Part shown: piece after piece, positions 1-64,000 of the stretch | Layout of the letters: each line of letters begins with the position of its first letter | Numbering within the stretch: the stretch's first letter is position 1 | NCBI GenBank assembly: GCA_036785375.1 | Contig: JAWMAR010000147.1 | Coordinates: 5,270,001 to 5,334,000 of the forward strand | Length of the DNA: 64,000 nucleotides | Reading direction: 5' to 3' | From: Leucoraja ocellata | Taxonomy: Eukaryota | Translations under genes and position numbers: made by a program | The notes under the pieces: generated by a model | The model's database searches: none | Seen by the model: the letters and a program-made list of their open reading frames with translations, nothing else | Told to the model about the DNA's origin: nothing

Positions 1-1547
1 CAGCTTTAATCTGCAACTTTTTCATTTGAGAGATAATGGTGTTATGAAATGGGCCACAACTGGCACTATTGAACTCATGCTCTTATCAGGATTTTTAGGT
101 CTGGTGTACTATTTCAATAGCAATAATATATTACCATAATTGTTGAACAAAACAAGTTTAAATATTTAGTTATAATGCATAAATTAATAGCTGATTCAGA
201 ATTGCTTTTCGTGCTAGATCCTAACACGAAAATCCAATATAATTTCACTGACTACATTTGATATACAGGTACTATGTTTCAATACATTGTTAATTATCAA
301 TGCAAGTAACTAGAATTTGTTTTTAAATTATGAAATACAGGTTTTTACTCTGAATTGAAATATCATATCACGTGGCAGCTTGACCATTTTAAAATGCTTT
401 TTATCTCGTGTCTATTTAAAAATGTTCCTCTAGTCTTGAAATTTCAGATTGAAGACCTTTAACATAATTGCCTGTATATTCATGTTTATGTAATTTCCAG
501 AGCCTTTGGAAAGTTTTACAAATGTGGTGCAATACTCTTCTGGGCTTTGTTTTGTTAATATATTTGTAGTTGTCTTGTGCCAGATGAAGCAGGCAATTTA
601 TTTTCTGCATAGAAAATGTCACAATTTTTTTGAAAAGTCTCTTGAGAACAATATGGTATTAAATTGCAAACGAAAGTAGGTAATAGAGGAGGAAATTCCA
701 TTAGTAATGCATCCTATTGTATTTACCAAATTGAAATAATTATATTTTATATTGAACATGCTTATTGGGTTTCAGGTACTAGATTAGGTACTGCTGTTTG
801 TAATTTCTGAATTGATAATAGCAAACTATATATTCCAGCACTTAACAGTCCATTCTCAGATCAGTCAGTGACAAATTAATAAATCTGCACATCTGTTAAA
901 TGTAGTTATACCGCAGCTCTTCTCTTTAGAGCAGAGGTCATAGGGAGGTTTAATTGATATGTTCAAATTCATGAATGGACTCAATTGAATACAGAAAGAG
1001 AAGTTACTTAAGATTATTGGTAAAAGGACCAGTATATGAAGAATATTTCCTTACACTAAATTGTTATGACTGGTAATACAATGCCATAAAAGGAAAAAAA
1101 AGGTTTGGGGAGACGTGAGAGTAAAATTAATTGGATAGATCTGTCAATGGGCTAGATGATCATCTTCTGTGCTATAATTTTTAAAATATAAATCCATGAT
1201 CCAAATAAGACTGCCCGTTTGTTATTCTGTAAATTTTGCTTTACGGTTTGTCACTAGAGGTCCTCAATGAGCTAGGTGAAAATATTTACATTATTGAAGA
1301 TAACATAACATCGTTCCAAATATTTCTCAGATTCTTCACATGATGTCACTACTTTCCCATCATGTCAATTGTTACCGAAACCCAATTCAGATAATGTTTA
1401 TATTAGATTGAAATTGAGGCCAACTGAATAGCACATAGCTCATTTGCTCCATCATTTGCTCCATCATAAAGCTGTTAAGCCCTTACCAAGGTGATCGGCA
1501 TTTAGAGTCATAGACATAGCACAAAAAATAGAGTGCAGAATATAATT

Positions 1548-1990
1548 ATAGAGTCATACAGCATGGAAACCAGCCCTATAGCCCATCTTCCCATGTCGAC
1601 CAAGATGCTTCATCTTCACTAGTCCCATCCGCCCAATTTTCGCCCAGATCCCTTTTAACCTTTCCCATCAATGTACCCATCCAAATGTCTTTTAAATGTT
1701 GTTCCTGCTCAACTATCTCTTATGGCAGGTCATTCCAAATCCCATCTACCCTCTCTGTGAAAAGATTTTCACTCGTTCCAATTAAATATTTCTCCTCGCG
1801 CCTTAAACCTATAACCTCTGGTTCATGATGCCCCTACTCTAAAAAACTCTGTGCATTCACATTATCTGTTCCCTCATGTTCTCATAAACCTCCATAATGT
1901 TATCCCTCAGCCTCCTGCACTCCAAGGAATAAAGTTCTAGCCTGCCCAGCCTCTCCTTATTATTCAGGTCCTCAAATCCTGGCAACATCC
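1548..1990 (-). mobile_element. CR1/HER1-like LINE 3' fragment, left part; resumes at about 3451-3530
   Basis: Minus-strand peptide ERLGRLELYSLECRRLRDNIMEVY matches the CR1 ORF2 C-terminus. The sequence breaks at GGCAACATCC and resumes as ACATCCTCGTAAAT near 3450. Confidence 0.85.
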
Positions 1991-2236
1991 AAGAATCTAT
2001 CCAAGAAGGCGGTTGTCTGTGGCGACATGTCGCCTGCAGCACTGCAGAAAATCATCAAATATAGTAGTTTTCAACCTGGATAAAAGAAACAGCAGAAACC
2101 AGCACTGCAACTGAAAAGCTGCTAATGCATTTAAGCGCATTAGCGCTATTACGATCTACCAGCAGCAACGAAGCTGCCAACTATAAGAGAATTCCCAATC
2201 GCATAGGGATTCCCTGATCTGACGGAGGAACAGTAA

Positions 2237-2295
2237 TGGGCCTGTCCCACTTATGCAATTTTTCAGCGGACTGCCAGCGACTGTCAAGTTGCTTT
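2237..2295. mobile_element. One arm of a PIF/Harbinger-type MITE
   Basis: GGGCCTGTCCCACTT is the same terminal motif as the complete MITEs at 24763 and 26183. Confidence 0.65.
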
Positions 2296-2307
2296 GGAAT
2301 TTTAAAA

Positions 2308-3450
2308 AAGCTCACGGAACTGTGTTTCTGTGCGTCCCTCTGCAATTGGATCCTCGACTTCCTCATCCACAGACCACGATCTGTTTGAATTGGGAGAAAT
2401 ACTTCTTCCTCATTAACAATCAGTATGTGAGCACCTCAAGGCTGCGTGCTCAGTCCCCTGCTCTACTCACTCTATACTCATGACTGTGTCACAGTGCGAA
2501 CTCCATCTTCAAGTTCGCCGAGAACCCCACCGTTGTTGGATGAATTACAGATGGTAATGAGTCAGAGCATAGAAGTGAGATAGACCGATTGAGCAAATGG
2601 TGCCAGCACAACAACCTGGCGCTCAATATCAGTAAAACCAATGAACTGATTGTGGACTTAGGAAGAGGAAGGATGAGGACCCACAATCCTGTTTATATCA
2701 ACGGGAATATGGTGGAGAGAGCCAAAAACATCAAATTCCTGGGCGTGCATATTTCCAAAGATGTTTCCTGGACCCAGCACACTAATGCAATTATAAATAA
2801 AGCAGATCAACGCCTCTACTTCCTGAGAAGATTACGGAGATTCGGTATGTCAGAGAGAATTCTCTTGAACCTCTACAGGTGTACAGTAGAGAGCATATTG
2901 GCTGGTTGCATCATGGCCTGGTTCATTAACTTAAATGCCCAGGAGTGAAAAAGACTGCATAAAGTTGTGAACACTGCCCAGTCCATCACCATCGAAGGGA
3001 TTTATCAGTATCAGTTGCTGCCTCAAAAAGGCAGCCAGCATCATCAGAGACTCACACCATACTGACCACACACTCATTTCACCCCTGCCATCGGGAAGAA
3101 GGTACAGGAACCTCAAAACTGCAACGTCCAGGTTAAGGAACAGCTTCTTCCCTACAGCCATCAGGCTATTAAACACTACAACCTCAAATAAGCCCTGAAC
3201 TGCAATAGAATATTATTATTATTATTGCACTATTATTGTTTGTTCTTTTGTGTGTACGTACAGTGTGTGTGCATGTATATGTGTGTATATATATATGTGT
3301 GTGTGTGTACTTGTGAGTGTACTGAATTTTTTTCTCGTTTATAATATTGTTTACAGTGTACTATGTTTACATAATCTGTTGTGCGGCAGCAAGTAAGAAT
3401 TTCATTGTTCTATGTGGGACATATGACAATAAAACACTGTTGACTCTTGA
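2308..3450 (+). mobile_element. Rex1/Babar LINE, 5'-truncated
   Basis: RT remnants ([47 protein letters not shown]). 3' end TGACAATAAA followed by a TTGACTCTTGA tail. Confidence 0.92.
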
Positions 3451-3619
3451 CATCCTCGTAAATATTCTCTGTACCAAATCCAGCTTTATATCATCCTTCC
3501 TATAGCAGTGTGACCAAAACTGAACACTTTAATTTACAAAAAAATGTTTGATAACATTGGTGCCAAACAAAAACTTTGCACTGCCCTGGTGCAAGCTGCC
3601 AATACAATTAAGAATCTTT

Positions 3620-4000
3620 TCCATCCTGTTCATTCCCTCTTCTCCCCTCACCCGTTAGGCTAGAAGAAACAAAAGCTTGAAAGCATGTACTGCCAGACTC
3701 AGACTTCCCATCTGTTATCATAACCACTGGACAGCTCTCCCATAATCTAGGGTGTAGTCCTTCCTGCACTTCCAACCTGCATTATTATGGGCATTGGATT
3801 ATTCTCAGGAACTGTAAAGCTACAATGCGATAAACCATATTCTGCACTTCTGTAATTTTCTCTTTGCACTACCAGTTGTAAAGTGTGTGGGTTGATTGTA
3901 CTCATGTATAATATGATCTGATTTAATTGGCTGGCATGGAAACAAAAGTTTTTCACTGTATCTCTGTACATTTGACAATAATAAACGAATACCAATACCA
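3620..4000 (+). mobile_element. Old Rex1-like LINE 3' remnant
   Basis: 3' UTR pattern TTTCACTGTATCTCTGTACATTTGACAATAATAAA with an (ACCAAT)n-like tail. Confidence 0.65.
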
Positions 4001-4646
4001 AGAACGCGAGGGAGGGGATATTCATCTCCCTTTGACATTCAGTGGCATTCACTTCCACTGAATCCTCCACCAAAAAGTTATGTGGATCTTCAAAGACTTT
4101 AATTCAACAGTTCTGTGGTTATGGAGCAGTTCAGAAATGTTTCAGTATTTTGTCGATGCAATATATCTCTCAATTCCCATACACTCATATAAGAAATGTG
4201 ATTAAATAATCTCTCCTTTCATGGGTGCATGCATCTGTGATATATGACACCACCTCAGACTAGCACCCATCCACCACCTTAAACATCCACTCATCTACCA
4301 CTGAACACAACAGCTGATTCATGTACCGTATAGAGTGTACGGAAAAAACATCTTCTCAAGCATCTCACAGGTCTCTAACATTTAGAAAAGCAATCTCGGC
4401 TGGCTCAAGGGATTACCATAATTCCTAGGTTGCCCTTCAAGACACACTTGACTTGTATCACATTTTTCCCTTCATTATTGAGTTGAATTAACAACAATCA
4501 TTCATGAGAAGACTCACGTTACCTTCTTAAGCGTACCTGGGAATGGGTATTAAATGCTATTGAAATCATGTGAGTTAGAAAGAACAGTAAAAGCAGGCAC
4601 ATAATAAATTCCATCAGAAGCAGGAAGCTATCTAAGTGCATATGAT

Positions 4647-5546
4647 AGAGGTGTTAGCTGTGAGGAGGATGCTAGGAGGCTGCAAGGTGACTTGGATAGG
4701 CTGGGTGAGTGGGCAAATGCATGACAGATGCAGTATAATGCGGATAAATGTGAGGTGATCCACTTTGGTGGCAAAAGTAGACTATTATCTGAATGGTGTC
4801 CGATTAGGAAAAGGAGAGATGCAACGAGACCTGCGTGTCATAGTACACCAGTCATTGAAAGTAGGCATGCAGGTGCAGCAGGCAGTGAAGAAAGCAAATG
4901 CTATGTTAGCATTCATAGCAAAATAATTTGAGTATAAGAGCAGGGAGGTTCTATTGCAGTTGTACAGGGTCTTGGTGAGACCACACCTGGAGTATTGCGT
5001 ACAGTTTTGGTCTCCTAATCTGACGAAAGACATTCTTGCCATAGAGGGAGTACAGAGAAGGTTCACCAGACTGATTCCTGGGATGGCAGGACTTTCATCT
5101 GAAGAAAGACTGGATAGACTCGGCTTGTACACGCTAGAATTTAGAAGATTGAGGGGGGATCTTATAGAAACTTACAAAATTCTTAAGGGGTTGGACAGGC
5201 TAGATGCAGGAAGATTATACCCGATATTGGGGAAGTCCAGAACTATGGGTCACAGTTTAAGGATAAGAGGGAAGTATTTTAGGACCGAGATGAGAAAATC
5301 ATTTTTTACACAGAGAGTGGTGAATCTGTGGAATTCTCTGCCACAGAAGGTAGTTGAGGCCAGTTCATTGGCTATATCTAAGAGGGAGTTAGATGTGGCC
5401 CTTGTGGCTATAGGGATCAGGGGGTATGGAGAGAAGGCAGGTATGGGATACTGAGTTGGATGATCAGCCAGGATCATATTGAATGGCGGTGCAGGCTCGA
5501 AGGGCCGAATGGCCTACTCCTGCACCTAATTTCTATGTTTCTATGT
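4647..5546 (+). mobile_element. Young CR1/HER1-like LINE 3' fragment
   Basis: ORF 4954-5454 LVRPHLEYCVQFWSP...FFTQRVVNLWNSLP; (TTTCTATG)n tail. Confidence 0.95.
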
Positions 5547-6176
5547 AATGTAGTAAAAGTGCCATCATTTATGTAAAGTAACAACACTTTATTACATGAG
5601 AAACAGTAAGCAAGGACTCGGCTCCATGAGACTGGTCTCATTAAGTATTAATGACAGCTGTTGTCCCTAGCAGCATGGTGATCTCTCTAGATGGATTGGT
5701 GCACACCGGGATATCCACAGTCAATTGATGAAATGTATATGTGCAAATGAACTCTGGTAATCAACTGCAGCCAAGATGGCCACAGATAGACATCAAGCAT
5801 TAGGAGCTTTTCTTGATATCCTGTGTAGTCTTTTTGGATCAAGTAGTAATCTTCAAGAACAGCTGCAACAGCTCCTGGCATTAATATGGTGAACTGGCTT
5901 AAGATCTAGAAACTTCCACGGCAATGTTCTTGACATCACATGTCTGCAATGTTGTAAAGTATAGCTTTTGGCGTACTGTTAAGCAATCCTCACCTAGTTT
6001 ACTCACTTAATGATGTCCTTGGACAGCACAAAATCTAGCAGTAACATATGAGTTTTGTCTGCTGCCTGCCAAACATGTTTACAGCATTATCAAAAGGCAG
6101 AAATTGGCTTTGTTATCCTAAGCTAAAAACACCACGCTCACATTGAGGACAAAGCATCTGTCAGAACTTGCCTTAC

Positions 6177-6252
6177 CTTGAAAGCATATCCGGATTTAAT
6201 ACGATTCTGGATGGATTCGTGGTTAGCCTGTCGGCCACATATAACAGCATAC
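6177..6252 (-). CDS. RMDN3: Internal coding exon (76 nt) of regulator of microtubule dynamics 3 (PTPIP51), TPR-like region
   Basis: Minus strand ttctttgcatttcag|G TAT GCT GTT ATA TGT GGC CGA CAG GCT AAC CAC GAA TCC ATC CAG AAT CGT ATT AAA TCC GGA TAT GCT TTC AAG|gtaagg encodes (W)YAVICGRQANHESIQNRIKSGYAFK. From memory, human RMDN3 reads [26 protein letters not shown], closer than RMDN1 or RMDN2. Splice sites are canonical. Confidence 0.9.
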
Positions 6253-7229
6253 CTGAAATGCAAAGAATCACATGATCTGCATTGAAAAACTATGTAAACA
6301 TGACCTTACTTTCACTTGATAAGAGTTATAAAATGTGTACATTTGGAGAGATTGGCAGCAACCATGAGACCCTCTCCAAGTGATCAAACATGTTTTCACA
6401 GTGAACCTAGACTTCAAATTAAGAACATATGGTTTAGGAGGAGAAACCGCCATTTGACCCCAAGAGCTTGCCCCTACAATATCCTGAATCCCCAACAATA
6501 TTATCTATAATCTTAAACAACACTTCTAACTTTAATAAAATTATAAAATCAACTTTCCTGTCAAGCTGTTGAAATAACGTCAATGAGTTATAAAATTCTG
6601 AATTTATACTGTAGTATTATTTCTCATTAAGCAGATTGATGTCCTTTGGGCATGCTTTCTCAGGTTTATTTATTTTGTGTGCCTCTAAGGTTCTGCTGTT
6701 AAATCTTGTTTCTAGATTATAAATCTTAATGTTTTCTAATTTTACTTCCAGCTCGTTGACAGTACATCTCAAATAATTTTACATTCCTTTGCACCAACTA
6801 CAAAACTTGTTGATTTTGTAGTGAGCTGATTGTATTCAACAAATTATAATTACAGCCACTCAAGTAATAATATTTTACACCCGTATACCAGTAAATACAC
6901 AGTGCTTTCTGGAATGTATTGCAGTGTAGCTTGTCTGCTACTTTCTCGTTACCAGTGTAATTTCACATCTGTGTAACATTCTGGGAATGAAAGGAATAGC
7001 AATTACTCAAACATAGTCTGCTCCCTGTGAGATTCCCCAACGTCTAAGGGAACAAGCTGAATTTCCAGACCTTTCCCAGTAGAAAACTGACCACAAGGTC
7101 ATTCGCCCTGAGAGGAATGGAAAGCAAGTTTGGAAATATATCTTAGAAAAGGAGCAAACGTATATCCATAAAAACATACTGGCAACGTATTTGGATAGGT
7201 TTCCCTTTATGCCTATGTTCCGTCCTCTG

Positions 7230-7700
7230 GCTTCACATTTTGCACCACTTCTATCCTGATCTTATCGCACTTTTGTTTTTTTTCATTTCTGGCTTTTGTC
7301 CAACCATCTGCCAATGAAAGCCCACCCCTAACCTATATCCACCTATCACTTGTCAGACATTGTCCTGTCCCCATCTTTCTTCCAGCTTCCCTCAGCCACT
7401 ACTTCTTCTTCTTATCAAGTCCGCACACAAGATTAGAAGTTGTTCACCCAGAGCTGAACACACTTCTCAGCATATGCATACAATGGTGTCTGTCTTACGC
7501 TTCTTGTGTCTGGTGGTGGAAAGATTGGTGAAAAACAGGGCCGAGACGTGAACGCCCTTTCCTTGACCCCTCCCCCATTACAATCAGTTTGAGGAAGGGT
7601 CCCGACCCAAAACGACCCAGAGATGCTGCCTGATCTGCTGAGTTGCTCCAGCATTTTTCTGTCTTTTTTTGTAAACCAGCACCTACAGTTCCTTGATTCC
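7230..7700 (+). mobile_element. Degenerate Penelope-derived pLTR/SINE-like element
   Basis: GAGGAAGGGTCCCGACCCAAAACG...GATGCTGCCTGATCTGCTGAGTTGCTCCAGCATTTT is homologous to the pLTR at 37321-37619. Confidence 0.7.
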
Positions 7701-8308
7701 ACTCAATCCATTACATGTTGTCTGAATAAATATAAGCAGGTCTGGGGAGGGAGCATTAAGCAGCAAATTATTCATACTAAGGGATTACACCATATAAATT
7801 TCTTCTGGAAGTAAAGCTGCTAATACCACCAAGCATTTGGTAAAGACCGGCAGACTTGTTTTGTTTCAAGATATAAATGTTAGTTTTAACACAAGAAGCA
7901 GAAATCATTCAAAATAATTATTATGGAGTGATAAAATGAAATAGTTATTAGCCATTGATGTTATATTTTGCAATAACAATGTGTGCAGTTACATTAAGCA
8001 AAGATTATGATTATGCCAGAATACAAATGAGGTTGACCTCTGCAAACTGACTGGAACTTAAGATAATTTTTAAAGATCACATAATTACTTCAAGGACAGT
8101 TAAGAAGTACCATATTTAAAACGGGTTAAAGAATCGTTGCACGATTATTTTTTAAATTGATCATCAGCAATATGCTTAAATTGGGAATATACATAAACGG
8201 ATAATTAATTGAGTCAATGATGAAAATTATAAAATCTCCACTACGTTCTTTTTAACGTCAATGGTATGCTAGATATTGAACACTGTAAACCACATATAAA
8301 ATAATCGC

Positions 8309-9060
8309 TTCCGGAAGTGGCGGCGCTGCCTTGCAGCTGCGGCTCGCCTGCAGTCCGTTTGTCCTTTCTGTTTTTTGTTTTCTCTTGTCCCGTTTTTAGT
8401 TTATTTCGGTTTATTTAGTTGTGTATGTGTGGGGGGGCGGGGGTGGGTGTAACATGTTTTATGACTCTTCCTTCGGGGGGATGCGACCTTTCCTGCCGTA
8501 TCCCCCGTCGCCGTGTCCGTCTGCGCTGAGGCCTATCGCGGAGCTGGCGGCCTCCAACTGCGACTGACCTCGAGGCTGCGGAGGCAGAGCCAGGACTTAC
8601 CAGCGCAGGGCTGGTCGACTTCGGGGCTGTGGTTGCGGTGCGACCCAACTTCCGACCCGACTTTGGAGCCTCGGAGGCTCGGCCGCGGGCCAGTGGACGA
8701 CATAATCGGGAGCTCGCGTTCTGTTTTCCGGAGCTCCCGCAAGTACAGCTGCGTCCGCTGGACTGGAGGACGGCAGCTTCGCCAGCTTCGACCGCCCCGG
8801 GCCGCGGAGTTTGAACCGGCCCATTTGCGGAGCACGGATTCAGCCACGGGACTGACTTACCATCACCCAGCGGGGTCACAACATCAGAGGCTTGGATTGC
8901 CTCAGCGCAGAGGGAGAGGGTGAGCAAGGAGGGAAGAGACAATGACTTTGGGACTTTAAACTGTGTTGAGTATTTGTTATTTATTCTATGTTATGACTGC
9001 AGGCTAAACCATTTTGTTGCACTGAAAAGTGCAATGACAATAAATTGAATTTAAAAAAAA
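8309..9060 (+). mobile_element. Non-autonomous GC-rich retroelement with Rex1-like 3' end
   Basis: 5' CCGGAAGTGGCGGCG...GGCTCGCCTGCAGTCCGT head is shared with 44570-44620 (reverse). CpG-rich body; 3' TGACAATAAATTGAAT and A-rich tail. Confidence 0.7.
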
Positions 9061-9628
9061 TCAAAAAAAACACTGATCTGAGAAACGTTAATGGAACATA
9101 AAGATAAAAGAGCAGAACAAAACGCATTGCAGACATTTTTGAGTGCTCCATTTTAGTGATATTTTACTTCGGAGTCACGTGAGTGACTACGTGAAGAACC
9201 CCGCTTACGACGCATGCGTGTCATATCGCTACACGCATTGCAACTTGTCGTTGTTGGGAGGAAGGACGTTCCTCCCAAACGGCAGGGTTTTTCGAACCTG
9301 CAATAGAAAGGTAAGGAAACGTCGTTTATTTCCTTACTTTTTCCTACAGGAAGGCTGTTTAAAGCTGGCAAGGGAGGAATCTGCAAGCAGCAGGTAGCCA
9401 GCAAACGGCCACTAGCAAGATAGTCCCTTAGCGGGAGTTGGTGCAACTTCAGCTGGCGGGGGAAAGAACGCCGACAGGAGTACCCCGTAGCCGTCAGCCC
9501 GACATCTCGGACAACAGCCCAAGGACCTACACTACGGGGTCCGTGGGGCTGCGGGAGGAAGGACGTTCCTCCCAAACGGCAGGCTGAGAACCAGCACAGG
9601 TAAGAACATTTTTCCTTACCTTTTCTTT

Positions 9629-9800
9629 ATAGACGTCGCTGCCGTTTCTGAACAGCAGCAGGCAGCCAGCAACGGACGTCAGCACAGAGCCATAGACGTC
9701 GCTGCCAGTTTCTGAACAGCAGCAGGCAGCCAGCAACGGACATCAGCACAGAGCCATAGACGTCGCTGCCATTTACTGAACAGCAGCAGGCAGCAACGAA
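9629..9800 (+). repeat. Tandem 63-64 bp repeat (about 2.7 units) in the DIRS 5' region
   Basis: ATAGACGTCGCTGCC...CAGCACAGAGCC starts at 9629, 9692 and 9756. Confidence 0.95.
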
Positions 9801-10035
9801 TGTCGGCACCAGCATCTCCCATAAGGGAGCAAGTGCCAAACTTCACCCCAAACGGGTAGAGGTGCCCGTGAGTACCGGGACCGTGAGGAGCGGCATGAGT
9901 ATATCGGGCGGCCGGGAGCGACCAGTGCCCGTAGGCATGGGGATCGGCTGCGGGAAATACCGCGTGCGACTAGTGCCCGAGAGCACCAAGGTCGGCAGGA
10001 GCGGTCCGATATATTAAAGCACCCGCGATCGACTA

Positions 10036-10818
10036 GTGCCCAAGAGCATGGAAGTTGGCTGGAGCGGTTGCTGGAGGAAATTCTCCAGAGTGGCAGGCTC
10101 CAGGATATGGAGGATAGCCACAGTGGGCAAAATATGTCCCACAGCAGTTTCCCATAAAGGGCTGCATGACATATCAGACTCCTCAAAGGAGGGTATTGAA
10201 GGTCTGACTGGGTCAGAATCTGAGCAGGAGATGGAGCCACCTTCCCCTATTGAAGGGGAGAAAAACAACCTGCTGGACATGGTGGGCCAGTACTTCCAGC
10301 AGGAACAAACTGGGAAGGATCTCGAGGACAGGATGGCTGCAAGTATTGAATATATGTCCACCCATCAACTTCAAGCTAATACTTTTGCTGAAGTGTTGGC
10401 AAGGCATTTACCCCGGGAAAATTGTGGTGCTCTTAATGTAGCCAGTGTTAACAGGTGCATTTGGAGACATGTTGGGCAGGCCATTAGGAGTCAGGATATT
10501 AAAATCCAAAATGCCCTGAAAGGTCTCACGGCGGGCATAACAGTCTTGGCCCGCACGTTAGAAAAGGTGGACATGACTAGTGACCACAAGGATGCCTTAG
10601 CACTATTTTGCAACGTGCAGTTTGAACTAAATAATATTAGAAAGATGGCCATTCAGCCAGCTCTAGACCCTAAGTTTGCTATACTATGTAAGCAAAGGGC
10701 TATAAGACCCCAAACCCTGTTATTTGGGGGAGACCTGTCCAAACAGGTTAAAGATTTGGATGAGGAGGCCAAGACTTTGGGGCTGATTAGAGCATCCAAA
10801 GGATATCTGGGGAAATGA
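10036..10818 (+). CDS. DIRS gag-like ORF1 (C-terminal part)
   Basis: PRENCGALNVASVNRCIW...RSQDIKIQ...LLFGGDLSKQVKDL is typical of DIRS ORF1; lies upstream of RT. Confidence 0.8.
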   Translation: MPKSMEVGWSGCWRKFSRVAGSRIWRIATVGKICPTAVSHKGLHDISDSSKEGIEGLTGSESEQEMEPPSPIEGEKNNLLDMVGQYFQQEQTGKDLEDRMAASIEYMSTHQLQANTFAEVLARHLPRENCGALNVASVNRCIWRHVGQAIRSQDIKIQNALKGLTAGITVLARTLEKVDMTSDHKDALALFCNVQFELNNIRKMAIQPALDPKFAILCKQRAIRPQTLLFGGDLSKQVKDLDEEAKTLGLIRASKGYLGK

Positions 10819-11044
10819 TATCAACCTTATGGGCCTCCTAAGTAGTTTTTATAATAATAGTACAAAGAATTGGAGAGAGGCCAGAGGTACCCAGCAGCAG
10901 CGTCCTTTTTTAGGGTTTGGCCCGGGACGACCACTGTGGAAGATGCCAAAGCCTCTACCTTCAGCATGTACCCAAACCTCAACCTCAAGGCCCTCCACAA
11001 CCACGAATGAAACCAAGAAAATAACTCAGTTACCACCGATAACC

Positions 11045-11530
11045 ATGGAGGTAGGTGAATCTGGGGCTCCAGAATTAATAGGGAGCACGGAAGTTGGAGG
11101 GACATTGCAACTTCATTTGGAAGCATGGTGTAATATAACTATGGACAGATATATCCTTAGCAGTATTAAGGGATATCTGATAGAGTTTCTACACAAACAA
11201 AACCCTCCAGTACAACATACACCAGACAGAATATACATGCTTACTAAATTGGAACAAGCTAAAGCTCACATAGAACTACAAAGATTATTCACTAAAGGGG
11301 TAATTGAACAAACCAAACCTGAACAACAGGAATTTGTCTCAAACATATTTATTAGAAATAAGAAAGATGGGGGTTGCCGTATTATTATTGATTTATCAAC
11401 GCTTAACAATGTTGTGCAATATGTTCATTTTAAAATGGATACTTTTAGCACTGCTAAAGAGTTAGTTTCAGCAGGCTACTTTATGGCAAGTATTGATCTT
11501 AAAGATGCTTACTATACAATACCCATCAGA
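11045..11530 (+). pseudogene. DIRS reverse transcriptase N-terminal half, truncated
   Basis: FVSNIFIRNKKDGGCRIIIDLSTLN...HFKMDT...MASIDLKDAYYTIP; no YxDD motif follows. Confidence 0.93.
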
Positions 11531-12489
11531 GGTCCAAATTTATACAGATGCATCAAAAGATTCAGTAGATAAAGTAGGAGTAGCATTTATTGTACCAGAA
11601 TTTCACATCAAAGTAGGGAAGAGGATCAATAATGAGGTCTCAGTATACACAGGTGAAATGATTGCAATATTGTTAGCAGTACTAGGCCTTTAAGGTCAGT
11701 TATTTGTTCAGATTCAAGTTTAGCAATAAAGAGTTTACAGCACAGTCATTCAGACAATAGACCAGACATTTTGATAGAAATACAACAAACACTATTCAGA
11801 ATTCAAATGATGGGGCTTACAGTCATATTTTTATGGGTACCAGCACACATTGGCATTAGAGGAAACAAAATGGCAGATAAGGTAGCAAAAGAGGTAACAA
11901 AAAGAAGTAAGATTGATTTAAGTATTAACATAGGTAAAACTGAAATCAAAGACATTATTAAGCAAAGACGGAAGGAAAGATGGCAAAAGCAATGGGAGGA
12001 AGAGCGGAAAGGACGGTGGTGCTTCAGAGTCCAGAGGAAAGTGGGAAAGATGAGATGTGCAGGAAAGAACAGAGAAGAGGAGACAGTGATTTCAAGAATT
12101 AGATTTGGACACACTGGTCTGAACAGTACACTTTTTGTAATGGGCAAGCATAATACAGGCAGATGTGAATACTGTGGGCAAGAGGAAACGATAGAGCATG
12201 TCATTGTACATTGTGAGAGGTATGAGGAGGAGAGAGAACGGATGAGTGAGCAGTTCAGAAAAGAAGGAGTACAATTTGATTTGGTAGATATTTTGCAAGG
12301 GAGTTCAAATAAGTGCTATCAAATCCTGATGCTTTTTCTTAGGGTAACCAATTTGTTCGGAAGGATATAGGTTATTAGAATATGTAATGGTGTTGTTTGA
12401 TCCACACTCCATGCCAGTTGGTGGCGGTAATGCACCAAAAAAGTTGTTTGCCAACCGCCAAAAAACACTATATAGAAGAAGAAGAAGAA
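11528..12489 (+). mobile_element. I-group (Nimb-like) LINE 3' fragment nested in the DIRS
   Basis: RNase H motifs IYTDASK, SVYTGEMIAI and WVPAHIGIRGNKMADKVAK; CCHC knuckle CEYCGQEETIEHVIVHC; 3' GGTGGCGGTAATGCACC and (GAA)n tail. Confidence 0.9.
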
Positions 12490-13380
12490 TTAATAGAGGC
12501 CATTTTTAATGGCCAATGGAGCTAACAATTGAAGCCATAAAAGAATTACAATGGTGGGAACACAATGTTAAGTATTGCTCCAACCCAATAGTTATTGACA
12601 ACCCGTCTGTGGTATTACAAACAGATGCCAGTGCAATTGGTTGGGGTGCAACTGATACCATCTCGAGCTGTGGGGGAGATGGAATATACAAGAAGCTAAC
12701 CTACTTAACACTAAGGGTATAAATAATTACTTAGAAATGTTAAGTGCGTTTTAAGTGGGCTAAAATCTTATTGCTCAGGAATGAAACAGCAGCATGTTAG
12801 ATTGCAGATAGATAATACCTCGGTGGTGGCATATATAAATCATATGGGTGGAAATATATCAACATCTTGTGATGAATTGGCAAACTCAATTTGGCAATGG
12901 TGTGTCCAAAGGAATATTTGGTTATCGGCTACGTATCTACCAGGGATACTAATTCAGTGGCAGACACCAGGTCACGAAAATTTATTGAAAGTACTGAATG
13001 GATGTTGGATAGAACGGTATTTGCTGAAATCACAGTAAAGTATGGAAGGCCGGATATTGATTTTTGCATCCAGGTTAAATCACCAGTTACCGAGGTATGT
13101 ATCATGGGAACCAGATCCTGGGGCAGAAGCTACAGATGCATTCTCACTGCACTGGGGGAAATGGTTCATTTATGCATTTCCTCCTTTTCTGCCTAATCAA
13201 TTAGGTACTAAGGGAAATTCAACAGGATTCGGCATCTGGGATTCTCATAGTACCTGATTGGCTTACCCAACCATGGTTCTCCGTGATACAACTTTAAGAC
13301 ATAGTCCTAAGTTGCTGGTGCATCCAGTAACTCAGGATAGCCACCCATGCCATAGAAAATATTGATTTATTGGGTTGTAG
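12490..13380 (+). pseudogene. DIRS RNase H and methyltransferase-like domains, frameshifted
   Basis: LQTDASAIGWGA, IDNTSVVAYINHMGG, FASRLNHQLPRYVSW...DAFSLHW...YAFPPF. Confidence 0.9.
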
Positions 13381-13399
13381 ACTCTAAAAGACCCGCTAC

Positions 13400-14352
13400 G
13401 GGACATGGGGCTATCAAAAGAACTGTGGACATGATCATAGCAGCACAAAGAAGGTCTACACAAAAACAGTATTTAGGTCATATTAGAAAATGGACTAATT
13501 ACTGCCATAATAACCATCTGGACCACAGAAATAAGGATGTTCCGGCGGTGCTAGAGTTTTCTCACCAGCCTGCACTATGAAGGACTTAGTTACAGCACTG
13601 TGAATAGTGCCAAAAGTACATTGTCAAGTTATTTGTGGCAAGGAACAGAAAAACAGTCTGTGGGATCACATCCTCTGGTAGTTAAACTTTTAAGAGGCAT
13701 CTTTAACACCAAGCCACCCAACACAAGATACAACCAAATCTGGGATGTAAGTGTGGTCCTGACCATGCTAAGGAATTGGTCGCCGGCTACAGGATTAACT
13801 GTGGACAAACTAACTAGGGAAATGGTATGCTGATGGCGCTGGTCACAGCGCAAAGGGTCCAGTTATTGCGAATATTAAGACTGGATGGCTTGACTATGGC
13901 AGCAGGAAGTTTGTTTTTTTGTGATCCAGGACCTTATTAAACAAAATAGACCAGGATCAGCGGGGCAGGTCATAGAATTTATGGCCTACCCGGAGGACGA
14001 ACGCCTCTGTATAGTGAAGCACGTTTTGTTATAAATTGAAAGGACAAAGGCTATCAGAGGCAAGGAAATGGCTTTTTTAATCAGCCATAAGAAACCGTAC
14101 CGTAGAATGTCAACTCAGACCATTTCGCGGTGGCTGAAATATGGGTTAAGAAAGGTGGGAGTGGACACTAACATATTTAAATCTCACTCCACGCGGGCTG
14201 CAGCTACATCCGCAGCAAAACGCCTTGATGTATCCATGGACCAAATCCTCAGGACTGCAGGATGGTCGTCGGAGAAAACGTTTCAGAAATTTTATAACAA
14301 ACCAGTTAGGAGTATAGGAACGTTTTCGGGAAAAATTTTAAGTTCTGTATGA
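13400..14352 (+). pseudogene. DIRS tyrosine recombinase, frameshifted
   Basis: N-terminal STQKQY...W...C, TAQRV, HSTRAAATS, GWSSEKTFQKFY (R-H-R-Y catalytic pattern). Confidence 0.93.
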
Positions 14353-14528
14353 TAATTTATCCCTGAAGAATACAAGGGTTATGATTTGAATTAATAAGAT
14401 ATTATTTATCATTTACGTTAAATAATTGGTATGAATGTTTTGAATATCATTAACAATTTCTCCCAAACTACCAAGGCAGTTGTGGAGCATGGACTCGTTC
14501 CACGGCATGAGGTCACAGAATTTTGAAA

Positions 14529-14641
14529 TCTTCACGTAGTCACTCACATGACTCCGAAGTAAAATAGTAAGATTAAACGAGAACTTACCAGTTTGAAGTT
14601 TGATCTTTATTTTATGAGGAGGAACGTTGAGGGAATACGTG
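14529..14641. repeat. DIRS internal complementary region (ICR)
   Basis: 14529-14566 is the reverse complement of 9160-9197 (1 mismatch). 14563-14641 is the reverse complement of about 14784-14862 (1 mismatch). Confidence 0.97.
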
Positions 14642-15759
14642 CCCTCCGCTCCCACCCTTGTATGGTCATATCTTAAACTGGTATCTCTTTAATAATCTTA
14701 CTATCTTAGGTCATTATAGTGTATCTGTGACCTCACACCGCTGCTTTGAAGGATGACACGCATGCGTCGTAAGCGGGGTTCTTCACGTATTCCCTCAACG
14801 TTCCTCCTCATAAAATAAAGATCAAATTTCAAACTGGTAAGTTCTCGTTTAATCTTACTATTAATTGTAACCTTTAGAAATATTTAATTACAGAATGCAA
14901 TGGTTCTTGCTAACAAATTATTCTTAATACAAAGTTACAATCACATTGCTGCTTACATCGCTTATTTAATCTAAGTTTTTAATGTAGATATTACATAAAA
15001 CTACATATACTATTATTTATGCATTGTTAATCAAGTCATAGAAAACATCTATACAAAACCTTCTCTAGTGAATCCACTGTTTCTGTCAATATGCTGCATT
15101 TGGTTAAGTCAATATTGAAAACGTTGAAACAGGAATGTCAGAACTCTACATGTAATCACTACAGACCAAAACAATAAAGATAACTCATTTCCACCTGCAA
15201 GAATACATGTGGGAGAAATAATTATGTTCTTTGCAATGAGTCAAGGTCACAAACTATAAATGTAGAAAAGACATGCACATAATGGGAAAGATGAATGCTA
15301 GAATTTATTAAAATAAAATTTAAGAAAATATATTGTAACCTTCAAAATATAAATGAAGCAATAGATGGATTGTAACTACAGGACAATACAAAATTATTTA
15401 TCAGACTATGTTTATCCTATTGAACCATACATATAGTTGTGGCATATGGGATTTGTCCACTGCTTTCCAAAATAAAAGTCAATTATTTAATATTTTAGAC
15501 ACACATTATAACATTTTGGAATCTAAAACAATTGTGAATTGAAACAGTTTTTCAATTCCATTTAAAATATACATACTCTTTCGCTAAAAGTTATATTACA
15601 CAAATGATTCACAGGTTAACAGTTCGAAAGGAAATGGTTTAGGTCAGAAAGCGACAGTTTTGTGGAAGTATAAAATCAACACACAGAAAAAATAAATCCC
15701 AACTAAACCATCAATCAAACAAGTATCTGGACGTAACAGAACAGCCTGGAAAATTCAAA

Positions 15760-17380
15760 TTGCCAAAGGAGATATAAGGATGACTTAATGGAAAGTTTTT
15801 TATAACAACGTATTATAATTTCAACCAGGAATAAGCTATTTTAGATCTCGTTATGTGCGAAAAGCTGATTAATCAAAAATGTCACAATAAATCATACACA
15901 AAAAGAGTGAATGTCAACGTTTTTTTCACTCTCATAATGGATTCAACATCTCAAATTAATGCCTTAAGTGAAGGCAAACAGATAGGTATGTGAAGCAAAT
16001 TTACAAAGGCAGAACAAGAAACTAGATTCAAAGATGCAGTTGAATAAACAATAATTTTATAATTCTCCACAGGTATACTCTGAGAAATATAGACACTATG
16101 CAATAGTGGTCGAGTGGATGATATAAAAATGGATTGTGCAATTTTCTGCAATTTCATAAATTGAGAATAGTAAAGTAAATGTTGGTTCTACAGAAGCCAA
16201 GACTGGAGAAACTAACGATGGAGAAAAAATAAATCACAGAAATGTTACAAAAATATTTTGTAGCTGTGTTTACTGTGGAAGACATTGAAAGCATAAGTAA
16301 TGTTTTATTAAAAAGCAAAAATGAATGATTAATAGCATTATAGAGGCCTTATTATAGAATAATTATAGAACTTGAAACAATAGATATCAGTAGAAACGTA
16401 ATGAGATGAATTAATGAGACGAAGGGATGACAAGATTTGATTGCCTGGGAAAAATGTAAAGCAAAAGCTAAAATAGACCCAAAATGCTGGAGTAACTCAG
16501 TGGGTCAGACAGCATCTCTAGAGAAAATGAATAGATGATGTTTTGGGTTGAGACTCTTCTTCAGACTGGAGAAGGGTCTCAATCAGAAACATCACCTATT
16601 CCTTTTCTCCAGAGATGCTGTCTGACCCGTTGAGTTACTCCAGCTTTCTGTGGCTATATTTGGTTTAAACCAACATCTGTAGTTCCTTCCTACACATAAA
16701 GCAAAGCTAGTTAGGTTTACACCAGATGTCAGGATAATACCGGAATACATTATTAACAAATAAATAATTATGCATGTGGAACACTAACAAGATTAGAAAT
16801 AGCCATCAGGACCTTATGAACAAAGATGACATATAAAAAATTATTAGGATACTTTAATGGGAGCCTTAGATCCTGAGTATTTAAGTTTCCATATATCCTT
16901 CAACAAAGGGACACATAAAAGGTTACTTAACAAGACAAGTTTCATGAGACATAGTATTAGTTCACAGACAGGAATAAGTTATTTATTTGTAGGTTGAACT
17001 AAGACACTCTAGAGTTTAGAGGTGATTACCTCAATGAACGTTTCGCGCGGCGTGAAATGTGTGCTTAACCGGTTAGATTCTCTGAGGATATTACGCCTGG
17101 TACAGGGAGTTCAAAACCATGAAGAAAAATCGCAGGATAGGGAAATGGAATTGCTTTTCCAGATGGTTGCAGAGTCTGAGAATTCTCAATCATAGAGGGG
17201 TGTGAATTTTAAGTCATTCAATACATTCAAAGCTGAAGAAAATAGATTTGGGGGGATTATCAAACTTGGGGATTAGGTAAAGAAAGTGTGGAGGCCAGGA
17301 ATCAGATCAGCAATATTCACAGAATGGTGGAGTAGGCTTGATGGGCCAAGTGAGGCACCTCTCCACAATTTAATTTGTTC
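15760..17380 (+). mobile_element. Highly decayed CR1-like LINE remnants
   Basis: Scattered motifs (TATTTTGTAGCTGTGTTTACTGTGGAAGAC, GAATGGTGGAGTAGGCTTGATGGGCCAA). Confidence 0.55.
16471..16696. mobile_element. Hairpin mini-element made of two inverted Penelope pLTR pieces
   Basis: Inverted arms meet near 16566; flanked by TAAAGCAAA(A)GCTA at 16457-16470 and 16697-16709. Confidence 0.85.
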
Positions 17381-17804
17381 TTAAAGGGTCAGGAAGACAT
17401 TAATGATTGATGAAAGTAATAACTGATGCTTAGTTATCCCTATTTTTATCTGCACATCTTTCTTGTCTAGCCACTCACAAGAAAGCAACAACGAGGGTTG
17501 GAGATGAGGTGATAGCAAGGGGAAAGCTACTGGGGAAGAAACAATAGAGAAGGAAAGAAAGAGATCAGCCCAGAAATTATCAAGAAGAGATGAAGGAATA
17601 AGATGAACAGAGTGCACGATACAAGAACAGTAGAGAGGGGTAAGTGACAATATTTCAGAACTTTTTAGTGTTATATTAAAATTGCCCACCTAGCATATTA
17701 ATTATGTGTAAACATGATTCCTATGTTGCCTCCTGTGTTAGATCAAGGTTTTACATATGATTGGCATGGACAGGATCTGAAGGACTGATTTGATGCTGTA
17801 TTTC

Positions 17805-18360
17805 ATGTTCATAAGCCATAGGAGCAGAATTAGGCCATTTGGCCCATTGGGTCTGTCATTCAATCATGGCTGACCTATCTTTCCCTCTCAGCCCCATTCT
17901 CCTGTCTTTTCCCAGTAACATTTGACACCCTTACTAATTAAAAAAACTGTCAACCTCTGCTTTAAAAATACCCAAAGATTTGGCCTCCACATTCATCTGT
18001 GGCAATGAATTCCACAGATTCAACATCCTCTGACAAAATAAATTCCATCTCATCTTCTTTCTGAAGGTATGTCATTTTATTCTGAGGCTGTGCTCACTGG
18101 CCCTAGATTATCTGACTAATGGAAATATCCTCTGCACATTCCCCCTCATTCTACTAAACTCCAGCCAGTACAGGCCTACAGCTGTCACATGCTCATCACA
18201 TATTAACCCAATCAACTCACGGATAATTCTTGTAAACCTCTTTTGGACCCTCTCCAACGTCAGCACATCCCTCCTCAGATATGGGGCACAAAACCACTGA
18301 CAATACTCAAATGTAGAATGACCAGTGCCTTATAAAGCCTCAGCATTACATCCCTGCTTT
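17805..18360 (-). mobile_element. CR1/HER1-like LINE 3' fragment
   Basis: GGAGCAGAATTAGGCCATTTGGCCC...GAATTCCACAGATTC pattern in reverse orientation. Confidence 0.8.
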
Positions 18361-19118
18361 TTAATTTAACGCTCATTAACCCTCATATCACATTAAATCG
18401 GAAGTTACTAAATATGATTTTAACAGCCCTTAAACAGTGAAGGATATACAGCAAACTAGTCTGCCATAATCCCTTTATTTGTGTAAATTTAACATTGTTC
18501 CACACTCCAATCCCAATCCCCAAAAAATTCTAACCACTCAACTTGTCCATCTACGTAATCTCATCCATGTCAATAGTTTACTTCAACCACCTGAAGTGTT
18601 CAGAAGCTTGAATTTGTTTTGTCAAGACCACTGTGGAGTGCCAGAAACATTTTCAATTCCAGATTATATCAATTTTGCAGCATTGCCGTCTGTACAGCTG
18701 TTTGGTTTGAACATTTATTGAATAACAATCATTTTGATTTAAGTGTGGGCTGTTTGCAATTTCAATCTTTTAACAACATCAAACCTACCCCCAACAGCCT
18801 CTATTCCCATGGTGGGGCCTTTGGAATATTACCTATACCCTTGCGGCACCTCCACTCCGTCATCTAGCATAATTTATTTTAGTATCCATTTCTTGCATTT
18901 GCCAGTGCGATTGTTTTAAAATGAATTCAGATCACGCTAGAATTCTAACTGCCTTTACTAAACATTCAGATGGGTCTCCTTGCTTTAACATTTCTTATTA
19001 GAAGAAATACTTACTAGTTTTCTAAGATTTTTTAATATATTTCATTAATAACAACACATTAGCATTTTATCATTTGTTATTCAAATTTAATGAAAGATGA
19101 TTTCAACTTTAGTTGAAA

Positions 19119-19981
19119 CTAGACCAAGTGCAGACCCGTTGGGTCTGTTTCCCCAACGGCGTTTGTGGGGGGGGGGGGGGAGGCTGCGGCATCACACTCA
19201 CATTAACCACCCCCCAAACACACAGATGGGGGGAGGGGGGGTGAGAAGAGGGGAGGGAGGGGAGAGGAGGAGGAGGAAACGGGACAGATTTGGGAGGGAA
19301 AGGAGAGCGGGGTAGGGGGTGAGAGAGGGGGATGGGGAGAGAGATGTAGGGGGGGGGGGTGGGGAGGGGGGATGGGGAGGGAGGGGGAGGAGGGAGGGAG
19401 GGGGAGAGGGGTGGGGGAAGGGAGGGGAAATAGTGGGGAGGGAGAGTGGAGGGGGAAGAAGGGGGAGAGGTGGAAGAGTGGGGAGGGAGGATTAGGGGGA
19501 GTGGAGGAAGAGGGACAGAAGGGTAGGGGGAAGGGGGCGGGGGGTGGGGTAGAGAGTGAAGGGGGGTGGGGGAGAGAGGGATGGGTGGGAGAGGGAGCAG
19601 GGTGAGGAGAGGGAAACATAGAAACATAAGATTCTATAAGATCCCCCCTCAATCTTCTAAATTCTAGCGAGTACAAACCGAGTGTATCCAGTCTTTCTTC
19701 ATATGAAAGTACTGACATCCCAGGAATCAGTCTGGTTAACCTTCTCTGTACTCCCTCTATGGCAAGAATGTCTTTGGGCATTGGGCATTGTGACATCACA
19801 CGATGGAACGTTCACCAGGGGCTGGGGCTGGGGCGGGTGCAAAGGTATATGTAAATGGATCCATTCCGATTGGACATCTGCAAGCATTGGGCATTGTGAC
19901 ATCACACGATGGAACGAATCAAAAGGCAGAAAGGCAGCAGGACGGACGGACGGCGGCAGCCACAGACTTTTAAATATATAA
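19119..19981 (-). mobile_element. Non-autonomous Helitron copy A, with CR1 cargo at about 19612-19773
   Basis: Minus-strand 3' end CAGACCC-AAC-GGGTCTG hairpin, 8 nt, then CTAG|T. AT-rich TATATATTTAAAAGTC 5' region; purine-rich body. Confidence 0.85.
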
Positions 19982-21223
19982 CTAGACCAAGTGCAGACCC
20001 GTTGGGTCTGTTTCCCCAACGGCGTTTGCGGGGGGGGGGGGGGGGGAGGAGAGTGAGAGCAGAGAGGGGTGAGGACAGGGAGAGCAGAGAGGGGTGGGAG
20101 AGGGGGTGGAGAGAGGGATGGGGAGGGGGAGGGGCGGAGGGAGGGGAGGAGGGAGATGGGGTAGAGAGGTGGGGGAGAGGGAAGGTGAGTGGGAGTGAGA
20201 GGGATGGGAGGGGGAAGAGAGAGAGGGGTGAAGAGGGAGGAGAGAGCGATGGGGAGAGGAGAGAGATGTGGGGGGGAGGGAGAGGAGGAGGGAAGGGGTA
20301 GGGGAGGGAGGGGGAAGAATGTGGAGGGAGGGGGAATAGTGTGGAGGGGAGAGGGGTGGGGTGAGAGGGGGGGAAAGAGTGATAGTGGGAGGGGGAGAGG
20401 TGGAAGAGTAGGGAGGGTCAGGGGGAAAGGGGTGGGGGAGAGAGGGGAGGGAGGGAGAAAGGAGGGGGAGGGAGAGGGGTGGGGTGAGGGAGAGAAGTGG
20501 AAGAGTGGGGCGGGAGGGGTAGGGGGAGTGTTGGAAGAGGGACAGAGGGGTAGGGGGAAGGGGGCGGGGGAGAGAGGGAGAGAGGGAAGGGGGTGGTGGT
20601 AGGGAGGGAAGGGGGGTGGGGGAGAGAGGGGTGGGTGGGAGAGGGAGAGAGAGGGGTGAGGAGAGGGAAACAGAAACATAGAAATTAAGTAGGCCATTCG
20701 GCCCTTCGAGCCTGCACCACCATTCAATATGATCATGGCTGATCATCCAACTCAGTATCATGTACCTGCCTTCTCTCCATACCACCTGATCCCTTTAGCC
20801 ACAAGGGCAACATCTAACTCCCTATTAAATATAGCCAATGAACTGGCCTCAACTACCTTCTGTGGCAGATAATTCCAGAGATTCACCACTCTCTGTGTGA
20901 AAAATGTTTTTCTCATCTTGGTCCTAAAGGATTTCCCCATTATCCTTAAACTGTGACCCCTTGTTCTGGACTTCCCCAACATCTGGAACAATCTTCCTGC
21001 ATCTAGCCTGTCCAACCCCTTAAGAATTTTGTAAGTTTCTGTAAGATCCCCCCTCAATCTTCTAAAATCTAGCGAGTACAAGCCGAGTCTATCAAGTCTT
21101 TCTTCATATGAAAGTACGGACATCCCAGGAATCAGTCTGGTGAACCTTCTCTGTACTCCCTCTATGACAAGAATGTATTTGTGCATTGGGCATTGTGACA
21201 TCACACGATGGAACGTTCACCAT
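19982..21223 (-). mobile_element. Non-autonomous Helitron copy B, same family as A, 5'-truncated
   Basis: Identical hairpin-CTAG end directly abutting copy A; same cargo junction. Confidence 0.85.
20672..21180 (-). mobile_element. CR1/HER1-like LINE 3' fragment carried inside Helitron B
   Basis: ORF 20758-21204 EGVQRRFTRLIPGM...FFTQRVVNLWN is nearly identical to the copy at 4647-5546. Confidence 0.93.
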
Positions 21224-21651
21224 CTGTAGACCACTATCTCATTTTCCACACTTCCAGAAACCAAACTATTAAGATTTCCAAACATTTGGATGCCGGATTA
21301 TCAGTTTTACTGTAAACTAATTTCTACTGACATTTACATGCAGCAATGTATATACGTTATAATGTCGCAAAAGATTTTACCTTACCAACATATTAACATA
21401 TGAATACAATCTGTTTTGATGTTAATGAGTACAATTGGCAATGTGTGCAGTTTCGTCACCACATTATAGGAAGTGTGATTGAATTGGAGAGGATATAGAA
21501 TAGATCAACCAGGGCATTGCCAGGATTGGCCGTTTTGAGTCATGGAAAGAGATTGAAAAGGATTGGCTTGTTTTCCCAACGCAAGAGGCTTTGGATGACC
21601 TGATAAAATTATACAAGATTATGGGAGGCATAGACATGTGAGATAGTCAAT

Positions 21652-22400
21652 ATCAAAGGTATCAAAGGTATTTTATTAGTCACATTCACATACACCCAGG
21701 TGTAGTGAAGTGAAATGCTTTTTGCCATTTTGCAGCACACAATAAAAGAATACAGACATAACACCAATGAGAGTCTTAAACACATAGAACATCCCCCCAC
21801 AATGGCTCCCACCATGAGGGAAGGCACAAAGTCCAGTCCCCAACCCCAGTTCACCCATAGTCGGGCCTATTGAGGCCTCCACAGTTGCCTCTACGGAGGC
21901 CCGATGTTCCTGGCCGTTCTCGCCGGGTGATGTTGCTCCGGCGTCGGGAGAGTCCTCCCAGCGGCCTAGGAACCTTGGAACGACCGCTTCCGCACTGGAG
22001 GCCGCGGCTTCCGAAGCCAACAAGGCCGCGCCGGTTCGAGCTCCACAACTGGCGATCTCATCTAGAGATCCCAGGCTCCCGATGTTAAGTTCAGCGCCGC
22101 CGCCCGCAGCTGGCTGCTCCACAGACCCGCAGCTCTGCGATGTTTTACCCGACGGTCTCAGCTCACCAGAGCTCTAGCGCGGCGACCCAGGCAAGGCATC
22201 GCCCGCTCCGCGATAGCGCTCCAGCGCTGTGCCGCCGTCGAAGCCGAGGTTCTGGGCGGTCCCCTACAGGAAACGCTGCTCCAGGCCCGCTGGTAGGCCG
22301 CGAGGACGGGTCAAAGCTGCAGCCTGGAGAAAAGCTGCCTCTCCGACCAGGTAGAGACCCTGAAAGGTAGTTTCCCCCTTCCCCACCACTATCTTCTTCC
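21652..22400 (-). mobile_element. Non-autonomous GC-rich retroelement inserted in an old CR1 remnant
   Basis: Shares AAGGCATCGCCCGCTCCGCGAT and GGAGGCCCGATG...CTCGCCGGG with 43831-44620; (TACCTTTGA)n tail. Confidence 0.75.
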
Positions 22401-22499
22401 ATTGTAGTGGTATTAAACAAAAATGGGCATAGGTTTAAGGTAAGAGGAAGGTATTTTAAAGGGAATCTGAAGGGTGAGTTACATGGAGAGTGTTGATAT

Positions 22500-22769
22500 T
22501 AGGCCGTGTGGCGAGCTTCGAAAATGTGTCTAGAATTTAACTTTCATGACCCATGTCTGGGGACGACTTGAAATTTTGCAGAGATTTAGATAAAATATAA
22601 TTGAGAAGGAAGTCATAACTCGTCAGTGCCAAAGGTTGCACATTAATTAATTAAGCTAATTAGAAAATGACATCGAAAAAGGAAGCGCTATCTAGTGTTC
22701 AATGCTCATATTACTCCATGGGAGCCTAATTCCATGCTGCTGTTTATTTAAACCATATATTATCATACC

Positions 22770-22823
<54 letters not shown>

Positions 22824-23413
22824 TGAATATGACTGTAATTATATATAATTACATTATATAAAAATAATATAATGAATATTATTATGAGTGTGTATTTTGA
22901 ATGAGACACCCGCAGAGGTCCGGCTCCTGAACCCGCCTAATTAATTCGCCCCCCCTTCCAGAGCTGCCCACGGCTGGAGCTGGAGCAGCTTTGGGACCGG
23001 CTGTGGGCTCCATATGTGTGGCCACTCAGCACATCCACCTCAGCCAGCATGCCCTTCTGGATCATCATGGTGATGATAGTGGGGGGCAACACTGCCCTGC
23101 ACGCCGCCCGGGCCGCCTTCAGCACCCCCATAGCGCCGGCTCCGTCGGTCCGACTGCTCGTTCGCTGCAACACCGGCCGTCCGACCACTCGCAGCATCCA
23201 CCTGCGACCCGACAGCCCGACCGATCCTCCGCTGCACTCACTGCCGGCGCAACAGCCGACCGATCCTTCACAGCACTCAGTTTTGCTGTATTTTTTTCCC
23301 TTAACATCGAAAAACGTTGTAGTTCACCACTAAAGAATGTAAATTGTGAGTATATAACATAGAATCCCAGGGGATCCATATGCAACCACTTTAACAATGA
23401 TCTTTCTGGCCTA
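22500..23413. mobile_element. Probable non-autonomous DNA transposon with (TA)n tract and GC-rich cassette
   Basis: TAGGCC...GGCCTA ends (6 bp only), sharp compositional change, no clear TSD. Confidence 0.4.
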
Positions 23414-23479
23414 AACATTAGTACTAATTCCTGGTTACATCAATGGAAGATGCAAAGTAACTAAATTTGCTGATGAAAT

Positions 23480-23820
23480 AGTAGGCCATTTCAACCTATT
23501 GAGTCTATGCTCGAAACAGAGTAATTCCATTCCCCCACTAATTTTTCTTGTAATCTATTTCCTCCACAATGTCAGCAGTCATCCCCACCTTCCCCTGTGA
23601 TTCTACCACTCACCACACACTCAGGGCGATTAACGGTTTGCCAATTTATCTATCAACCTGCATAACTTTGGAATGTGGGAGGAATCTGGTGTACCTAGAC
23701 GCAGCATACGCTGTAAACGGGAGAACATGCAAACTCCATGCAGCAGCACAGGAGTCAGATAAAGCCTGTATTGTTGGAGCTATGAAGTGGCAGTTTCAAC
23801 TGGCTGTGCTGAATATGCCA
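23480..23820 (-). mobile_element. Old tRNA-derived V-SINE-like element
   Basis: TTTGGAATGTGGGAGGAA...GGGAGAACATGCAAACTCCA is the reverse of the V-domain seen at 31736-32048. Confidence 0.7.
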
Positions 23821-24762
23821 CTTCTATTACACACTCCTTCAAAGATTTTACGATGATTTCACTCTCAGTAGATTGGAAAAGTAAACTATATATGTATATA
23901 TATATATATATATATATAGTGGATTAGCAATATATAGGAACTGTTTAGATGAAGACCACCGACCCAAACTATCGACAGTCCCTTTCCCTCCATAGCTGCG
24001 TCCTGACTTGCTACGTTCCTCTAGCAGCATGATTTCCAGATTCCAGCATCTGTGGTCTTTTGTGTCTATATTGTGTATATATAGATTAAATTATTTCAGT
24101 TTTCCCTTTATTCCTTTGCTGCATTCGTTTACAGGTTATTTTTCTGGAAAGTGCAGCAATTCTTAGCAGAATTGTGACAGTAAGTGTGCCAAACCACAAT
24201 AGTATAAACTTCCATTCATTTCTCTCTCTTTTCATATTTGATGACCAGCATCTGATGAAGAATATGGCCCCACTGAGGCCAATTGGTTTCTTGCATCTCT
24301 CAGCTTGTGCTGCCAAAACCAGTTTTTTTTTTAGATTTGGTTTCGGAGTCTTTGTATCTTTTATTTTATCTACCAAGAGAAACCTGGCTGTGGTTCCTCT
24401 AACATTTGAGGAAACTTGCCAGTATCAATATTTCCCATGTAAAGGCTCTAGGTAAAAATAACTTCCTTTGAAGAGTCTTAAATAGTTTTGATAAAACTAC
24501 TTGCATTTAAATTTCTGTGAATAGCTTAATTCTTTTAAAATATTCATGTATAGAAATTGAAAGACGTGCATTTGAATTGCTGTGCAGTTTCATTGCAAAA
24601 TGTCAAGTTTTCAGTTCTTACTACTACGGTACAAATACACATATTCACTAGTCTGTAAAGATTTGCAGTGTGAAGCTATTCCTTCAATGAATAAACCACC
24701 ATATTGTGCTCTGCAAAGACTGACTCCAATTATTTAATTTAAAATCAACACTCATCTGCTAA

Positions 24763-25083
24763 AGGGCCGGTCCCACTGTACAAGGTAATTCAAGAGTTCT
24801 CCCGAGTTCTCCTCTGTAATGTACGTAGCGGGTACGTAGGGGCTTGTACGAGTAAAAAGTAAAACATTTTTTCATCACGAGTATTTTTTTACTTGTGGAC
24901 TTTTTTAACAGTGTTGAAAAACGTCACGAGTTTACCGGATTTCCCGAGTACCTACCGTTACTCGTACGAACCGCTAAGTGACATCCACGAGTCCTACATA
25001 CCCGCTACGTACATTATACAAGCTCGAATCAGGGGAGAACTCGGGGGAACTCTTGAATTACCTCGTACAGTGGGACAGGCCCT
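24763..25083. mobile_element. PIF/Harbinger MITE
   Basis: TIRs AGGGCCGGTCCCACTGTAC / GTACAGTGGGACAGGCCCT; TAA TSD on both sides. Confidence 0.92.
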
Positions 25084-26182
25084 TAATACTTTTGCTTTGC
25101 ATATTTCAAGCATTGAATGAATGTGAAGAAACCAAAAGTGTTACGATACAAAAGGAGGTGGTTAAGCCCTTCATATCCACACTGACTAAGAAACAGAATA
25201 TTGTGACTAAAGTGTAATACATAACCACGCAGGGAACAATACTTCAGTTAGTTATCAGATGATTTTTTAACCCCCCCTATTTTATCAAGCAGTGAGTTTC
25301 ATAACACACAGCCAAGCCTGGATGACAAAAAATGGTTTGTGCAATATTTTGAGTTATTTTAATTTTCTAATTATTGTGCCGATTGTAGTGTGTGTTGCCT
25401 ATGTTCAACCAATAGAAATACTCGTACTGGAACTGCCCTTCTGACCCTTAATCACCATTAGCTTTAGGACCTAGCATGTATTCATGCTGAGCGTGAGAAG
25501 TGCAGAAATGATATCTGCACTGTACTTAAATTGTCGTAATAATCTCCTAAAACGTTTGGGTCATCATGATTGAAATTAGTTTTGGAAAGTAAAATCATGT
25601 ATTCTCTGAAGTTGTTACTTGTATGAAAAACTGTACAATCTGATTCTCTATTCTTGGCTTCAACTTTACACATCGACGTAAACCAGACACAATGATATTC
25701 TTGAATTAATCTCATCATGAAATATCATGAAGCATGATAATGTGCTAATGTGCCAACAATATCAACAAAAAATAGAAAATGGCCACTAATTAAATCAGCA
25801 ACCGTAGCAATGGTATAAAATTGGTTCATGACCCTGACAGCCTAATCAGGAGAAAGGTTGCTGGTTGAATTCCTTCCTTCTTTTGAAACAGACGTTTAAA
25901 AAGAAAACTTCTTTATGCTGTACCAGTTAATTCCCAAGGATTTACTTGTGCATTGACAGGGCATCTCACATCATCTGCCATTGGCATCAATTAAATCAAT
26001 AACAGTAAATTATTTTTCATTGAGATGTATAAATTGAAGCGATAAACTTATCTACCTCAGGATAGTTCCCTGGAATATGATTCTGAATGAGACAGAAAGA
26101 TTGATCTGGGAAAGTTGCCCACGCTATTGTCTAAAACTGCAGTTTCTTTACTTCTGCAAGAAGATTTAGAATTTTTTAGTTA

Positions 26183-26420
26183 AGGGCCTGTCCCACTTTC
26201 ACGACCTAATTCACGACCTCTGCCGAGTTTGCCCTTGACTCATACTCGCAGCATGATCGTCACGAGGCCGTAGGAGGCCGTAGGTAGGTCGTAGCATGTC
26301 GTGATGCTAGTCGTAGGTACTCGTGGCATTAAGTAGATCTGGGCGTTTTGTCTAGCCTGTCGAAAAATGTCCACGAGTAAAAAAGGTCGAGAATTAGGTC
26401 GTGAAAGTGGGACAGGCCCT
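26183..26420. mobile_element. PIF/Harbinger MITE
   Basis: Perfect 30-bp TIR AGGGCCTGTCCCACTTTCACGACCTAATTC; TTA TSD on both sides. Confidence 0.95.
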
Positions 26421-26989
26421 TTAGTCACTAGTTTTAATTTTCTCATCATGTATATTTTTTGGCCAATGTGCACCCATGTAATACTTACATTTAAATCCTT
26501 ATGGTAAAAAACTGGCAAGAAATTTGAGACAAGCCACTACACGATTGATAAGCTATCAAATATTGGTGAAAGGTTAAATATATAAATATAAGTCAATGAA
26601 GGCATGTACTGTATAAATAAATATACCACATAGGTTAGTGTACAAGTAACTCTACTAGAGGAATATATTCAGTGCCAAATACAATAAAGTGACAAGTTAT
26701 TAGGATAGATCAGGGAAGAAATAAATACAATGAAAACAGAAATCTGCTCATGCTAACTCGATTTCGAGCAGTTTAGAGAAAATAAATAAACCATTTCATT
26801 GGATGTACATGTAAAATTTAGAAAGCTGTCTTTGATTTCTAACAATACACAACTGGGCCACAGTTCATGGTATCTGTTAATTAAATAGCAGAGATAAAAC
26901 GCCAAGCAATGTTTTACATTTAAGCATTGTCTGGCACCGTATCAGTGGGAAATGTCTTACTCTATTACATTCTATTTTGTAATTGGCCA

Positions 26990-27632
26990 TACGTCATCAG
27001 GTGGAGGCAGTGAGATGTGTAAGGGCAGTAGCTCAGGTTAAGCTGGGACAGTGGGTGAACTGGGAAAGTGTAGAAAAGAGGAGGTTTAGCTGTAGGAACC
27101 TGCGGTGTATGGAGGCAGGTCATATAAGTTTCCTTATAGGGGTCATCACTGCAGAACCTCAAACAATGGGTATGTGGTGACCCGGCGTGTCCCTTGTGTA
27201 GCATTTCATTTTGTCCGTGAGGGAGAGAAAGGTAGAGGAGGGAAGTCTGCAGACACCTGTCAAGCCAGTTATGGGGAGCTAATGATTGGGAGATGCAGAT
27301 AGATTTAGAGGAAAGCTTGTTGTTCCGCACAAAATAATTAGTACTAGTTTGAGGCCTGATATAGTGCTATGGTCAGTTATTCAGTGGATAATGTATCTTA
27401 TAGAACTGACAGTGCCTTGGGATAACTTAGTGGATGAGACTTATGAAAGAAAAAGGCTTAGATATGTAGAGTTGGCACCAGAGGTTGAGCAGCGAGTATG
27501 GAGAGCATGAGTATGTTCAGTAGAGTTGGGTTTAGAGGGATGCCAGAACCAACTGTTGAGCCTTCCTGAGGTGTCATGGGCCTAACTCAACTAAACACCA
27601 ATGAAGGGAGGTGCCCACTTGATAACCCCAAT
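26990..27632 (+). mobile_element. HERO-like (R2 group, restriction-like endonuclease) retrotransposon 3' fragment
   Basis: AVAQVKLGQWVNWESVEKR and TSLRPDIVLWS...IELTVPW...AYERK-like...Y motifs of the REL domain. Confidence 0.85.
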
Positions 27633-28814
27633 GATATACTTGCATCTACAGAGCTAATTAATATGTATGTAGCTGTTTATTGCATTTGGAATCATTTATT
27701 GTGTTGGCATATTTAGTTAAGATACTTTGGCTTTGGGCTTGGTTTTCTTAGTTGAGTGCTTATCCTGGAGTTATAGCACACATGCTTTGTGTTGTAATTG
27801 TAATTGACATTACTTTTCCTGAAACTGGGATTTTGTTAGCATTCTATGGAAAAGATGCAGAAATGGGAAGGAATATGAAAGAGGTGAGAAGGGATTTTTA
27901 TCACAACTTATTTTGCAATACAGTTAATCAGAGTGAGGATGCTAGGGATAGGGAAAGGAGGCAGGAGCCACTCTGTCTGTACTATTGCACAACTGAGATC
28001 CAACAGTACCATATACAACACCCAGCTCTGAGGCTTGCACTTTGGCTGACTTCTTTCATACTGCTCCTGATCACATTTTAGTACACCCAATGGGCTGCCC
28101 ACATATAAAAGAAACATTGCATTCCAGTCTTGCACCCCAAGGTAGCAGTGAGATTCTCTGCCAAGGTAAACACCAGTGTCCTTTTATTGAATTACTTGTC
28201 TTTCTCCATGGTACATGAACTGCCTTAATGGATCACCAACAATTATAAAAAGGAAAGAAAAAGCTTTGATAAAATAAACCTCAAATGCAATTGCTCTGCA
28301 TGGAAATGAGACTGATTTCCATTAACCATTAGTAACCAAATAATGACCATAAAAACAAAGATTTTAAAATAATTCCTTACAAAAATGATGACGTGTAGTA
28401 ACTATTGTGTAGGTGTAACTACTAGCCATTTAGTAAGCAACAAGATGGCAGAAAAAGCAATTATATTTTTGATGAAATTGGTTGAGACTGCCAGGACACT
28501 CTGCTTATAATACATACCAGAAGGACGTTACATAACAATATTATATTCCCTAAGTGACAGAGATGGAGCATCATCTTATTTTATGAAAACAACTAAGTGT
28601 ACAAAAGATTATTTGGCGCATTCATCTTGTGCCATATCTGTTGAACAATACGATTAGTTTTGATGAACTCAGGGAATGGATGGGATATTATATTTATTAC
28701 TGAAATGCGAGGGAGGGACAGAACTGGCAGCTCAATGCTCCAGGATACAGAAACTGCATGAGCTTTTGGCATGCTTGTCTTCAATGGGAAGGCGATAGGG
28801 CACAAAAGTTGGGA

Positions 28815-29945
28815 CGGAGAACATTGAACACTACAGCACAGGAACAGGCCCTTTGATTCACAATGTTTGTGTCAAACATGATGCCTAGTTAAACTGATCT
28901 CATCTGGCAGTAGATGATCCATATCTCTCTACTCCCTGCACATCCACGAGCTTATCTAAAAGCCTCTCAAATGCCACTATCGTTTCTGCTTTCACCACTA
29001 CCGCAGGCAATATGTTCTAGGCCCCCACTACTCTCTGGGTAACAAAACTAGCCCTGCACATCTCAATTAAATTTTATCTCTCTCACCTTATAGCTATGCT
29101 CTCTAGTGTTGTGCATTTACATCCTGAGAAAAAGGTTCTGACTGTCTACCCTATCTATGCCTCTCATAATTTTATATACTTCTATCAAAACCCCTCAACC
29201 CCTGACGTTCCAGAAAAAACAATCCAAGTCCCTCCAACCTCTCCTTGAAGCTGAAACCCTCTAATCTAGGCAGCATTCTGGTAAAACTCCTCTGCATCCT
29301 CTCCAAAGACTCCACATCTTTCCTGTAATGGGGTGACCAGAACCTCAAGTGATACTCCAAATGCAGCCTAACCAAAGTCCTATAAAGCTGGAACATCATG
29401 ATACATTTGTACAAGTCATTGGTGAGACCCTACCAATCGCCCTGTCCCACTGAACGAGCTCATATAAGAGCTCTCCCGAGTTTAAAAAATTGAACTCGTG
29501 GAAGCACGTAGAATGTACGTAGTGGGTACGTCGGAGCTCGTTTTTCTCTTTGGAATGTGGTAGGCCAAGGATTCATCTTATTGAAGTATACAAAATCATG
29601 AAGGGCATGGGTAAAGTGAACACTCATAGTCTTTTTCCCAGGATAGAGGATTCTAAAACTAGAGGGCATATACTTAATATGAGGGAGAGTTTTAAGAAGT
29701 ACCTCTGGGGCAACTTTTTCACCCAGAGGGTAATCCATACCTGAAATGACCTTGCAGCCAAACCCATAGAAGCATATACAATTACGACTTCCAAAACATT
29801 TGCACCAGAATATAACTAGGAACTATTTAGAGGGATATGGGCCAAATATATGCAAATTAGACTCATCCAGAGTGCCAACTTAGTCAGCATGGATAAATTG
29901 GGACATATAACCATATTGGCCTGTTACCATGCTGAATACCTCTAT
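28815..29945. mobile_element. Two diverging CR1 3' fragments (minus 28815-29395, plus about 29395-29945) with a half MITE at 29439-29545
   Basis: LYRTLVRLHLEY...FWSPHYRKD on minus; LIEVYKIMKG...FFTQRV on plus; GCCCTGTCCCACTG terminus. Confidence 0.8.
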
Positions 29946-30274
29946 GAAGGAGGAATTCGCATGGGTGTGTGTTGTGCTTAAGGGAATATTGTCACTTTAG
30001 GAAAGATGCAAAACTGATTAATAACATTATTACGATAGGAAGAAACAATTTTATGGAAAAATCTGAAATACATAGCTTTCTACTTTCAGCAGCAAAAATC
30101 GAAGGACATATTTGGTAAAATGATTTTAATTAGAATAAATAAGGATATACAGCATTCAATGAAAGAAGATATAGAAAACAGAAAATTTAATATAATTGTG
30201 AAAAGAATCAGTGGAGAATTATGGGGAGATAACTTATGAAGTGACCTGCAATATGCAACAAGGGGTTTTAGAAG

Positions 30275-30371
30275 AAGATAGACACAAAATGCTGGAGTAA
30301 CTCAGCAGGACGGGCATCATCTCTGGATAGAAGGAATGGGTGACGTTTCGGGTTGAGGCCCTTCTTCAGAC
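30275..30371 (-). mobile_element. Short Penelope-pLTR-derived unit
   Basis: Reverse of GTCTGAAGAAGGG...CCCGAAACGTCACCCATTCC...TTTTGTGTCTATCT; flanked by TTTTAG(A/C)AG. Confidence 0.85.
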
Positions 30372-31735
30372 TTTTAGCAGCTTCTGCAATGACCTTGATG
30401 TTCTAAGCTGATGCCATCTATTTTTATTTCAAGTTATAAATTGATCAGATGGGCATTGAACCTTCTGACCTCTTGCTTGTTGTTAGGCCCTCATAGGCAA
30501 CCACCCCTTTCAGTGATCCAGGCTCCACTGAGTTTTTAAAGTAAAGCTGAATCATTAAACTGCAGGGAGCTTCTGACTGAGCGAGGTCTTGTGATGGAAT
30601 GGGGATCTCCAGCTCATTCTGCTACCATGGGTGAGAGGGGTGATAAAATATAATTGCAAAAAAATGTTTTGAGCTATGCATAAAACCTTTAGCATTCCAA
30701 TCTGCAGTGTATCATAAATACATTACTGTTCTGTTGGTAATACCTTACAGTAAACTCACGGTTTCCAAAGAGTTGTAGCGTCTTTCTGGTCGCCGCTGAA
30801 TTTTCAACATTGTTGAAAATTTTGGCGACCTATCACGGGTGCCAGCAGTCGCCTGTAAAGGTCGCGTAAGTTGGACAGGCCCTCAAGGCTTTCTGAACTC
30901 CAATTGTTTCCGCATTTCAATTAATTACAACAAAATTGAAGAAGTTGCTCCACTAAACTCAATGTACTGTTAATTTTAAATTTCTGAATGTAGAAAATCT
31001 GCACGTGTGCAAATGACCAGGCAGATCCCCTGGCCTGTTGTTCATATATTAGTCTGTAACTTGCTGGGATCTTAGCCATTTCTCCATAATGAACCAAAAA
31101 CAAAAAAATTATTCAGGTCAAAGACGGGTTCGGCCTATGATTAGATTATGTTGACATGTCTGACAGTATTAAGGGAAATGGCCAAGAACAAAATGATAGG
31201 GAAAGAATGAAAAAGAAAGAATGACAAAGAAAGGAAGATTAAATGGCACAGGGTAATAAGTCCAATCAGCGCATAATAGACAGATTCTGTAAAACACATT
31301 ATTTTCTCAGTTGCCTCATTGAATTCTGCCAAAAAAGTTCAGTCAATTTCTTTAAGGTTGGCATATTGGTAATATGTTGCCCAGGCCCTTAGTGACATTT
31401 TAAACTAACCTATTTAACGGAACTCAGTTCTCCCAGGCTCCTAACCAACATTCCTCCCTAGAGCAACAGCTTCAAATCAAAAGTACTCCTTCTCTTCATT
31501 TACTTGATATGACTTTGCTGGCAATTGGTTGCCAGGTACTTAGATAGGTAAGATTTGGAGAAATATGGGCCACACAGGTAAATGCGACTAGCATAGGTGC
31601 ACATCTTTGTTTTGCATGGACAAGTGCCTGTTATTGTGCCATATGACTCTATGACAAATGAAGTTTGACATAAGAAATGCTTCCGACATATTCCCAAATT
31701 TGGTGAATAACGCTGGAGCGTTCCTGAATAATTCA

Positions 31736-32048
31736 GGCGACACGGTAGCGCAGCGGTAGAGTTGGTGCCTTACTGCACTTACAGCGCCAGTGTCCCAGTT
31801 TCGATCCCGACTACGGGTGCTGTCTGTACGGAGTTTGTATGTTCTCCCCATGACCGTATGGGTTTCCTCCAAGACATTTGGTTTCGTCCCACACTCCAAA
31901 GACGTACAAGTTTGTAGGTTAATTGGCTTAGTATAAATGTAAATTGTCCGTAGTGTGTTTAGGTTAGTGTGTTGGGATCTCTGGTCGGTGTGGACCCAGT
32001 GGGCCATAGGGCCTGCGTTTGCGCTGTATCTTTAAACTAAACTAAACT
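31736..32048 (+). mobile_element. HE1-like tRNA-derived V-SINE
   Basis: A box GGTAGCGCAGCGG, B box GTTTCGATCCC, V-domain GGAGTTTGTATGTTCTCCCC...GGGTTTCCTCC, (TAAAC)n tail. Confidence 0.92.
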
Positions 32049-34020
32049 CATTCAAGAGCATCTGTTAGTTGTGATAGTGTGAAGCATGTTTCTGATGGTG
32101 CTGTTGCGAATTTCTTTTGGGTAAGGAGCTGAGTTGTAATTGCCATAAAGGGCTCTTTGTCATTTAGTTGCTTCAGTATTTGTAGACATACAAATTACCT
32201 GGAGTATCCTGGAAGGAACCTTGGGGAAATTCCTTAACTGTTTCTACTGATAAGATCTTTCCAAAGTAAATGCTCTCTCCTTTGGAACTGCATTAACTAA
32301 TGCTCCCCTGGAGTAAGATGTTTGGTTTTGGTTAGGACTGTAGAGCCTTGTGCCTCTTTAATGTTCATTAACTCTTCAATCAACCTATTTGTTTGCTTTG
32401 CTAACTGGAGAAAACTATCTGCAATTTTACAGGCCCCTGGGTTATGGGATAGACTGAGTGATGTACTCAGGCTCAGGTTAAAAAAATGTTTTCAAATTCC
32501 TTTTGGTGGATTAATCTGGAAATCTCCAAAGTAATTGTGGTTAAACAGCTGAGCGGTCATAAATCCAAACTAAATTAACACTAACTGTGAGGTTGAAGAG
32601 AGGTACATTAATTAATATTTCAAAATCAATAATAATATGGTGTTTGGATGCTGACCCAGGCTGTTACTGAGTCACTGGACTGAGAAAAAATTAAAATAAT
32701 TTAAAGTGCAGGGATACTCGGTTAATCCTGCACATTCAAATATTGGCGGTGCCAGACAAATTGATTTTAAGGATTACTGAGTTTTAGATTATTAATACTC
32801 CAACATGCATTTAATACACTTTCTATTCCATGTTACACCATATAATAAGAAAATTTGTCCAGTAAGTTTAAAGATAGTGTCGGTTAAAAATGCTCCACTA
32901 TGTTTAAAGGAACATAGGAAACAGAACCAGCTGAGCTTCAATAGCATAAAGAAACCTGGGCCCATATGAAAAGGAGTGCCAGAACTAGAGTCACCATGGG
33001 TGAAAGGAAGAACAGGAACCGGGGTTTTGGGGCATTAGAGGTAGTCCAGGAACTGAGGCCCAGTATATTAGAGAAATCCCAGGCTCTGAGGATTAGCAGG
33101 CAGCTCAGGAACCAAGGCCCCAGTTTGTAAAAGAATCTTAGAACAGATGTCAAAAATTAAAGGGGTGCAGGCACTGGGGCACCTTCATGGGCGCACGGGA
33201 ACCAGTACTCCAGGATTAAATGGAGTGTGTGAATCAGCGCAGAGTTAGCTAGATGTTGAAAAATCAGGACTTTGAAAGAGTTAGACAGTGGATCTTTAGA
33301 ATGTTACTGTTAGCAGTGCTATCTTGGTTGGCATTGGGTACGTTGAGCCGATGGGCTTGTTTCTGCGCTGCATGTCTCTGACTCTAAATCTGAATTTAAC
33401 TTTCTCCTCCATGGTAATAGGACTCTCAAAACAAAAAGAAATTGCATTATTTTTGTCCATTAGTTCTAGGAGCCCATGAATTCTAAAAAGTTTACATGTA
33501 GAATAACCGAGCAGAGCTTGGAGTTCACATCTAATATGGTCAGCTGAGATAGTGATTGAGCACCTTAAGTATCACCATGAATTAAGACCAGGAAGATCCC
33601 ACCTGGCCAATGTAGCTGGAGCTTTGATAACGGGATGTTTGATGGAAAGGGTTAATGTACAAAAATTATTAGCAGAAATAAAAATGTGTACTATGAGAGG
33701 TAACATTAAGGCATGGCTTTTGAACCTGCATGCCGTACTGACAGGATTTCACAGTGACTGTTCCGCAGGCAACCTGACTGGTAGTCTCAGCTTTTAACCA
33801 TGTGTATGAATATCTTGGATGAAGGAACAGACCATGATATTTTCTAAGTTTTCAGATGGCACGAGATTAGTAAGTCATGAAATATGCAGATTCGGTGAAT
33901 CGGCAATGCACAAGTAGAGGGATCTTAGAATATGTAGGAAAGTAAATGCCATTCACTTGTGAAAAACAGCAAATTGTTTATTTTAAATAGGTGGCTTGCC
34001 ACATAGTTAGTCAGAGCATC

Positions 34021-34530
34021 TTAAAAAGATGATATATAAGGGTAACATAATGTACAAATGGCAACCTGTACGAAGAATACAAAGGCTTGGCCGACTGTGA
34101 TCTGTTGAGGGAAGCCACCAGGCCCGGACCCTACTCGCCCCCTGAAGACTGGAGAACTGATGAGGAGGGAACCGCCGGAGATATCGGAAGCGAGGAACAA
34201 GGGCTGGTAGGAGGTGCAACGAGTAATGCCTCCAGCAGCCTCAAGGTTGGCTTCAGCAGGTGGCCCCGGGACACAAAGTTGGCCGGGCAAGTAGAGGGAC
34301 GTCGGTTCGCTGAACAATCCATCGAAAACAACGGTGGAAGGCCTTAAAGGAATCCGGGGCTTACCTGGATCAGGAAATGCTCCAGTAGACTGAGTGCGTG
34401 GGCGGGCCAGACTTTGGACGTTGGAAATGCCGCCAAAACATGGCGGAGCCCGCATGAGTAAATATGCAAAAGGATTTCACTGTGCAGTTACGCATGTGAC
34501 AACTAAAGCACATTTGAACCACAGAACCAT
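34021..34530 (+). mobile_element. GC-rich non-autonomous retroelement fragment
   Basis: 3' TTTCACTGTGCAGTTACGCATGTGACAACTAAA plus GAACC repeats, Rex1-like. Confidence 0.6.
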
Positions 34531-35792
34531 ATATAAAACTATTTCACAATTTCCAAGATTTTAAAGAAATAAATTATTATTGATTTGGCAATAATGGGAA
34601 CAGAAATATAAAATTCCAGCATATTTTGTTTCCATGCAAGTGAATGAAAGTATTAGTATCTCATTATCTAAATCCAAAATATATTTCATATATGTGGCCC
34701 TTTGAAATGACTTTGGTTGTAAATGACCTCTACCCACAAATTATATTGCACATCACTGCCCTATAATGGTTGCGTGGGGGGGGGCGGCCTTCGGCGTCAC
34801 CCACACTAACCGCCCCCCACGCACACACACTAACCCCCCACCTTGATATTATATTATTATTAATTTGCTCCTTTTACCATATCCACTCACGCATAACCCA
34901 CAACTGCGCAGGCGCGGCTAGTGAGGGGGGAGGGGGTGGAGAGGGAGTGGGGTAGAGAGGGAGGGGGTAGAGATTGAGGGGTGGGGGGGGCTGGTTCTCG
35001 AACGCACTCCACCACTCACACATAGGTCCCAATATTCACCACTCCCTAGAGAGGGAGTGGGGGGGCAGAGATGGGTTGGGGCAGACAGGGAAGGCCGCCT
35101 CCCCTCCTCTCCTCCCTCCTCTCCATCCCCCCCTCCACCCCTCCCTCCACCCCTCCCTCTCCACCTCCCTCCCCCCGCCCCCCTCTCTCCCCCCCTTCTC
35201 TCTTTCACTGCCCTGGGGAGGGGCTAGAGAGGGATGGGGAGGGGGTAGAGGCAGCACCTACCCAAGTTGTAGAGCACAAGCCTCCCCATCAGGCGCCGGG
35301 CCCGAGCTAGGCTGAGGCCGGCGTGGTCCAGTATGATGCCCGGAGCGATTTGAGGATGATGAAAAACAGCGGAGGGCCGGCCGATCGTGGCTTCCGCAAG
35401 GGTAAGTGCACCCAGCAGCATGATAGACGATCGGGCGGGGGAGACGGAGAGGAGGTCATCCCCTGTGACGGCCACTTTTCAACTGCGCTTGTCGGCAGCC
35501 TCGCTGCGATAATGATCTCCGCCGCTATGTTGTAGAACTTCAAGAAGCCTAACGGAGCGTGCAGCACGACTTGATCATGCGTTCGGTGGTACACAAAAAT
35601 GCTGGAGAAACTCAGCGGGTGCAGCAGCATCAATGGAGCGAAGGAAATAGGCGAAGTTTCGGGCCGAAACCCTTCTTCAGACTGATGGGGGGTGGGGGGG
35701 AAGGAAGGAAAAAGGGAGGAGGAGGAGCCTGAGGGCGGGGGGGATGGGAGGAGACAGCTCGAGGGTTAAGGAAGGGGAGGAGACAGCAAGGG

Positions 35793-37185
35793 CTAGCAAA
35801 ATTGGGGGAATTCAATGTTCATGCCATCCGGTCGCAAGCAACCCAGGCGGAATATGAGGTGCTGTTCCTCTAATTTCCGGTGTTGCTCACTCTGGCAATG
35901 GAGGAGACCCAGGACAGAGAGGTCGGATTGGGAATGGGAGGGGGAGTTGAAGTGCTGAGCCACCAGGAGTTCAGGTAGGTTATTGCGGACTGAGCGGAGG
36001 TGTTCGGCGAAACGATCGCCCAACCTCCGCTTAGTCTCCCCGATGTAAATCAGCTGACATCTAGAGCAGCGGATGCAGTAGATGAGGTTGGAGGAGATAC
36101 AGGTGAACCTTTGTCGCACCTGGAACGATTGCTTGGGTCCTTGAATGGAGTCGAGGGGGGAGGTGAAGGGACAGGTATTGTATTTCTTGCGGTTGCAACG
36201 GAAAGTGCCCGGGGGAGGGGGTGGTATGGGAGGGAAGGGAAGAATTGACAAGGGAGTTGCGGAGGGAGCGGTCTTTGGGGAAGGCAGACATAGGGGGAGA
36301 TGGGAAGATGTGGCGAGTGGTGGGGTTACGTTGGAGGTAGCGGAAATGGCAGAGGATTATTTGTTGTATTTGCCGGCTGGTGGGGTGAAAGGTGAGGACT
36401 AGGGGGACTCTGCCCTTGTTGCGAGTGCGGGGATGGGGAGAGAGAGTAGTGTTGCGGGGTATGGATGAGACCCTGGTGCGAGCCTCATCTATGGTGGCGG
36501 AGGGGAATCCCTGTTCCCTGAAGAATGAGGACATTTCCGATGCCCTGGTGTGGAACGTTTCATCCTGGGAGCAGATGCGGCGTAGGCAGAGGAATTGGGA
36601 GTAGGGGATGGAGCCTTTACAGGGGGCAGGGTGGGAAGACGAGTAGTCCAGATAGCCATGTGAGTCAGTCGGTTTGTAGTGTATGTCGGTCAGAAGTCTG
36701 TCCCCTGCGATGGAGATGGTGAGGTCAAGGAATGGTAGGGAAGTGTCGGAAATGGTCCAGGTGTATTGGAGTGCCGGATGGAAGTTGGTGGCGAAGTGGA
36801 TGAAGTCAGTCAGATGTGTGTGGGTGCAGGAGGTGGCCCCAAAGCTGTCGTCAATGTAACGGAGGTAGAGGTCGGGGATGGGGCCCTGGTACGTATTGAA
36901 CAAGGATTGTTCAACGTACCCGACAAAGAGGCAGGCGTAGCTGGGGCCCATGCGTGTGCCCATAGCTACGCCTTGTGTTTGGAGGAAATGGGCGGAGTCA
37001 AACGTAAAGTTGTTGAGGGTGAGGACCAACTCCGCTAGGCGGAGGAGGGTGTCAGTGGCTGGGTATAGGTTGCTCCTCTGGTCGAGGAAGAACCGGAGGG
37101 CTTTGAGGCCATCCTGGTGGGGGATGAAGGTGTAGAGTGACTGGACATCCATGGTGAAGATGAGGGGGTGAGGGCCTAGAGAGTG
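35793..37185 (-). pseudogene. Penelope RT plus GIY-YIG endonuclease, 5'-truncated, one frameshift
   Basis: MDVQSLYT, QTQGVAMGT, YLRYIDD, FLDLTI; Cys-rich linker; NLIYCIRC...IYIGETKR...RFAEH...GMN. Confidence 0.95.
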
Positions 37186-37490
37186 TAATGCGCGGAGTGT
37201 AATAATCTCCAACGCACCCCCTCCTCGTGGAACCCCTCTCGTAAAGTCTCGGCTCTGGAACTCTTTATCCAGAACTGCCACCGCGACGTCAACCGCCTCA
37301 ACTTCTCCACTACCGTCTCACGCCTGGGTTGCTTGCGTCCGGATGGCATGAACGTTGAATTCTCCGAGTTTTGCTAGCCCTTGCTGTCTCCTCCCCTTCC
37401 TTAACCCTCGAGCTGTCTCCTCCCATCCCCCCGCCCTCCGACTCCTCCTCCTCCCTTTTTCCTTCCTTCTCCCCCCCACCCCCCATCAGT

Positions 37491-37518
37491 CTGAAGAAGG
37501 GTTTCGGCCCGAAACGTC
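37491..37518 (+). ncRNA. Minimal type I hammerhead-ribozyme-like core in the pLTR
   Basis: CTGAAGA-A-GGG(TTTCGG)CCC-GAAAC-GTC. Helix III has no loop (palindromic ACGT) and helix I is weak. Penelope pLTRs are known to carry minimal hammerheads. Confidence 0.55.
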
Positions 37519-38037
37519 GCCTATTTCCATCGCTCCATAGATGCTGCTGCACCCGCTGAGTTTCTCCAGCATTTTTGTGTACCTTCGATCCTCCAGCATC
37601 TGCAGTTCCTTCTTGAACGCTTGATCATGCGTTCAACGGCTTAAATCCAGAGCCGGTGGGGGGGGGGGGGGAGGGCGACTGGGCCACGTAACTCGCAGCT
37701 CGTGGCTAGGAGTTGAAAACTCTGCGCAGCTGGCCGCGAGGAACAAAGGCATTGTGACGTCATCAGCTCGCTTCAGCAGTTACAATTGGAAAAGATGTCA
37801 GATCGGTGAACAATTTTAGTAAAAAATTAGATTGGTAAACAATTTTAGCAATTTTAGTAAAAAACACGGGAAATAATGAATCAAATTTTCAGATGAGGGG
37901 ATTTTTGAAATTATGAAGTATATCTCTAAACATTTCACCGTTACGTCGGGTTTTCGAGGAGATGTAATCACATGTGAAAAAACACACACACGCACACAGC
38001 CACACACACACATCCAAGATCAGAGTTGTATAGGTTA

Positions 38038-39095
38038 CTAGACCATGTGCAGACCCGTTGGGGCTGTTCCCCCAACGTGCGGTTGAAGGAGGGGGGGGCG
38101 GCATGCGGCGTTACACACATTAACCACCCCCACACACACATTAACTACCCCCCCGCACACATGCTAACTACCCCCCTTATTAGGGGGCGGAGAGGAAGGA
38201 GGGGGGGAGAGGGAGGAGGGGCGAGGGGGGGACAGGGAGGGGGGTAGGGATGGGGGGAACAGGGANNNNNNNNNNNNNNNNNNNNNNNNNNNNNNNNNNN
38301 NNNNNNNNNNNNNNNNNNNNNNNNNNNNNNNNNNNNNNNNNNNNNNNNNNNNNNNNNNNNNNNNNNNNNNNNNNNNNNNNNNNNNNNNNNNNNNNNNNNN
38401 NNNNNNNNNNNNNNNNNNNNNNNNNNNNNNNNNNNNNNNNNAGGTTTTTAATCAAAGGACTTGCGAGAGGCACGACTGGCAGCACGTTGGGTTTGCAGCG
38501 GGAGGGAGGGAGTGATGTGACTTGACTCGCTCCCAGACGGAGTAATGGCCGCCAGGGCCACATTCCCATCGCGTGCCCCATGCGACGATAACGGCCGCCA
38601 TGTTCTACCATCGGGCGGGGGAGACGGAGAGGTTTCAGAAGCAAGCCGGTGACTGGCTATAACCTGCTGTGATCTCCCGATCTGCAGAACGCTCGTTCTT
38701 TCCATAGATCCTCTAGCTGCTATAGGATGGAGCGGGCGGGCGGGCGTGGGAGTCCAGCTGCGCGTGGTGTGGCGCGAGCGTATTTGGGCTGGGCGCAGGC
38801 AGCGGGGCCAGGATGCAGTTGGGCCTCGATTGGTGGGCGTGTGGGCATTGAGACGTCAACGGCTCAAGTGGCAATTTTATTTTTTTTGAAGTGAGTTTTG
38901 TGAACAATTTTATTCAAAATCTGGTGATGTAATTGACCAAGGAGTGGATTTCTGAACACATAAGATAAATCCCTACCGAAATTGTAAAGATCTCCGTGTT
39001 TTTGCGTCTGGTTTTCGCGGAGATACATTTAAAAGGTAAAATGCCTTACACCCACACACACAAACACACACATAAGAGTTTTAAAAATATATAGA
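38038..39095 (-). mobile_element. Non-autonomous Helitron D, both ends present
   Basis: Minus strand A|TCTATATATTTTTAAAAC...hairpin...CTAG|T, an A|T target with no TSD. Confidence 0.9.
38266..38441. other. Assembly gap (176 N) inside a G-rich Helitron tract
   Basis: Run of N. Confidence 1.
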
Positions 39096-39146
39096 TATGA
39101 TATACAATTTTATACTCTGCTGGTGCAGAGTGCAAAGTGCCAAGTG

Positions 39147-39655
39147 CCAAGTGCAGCCCGGTTGGGTCTGCTCCCCCAGAGCAAGGTTCCACCACTCACC
39201 CGTTCCCCCAACGCAAGCCGTTCCTCCAATGGAATATTGTACTGATAGCCCCCAACCGCACAGGTATGGCTCATTTCTCCTCATCCCCCAGCACTCCTTC
39301 TCCTTTTCATCCTCCCTCTTCAATCCCCAGAGACGAAGGGAGGTGGAGAGGGAAGGGTGGTGAGTTCCATGCGCAGAAAATCGTAAAAACGCGTAGGCGC
39401 AGGTCGGTCCTGTAGGCAGTCAGTCCACTTTTTAAAAATCTTAAAGATTGGTCTCCTCTCCTGTGGACATGCGCAGCACCTTGCGCGCTTGCTGCGCAGC
39501 ACACATGCGCGTGGTCCTCGGTGCAAAGGCAGAATTTCAGCTGCCTTAATTGTAAGTGAAGTCTTGAGTGAGTATAGTTACGCATATGTACTGTGGATGA
39601 AAGGCACAGGAGAATTATGCCTACCTAAGATCGATTATTAAAATAATAACCATTT
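39147..39655 (-). mobile_element. Degenerate Helitron E
   Basis: CCAAGTGCAGCCCGGTTGGGTCTGC is a variant of the terminal hairpin; TAAGATC...TAAAATAATA at the other end. Confidence 0.65.
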
Positions 39656-39727
39656 ATAAATACTGAATTTAGTAAATGAATTGAAAATCTTTACTATATA
39701 TATTCAATATATAACCTTTTTATAATT

Positions 39728-40657
39728 TTAGTCAGGGTAGGCACTGCCTACCTTGATGGCACGTGCCTGGTAGAGAGGGAGAGGGCGAGGGAGGGGGGTA
39801 GAGAGGGAGGGGGGTGGAGAGGAAGGGGGTAGAGAGGGAGGGGGTGGAGAGGGAGGGGGGTAGAGAGGGAGGGGGTAGAGAGGGTGGGAGTGAGGGTAGA
39901 TAGGGAGGGGGCATCTCCCTCCTCCACCCTTCCCCACTTCCCTCCTCTACACCCCCCCATCTCCCCCTCTACCACCCCATTTCCCACCCCATCTCCCTCC
40001 TCATTTCCCTCATCCTCCTCCCCTCACTCCCATTCCCTGCCCCAGGACCTACCCAGGTCGTAGAGCAGCGCCAGGGCCTGGAACTCGGCCTGCTTCTCGT
40101 CCTCAGCCCAGCCCTGTCTATAGACACCAGCCATCAGCTCAGCCGTCGCCTGGGCTCCAGTGCAGGCCACGACTTCATCTCCAGGCTCGTCCTTGACCCT
40201 GGATCATGGCTCGTCCTTGGTTCAAGTGGAGGCTTCTTTCTTGGACCCGTCCCAAACCCCGGGCTCGACCCTCACTCTAGTTCCAGCACCACCCTCCCCA
40301 CCAGTCGTCGGGCGCCGGCAGCCGCCACCACTCCTCATTTACCGCGAGTGTTGGAGTGCCCCTCCGTCCCAGAGAGTCCCGCCCTGCCTTACGAGTGCAT
40401 TGTGACATCACTCAGGTTTTTTCCCGAAATGAGTGCGTTTTCGGGCTGTTTTAAAACTTCAAACGATTAATAACTTCGGAAATATAGGCGGGAATGCGTC
40501 AGGAATATGTTTATCACCTTGACAGGGAAAATGTGAGTAGGATGTGTGAAAATGGGAAGGCTGTAGCCTAGTGTTTGGAATAAAATAGGAATTAACCAGA
40601 TTCACACACACACACACAGAGCCACAAACAAGACAAAAGCATTTAGTATTATAGAGA
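39728..40657 (-). mobile_element. Non-autonomous Helitron F with captured gene fragment
   Basis: 5' A|TCTCTATAATACTAAA; 3' GGTAGGCA-G-TGCCTACC hairpin then CTAA; (CA)n and TTGTGACATCA subterminal blocks as in the other copies. Confidence 0.8.
40053..40338 (-). pseudogene. Captured exon-like frame ending in a SAC3D1-like segment and splice donor
   Basis: ATG plus 94 in-frame codons with two TGA, ending VYRQGWAEDEKQAEFQALALLYDLG|gtaggt. From memory, human SAC3D1 has RQPAFQGLFLLYNLG. Confidence 0.6.
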
Positions 40658-42249
40658 TAATTTATATAGCTGTGGATCTTGTACTGATCTTATATTTTGA
40701 ATAAGCATTCTTCCTCTTCTTGAGAGAGTCAGTTGTGGCTCAGTAGGCAGCATTTGGCTTCAATCATTATGATTAGCATTCAAGGCCTCCTTCAGAATCG
40801 GAAGGGAAAAATTCTAGGCTAGCACATGCAGTTGTGAGAAAGCACAGCAGTACCAGAATGTCATCCTTTGCAAGAGAAGTTAAATTGTCTTGTCCGCCCT
40901 TTCAAGAAGTTTGTAAAACTCAACAGAACTAATTCCCAGCCAGGGATGAAGAATCCTGACCTGAAATATCAGCTGTTCAGTTCCTTCCATTGATGCTGCT
41001 TGACCTGCTTCTTCCAGCAGCTCTTTTTTTTTAATCTGTTCCACGTGTCTACTATTTGAGTCTACTACTCACCAACCCAAATTCCCGTTTGCATTTATGT
41101 TAATGCATTCCAAACCTATTTTGAATCTTTCTTTCATTATCTCTACCTGATTCATATTTCTGAACTTAAAACAATAATCAGCTTATCTCCATCCCAATAC
41201 TATCTACCCTTCCCCACTTTCAGAACATGTAAGCATATACACGTGAATCAATTTTTTTTGAGTGCTTCTTTATTCATTAGCATATGGCACTGAGACTAAT
41301 GTCACAATTAATATCAATAAGTTTCAGTCTTTTAGTTTTCTTCTTTGTTCCTGAAATTCACCTTCAGCCTTTCTCCTATCTTTGCCATAGATTCCAACAT
41401 TATTTCTGACAATACTGTATACCTATTTAGTATTTGCTCCAGTCTTGGATCATGGAAAAACAAAATTTGACTTGTATGTGACTATATTTCCAATGGATCT
41501 AAACCAACTCAAAATAAATTTACTGCTGGTGCTAAGCTGAGATAACAATTGTAAATTATTGTAATGGTTGTAAATGTTATTTGGGTGGTGGTAGCACAAT
41601 CAAACATATTTAATGGACATTTGTAAAAATATTTTTATATCTACATGCTATGACAGAATAATTTAAAACAACAGTACTTATAATCAAGATACATTTACAT
41701 TTACAAGCCTATTTTCATTCATTCTTTCCTATTATCACATATGTTTTGTTTTGTGCATCTAGAATGGGAAAACTTATATCTGATATATCAGATATATTTC
41801 TGATATATCTGAATTGGAACTTTGCAGGTCAAATTTTTATTATTTTTTCCTTGACTTAAACATCTAATGGATTTGGTAATAACATTCTACTTCTTTTCAA
41901 GAAAACTTGGAATCCAGCTTTAAGTCTTTGTCCACCATATCATCACATCTGTTACACATTCATGTAAGTCCTTGACTTTCATTTAAATGTGCAAGTATAT
42001 TACTTCAAACAAAAGGACAGAACCAAAAAAAAATGTAAGATAATAAACAAGCCTTAATTATTTTCTATATTACAGAATTGACAATATTTTGGAAGAAGTT
42101 GACTGGCTGTAAAACAATTTTGGCCATATGAAAATCACCAAAAAATGCTGCATAAATTCAAGTCTTGGAATAAATTTTACAATGTCTAGCCTCAATATCA
42201 AATTCTCCAACTTTTTATTTATGCTTTTTCTGTCCGCATCAGAACCTGT

Positions 42250-43790
42250 TCAAGAGTCAAGTCAAGAGAGTTTATTGTCATGTGTCCCAGATAGGACAAT
42301 GAAATTGCTGCTTTGCTTCAGCACAACAGAATATAGAAGGCATGAATACAGAACAGACCAGTGTATCCATATACTATTGTATAAATATGTACACAAATAA
42401 ATAAATAAAACAGATAAAATGCAAATAAACTGATAATGTTCAGAGTTATGTTTGAGTTGAGTTCAATTAGCCTGATGGCTGTGGGGGAAAAGCTGTTTCT
42501 GTTTCTGAACCTGGACGTTGCAGTCTTCAGGCTCCTGTACCTTCGACCTAAAGGCAGCGGGGAGATAAGTGTGTGGCCAGGATGATGTGGGTCCTTGATG
42601 ATGCTGCCAGCCTTTTTGAGGCAGCGACTGCGATAGATCCCCTCGATGGTAGGGAGATCAGAGCCGATGATGGACTGGGCAGTGTTTTCTCTCCTGGGCA
42701 CTAAAGTTGCCAAACCAAGCCACGATGCAACCGGTCAGCATGCTCTTTATTGTGCACCTGTAGACGTTAGAGAGAGTCCTCCTTGACATACTGACTCTCC
42801 GTAATCTTCTCAGGAAGTTGAGGCGCTGATGTGCTTTCTTTATAACAGCATCAGTGTTCTTGGACCAGGAGAGATCTTCAGAGATGTGCACGCCCAGGAA
42901 TTTGAAGCTCTTGACCCTTTCCACCATCGACCCGTTGATATAAACGGGAGTGTGGGTCCCCATCCTATCCTTCCAAAGTCCACAATCAGTTCCTTGGTTT
43001 TGCTGGGTCCTTGGTCAGTCGGTCGATCTCACTTCTATTCTCTGACTCGTCCCCATCAGTGATACGTCCCACAACAGTGATGTCGTCAGCGAACTTGATG
43101 ATGGAGTTCGCACTATGATCGGCTTCGCAGTCATGAGTATAGGGTGAGTACAGCAGGGGGCTGAGCACGCAGCCTTGAGGTGCTCCCGTGCTGATTGTTA
43201 TCGAGGCTGACACATTTCCACCAATTCGAACAGTCTGTGGTCTGTGAATAAGGATGTCGAGGATCCAATTGCAGAGGGATGCGCAGAGACCCAGTTCTGA
43301 GAGTTTGATAACCAGCTTGGAAGGGATGATTGCATTAAATGCCGAGCTGTAGTCAATGAATAACAGCCTGACATATGAGTTTTTGCAAGTGGTCTAGAGC
43401 GGAGTGGAGAGCCAGCGAGATTGCTTCCACTGTTGATCTGTTGTGGCGGTAAGTGAACTGCAGTGGGTCCAGGTTTTTCTCGAGGTAGGAGTTGATTTGC
43501 ACCATGATCAAACTCTCGAAGCACTTCATCACCACCGACGTTAGTGCCACTGGTCGATAGTCGTTGAGGCACGTCACCTTGCTCTTCTTGGGTACCGGTA
43601 TTATTGATGCCCTTTTAAAGCAGGTGGGAACCTCAGACCTCAGAAGTGAGAGGTTGAAAATGTCCGTAAAAACTCCAGCCAGTTGGTCCGCACAGGTTTT
43701 TAGAACACGACCCGGTATACCATCAGGTCCAGGCACTTTTCGAGGGTTCACCCCTCTGAAAGATTTTCTGACGCAGACCTCTGTTTTCTG
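42250..43790 (-). mobile_element. Rex1/Babar LINE, 5'-truncated
   Basis: [48 protein letters not shown]; (TCTTGAC) tail. Confidence 0.95.
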
Positions 43791-43830
43791 TTAGACTGAG
43801 ATTTTGGCTCATTTCCTTTCTCTCTCTATT

Positions 43831-44620
43831 ACAAAGGACAAAGGACAAAGGACATTTATTGTCAAATACACCAATTGGTGCAGTGATATTTGAGCTACCA
43901 TGCAGCACACAAATATGATAAACACAACACTATAGAATTTAACATAAAACATAAAGCAACCCCCGCAGCGGAATCAACGTTTCCCACTGTGAGGGAAGGC
44001 AATAAAGTTCCACAGTCGCCTCAACGGAGGCCCGATGCTTCAGGCCCTCTCGCCGGGATGATGAAACTCTGACGGCGGAATGGAAGAACACTCTCAGCGG
44101 CTTGGAGTTTCCGAATCGGCCGCTTCCCACCAGAGGTCCGAAGTCTACAGGCCGAGCTGGGTGGAGCTCCAATACTGGTGATCCTCGGCGAAAAATCTCA
44201 GGCCTCCGCGATGTTAGAGGCAACGCCGTCCGCGGCTAGAAGCGCCGCAGACCACAGCTCCACGGTGTTAAAGTCGGCAGGTCCTCCGGAGCTCCACACG
44301 GTGATCCCGGTAAGGCATCGCCCGCTCCGCGATGGAATACAGTACTGCGCTGCCGCTGAAGCTCTGGCCGGTCTCCGGCAGGAAAAGCCGCACCAATTGA
44401 GATGGTAGGCCGTGAGGAGGGGGCGAAGATGCGGCTCGGAGAAAAGACACATCCTCGACCAGGTAGTGACTGAGAAAAACGGTTTTCCCCTCCTCCCCCA
44501 CACATAAAAAAGACTAAAAGACCTCCAAAAACAAACTTTTAGACAAACTAAAAATAACAAAAAGGATGAAAGGACAGACTGCTGGCGAGGCTGCCGCACT
44601 CAATGGCGCCACCACTCGGA
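43831..44620 (-). mobile_element. Non-autonomous GC-rich retroelement, apparently full length
   Basis: Head GTGGTGGCGCC...GCCTCGCCAGCAGTCTGT; 3' TGACAATAAATG(TCCTTTG)n. Confidence 0.78.
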
Positions 44621-45939
44621 CTCGGTTTATTAGTACAGCCTGATCGGCTGAATATGTCCCATAGCCCCGTTATTTGCAACACATCACACAAACAAAGGAG
44701 TATAATCAGCCTCTAAGTGCCTCATTAATTCATTTTACCTAGTCTCACCCCATCACATATAATCCGGTTGTGCTCACCTTAGCTCTCACCACCTTTTCTG
44801 CATTTTATAATTGCCTTTTTTCAATTGTTCTTTCCAATTTCTGCCGAAAGGTCCCCAACCTGCTTTTTCTAAGGTGCTGCCTGATGTGATGAGTGTTTCT
44901 AGCATTTTCTGTTTAAATTTCCATTGGAACTAGAATGATAACAAGCCTACACCAAACTGCAACTAAGATATATATTTTAAATACAGCAAAACCTTTCTCT
45001 CTCCCATGTAACAATGTCACTGCTGCTGTATTCACGGTGCTAATGCAGCATGAATCCACATTCATTCATGAGAATGGGGCAAAGCTGAAGACTATGCTAA
45101 AAGAATGAATGTGGTGCTTTTCATATTCTCATGATATCATAAACTCCCGTTAATTATTTTTTGTAACATTGTAGTGTTAATACAGCAACCAATTCGCAAA
45201 TTACAAGATTACTAAAACAACGATGAGATCTAATTTGGTAATATCATTTTATTCTTCAATAAGTATTGGCCAGAACATCAGGATTAATGCCATTTCTTCA
45301 AATGGTTCCAAAAAAATCAAGAGAATAGGGTCTAAAAGTCTAAAGCCTAAGCACATGCTTAGAACTGCTCTGAAATGCTAGGGGAGATTACACAAACACA
45401 ATCTATAATTTGGCATGAGCCCAACAACCTCCTCATAACATGGGGAGGCAGCAGTGCCAAAGTACCACAATAATTATTCAGTGTATTAAGAAAGCACAGG
45501 TGTGCACTTGTGGGTATAAAAGGTCTGTCCAGCTTGCCTCTACAAAAACAGTCAAATTTAAATTCGCGAACATGCTTCTGAGCTGACTTACGTTGCACTT
45601 TCAAACACAATCGTGCTTTCCTATAATATATTTATTCTTCATTCTCGTATTCTGTGTTTTTAATAAAGTGGTATTAATTACCGAGTCTACAACATTTTTA
45701 CTGAGATATGTGATGGAGAACATTCTAACTAAATTAATGTGGTAGGATCTCAGGAGTGCAGTGAAGAGTAAATATTTAAGAGACTAAATTGAAAAATAGA
45801 TATTAAAATAGATTACAGATTTATCACTGAAGGCTATTACTAAAGCTGTACCCAAACTCTCAGTTTGAACTCAGAATCTTTATATATACAGTTTTCTCAT
45901 TACTAATCTATTATTAACCCATCAACTTATTCAATAAAT

Positions 45940-46984
45940 TAGGTATGTTGCAAAACTTACCCTCAGCGGCGCTGCAGTTCTGCCGTTGCCCGTGTGCGCG
46001 ACTTTGGCGCCTTTGAGAGGGGGGCGGGTTTATAACGTGATTTTCTCTAGGCTGTTGAAATCGATGTTGTTCAGCCTACTTAGTTGCTAACGAAAAATCG
46101 CTGCAAAATTCGTTCGCTGCAGGTATTTTTAGACTAAATTGGGTTATTTAATTGTTATAGTAGATTAAAAATCATCCTCTAAAGCCGCGAACCCCGACAA
46201 CGGGACGGATCTCATGTAGGGGACAAGGCAAGGTAGGTTGTTTATTTTTACATTAAAAAGGGCTTCTTAAGATCCCTTTATACAAAATTTTATGTTGCGA
46301 GTGGCTGACTTGGGGGCCCATTCAATCCCACAGTATCTTTCATGCCGACATGGGGTACAAATTCACCGCAATGGCAACGTTCTAAACCAGCACGTTCCAC
46401 AGAATCCCATTTAATGGATGATTTAAATGGCCATTAATTTACAGCAATTGAACACTAAATCCCTTCCATTTGGCCTATAAATTAATGTCAATGAGATTTA
46501 AAAATCATGTTTTATTATGAATTCTTGTGTGAATGTTCTTTGGACACTTAGGCTATTTAAAAATGTTAATCTTTCCTTAAGAAATGGATAGATGTTTAGA
46601 TCTAGTAATTGAATTTTGGAATTAGCTACATTTGGGTAACTAACTAATTATATGCTTTAATTTCAGGTCATCCAAGTAAGATTGTTTAATATTTGTTTCA
46701 GAATGCTTCAATCTATAATAACTGAAAATTTATTTCAGTTCTCTTAATTTTTAATAAAGTTATCGGCTTTAGACTGTCCTCGATCACAGCTTTTATGTTA
46801 AGTCAATGGAAAATCAATAGGGAACAAGATGCTAATTTCCGAGTATGAAAATGGCCATAACTTTTTTTAATACTGAAGATATGAAAATGAATTAGGTGTC
46901 AAATTAAACTTCTTTTTATGCTTTATCTGATGGGATAAATTGCGGACTTGATTTTTTAAATTTCAAAATTTTGTAACATTGCTA
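45940..46984. mobile_element. Non-autonomous DNA transposon, Academ-like
   Basis: TIRs TAGGTATGTTGCAAAA / TAGCAATGTTACAAAA (13/16); AAT 3-bp direct repeat on both flanks. Confidence 0.7.
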
Positions 46985-47508
46985 AATAAATGCTTGCAGC
47001 ACATTTAGCATTGGTGCAAATTTAACACTCTTGCAATGACTGAACTATTAGCGAGCGTACACAATTGCAATATTTATATATAAATGGATCAAATTAAATC
47101 TAAAAAGGCTTAAGAGATCAATACAGTTGCAAATCATTAGGGAAGGGTGTAACTAAGAGCAAAGGACCAGTTGTTTGAAAGAATCACACGGTAGGGTCAG
47201 CCAAATCAACGGGTTGTAGAAGCATTTTAAAGTCCAAGTCTACCTCCTGCTGCCTCATACTATGATTTTTTTAATTTTTGCAGCTGGACTTCAAATACTG
47301 ATCAAATGGAGTTTTGATTCCTAAGACATGGAAGGCATAGCATGTTGTCAAGCTGTGAGGAAATTGCTTTCACTGATCTCACAGCTGAGGAAATACTTGA
47401 AAATATTTGTTTAAGTAGATAAGTATTTAAGAACAGTTAAGTTTTAGTTGTGTTGACAGAAGTATCACTATATGCCTAATACTGATGTTAAACTTGGTCT
47501 ACTTAAAT

Positions 47509-48120
47509 CAGGGATCGACAACCTACGCCCCCCCGGGCCGAATGTGGCCCGTAACCCGAAATCGTCCTGCCCAGCAGGCGTATATTTTCTCCGTAATTAA
47601 CCAGCCCGCAGACTTCCGTCATCTCTGGCACCTCCCGAGCCTGAGTCCGTGGTGCCCAGGCGCGGTGATGCAAGGACACAAGGAAGGCCTGTGCTAGCGG
47701 CCACAATGGCAGAGCCGCAGAGCAGCGCCACAGAGCACCGAACATCAAGCGCGGCCGAGCACCGTGCATGGCTGTACCGCCTCCTGCACAAAGCCGCCGG
47801 CACAGCCGCGCACCTTCTGTGCCTGCGCTTCGCGGTTGGGATCGGGGTTGTCAATAGGCCGGGGACGAGTGAGTGTGAGTATTTGAGCCACTGCAGGACA
47901 GAGCCAAGGCAATGGTCCGTAGGTGTGAGATGTTCATGAGCACCCGTAACTAGGGGCAAGTGCTCCGGGTGGCATCCTCGAAGGGGCGGGATCTATGTGA
48001 ACACGTGATTTGATGCCTGCCATCCAGGGCTAGATGGGGGCGGGATCCATGTGTACACGTGATAGATGTGGCCCACCATCCGCTCACAGGCATGCTGGCC
48101 CCTATGCAGAACAAGGTTGC
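47509..48120. mobile_element. hAT-like non-autonomous element, right end eroded
   Basis: CAGGGATCGACAACCTACG...TGTGGCCC start; GTGGCCC...AAGGTTG near the far end; two GGGGCGGGATC...ACACGTGAT repeats. Confidence 0.65.
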
Positions 48121-48599
48121 TTTGTTGAAGAATAGCAAATAATCTGCATGGCAGTCATTGAGTCAATACCATTTTATTGAGTAGTCAGAAATTCTTGTCT
48201 TCCAGAAAATAGTCAAGCAACAATGTTAAGTTTGGTAAATTGGATACTCCTAAATTGTGAAATTGTAAAAGGAATATAAAGTCCACATTTCTTCATTTCT
48301 AAATACACTAATTCAAAATAACCAATTTTTACAAAACCAGTAAAATTTGAATACATGTCGGTAAGAACTCACCATAACACAATGAAGTTTAAACTATGTA
48401 AGGTGGATGACTGCAAAATAGATTTCTAACAGTCTGATCTAGTATGTATATTTCTGCATTTACAAAGACAGTATTTCCAAGGACAAGTTTAAAAAAAATA
48501 CAACTGTCATGTACACTGGGTTTGACTATATATGTATATAATAACAAATATAATAAATGCTAATGATAAAGATGGGGGAATCTTCTTCTGGTTCACTAT

Positions 48600-50118
48600 T
48601 TTGGTGGGGGGGGGGGGGGGGAATCTAATCTCTTACCTCGACGGAGATGTGATTTTTTTCCATATCGTATCTCCGTCCGCACTGCGACCTAACATCGAGG
48701 CGTTGGTGGCCTGGGGACCTTTGAGAGCTCCACCGCAGGTGCCTGCAGACTTACCATCGTGGAGCCCGCAATTCCTTTGCCAGGGATTGACCTCTGAGCT
48801 CTACCGCAGGTGCCTGCGGACTTTAACATCGGGGAGCTCGTGGTCTCTGGTCAGAAACCGACATCGGGAGCTCCAAGCCACAGGAGCTTCGACCGACCCG
48901 ACGCGGGAGCTTCGACTGCCCCGACGCGGGAGCTTCGATCGCCCCATCGCGGGGGTTTCGACCGCCGGCTGCGGGAGCTTTGATCGCACTGATAGACAGG
49001 GCTCTCGCTTAACTTTTTTTCCCTGTTGCCAGCCGGGCAACGTTGGCAACTTTTTAGGTTGCCAAATGACAGTTTAGGTGATCATTTAAGATGGCTTGCA
49101 TGACGCATGCGATAATGTGTTCGGAAGAAGTGCGTGGTTACCAGTCGGAATTATGCTCAATGAAGCATTCACATATTATTTCTGCTTCTAATAAAGTCAC
49201 AAACTAAACATATTCACCAATCAAGGCATGATATATACAACAATGACATGCAGCAAAATTATAATACAGCATCTCAACTCTTTTTACACATTGTAATTAA
49301 TGCAATTTTTATTATTTCTTTCCACTTCCAAAAAAAATGTGGTAAGATTCTTCAGCGTATGATCAACTTGTGTCAATAAATCCTGGACCATGATAACATA
49401 TATGCTTAACCATGCACACTACAGATTGATGCAAGCATGTTTTTTGTGAAGGACCGAAAATTATCATGACATGGCCATAGCATGGGTCGTTATTGCTATT
49501 GGTACAGAAACACTCTCGCTTCCCACATAATTTATCCACGACAAAATATACAGTTTGCAAGGAATTTTCTAACGGCATTTTATGATAACAGCTGATAAAA
49601 CTGACAATACCCATCTGACAGGTTAAACATTACACTGACTAACAGGAGATGGCCAAGGTACATAAATGCAGCAAATGTTCTTTTCTTAATATATTTAAAG
49701 GTGCCAAGACACCACATTATCGTTATCAGGCCGGGCGGGGCGGGTGCGGGAGGAGGAAGAGATGGAGCCACCGCTGCTGCTGTGCGGAGCCCGTCATTCG
49801 CTCTGACCCTCCGTCACGACACACTTAGCATCTTTCCCACGGTATATCTTCTGTATAAACCAAGTTGCCAAGCCGGGCAAAATGACTCGGCGTTTAGGTT
49901 GCTCGGCGGCACTTTGAGTGGTCAGTGGCACCCGGGCAACCGCCAATTTCGAGCCCTGATAGATGGTTCGACTGCCCTGACCGCGGGAGAAAAATGAGGG
50001 AAGAAGATTAGACTTTATTGGCTTCCATCACAGTGAGGAATGTGGGGAATCCACTGTGGTGGATGTTTATGTCAACTTTTATGTAGTTGTGTGTCTTGGT
50101 GCTTTTTTAGTATGACTT
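48600..50118 (+). mobile_element. Non-autonomous GC-rich retroelement, split by a hAT and cut by an RTE
   Basis: CGGGAGCTTCGA...GCCCCGAC repeats continue across the 48997-49958 insertion. Confidence 0.7.
48997..49958. mobile_element. hAT-like non-autonomous element with 5-bp TSD (hAT5-like)
   Basis: TIR CAGGGCTC/GAGCCCTG; subterminal CCGGGCAA repeats; ATAGA at 48992-48996 and 49959-49963. Confidence 0.8.
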
Positions 50119-50119
50119 A

Positions 50120-50950
50120 TTAGACTTAGTTAATCCCACACTGTTGAGTGCATTGGGCAGCAAGCTTTCGCCATTCTGTTCGGTTATGTACGACGTCTTC
50201 TACCCTCATTAGGCTTCTACATTCTTCCGGAATGTTCGACTCCATGTGAGTTTTGGTCGGCCTCTTTTCCTTCTTCCATCAGGTTGCCATGTCATTGCTA
50301 TCTTAGGTGCACTTTCTGGTGACATTCTGAGTACAAGTCTTGCAAATTTCATCCTGCGTACCTCTATGTCCTGGCTGAGAGGCTTTGTTGCAGTTTTACG
50401 GTAGACCTCCTGGTTTGTGATGTGTTCTCTGTAGCTAGTCTTCAGGATCTTCCTCAAGCAGCGTTGTTGGAATGCATCCAATTTATTTTTCATCTTCACA
50501 TTGATTTTCCATGTTTTCCATGTCTCATAGAGGGCTGTAGGGAGGACTACGGACTGGAAGAGCTTGATATCCTGCCTCTCGACCATATTGACTGCATTTG
50601 TCTGAAGACTGTTGCAGCTTTACCTATTCGGGAGTTGATGTCGACCTCTACTTTGAACATGTTGCCAAGATAGGTAAATCTTGTGGCCTTTTCCACAGGT
50701 TCCCCATTGATTATCAGTTGGTCTATTGGCTGCTGGTCTCCAGTCTGCATGGTCTTAGTCTTCTGGCAGCTGATATTTAATCTAACCTTTGATGCATTCT
50801 CCTCTGGAGTGGTTGTCATCTCTTGAAGGGCGTGTCTCGACTCTGCTAGTAGTGCAATGTCATCAGCAAAATCTAGGTCTGTGAGGCGTCTACCTGTTCT
50901 CCACGGTATTCCAAAGTCAGGTTCGTTCATTGTCTTCCGCATGACATAGC
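50120..50950 (-). mobile_element. RTE-clade LINE 3' fragment
   Basis: LTDLDFADDIALLAES, FQQRCLRKIL, GRRKRGRPKLTW; (CTAAGT)-like tail. Confidence 0.92.
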
Positions 50951-51124
50951 AAGTGATAGCTGGATACAGGTGAGGGGTGGGAGGGGGGGGGGGGGGGAAG
51001 ATGTGGCTTTATCGCCAGCAGAGGACAAAGGTTGGAGACAAAGGCGACAAAAGGGGACGAATCTTGATCGGTTGGCCAGGTGGGCTGAGAAATGGTTAAT
51101 TATACAGATATAATACTTAATAAC

Positions 51125-52020
51125 CCTGTCTACAGCTTATCCCCCACAGTCTTCGCCAACATCTTCAATCTCTCATTTCAACGTTCACTGTCCCCATCTG
51201 CATCAAGGAAACTTCCATTATTAGAGTCCCCAAGAAAAATAAAATGGCCTGTCTGAATGACTATCCATAAGAAGTCCTTTGAAAGACTGGTATTGGCTCA
51301 CATGTGTGGCAGTCTTCCAGACAATCTAGAGCCCATGCATTTGTGTACAGGGATAATATGACTGAGGAGGATGTCATTCCCCTTACACTACATTCAGCTT
51401 TAGATTACTTTAACAATAAGAACACCTATATCAGCATGCTATTTATTGACTACAGCTCAGCCTTCAACACCAAATAAGCTAACCTCTAGGGTACTGGGCC
51501 TTGGCTTTTGGGCCCCCCTTGTAAGTGGTATCTGCACTTCCTGACTGGTAAACTTCAGTCAGTTAGAATTGGCCAAACATTTCCTCCACCCCAACCCTCA
51601 ACACTGATGCCCCTCAAGGTTTTATGTTCAGTCCCTTTTTACTCCCTGTACATCCATGACTATATGACCATGAATTGCGTCAAATCAATCTCTAATTTCA
51701 CAATTATAGTACAGTTGTCAACCTACAACAATGAGATCAGATACAGGAAACATTGTGTTATGTTGTTAGAACGGCAACCTAATCTTTAATGTTCCTTAAT
51801 GACAGCAAAATGGAAGAGTTTGTTGTTGATCTAAGACGTGCTGATGGTATTTGGGGTAGGGGACGGGACTGCAGAGCACAGTTCCTCATCAATGCAGCTG
51901 CTGTAAAGATGATAAATAACTTTAACTTTATTGGCATTCATATCACCAGCAACCTCAGCTATTTACTTTGGCATCTGAGATGTCCATGTGGATTCCCTCG
52001 TTCTTCTACAAATGGTTCGT
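51125..52020 (+). mobile_element. Old Rex1-like LINE remnant
   Basis: ATGCTATTTATTGACTACAGCTCAGCCTTCAACACC ([12 protein letters not shown]) and CCCAAGAAAAATAAA...CTGAATGACTAT. Confidence 0.8.
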
Positions 52021-53199
52021 TTACAGTATACCCTCGTTATAACAGACCATAGCAGAGGAGGTGGTGTCCGTTATTGCCGATGACTGCAGATGATGGTTAA
52101 TAGACAAAAGGACACAAAGTGCTGCAGTAATTTAGCAGGTCAGGATCTCTGCAGAACGTGGATAGATGACATTGGGACCTTTCCTCATACTGATTCAGTC
52201 GGCTGAGTTACTCTAGCACTATGTGTCATTTCAGTTTAAAAATAGGCGCGGTTACTGTGAGGCTCCCTCCCCTCCCACCTGCTGTTATTTCCAAGGTGAA
52301 GTATGCCGAAGGAGGAGGCGACAGCGGTGGTGGGGGTAGTAGGTGGAGGAGGTGGGAAGAGACTGTTGGTGTTCAACGGGTGAGATATGAATACTTTTAC
52401 TTAGCACCACACATTGGCTCATTTGCTTTTACCAGTATAATATAACACTGCAGATTACATGTTGATACACTTAAAATATACTGTAATATTGACTTAAGAA
52501 GAATTTTCACCAGAAACGTCACCCATTCCTTCTCTCCAGAGATGCTGCCTGCCCCGCTGAGTTACTCCAGCATTTTGTGTCTTTCTGTAATACTTACTAT
52601 GGTTTTATATGTTTTTACAACTTACTATTTAGTATTAATTATGGTGGAGAAACAAGGAATAGTAACAAAAAAGTGAAATTATAGTGATTGCATATAAACC
52701 TGGATTATAAATCAAAAAAGTTCCTACAATTTGAAAATGGGTCGCAGCAAACCATCATGTACTGGGTCACTGTACGCTAGCATGATTTCTTTCCCCCACC
52801 CATCCAGAATAGCAAAAATGCAAAATTCGAGTTATGTCAATTGGTAAACAGCAATATCCATGGATTTGATTAAAACAAGTGAGTACATGGCTTTATGCCA
52901 GTTGGCCACTCTCTGAACCGTTACAAATTAATTCTGATGAAAGAATTCAGAAGCTAAAAGAAAAACATTGTTCCAATGAATTGTTTCTAATTATTAAGCC
53001 ATCAGCAGTAACTTTGACAAAGTTACTTTGGCAGCGTTTCTTGTGGAGACACAGCTAATATGTTGATTTTGCTCAAGTGAATTATCAAATCTAACATGAA
53101 CATAACATGTGTATTCCAAGACATCGCGTGTTACGTTTTCCGTTCAGCATGCATTGACTGATTGACAGGAACTAGAAGCTGTTTAGGAATATCTTACGG

Positions 53200-53378
53200 A
53201 GGCTGCTGACAGTCGTGTGCGGAAGTGGCGTCAAAGGACGAGAAGCCGAAGCGAAGAAGTGGAAGCCAAATAACCAAGCGGAAACGAATCCGAAAAGCCA
53301 AATAACCAAAAGCATACGAAGCCGAAAAGCCAACCAACCGAAAGGGCGGGATGCCTAAAAAACAACTAACTGAAAGGG
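53200..53378. repeat. Imperfect short repeat array (GCCGAAA / AGCCAAATAACC)
   Basis: About ten CCGAA(A)-type units with retained CpG in an AT-rich context. Confidence 0.7.
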
Positions 53379-53384
53379 CCTGAG

Positions 53385-53830
53385 CTATGGCTGATGTCGC
53401 TAATTTTATTCTTGTTTCTTAGTCTCATAATGGCTTCTTTGACTTTCATTGGCACAACTTTGGTCCTCACGTTGATAAACAGCAATAAAAGTTTCCAAAG
53501 GTGATGGAATGACTAGAGGAAAGACTAGGTGCTGAGAGCTCTCTTATACCTGCATTAAGGAGGCAATTAAACACAACAGAGCAATTACAAAGACCTGTGA
53601 AGCCATGTGTCTCAAACATTATGGTGCCCTGAAATGGGGGGACGATGTATAAACACAGCTATAATTTCTACATGGTGAAACCAGAATGTATAAAAAATAC
53701 CCTTTAATAAAATCTGACAATGTGCACTTTAACCACATGTGATTTTGTCTGTTACAAATCTCAAATTGTGGAATACAGAGGCAAATAAATAAATGATGGG
53801 TCTTTGGCCCAAACATTATGGAGGGCACTG
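53385..53830 (-). mobile_element. Tc1-like transposon left end with transposase N-terminus
   Basis: TA|CAGTGCCCTCCATAATGTTTG terminus; internal direct repeat CAAACATTATGG near 53613 and 53810; peptide PMKVKEAIMRLRNKNKISDIS. Confidence 0.85.
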
Positions 53831-54679
53831 TACATCCAGTATCTAAATGCATGGTCACCATTGCAGTGATCAATTTGTGGGATGATATGACATAACTGTA
53901 GGGCCAAAAATATATCAGGAGGTTATTTGGCCAGAAGAGACTTAATCAAGAGATATCATGTGGTTAATATATGTAGCAGTTAATATAATGTATTAATTCA
54001 TACATGCATTTTTAAGCATAATGTGGACAATCCAGATGAAAACCAGATGCTTTAAAGACACATAGCATTGGCATTACACCCCCATGTAACTGTGAACACA
54101 TAACTTTTCTTTAATGACTCGCATTACATTAATTACCCTAGTAATTTTAAAACTCTTTGTATTCAAACAGCTGCCTGCAGCTGCTGAGCATAATGATTTC
54201 CAAGATCAGAAGGTTATCCATGTACTACTGGCCATCCCCAATATATCCATGTTATATAAATGTACATTGTATCCCAAATTGTACTTGCCATGCTTGAAAC
54301 AATTAGATATGCTCGCTTATGCCACATTTCCATATACTTGAGAGTATATGGAGCAAAACACCATGGTATTATGTCATGGAGCAAAACACCATGGAAATTG
54401 GGTATTTACCCCACCGCCCACACTGACCATCAACCACCCATTTACACTAATCCTGCATTATTTCAATTTTTTTATCTCCCCAACATTCTCATTTTCATTA
54501 CCTTAACCCCCCCACCCCCCCACCCCACTCACCACCCCCACTCATATTCTACCATTTACCTATACACTTGAGGCATAAACAGCATCCGATTAACATACCA
54601 ATCTGAACATCATTGATATGTGGGAGAAAACCTTGGGTAGATGTATCTTAAAGTGAAATATTTTTTATTCAGTTATCCA

Positions 54680-55027
54680 GAGCACCGTGGGCCAGTTGTC
54701 ATTTCACACCTGCTATTGGAAAGAAGGTATAGGAGTCTGAAAACTATGATATCTAGATTCAGGAACAGCTTCTTCCTAACACCAATCAAGCTATTGAACA
54801 CCACAAACTTCAACTGAACTACGAATTGTCTTGGTTGTACTAGGGGACTTTGGACTTTGTTTTGCTTTGCACTATATTGTTTTTTTCTTGATTGAACTTC
54901 TTATTTTTTGTTTATTTATTATGTTATCTATTAAGTAGTGGGTTACAAAGCTGTGGTGCTGCTGCAAGTAAGAACGTCATTGTCTTGTTTCCGGTACATA
55001 TGACAATTAAACATATTTCTTGACTCT
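54680..55027 (+). mobile_element. Rex1 LINE 3' end
   Basis: GGAAAGAAGGTATAGGAGTCTGAAAAC...AGGAACAGCTTCTTCC; TCTTGACTCTT tail. Confidence 0.85.
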
Positions 55028-55934
55028 TAATTAATAAAGCAATACAAATGCAAGATTATTCTCCAGTTTTGCATTGAATGAACGGAATTGTGAATCAAGA
55101 GCTGAGAGGCTATCAAAATCCACAAGACAATGTCCATTTGGCTATGATGAAGTGAGATAAGAAACTCTGAAATATCTCCTACAGTATCTAAGACCCCAAG
55201 GACAATGAAAAGGGCTCATTTTCACTTTCAGCAGATTACTTTTTTCCTTTCTTTTGGTCAGCAAAGATCACAGATTTCAATCACTCGTGAATGTGAATAC
55301 TCCTTCGTACCTTTCTCCCCCTTATCTTTCATTTGACTCCATCTCTCCCCCTGCCACCTTTCCACCCCTTTGAATATAAATGATCAGTCCACAACAGAGG
55401 CCTCAGCTTCATCATCTGCCATCACATGCCATTTTAATGACACTCCAGCATGATATTGAATTCTGCTTCCACTTCCTTCACTTCCATACTCTTTTATTTG
55501 GCTAGGCCTTCACCCACTACTGCAGATCCTTTCTCGCAACTCTAGACTTCTCCATTCCCCTGGACCCCTGCTCTTACCCTCCCTATACTTACAATATACA
55601 AGGAGGCCCTTTTGGGCTATCGAGTCTGTGCTGACTCAGAGAGGAAACCATTACCTCACTAACTTACCCTATAAACTATTCTCCGTAAATTGTAAACAAC
55701 TCCTCCGATTCTACAACTCATCTACAGATGAGAGTCAGTTTACAATGGCCAATTAACAAACCCACCACCTTCTGGATGTGGGAAATAACTGGAGCATTTG
55801 GTGAGAAACTAATAAGGACACAGAAAATATTTAACTCTGTCCAGATAGCAGTGGGTCAGGATGGAACTCAGGCTGCTGGAGCAATGAGGCAGCAGTTGTA
55901 CCAGCCTGTTTTTGACCCATTGACCCTATTTTCC

Positions 55935-57260
55935 TCCTAACTTGACTGTCCTTTCTCCCCAAATGCAGGCCCTTGCTAATTATATCCAAAACTGCCATCT
56001 GCCAGTTTGACAACTGACAATTCTGTGGTCCCTTCCAGATCATTTTTACCACAGACATACAATCCCTCTACACCTCCATTTTATACCCAGATGTTCTGAG
56101 GGCCCTCTTCTTCTTCTTTGAATATATGTCCAGCTGGTTCCTGCCATCATATTTTGTTTGAAGATAGGCACAAAAAGCTGGACTAACTCAGCAGGACAGG
56201 CAGCATCTCTGGCGAGAAGGAATGGGTGACATTTCGGGTTGAGACCCTTCTATCATATTTTACTCGACTGCCTGAACTCATTCTCAGGTTGAACAACTTG
56301 TCCTTAATTCCACTCATTTATCCAACTTAAAGATGTAGCTATGGGTACTCTCATGGGCTCAAGCTATATCTGCCTGTTTGTAGAATTCATAGAACAACTC
56401 TTATTTCAATCCTTCTTCGGTCCCCTCTCTCGACACTTTATCTTCTACATGATTACTATATTGGTGCTAATTCTGGCCTCATATAGAACTCAACAGTTTC
56501 ATTACATTTACTGCCAACTTCCAGTCTGCTCTTCCCACAAATGCTTCATCTTGCCTTCTCTTGTTGGATCATTCTGTCTTCATCTCAGAGGATGCGTTTG
56601 CAACAAAAGTCTATTACAACCCAGTAGACCCCGACAAAAGTATTTATGATCTTGACTCCCACCTTGCCATCTATATGAATCCCATCACAATCTGCCATTT
56701 TCTTCTGTTCTTTCACATCTTCGCCATTAATGAAACTACCACTTAGGTGCATCTGAGGTGCCTTCCCCGCAATTGGAAGAGCTCTTGATGATATCCCTTG
56801 TACTTCCTGTACCGCTGCTCATTTCTTCCTGTCCTGGATAGAGCATGCATAGAGATGCCCTTGTCCTCATTTTTCACCATAGATATCCAATGTCTCATTC
56901 ATTGCAATTTCAAACAAGATTCCTTCATTAGATACATCTTACTCTCTCCTTCCCTTCAAGTATTCTTAGCCTGTATTTCCCACATGATTATGTGGTCCAT
57001 TCTTTCATCTCTGCCAACCAGTTCCCCTCTCACATTCCCATTCAACCACTACAGCAGCTTTCCTTTTCCCACTTCTCTTCCCACTATCCAAGAATGTAAA
57101 CAGCACTTCCAATTAAGCAGCAATTCATTTACACATGTTCCAATTTAGTGTAATGCTTTCCATGCTCAAAATATGGTCTCCTCCACATTGAAAAAATCAA
57201 ACATTGACAGCTTTGTGGTTTATCTGTATTCATCTGCCGGTGCAACCGTGAGCTTCCTTT
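55935..57260 (+). mobile_element. Old Penelope-like RT remnant with a short pLTR unit nested at 56156-56251
   Basis: VAMGTLMGSSYICLFV; the nested unit is flanked by ATCATATTTT (56146-56155, 56252-56261). Confidence 0.8.
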
Positions 57261-58771
57261 GTGTACTTTTCCTCAATCGCTTGATTATGCTGCAACATTA
57301 GGACTGTCTTTTTTATTTCAAATAGTGAAAACTAAATATGAGGAATTGTCCCTCAGTCGAGAACTATTAGATAATTTATCTGCAAAATTACACTCTCCAT
57401 AAATAATTCAGAGTTCTCTCCCATTAACAAATTAAAGGTTATGCTACTAACCCTTTAGTACCCAATGTTTAAGCAAAATGTATTTAAAACAGATTAAAAT
57501 GAATGAGAAGTTAAAGATACATTTTCTTCAAAGTAATATTGAAGTTTCATATTCAGGTTGTGAAAGCTATATGTAATTATTTAATTCCACATATTTATCA
57601 ACACATGCATCAATATACATTCCAGATGTCTATTATTAAAATATTTTCCCTCTTCATTTTACTTCCATTCTGCATTCATTCAGATAACAATGCAGGATTA
57701 CAGGGAATTGTGTTATGTGCAAAGAAGGGTTACACTAAAAATGTTAATACTAGTTTCTAAACTGTTCCAGATCTCCAAATGTTCCAGATTATTACCATAC
57801 CAAAGATTTTTTTTTCAATTGGTATTAGAAACACAGATATGTATTTAGCAAGATTTAAAAAAGTAAATTTCAAAATAATAATAGTTTATTGGATTTAACA
57901 GAATGGAATTTAGGACTGCAATTTTATTACTTGGCAGTTCAGGTCCTTGAGAGTATTGACAATTTAAGTTTATATTATTTAAGTATAGAGCTAAATAAAA
58001 TATTCATCAACAATAAAAACCTATGGCAAAAATCCAAGGTAATAAAATAACTACATAATTATTTCCAGGATGTTTTCACCTGTCTCGATAATTTTAATAA
58101 ATGTTACCCAAGTAACTCAGATGCTGTCAATAAAAAGTTCTGGATGTAGAAGACAAACAATTACTAAATGTATTTTCAATGCGGGAATATGAACAGCTGC
58201 AAGATATAGAATCCCTTACTTACATGGCCCTGTCAACCTTTTCTGCCACTTAATGGATCACAGATCCCTGTTCATTCTAAGAACTGCTGGAAAGAATGCA
58301 GTTATTAGACTAAACACTGAAATATGAGTAATCAGTTCATAATTTTTAACCAAAGGGAAATAAAAAGATAAAATAAATGTTTGAGGTAAAGGAAGCTTGC
58401 ATCGATCACCTCTAAGCTGTCAGTGTAATGAGTGTTAGGCAACATGCAACAACTGTGATATCATGTGACCTAAGAACTCAACATTTAAAATCAAGGTTAT
58501 GATCTTAACATAAAATATAACTGGTTTGAATATTGTGTACAAAGCACGAAAACTTAGAACATTCTTTAAAAATGTGACAATCACAATAAATATTAAAATC
58601 CACACTCACTCTTCAGCATTTAATTACAATTAGAATAGCACACAGAAATATACTACAGAAATAAGGTAGGGTTGGATGTTTTGTAATCTAAATTAAAGAA
58701 AACTAGCTTTGTAAAAGTTAAAAAGTGATATGTACATGACATTTCTTCCACAATCGAATGAAGAAGCCTTA

Positions 58772-58861
58772 GATAGACACACAATGCTGGAGTAACTCAG
58801 TGGGACAGGCTGCATCTCTGGAGAGAAAGAACGGGTGACATTTCGGATCGAGCCCCTTTTT
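58772..58861 (-). mobile_element. Short Penelope-pLTR-derived unit
   Basis: TSD AGAAGCCTTA at 58762-58771 and 58862-58871. Confidence 0.85.
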
Positions 58862-60009
58862 AGAAGCCTTATGCAGAATAGTCTAAAAATATATAAAATG
58901 TAGAAACTGTCCAGTTTCATTAATGCGGCAAAAGAGATAAACTAACATTATGATCAGACTGCTATCTATTAATGTCCATTATGTTAACCTTTATTTACAT
59001 CTACGTGAAAAGATAAAAAATTCACAAGTATTAACACAGTGATTTTTTTTTCCTCCAGAAAATAAATATATAGTTGGGTAAATGGAACTAAAAAACTTCA
59101 GTCAGAAATACTGGATGTGCACATTAAACTATCCTGAACTGAAATCATAATAGAAAATGTTCATTCACGGAATACAATTAATTGATTCTACAAGTAGAAA
59201 TAGAAGTAATGCAAATCTGTTTTTCTTAAGATAATGTGATGAAGACATATCACTAAATATTTTTTGAAAATCACCCTCCTGCTCAGGCAGTAACTGCAGT
59301 ATTTGCCATTATTTGCTGGTAAATTAGTCAGAAACAAAACAAATGATGCTGCACATTACAAAAGGTTCCATTCATTTCACTGATATAAAAAAAATCTGTC
59401 TACTATTTCAAACTAGTGTCTTCAGAGGTATTAATTGATTTCACGAAACTGTAGCAGAAATTCTTTCATAACATAATCAAAAGGGAACAGCGAGGAAAGC
59501 AGTACAAGTTCTGTCCTTTTATTTATTATATAAAGCCAGCAAAATTGAAATTATTACCCATTTGGAATGATATGAACAATATTAAAAATAATAGATACAT
59601 TATAGACATATAGGAAGGCTCCCGTCAACCGAAATGATCAGGCATAATCACTCAACTGTTTTATGTTTTGCTGCAAAATAACACCAATTGATCCAAGGAC
59701 TTAGATCAATCTTTTCATAGCTCCACCAGCAAAACATCTCCAGATGCTGTTTTATCTGCTTCAGTTAGAACTGCTTCAATATTTTCATTTAATGAGTTAT
59801 TATGTTGAAAAACACGGAGGTTTCAATAGTTTTCCTTGTCTGTTTGAATGACAGAACTACATCACAATGATGGTGTCAATCAGTGGGCTGGGGTCTTACT
59901 ACCAGCACCCTCGGCGGTGCTCTGGATGCTCCGAAGTTGGCTGCAGGAGGCGTCCCAATGCACTAAATCAGAACAATGGCTGTGAGGTGAGGCACATCAC
60001 ATTCCTGGG

Positions 60010-61262
60010 TCATGGAGTCTTACAGTGCAAGCAGGCCCTTCGGCCCGACTTGCCCACACTGGCCAATATGTCCCATCAGCACTAGTAGAAACATGTAGAT
60101 GTTTCTTAAACATTGCAATAGCATTTGCTCAACTACGTCCTCTAGCAGCTCATTCCATACACCCACAACCCTTTTGTGAAAAGGTTAACCCTCAGGTTCC
60201 TATTAAATCTTTCCCCCATCACCTTAAACCTATGTCCTCTGGTTCTTGATTCCCCTATTCTGAGCAAGAGACTCTGCACATCTACCTGATCTATTCCTCT
60301 CATGATTTTGCACACCTCTATATGATCACCCCCTCATCCTCCTGCACTCCAAGTCCTAGCCTGCTCAACCTCTTCCAATAGATTAGTCCCTTGAGTCCTG
60401 GCAAAATCCATGTGAATCTTCTCTGCACGTGAATGCTCTGACTGATGAAGGCCAATGTGCCAAAAGCCTTTTTGACCACCCTATCCATCTGTGATGCTAC
60501 TTTCATAGAACAATATACCTATATCCTGGACCCTCTGTTCCACAACACCCTCCAAAGCCTTACCGATCACTCTGTAGGTTCTACCCATTTTTGAACTCCC
60601 AAAATACAACACCTCACATTTCTCTGTGATCAATCATTCCATCAATCATTCCTCAGCCCATGTGCCCAAACGATCAAGATCCTGCTGCAATTTTTGACAA
60701 CCATCTTCACTATCAGCAATACCACCCACTTATGTATTATCTGCAAACTTGCTAACCATGTCATGCACATACTCATCCAAATCATTGATATAGATGACAA
60801 ACAGCAATTGGCCCAGCACCAAACCCAGCATCCAGTCCGAAAAGCAACCTTCCACCTTCTACCCCTGCGGGCTGCTTCCTTCCATGAAACCAATTTTCTA
60901 TCTATTCAGCTATAATTCCTTGATTCCCATGGGATCTAACCTTCCAGAGCAGCCTACCATGTGGAACCATGTCAAATGCCTTACTGAAATCCATCAATAT
61001 AAGGTCTAGGGCTCTGCTTTCATCGACCTTTTTGGTCACATCCTCAAAAACCCCTAAGATAGACACAAAAAGATAGAGTAACTCAGCGGGAAAGTCAGCA
61101 TCTCTGGAGAGAAGGAATGGGTGACATTTCTTGTCGAGACCCTTCTTCAGACTAGACCTCCCACGTACAAAACCATGTTCATCAACCTTAATCAGCCCTT
61201 GTCCGTCTAAATACACGTATAAACTATCCCTCAGAATACTCTCTAGTAAAGTTCCAACCACA
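60010..61262 (-). mobile_element. CR1-like LINE fragment with a pLTR unit at about 61056-61153
   Basis: MDFSKAFDMVPHGRLLWK, VVKKAFGTLAFI. Confidence 0.88.
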
Positions 61263-61309
61263 GAATCACTACCCTGTAGTTCCCAGCCTATTCCCTACAG
61301 CGCTATGAC

Positions 61310-64000
61310 CCCGGAATGTGATGAGCCTCGACGCCAACCCAGCCCAGCAAAATGCAGTTTAGCTAAAACTGCACGTTTTCTGGGCAGGTCAGCCTCATGT
61401 GTGGTTCCAGCACATTGAGGCCCAATTTCAAACTCGGCAAATTGTTATTGATTCGACTAAATATTTCTATGTGGTCGGCGCGCTGAACCAAGAACCCGCT
61501 GCCCAATTGCATCCTTACCATCAACATCCGCCTGCCGACAACAAGTATGAGTGCCTCAAGGCGCTGCTGCTGCGTACTTTCGGGTTCAGCTGCTGTGATC
61601 GGGCTGTCAGGATCCTGCACCTGGACGGCCTTGGTGACCGCAAGCCATCTGTACTGATGAGCGAAATGCTTTCGCTGATGGACGGTCACCAGCGTTGTCT
61701 TCTTTTCGAACAGGCGTTCCTCGAGCAGATGTCCGACGACATCCGCCTGCTCCTCGCCGGTAGCGACTTCGCCGACCCCCTACAACTCGCCGAGCGAGCG
61801 AACAAGCTGTGGCTCGCCAAGCAACAGGAAGGCGTTTCCATCAGCTAGGTGTCTACAGCTCCGCGACGGCCTCAACGGTCCGTCCCACCTTCTACCGACA
61901 ACACCACACCACAACCAGCCCCTGTGGATTCCAGTAAGTGCCTGTGGTGTTATACCACCAACGCTGGGGTGCAGAAGCCCGCCGATGCTGTTCTCCCTGC
62001 TCGCATCTGGGAAATGCTTTAGCCGAACACCAGTAGAGGCTATCGCGGTTGGCCAGAAACATCGCCTCTACGTCTGAGACCGTCGTTCCGGGCTCCGATT
62101 CCTCGTTGACATGGGGGCAGAGATCAACATACTGTCCCCATCTGGGGTCGACACCCGTTCCGGCAAGCGAGGCCCCACCCTGACTGCCGTCAACGGCAGC
62201 CCCATCCGGACTTATTGGATTCGTACTGTTCACTTGTTTTCAGCTCCCAACCATTTCTCGTGGCCGTTTACCATCGTCGATGTCTCCCAACCATTGTTTA
62301 GGCACCGACTTCCTATGGGCCTACTCCCTACTGGTCGATGTCAAGAGCCAATGTCTCGTGCATTCCGAGACGCTCCAGCAAGCATCGTCACAGCCTTCGG
62401 TCCCCTCCAACCCACACCTCGACTCGATGTCAGGAGCGGACGACGCGTACGCTCAAATTCTGGCTGAATTCCCTAAAATCCTGACCCCCCCAGTTTAATT
62501 CGGCCAACCCCAGACACGCCGTCGTACACCACATCCCCACCACCTGCCCACCGCTCTACGCAAGGGCACTCAGGTTCCCGCCTGACAAGCTGCGGATTGC
62601 CAAGGAGGAATTCCAGCACATGGAGGAGATGGCTATTGTGTGGTGCTCCGACAGCCCATGGACCTCCCCACTCCATATAGCCCCCAAGTTGCCGGCGGTT
62701 GGAGACTGTGCGAGGACTACTCCCGCCTCAACAACGCCCCGTCCCGCACATACAGGATTTCACAGCCTATTTGGACGCAGCTAAGTATTTTTCTAAAACT
62801 GATCTGGTGCGAGGGTACCTCCAGATCCCTGTCCACCCCGATGATGTGCCTAAGACCGCCATTATTACCCCTTTTGGTTGCGGATGCCCTTCGGCCTCAA
62901 GAATACCGCCGGGTGTTAGAATTTTTGTTCATCTATCTCGATGACACTCTGGTCGCCAGTCGTTCCCGTCAAAAGCACTGTGCGCACCTCCAGTTGTTGT
63001 GCCAGCGCCTCGTTATCAATCCCACCAAATGCCAGTACGGCCTCGACTCAATTTCATTTCTCGTACATCATGTTACCCAGCAGGGCGCAACCCCGCTCCC
63101 CTCCAAGATGAAGGCTATTCGGCCTTGCCAAGCTGGCTAACCGCGAGTCACGGTGCCATGCGGAAGAGGGCTTTGCCCGAGCCAGATGCTTGCCCCTTTA
63201 CGGGGTTGTACAATAGCTATTAGAATACTTGTAAAATAGTTGTTTGATGATTTTGTAACATGTTGGTGGGTATGTCACCATGGTTTTGTTTTTTTTTGGT
63301 TTTTGTATCCTGTTGGAATTTAAATATATTATTTTTTGATACAAAAAAAAAGGTGAAGGCTATTCGGCAGTTTCCCCGCCAGCCACAGTGAAAGGGCTTC
63401 AAGAGTTTGTGGGCATGATTAATTTTTATCATCGTTTTGTCCCAGCGGCGGCCCGGGTTATGCAACCTTTGGTCCAGTGTCTGGCAAGCAAACAGCGGGA
63501 CCTGGTGTGGGATGCGGAAACCAACCGTGACCTATCGTCCCTACTGTTTGGCGGCGTCCACGGCTTAGCCAACCTTTCTGTCCAGGCAACTATTGCATTG
63601 GTGGCGACCAAGTTCGTTTGGCACGGTCTCCGCAAGCAGGTCAGTGCCTGGGCCAGGGCCTGCATCCCCTGCCAAACGTCCAAGGTCCAGTGCCACGTGC
63701 GCGCGCCTCTGCAGGATTTTGTCAACCCTCAGCACCGATTTGACCACATCTACGTCAACCTTGTGGGTCCCCTACTGCCGTCCCGAGGTGTCACCCACCT
63801 GCTCACATTATGGACCATTTCACGCGGTGGCCCAAGGCCGTTCTGCTCCCTGACGCCTCCGCCGCGACTTGTGCACGAGCTCTCACTGCCAACTTGGACT
63901 GGGTGGCTCGTTACGACCGACATCTCCTCTGCGACATTTACCTCTGCGCTGTGGTCGGCCATGACCCAGCTGCTCGGTGCTCAGCTGCACCACACTACAG
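61310..64000 (+). mobile_element. Ty3/Gypsy LTR retrotransposon internal region, decayed; runs off the window
   Basis: gag WFQHIEAQF...GDRKPSVLM, protease FLVDMGAEI, RT WRLCEDYSRLN / FSKTDLVRGY / YLDDTLVAS, integrase ...ARACIPCQ...RFDHI. No 5' LTR recognised. Confidence 0.92.
63124..63353 (+). mobile_element. Tx1/L1-like LINE 3' fragment inserted in the Gypsy pol
   Basis: 15-bp TSD TGAAGGCTATTCGGC (63109-63123, 63354-63368); poly(A); peptide LAKLANRESRCHAEEG...CLPLY. Confidence 0.85.

Follow-up and report, generated by a model that had tools for sequence, protein, structure and literature searches.

A decayed SAC3D1 exon fragment and its splice donor within a high-copy non-autonomous Helitron family of a skate genome

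The stretch of Leucoraja ocellata DNA analysed here (hereafter, the window) spans 64,000 nt and was compared with the species' own genome assembly, designated G000. Its minus strand carries part of a gene that the analysis assigns to the RMD1-3 family and that we take to be the paralogue RMDN3; as the original prediction had stated, the element described below lies in sense to this host gene. The next annotated-type host exon, with a phase-2 acceptor, maps to 6177..6252 (minus strand). In the mirror copy of the window (C147:5691640-5776397), the preceding 61-nt RMDN exon, which ends in phase 2, stands upstream of the element; in the window, this 61-nt exon was found neither between the element and position 6252 nor in the next 60 kb. 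The window RMDN copy is without two upstream exons within those 60 kb. Mirrored copies of genes and repeats, 97-99% alike and on one contig, were seen on C147 and also on C360, C162, C456 and C8, which suggests haplotypes joined head to head. Elsewhere in the window, positions 9150-14700 hold ORF pieces resembling gag, RT/RNase H and recombinase, presumably of a DIRS-type retrotransposon, and this stretch is interrupted by a LINE piece.

Three Helitron-type units were recognised on the minus strand. The first, with type-A ends, extends over 39147..40657: its 5' TC stands at 40657 after an A (A|TC at 40658/40657), while the family 3' end, reaching to 39147, has a weakened hairpin and has lost the terminal CTAG. 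The second, in tandem with it (38038..39095), shows a 5' TC and a full 3' end with hairpin and CTAG|T. The third is truncated (34760..38037, inner boundary approximate) and is split by a reverse-transcriptase element (35585-37619). The long terminal arms of this retroelement are inverted and 96% alike over ~230 nt, and its target duplication measures 15 bp.

Specifically, the first unit is non-autonomous and holds, at 40345-40047 on the minus strand, an internally deleted and decayed piece of SAC3D1, a housekeeping gene, followed by a splice donor. Reading in the sense of the element, the 5' arm contains the predicted CRE-like motif TGATGTCA (40410-40403), whose full palindrome is present in 7 of 16 independent sister copies; a 14-mer similar to it recurs in the second and third units. 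The SAC3D1-derived left piece (40127..40345, minus) comprises a decayed AVKEW segment and a skate-specific EPGDEV repeat. It is followed, after a ~240-nt deletion common to the subfamily, by the SAC3D1 exon end (YRQGWAEDEKQAEFQALALLYDL-G; 40053..40126, minus) and by the phase-1 donor GTAGGT (40047..40052, minus). The G-rich stretch downstream (39912..40046, minus) is common to all copy classes and is likely to be the start of the SAC3D1 intron. A private insert at 39362..39768, with no strand assigned, occurs in the window copy and its mirror copy and was unmatched among the other loci fetched. At window position 40300 the mirror copy bears an 18-nt insertion which, judged by eye, was apparently copied from window 41735-41715, ~1.4 kb upstream. 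In addition, the exon end and donor probably occur a second time, in the third unit, as a minimal remnant (LYNLG|GTAGGT; 35252..35277, minus, 26 nt). It matches another locus (L024) in 22 of 23 nt, with an E value of 4e-4 within the window, and the sequence downstream of it matches three donor-bearing copies (L119, L138 and L139).

An ATG-led frame of 95 codons, broken by two TGA tentatively attributed to decay of CGA, had been predicted at this site. The reading of the frame (40338-40051, minus) and its two TGA were recovered, as were its end ...QAEFQALALLYDLG (...ALLYDLG) and the GTAGGT that follows at 40052-40047, all read directly in the sequence. The idea of a meaningful ATG-led ORF did not survive comparison with 18 sister copies, in which the ATG position (40338) reads ACG in 14, ATG in 3 and AGG in 1. 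The proposed origin of the stops had to be abandoned as well, the first TGA corresponding to GGA in 16 of the 18 sisters and the second to GGG in 12. On these alignments the ATG of the window copy is a CpG-decayed ACG. Because of this, and because the stops derive from GGA and GGG, the 95-codon frame is without meaning.

Taken alone, the window piece gave no Pfam match and no relevant PDB match. At the exon end, the predicted similarity to SAC3D1 was confirmed, with 21 of 28 residues identical to a Rhinoraja SAC3D1-like protein (P0009) and 17 of 27 to a second skate protein (P0001). The fullest copy of the family, L029, provides a 74-aa frame that is 79% identical to Amblyraja SAC3D1 (E 5.5e-29; Rhinoraja, E 1.7e-28) and matches the SAC3/GANP domain model PF03399 (E 6e-6). 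Its cargo corresponds to residues 23-286 and ends at the exon end, with the start codon absent; residues 1-22 were unmatched in any copy in searches with the N-terminal 75 aa and the whole protein. At the junction within the window frame, ~240 nt of the SAC3 core present in L029 have been lost by internal deletion. The upstream KDEP-repeat part had been suspected of making the frame chimeric. This suspicion proved unfounded: skate SAC3D1 proteins have the same EPGDEVGAW-type repeat inside the domain, and the KDEP part is therefore SAC3D1 too. Across the skate proteins examined (P0001-P0009), the SAC3 domain includes a Gly/Ala/Glu/Pro repeat whose length varies among species and gene models.

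A search of the genome with the SAC3/GANP model returned a four-exon gene on contig C35 and seven dispersed matches that also align to the window on both sides of its gap. The matches on C35, the best to PF03399, were considered as candidates for SAC3D1 and were set aside, their exon translations reading as a gene that we take to be GANP/MCM3AP. Four protein-level probes of the assembly failed to locate native SAC3D1: the Pfam model, the complete protein, its last 160 aa (best E 0.5) and its first 75 aa. A 30-nt motif of SAC3D1 exon 2 likewise had no match there at up to 3 mismatches. A GANP-like gene is present while the native SAC3D1 start and second exon escaped five probes, and an incomplete assembly is a likelier cause than loss of the gene.

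The exon boundary was approached from the transcript side. In run X16, from a related skate and taken by guess to be RNA, a 1047-nt contig follows L029 up to its position 1813, the donor; beyond that point the contig encodes SDQALHHALQ, the next residues in two skate SAC3D1 proteins (P0004 and P0009). The sole GT that fits this contig places an intron at G|GT in phase 1. The prediction of an exon end with a phase-1 intron at this codon is thereby upheld, inasmuch as the skate SAC3D1 transcript contig departs from the copies exactly there.

These data bear on the idea that a retroposed fragment of SAC3D1 mRNA had been inserted into the Helitron, the GT after it being incidental. Bat Helitrons are known to carry retrogenes (PMC4224331), and the intron side is seen here from a transcript contig. 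Against such an origin, all copies lose the SAC3D1 match at the exon end and then show a consensus donor, exon-2 letters occur nowhere in the assembly, and the transcript contig goes on differently from that very base. We consider retroposition extremely improbable. A capture from genomic DNA, which we favour because the donor and the apparent intron start are kept, would have occurred as a single event, either by read-through past a 3' end or by copying from genomic DNA.

A DNA search of the species' own genome yielded 1705 first-look candidates, and a second search 1146. All 40 candidates that were scored had E values below 1e-91 and, the window and mirror copy excepted, 78-82% identity; the window stretch is therefore a repeat. 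A 24-mer from the exon end occurs at 848 places with up to two mismatches (control, 0), a lower bound that mirrored duplicates in the assembly nevertheless inflate to some extent. For the analysis of decay, 78 loci were reduced to 46 independent copies by dropping 1 without an anchor, 16 identical repeats, 1 without a donor and 14 near-duplicate partners. These 46, best hits and not a random draw, comprise 6 full copies, 24 with a small deletion and 16 without the core; in copies chosen by the exon-end motif alone, the core is missing in 25 of 30. Reads across the deleted-type junction were found in RNA runs of a second skate, and this subfamily is therefore common to both skates.

Signs of selection on the cargo were sought in its last 23 codons across the 46 copies. 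Mismatches outside CpG sites were spread evenly over the three codon positions (4.3, 4.8 and 4.6%; p 0.91), and 9 of the 46 copies carry a frameshift within these codons. The pN/pS ratio of 0.69 is not below that of a neutral simulation (0.53 +/- 0.07). Of the 46 copies, 40 retain the donor GT, which is kept no better than its neighbours, with 3 of 86 changed against 4.8 expected (p 0.28). Selection on cargo or donor was accordingly rejected by the codon-position, pN/pS and GT-change tests. Choosing best hits favours conservation, and the neutral result is therefore no artefact of that choice. Cargo and donor decay neutrally. A functional SAC3/GANP-domain gene would be expected to have a start codon, an unbroken frame across the domain and purifying selection, and the copies show no such combination.

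Carriage by a Helitron, as originally predicted, was borne out by A|TC and hairpin-CTAG|T ends and by a 3' end matching that of RepHel elements. In a set of 76 copies, which fall into two terminal types, 3' ends were recovered in 36, of which 30 have CTAG|T behind a hairpin; type-A 5' ends were recovered in 21 cases, of which 14 read A|TC. The 3' hairpins fold at -7.5 to -9 kcal/mol. The genome contains 120 matches to the RepHel model PF14214. Two of the six regions fetched hold long RepHel ORFs, of 1764 and 1851 aa, followed by the type-A 3' end. These ORFs contain Rep and PIF1 domains, the PIF1 match being truncated and narrowly below the cut-off. Over 38-39 nt, the 3' ends of the RepHel regions are 87-97% identical to those of two copies of the window type (L006 and L013), and within the regions fetched their 5' ends do not match the 5' ends of the SAC3D1-carrying copies. 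The RepHel elements would mobilise the family in trans. The 1764- and 1851-aa frames, on G000:C2974 and C2153 (L151-L154), are accompanied by several tandem 3' ends, and these elements were possibly active recently.

A carrier of another kind, namely a different repeat or a segmental-duplication family lying by chance inside Helitron ends, would be compatible with the position of the window copy in a composite array, with its missing CTAG, and with the recovery of 3' ends in 36 of 76 copies. It would leave unexplained why copies dispersed over many contigs retain A|TC and hairpin-CTAG|T ends, spaced similarly from the cargo, and why they have their 3' end in common with RepHel elements. This makes a non-Helitron carrier highly improbable.

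Exonisation of the window copy would make the element an alternative first exon, joined by splicing to the RMDN exon at 6252, and would give a truncated or regulatory transcript. In its favour, the donor is intact and in sense to the host gene. Exonisation would also agree with the likely use of the donor of a sister copy, described below, and with the behaviour of the bat element HelibatN3 (PMC4778049). As had been foreseen, a join of the donor to this exon would be out of frame, phase 1 meeting phase 2, and the joined frame misses the RMDN protein; the ATG, as noted, reads as a product of CpG decay. Among the listed ends in four RNA runs of a related skate, no junction at the window-copy donor, including one to the RMDN exon, was seen; the RNA comes from another species, and 2 of 807 reads are at least 99% alike to the window copy, which is thus hardly tested by these runs. 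We judge exonisation of the window copy very unlikely. Instead, the window copy is likely to code for nothing and to be neutral cargo in a phase-2 RMDN intron.

Different indications were obtained for a sister copy, L014, from an oligo-dT run (X6) of a related skate, a species other than that of the window, ~5% of which was read. When this run was aligned to L029, 4 of 43 reads stopped exactly at the donor and continued into a second repeat family. Four X6 reads carry a CCGA duplication which, among 91 copies, only L014 has, and the upstream end in seven X6 reads lies 2 mismatches from L014 and at least 8 from each of the other 90 copies. The loose end matches in 30 of 30 letters the sequence after TTTTTCATAG at G000:C4:17902198. 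There, on the contig and strand of L014 and 96,375 nt past its donor (G000:C4:17805822-17902198; L014, L165 and L175), an AG acceptor follows a pyrimidine run. The second repeat usually has CG or TG before the join point, with AG in 1 of the first 100 listed of its 1021 copies. The joined donor-acceptor form is absent from the assembled DNA. A second alignment of X6, together with X7, X9 and X10, on the window copy gave no loose end at the donor among the matches listed, and in run X10 the read depth continues through the donor.

Therefore, we regard as likely a GT-AG splice at the locus orthologous to L014, joining the Helitron-borne donor to an AG in the second repeat 96 kb away; it is represented by four reads of one run, whose linkage to the CCGA reads is inferred. 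The spliced RNA is likely to be polyadenylated and non-coding. Inside the 96-kb intron, on the opposite strand, lies a frameshifted TLR7-like fragment (G000:C4:17879598-17880303, minus; L172 and L173; E 1e-24 to TLR7). A bolder proposal would see the whole family as an exon trap: several hundred live SAC3D1 donors would have been spread, the CRE-bearing arm would start transcription, and some copies would give conserved spliced RNAs made entirely of Helitron sequence. L014 would be the first case, with donor and acceptor kept in two skate species and a 96-kb intron over a broken TLR7-like gene on the opposite strand. At present we hold this to be rather doubtful.

In conclusion, it is highly probable that the window contains one decayed member of a non-autonomous skate Helitron family which, at hundreds of places, carries the greater part of a coding exon of SAC3D1, likely the first, along with its splice donor. 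The fragment was likely picked up once, from gene DNA, and rides as neutral cargo, and the L014 counterpart is likely spliced. After the capture, amplification of the family may have preceded the divergence from the skate sampled for RNA; deletions and new ends would have come later, and the donor would be used occasionally. As decayed cargo, the window copy is unremarkable. The lead worth pursuing is the likely L014 splice, whose reads are a first read-level sign of donor use in the skate family. Hundreds of SAC3D1-like fragments could, in addition, mislead gene annotation and read mapping.

Compared with the skate SAC3D1 gene (XP_032902980.1, XP_055514366.1 and XP_078280094.1), the cargo agrees in sequence, in the lineage-specific repeat and in its exon end. 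It differs in having no start and no second exon, and in its stops, frameshifts and 80-codon deletion. Gene capture by vertebrate Helitrons had been called best documented in bats; it is documented in Xenopus as well (PMC12001565). Our search of the literature, confined largely to openly accessible papers, returned no report of Helitron exon capture in skates or cartilaginous fishes. In Xenopus laevis, 17 of the 19 captures by Heli1Xen1 are 5' coding fragments, and the captured frog fragments amount to 64 insertions in all, with at most 17 each (PMC12001565), whereas the skate fragment occurs at no fewer than 848 places. Capture by read-through past the 3' end is shown for Helraiser (PMC4778049).

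The closest known system is HelibatN3 of Myotis. It carries the NUBPL first exon and its donor in about a thousand copies (PMC4224331), and lends this donor to host transcripts, which are spliced to downstream or cryptic acceptors (PMC4224331, PMC4778049). The skate family resembles HelibatN3 in being non-autonomous, with TC and hairpin-CTRR ends at AT sites, and in holding at high copy number a 5' gene exon, the native donor and an apparent intron start. It is unlike HelibatN3 in that its cargo, ~260 codons at the fullest, is without a start codon and has lost the core in most copies; its likely donor use is represented by four reads, assigned to the counterpart of sister copy L014, and its lineage is that of cartilaginous fishes. 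Cartilaginous fishes thereby join bats and frogs as hosts of high-copy exon capture by Helitrons.
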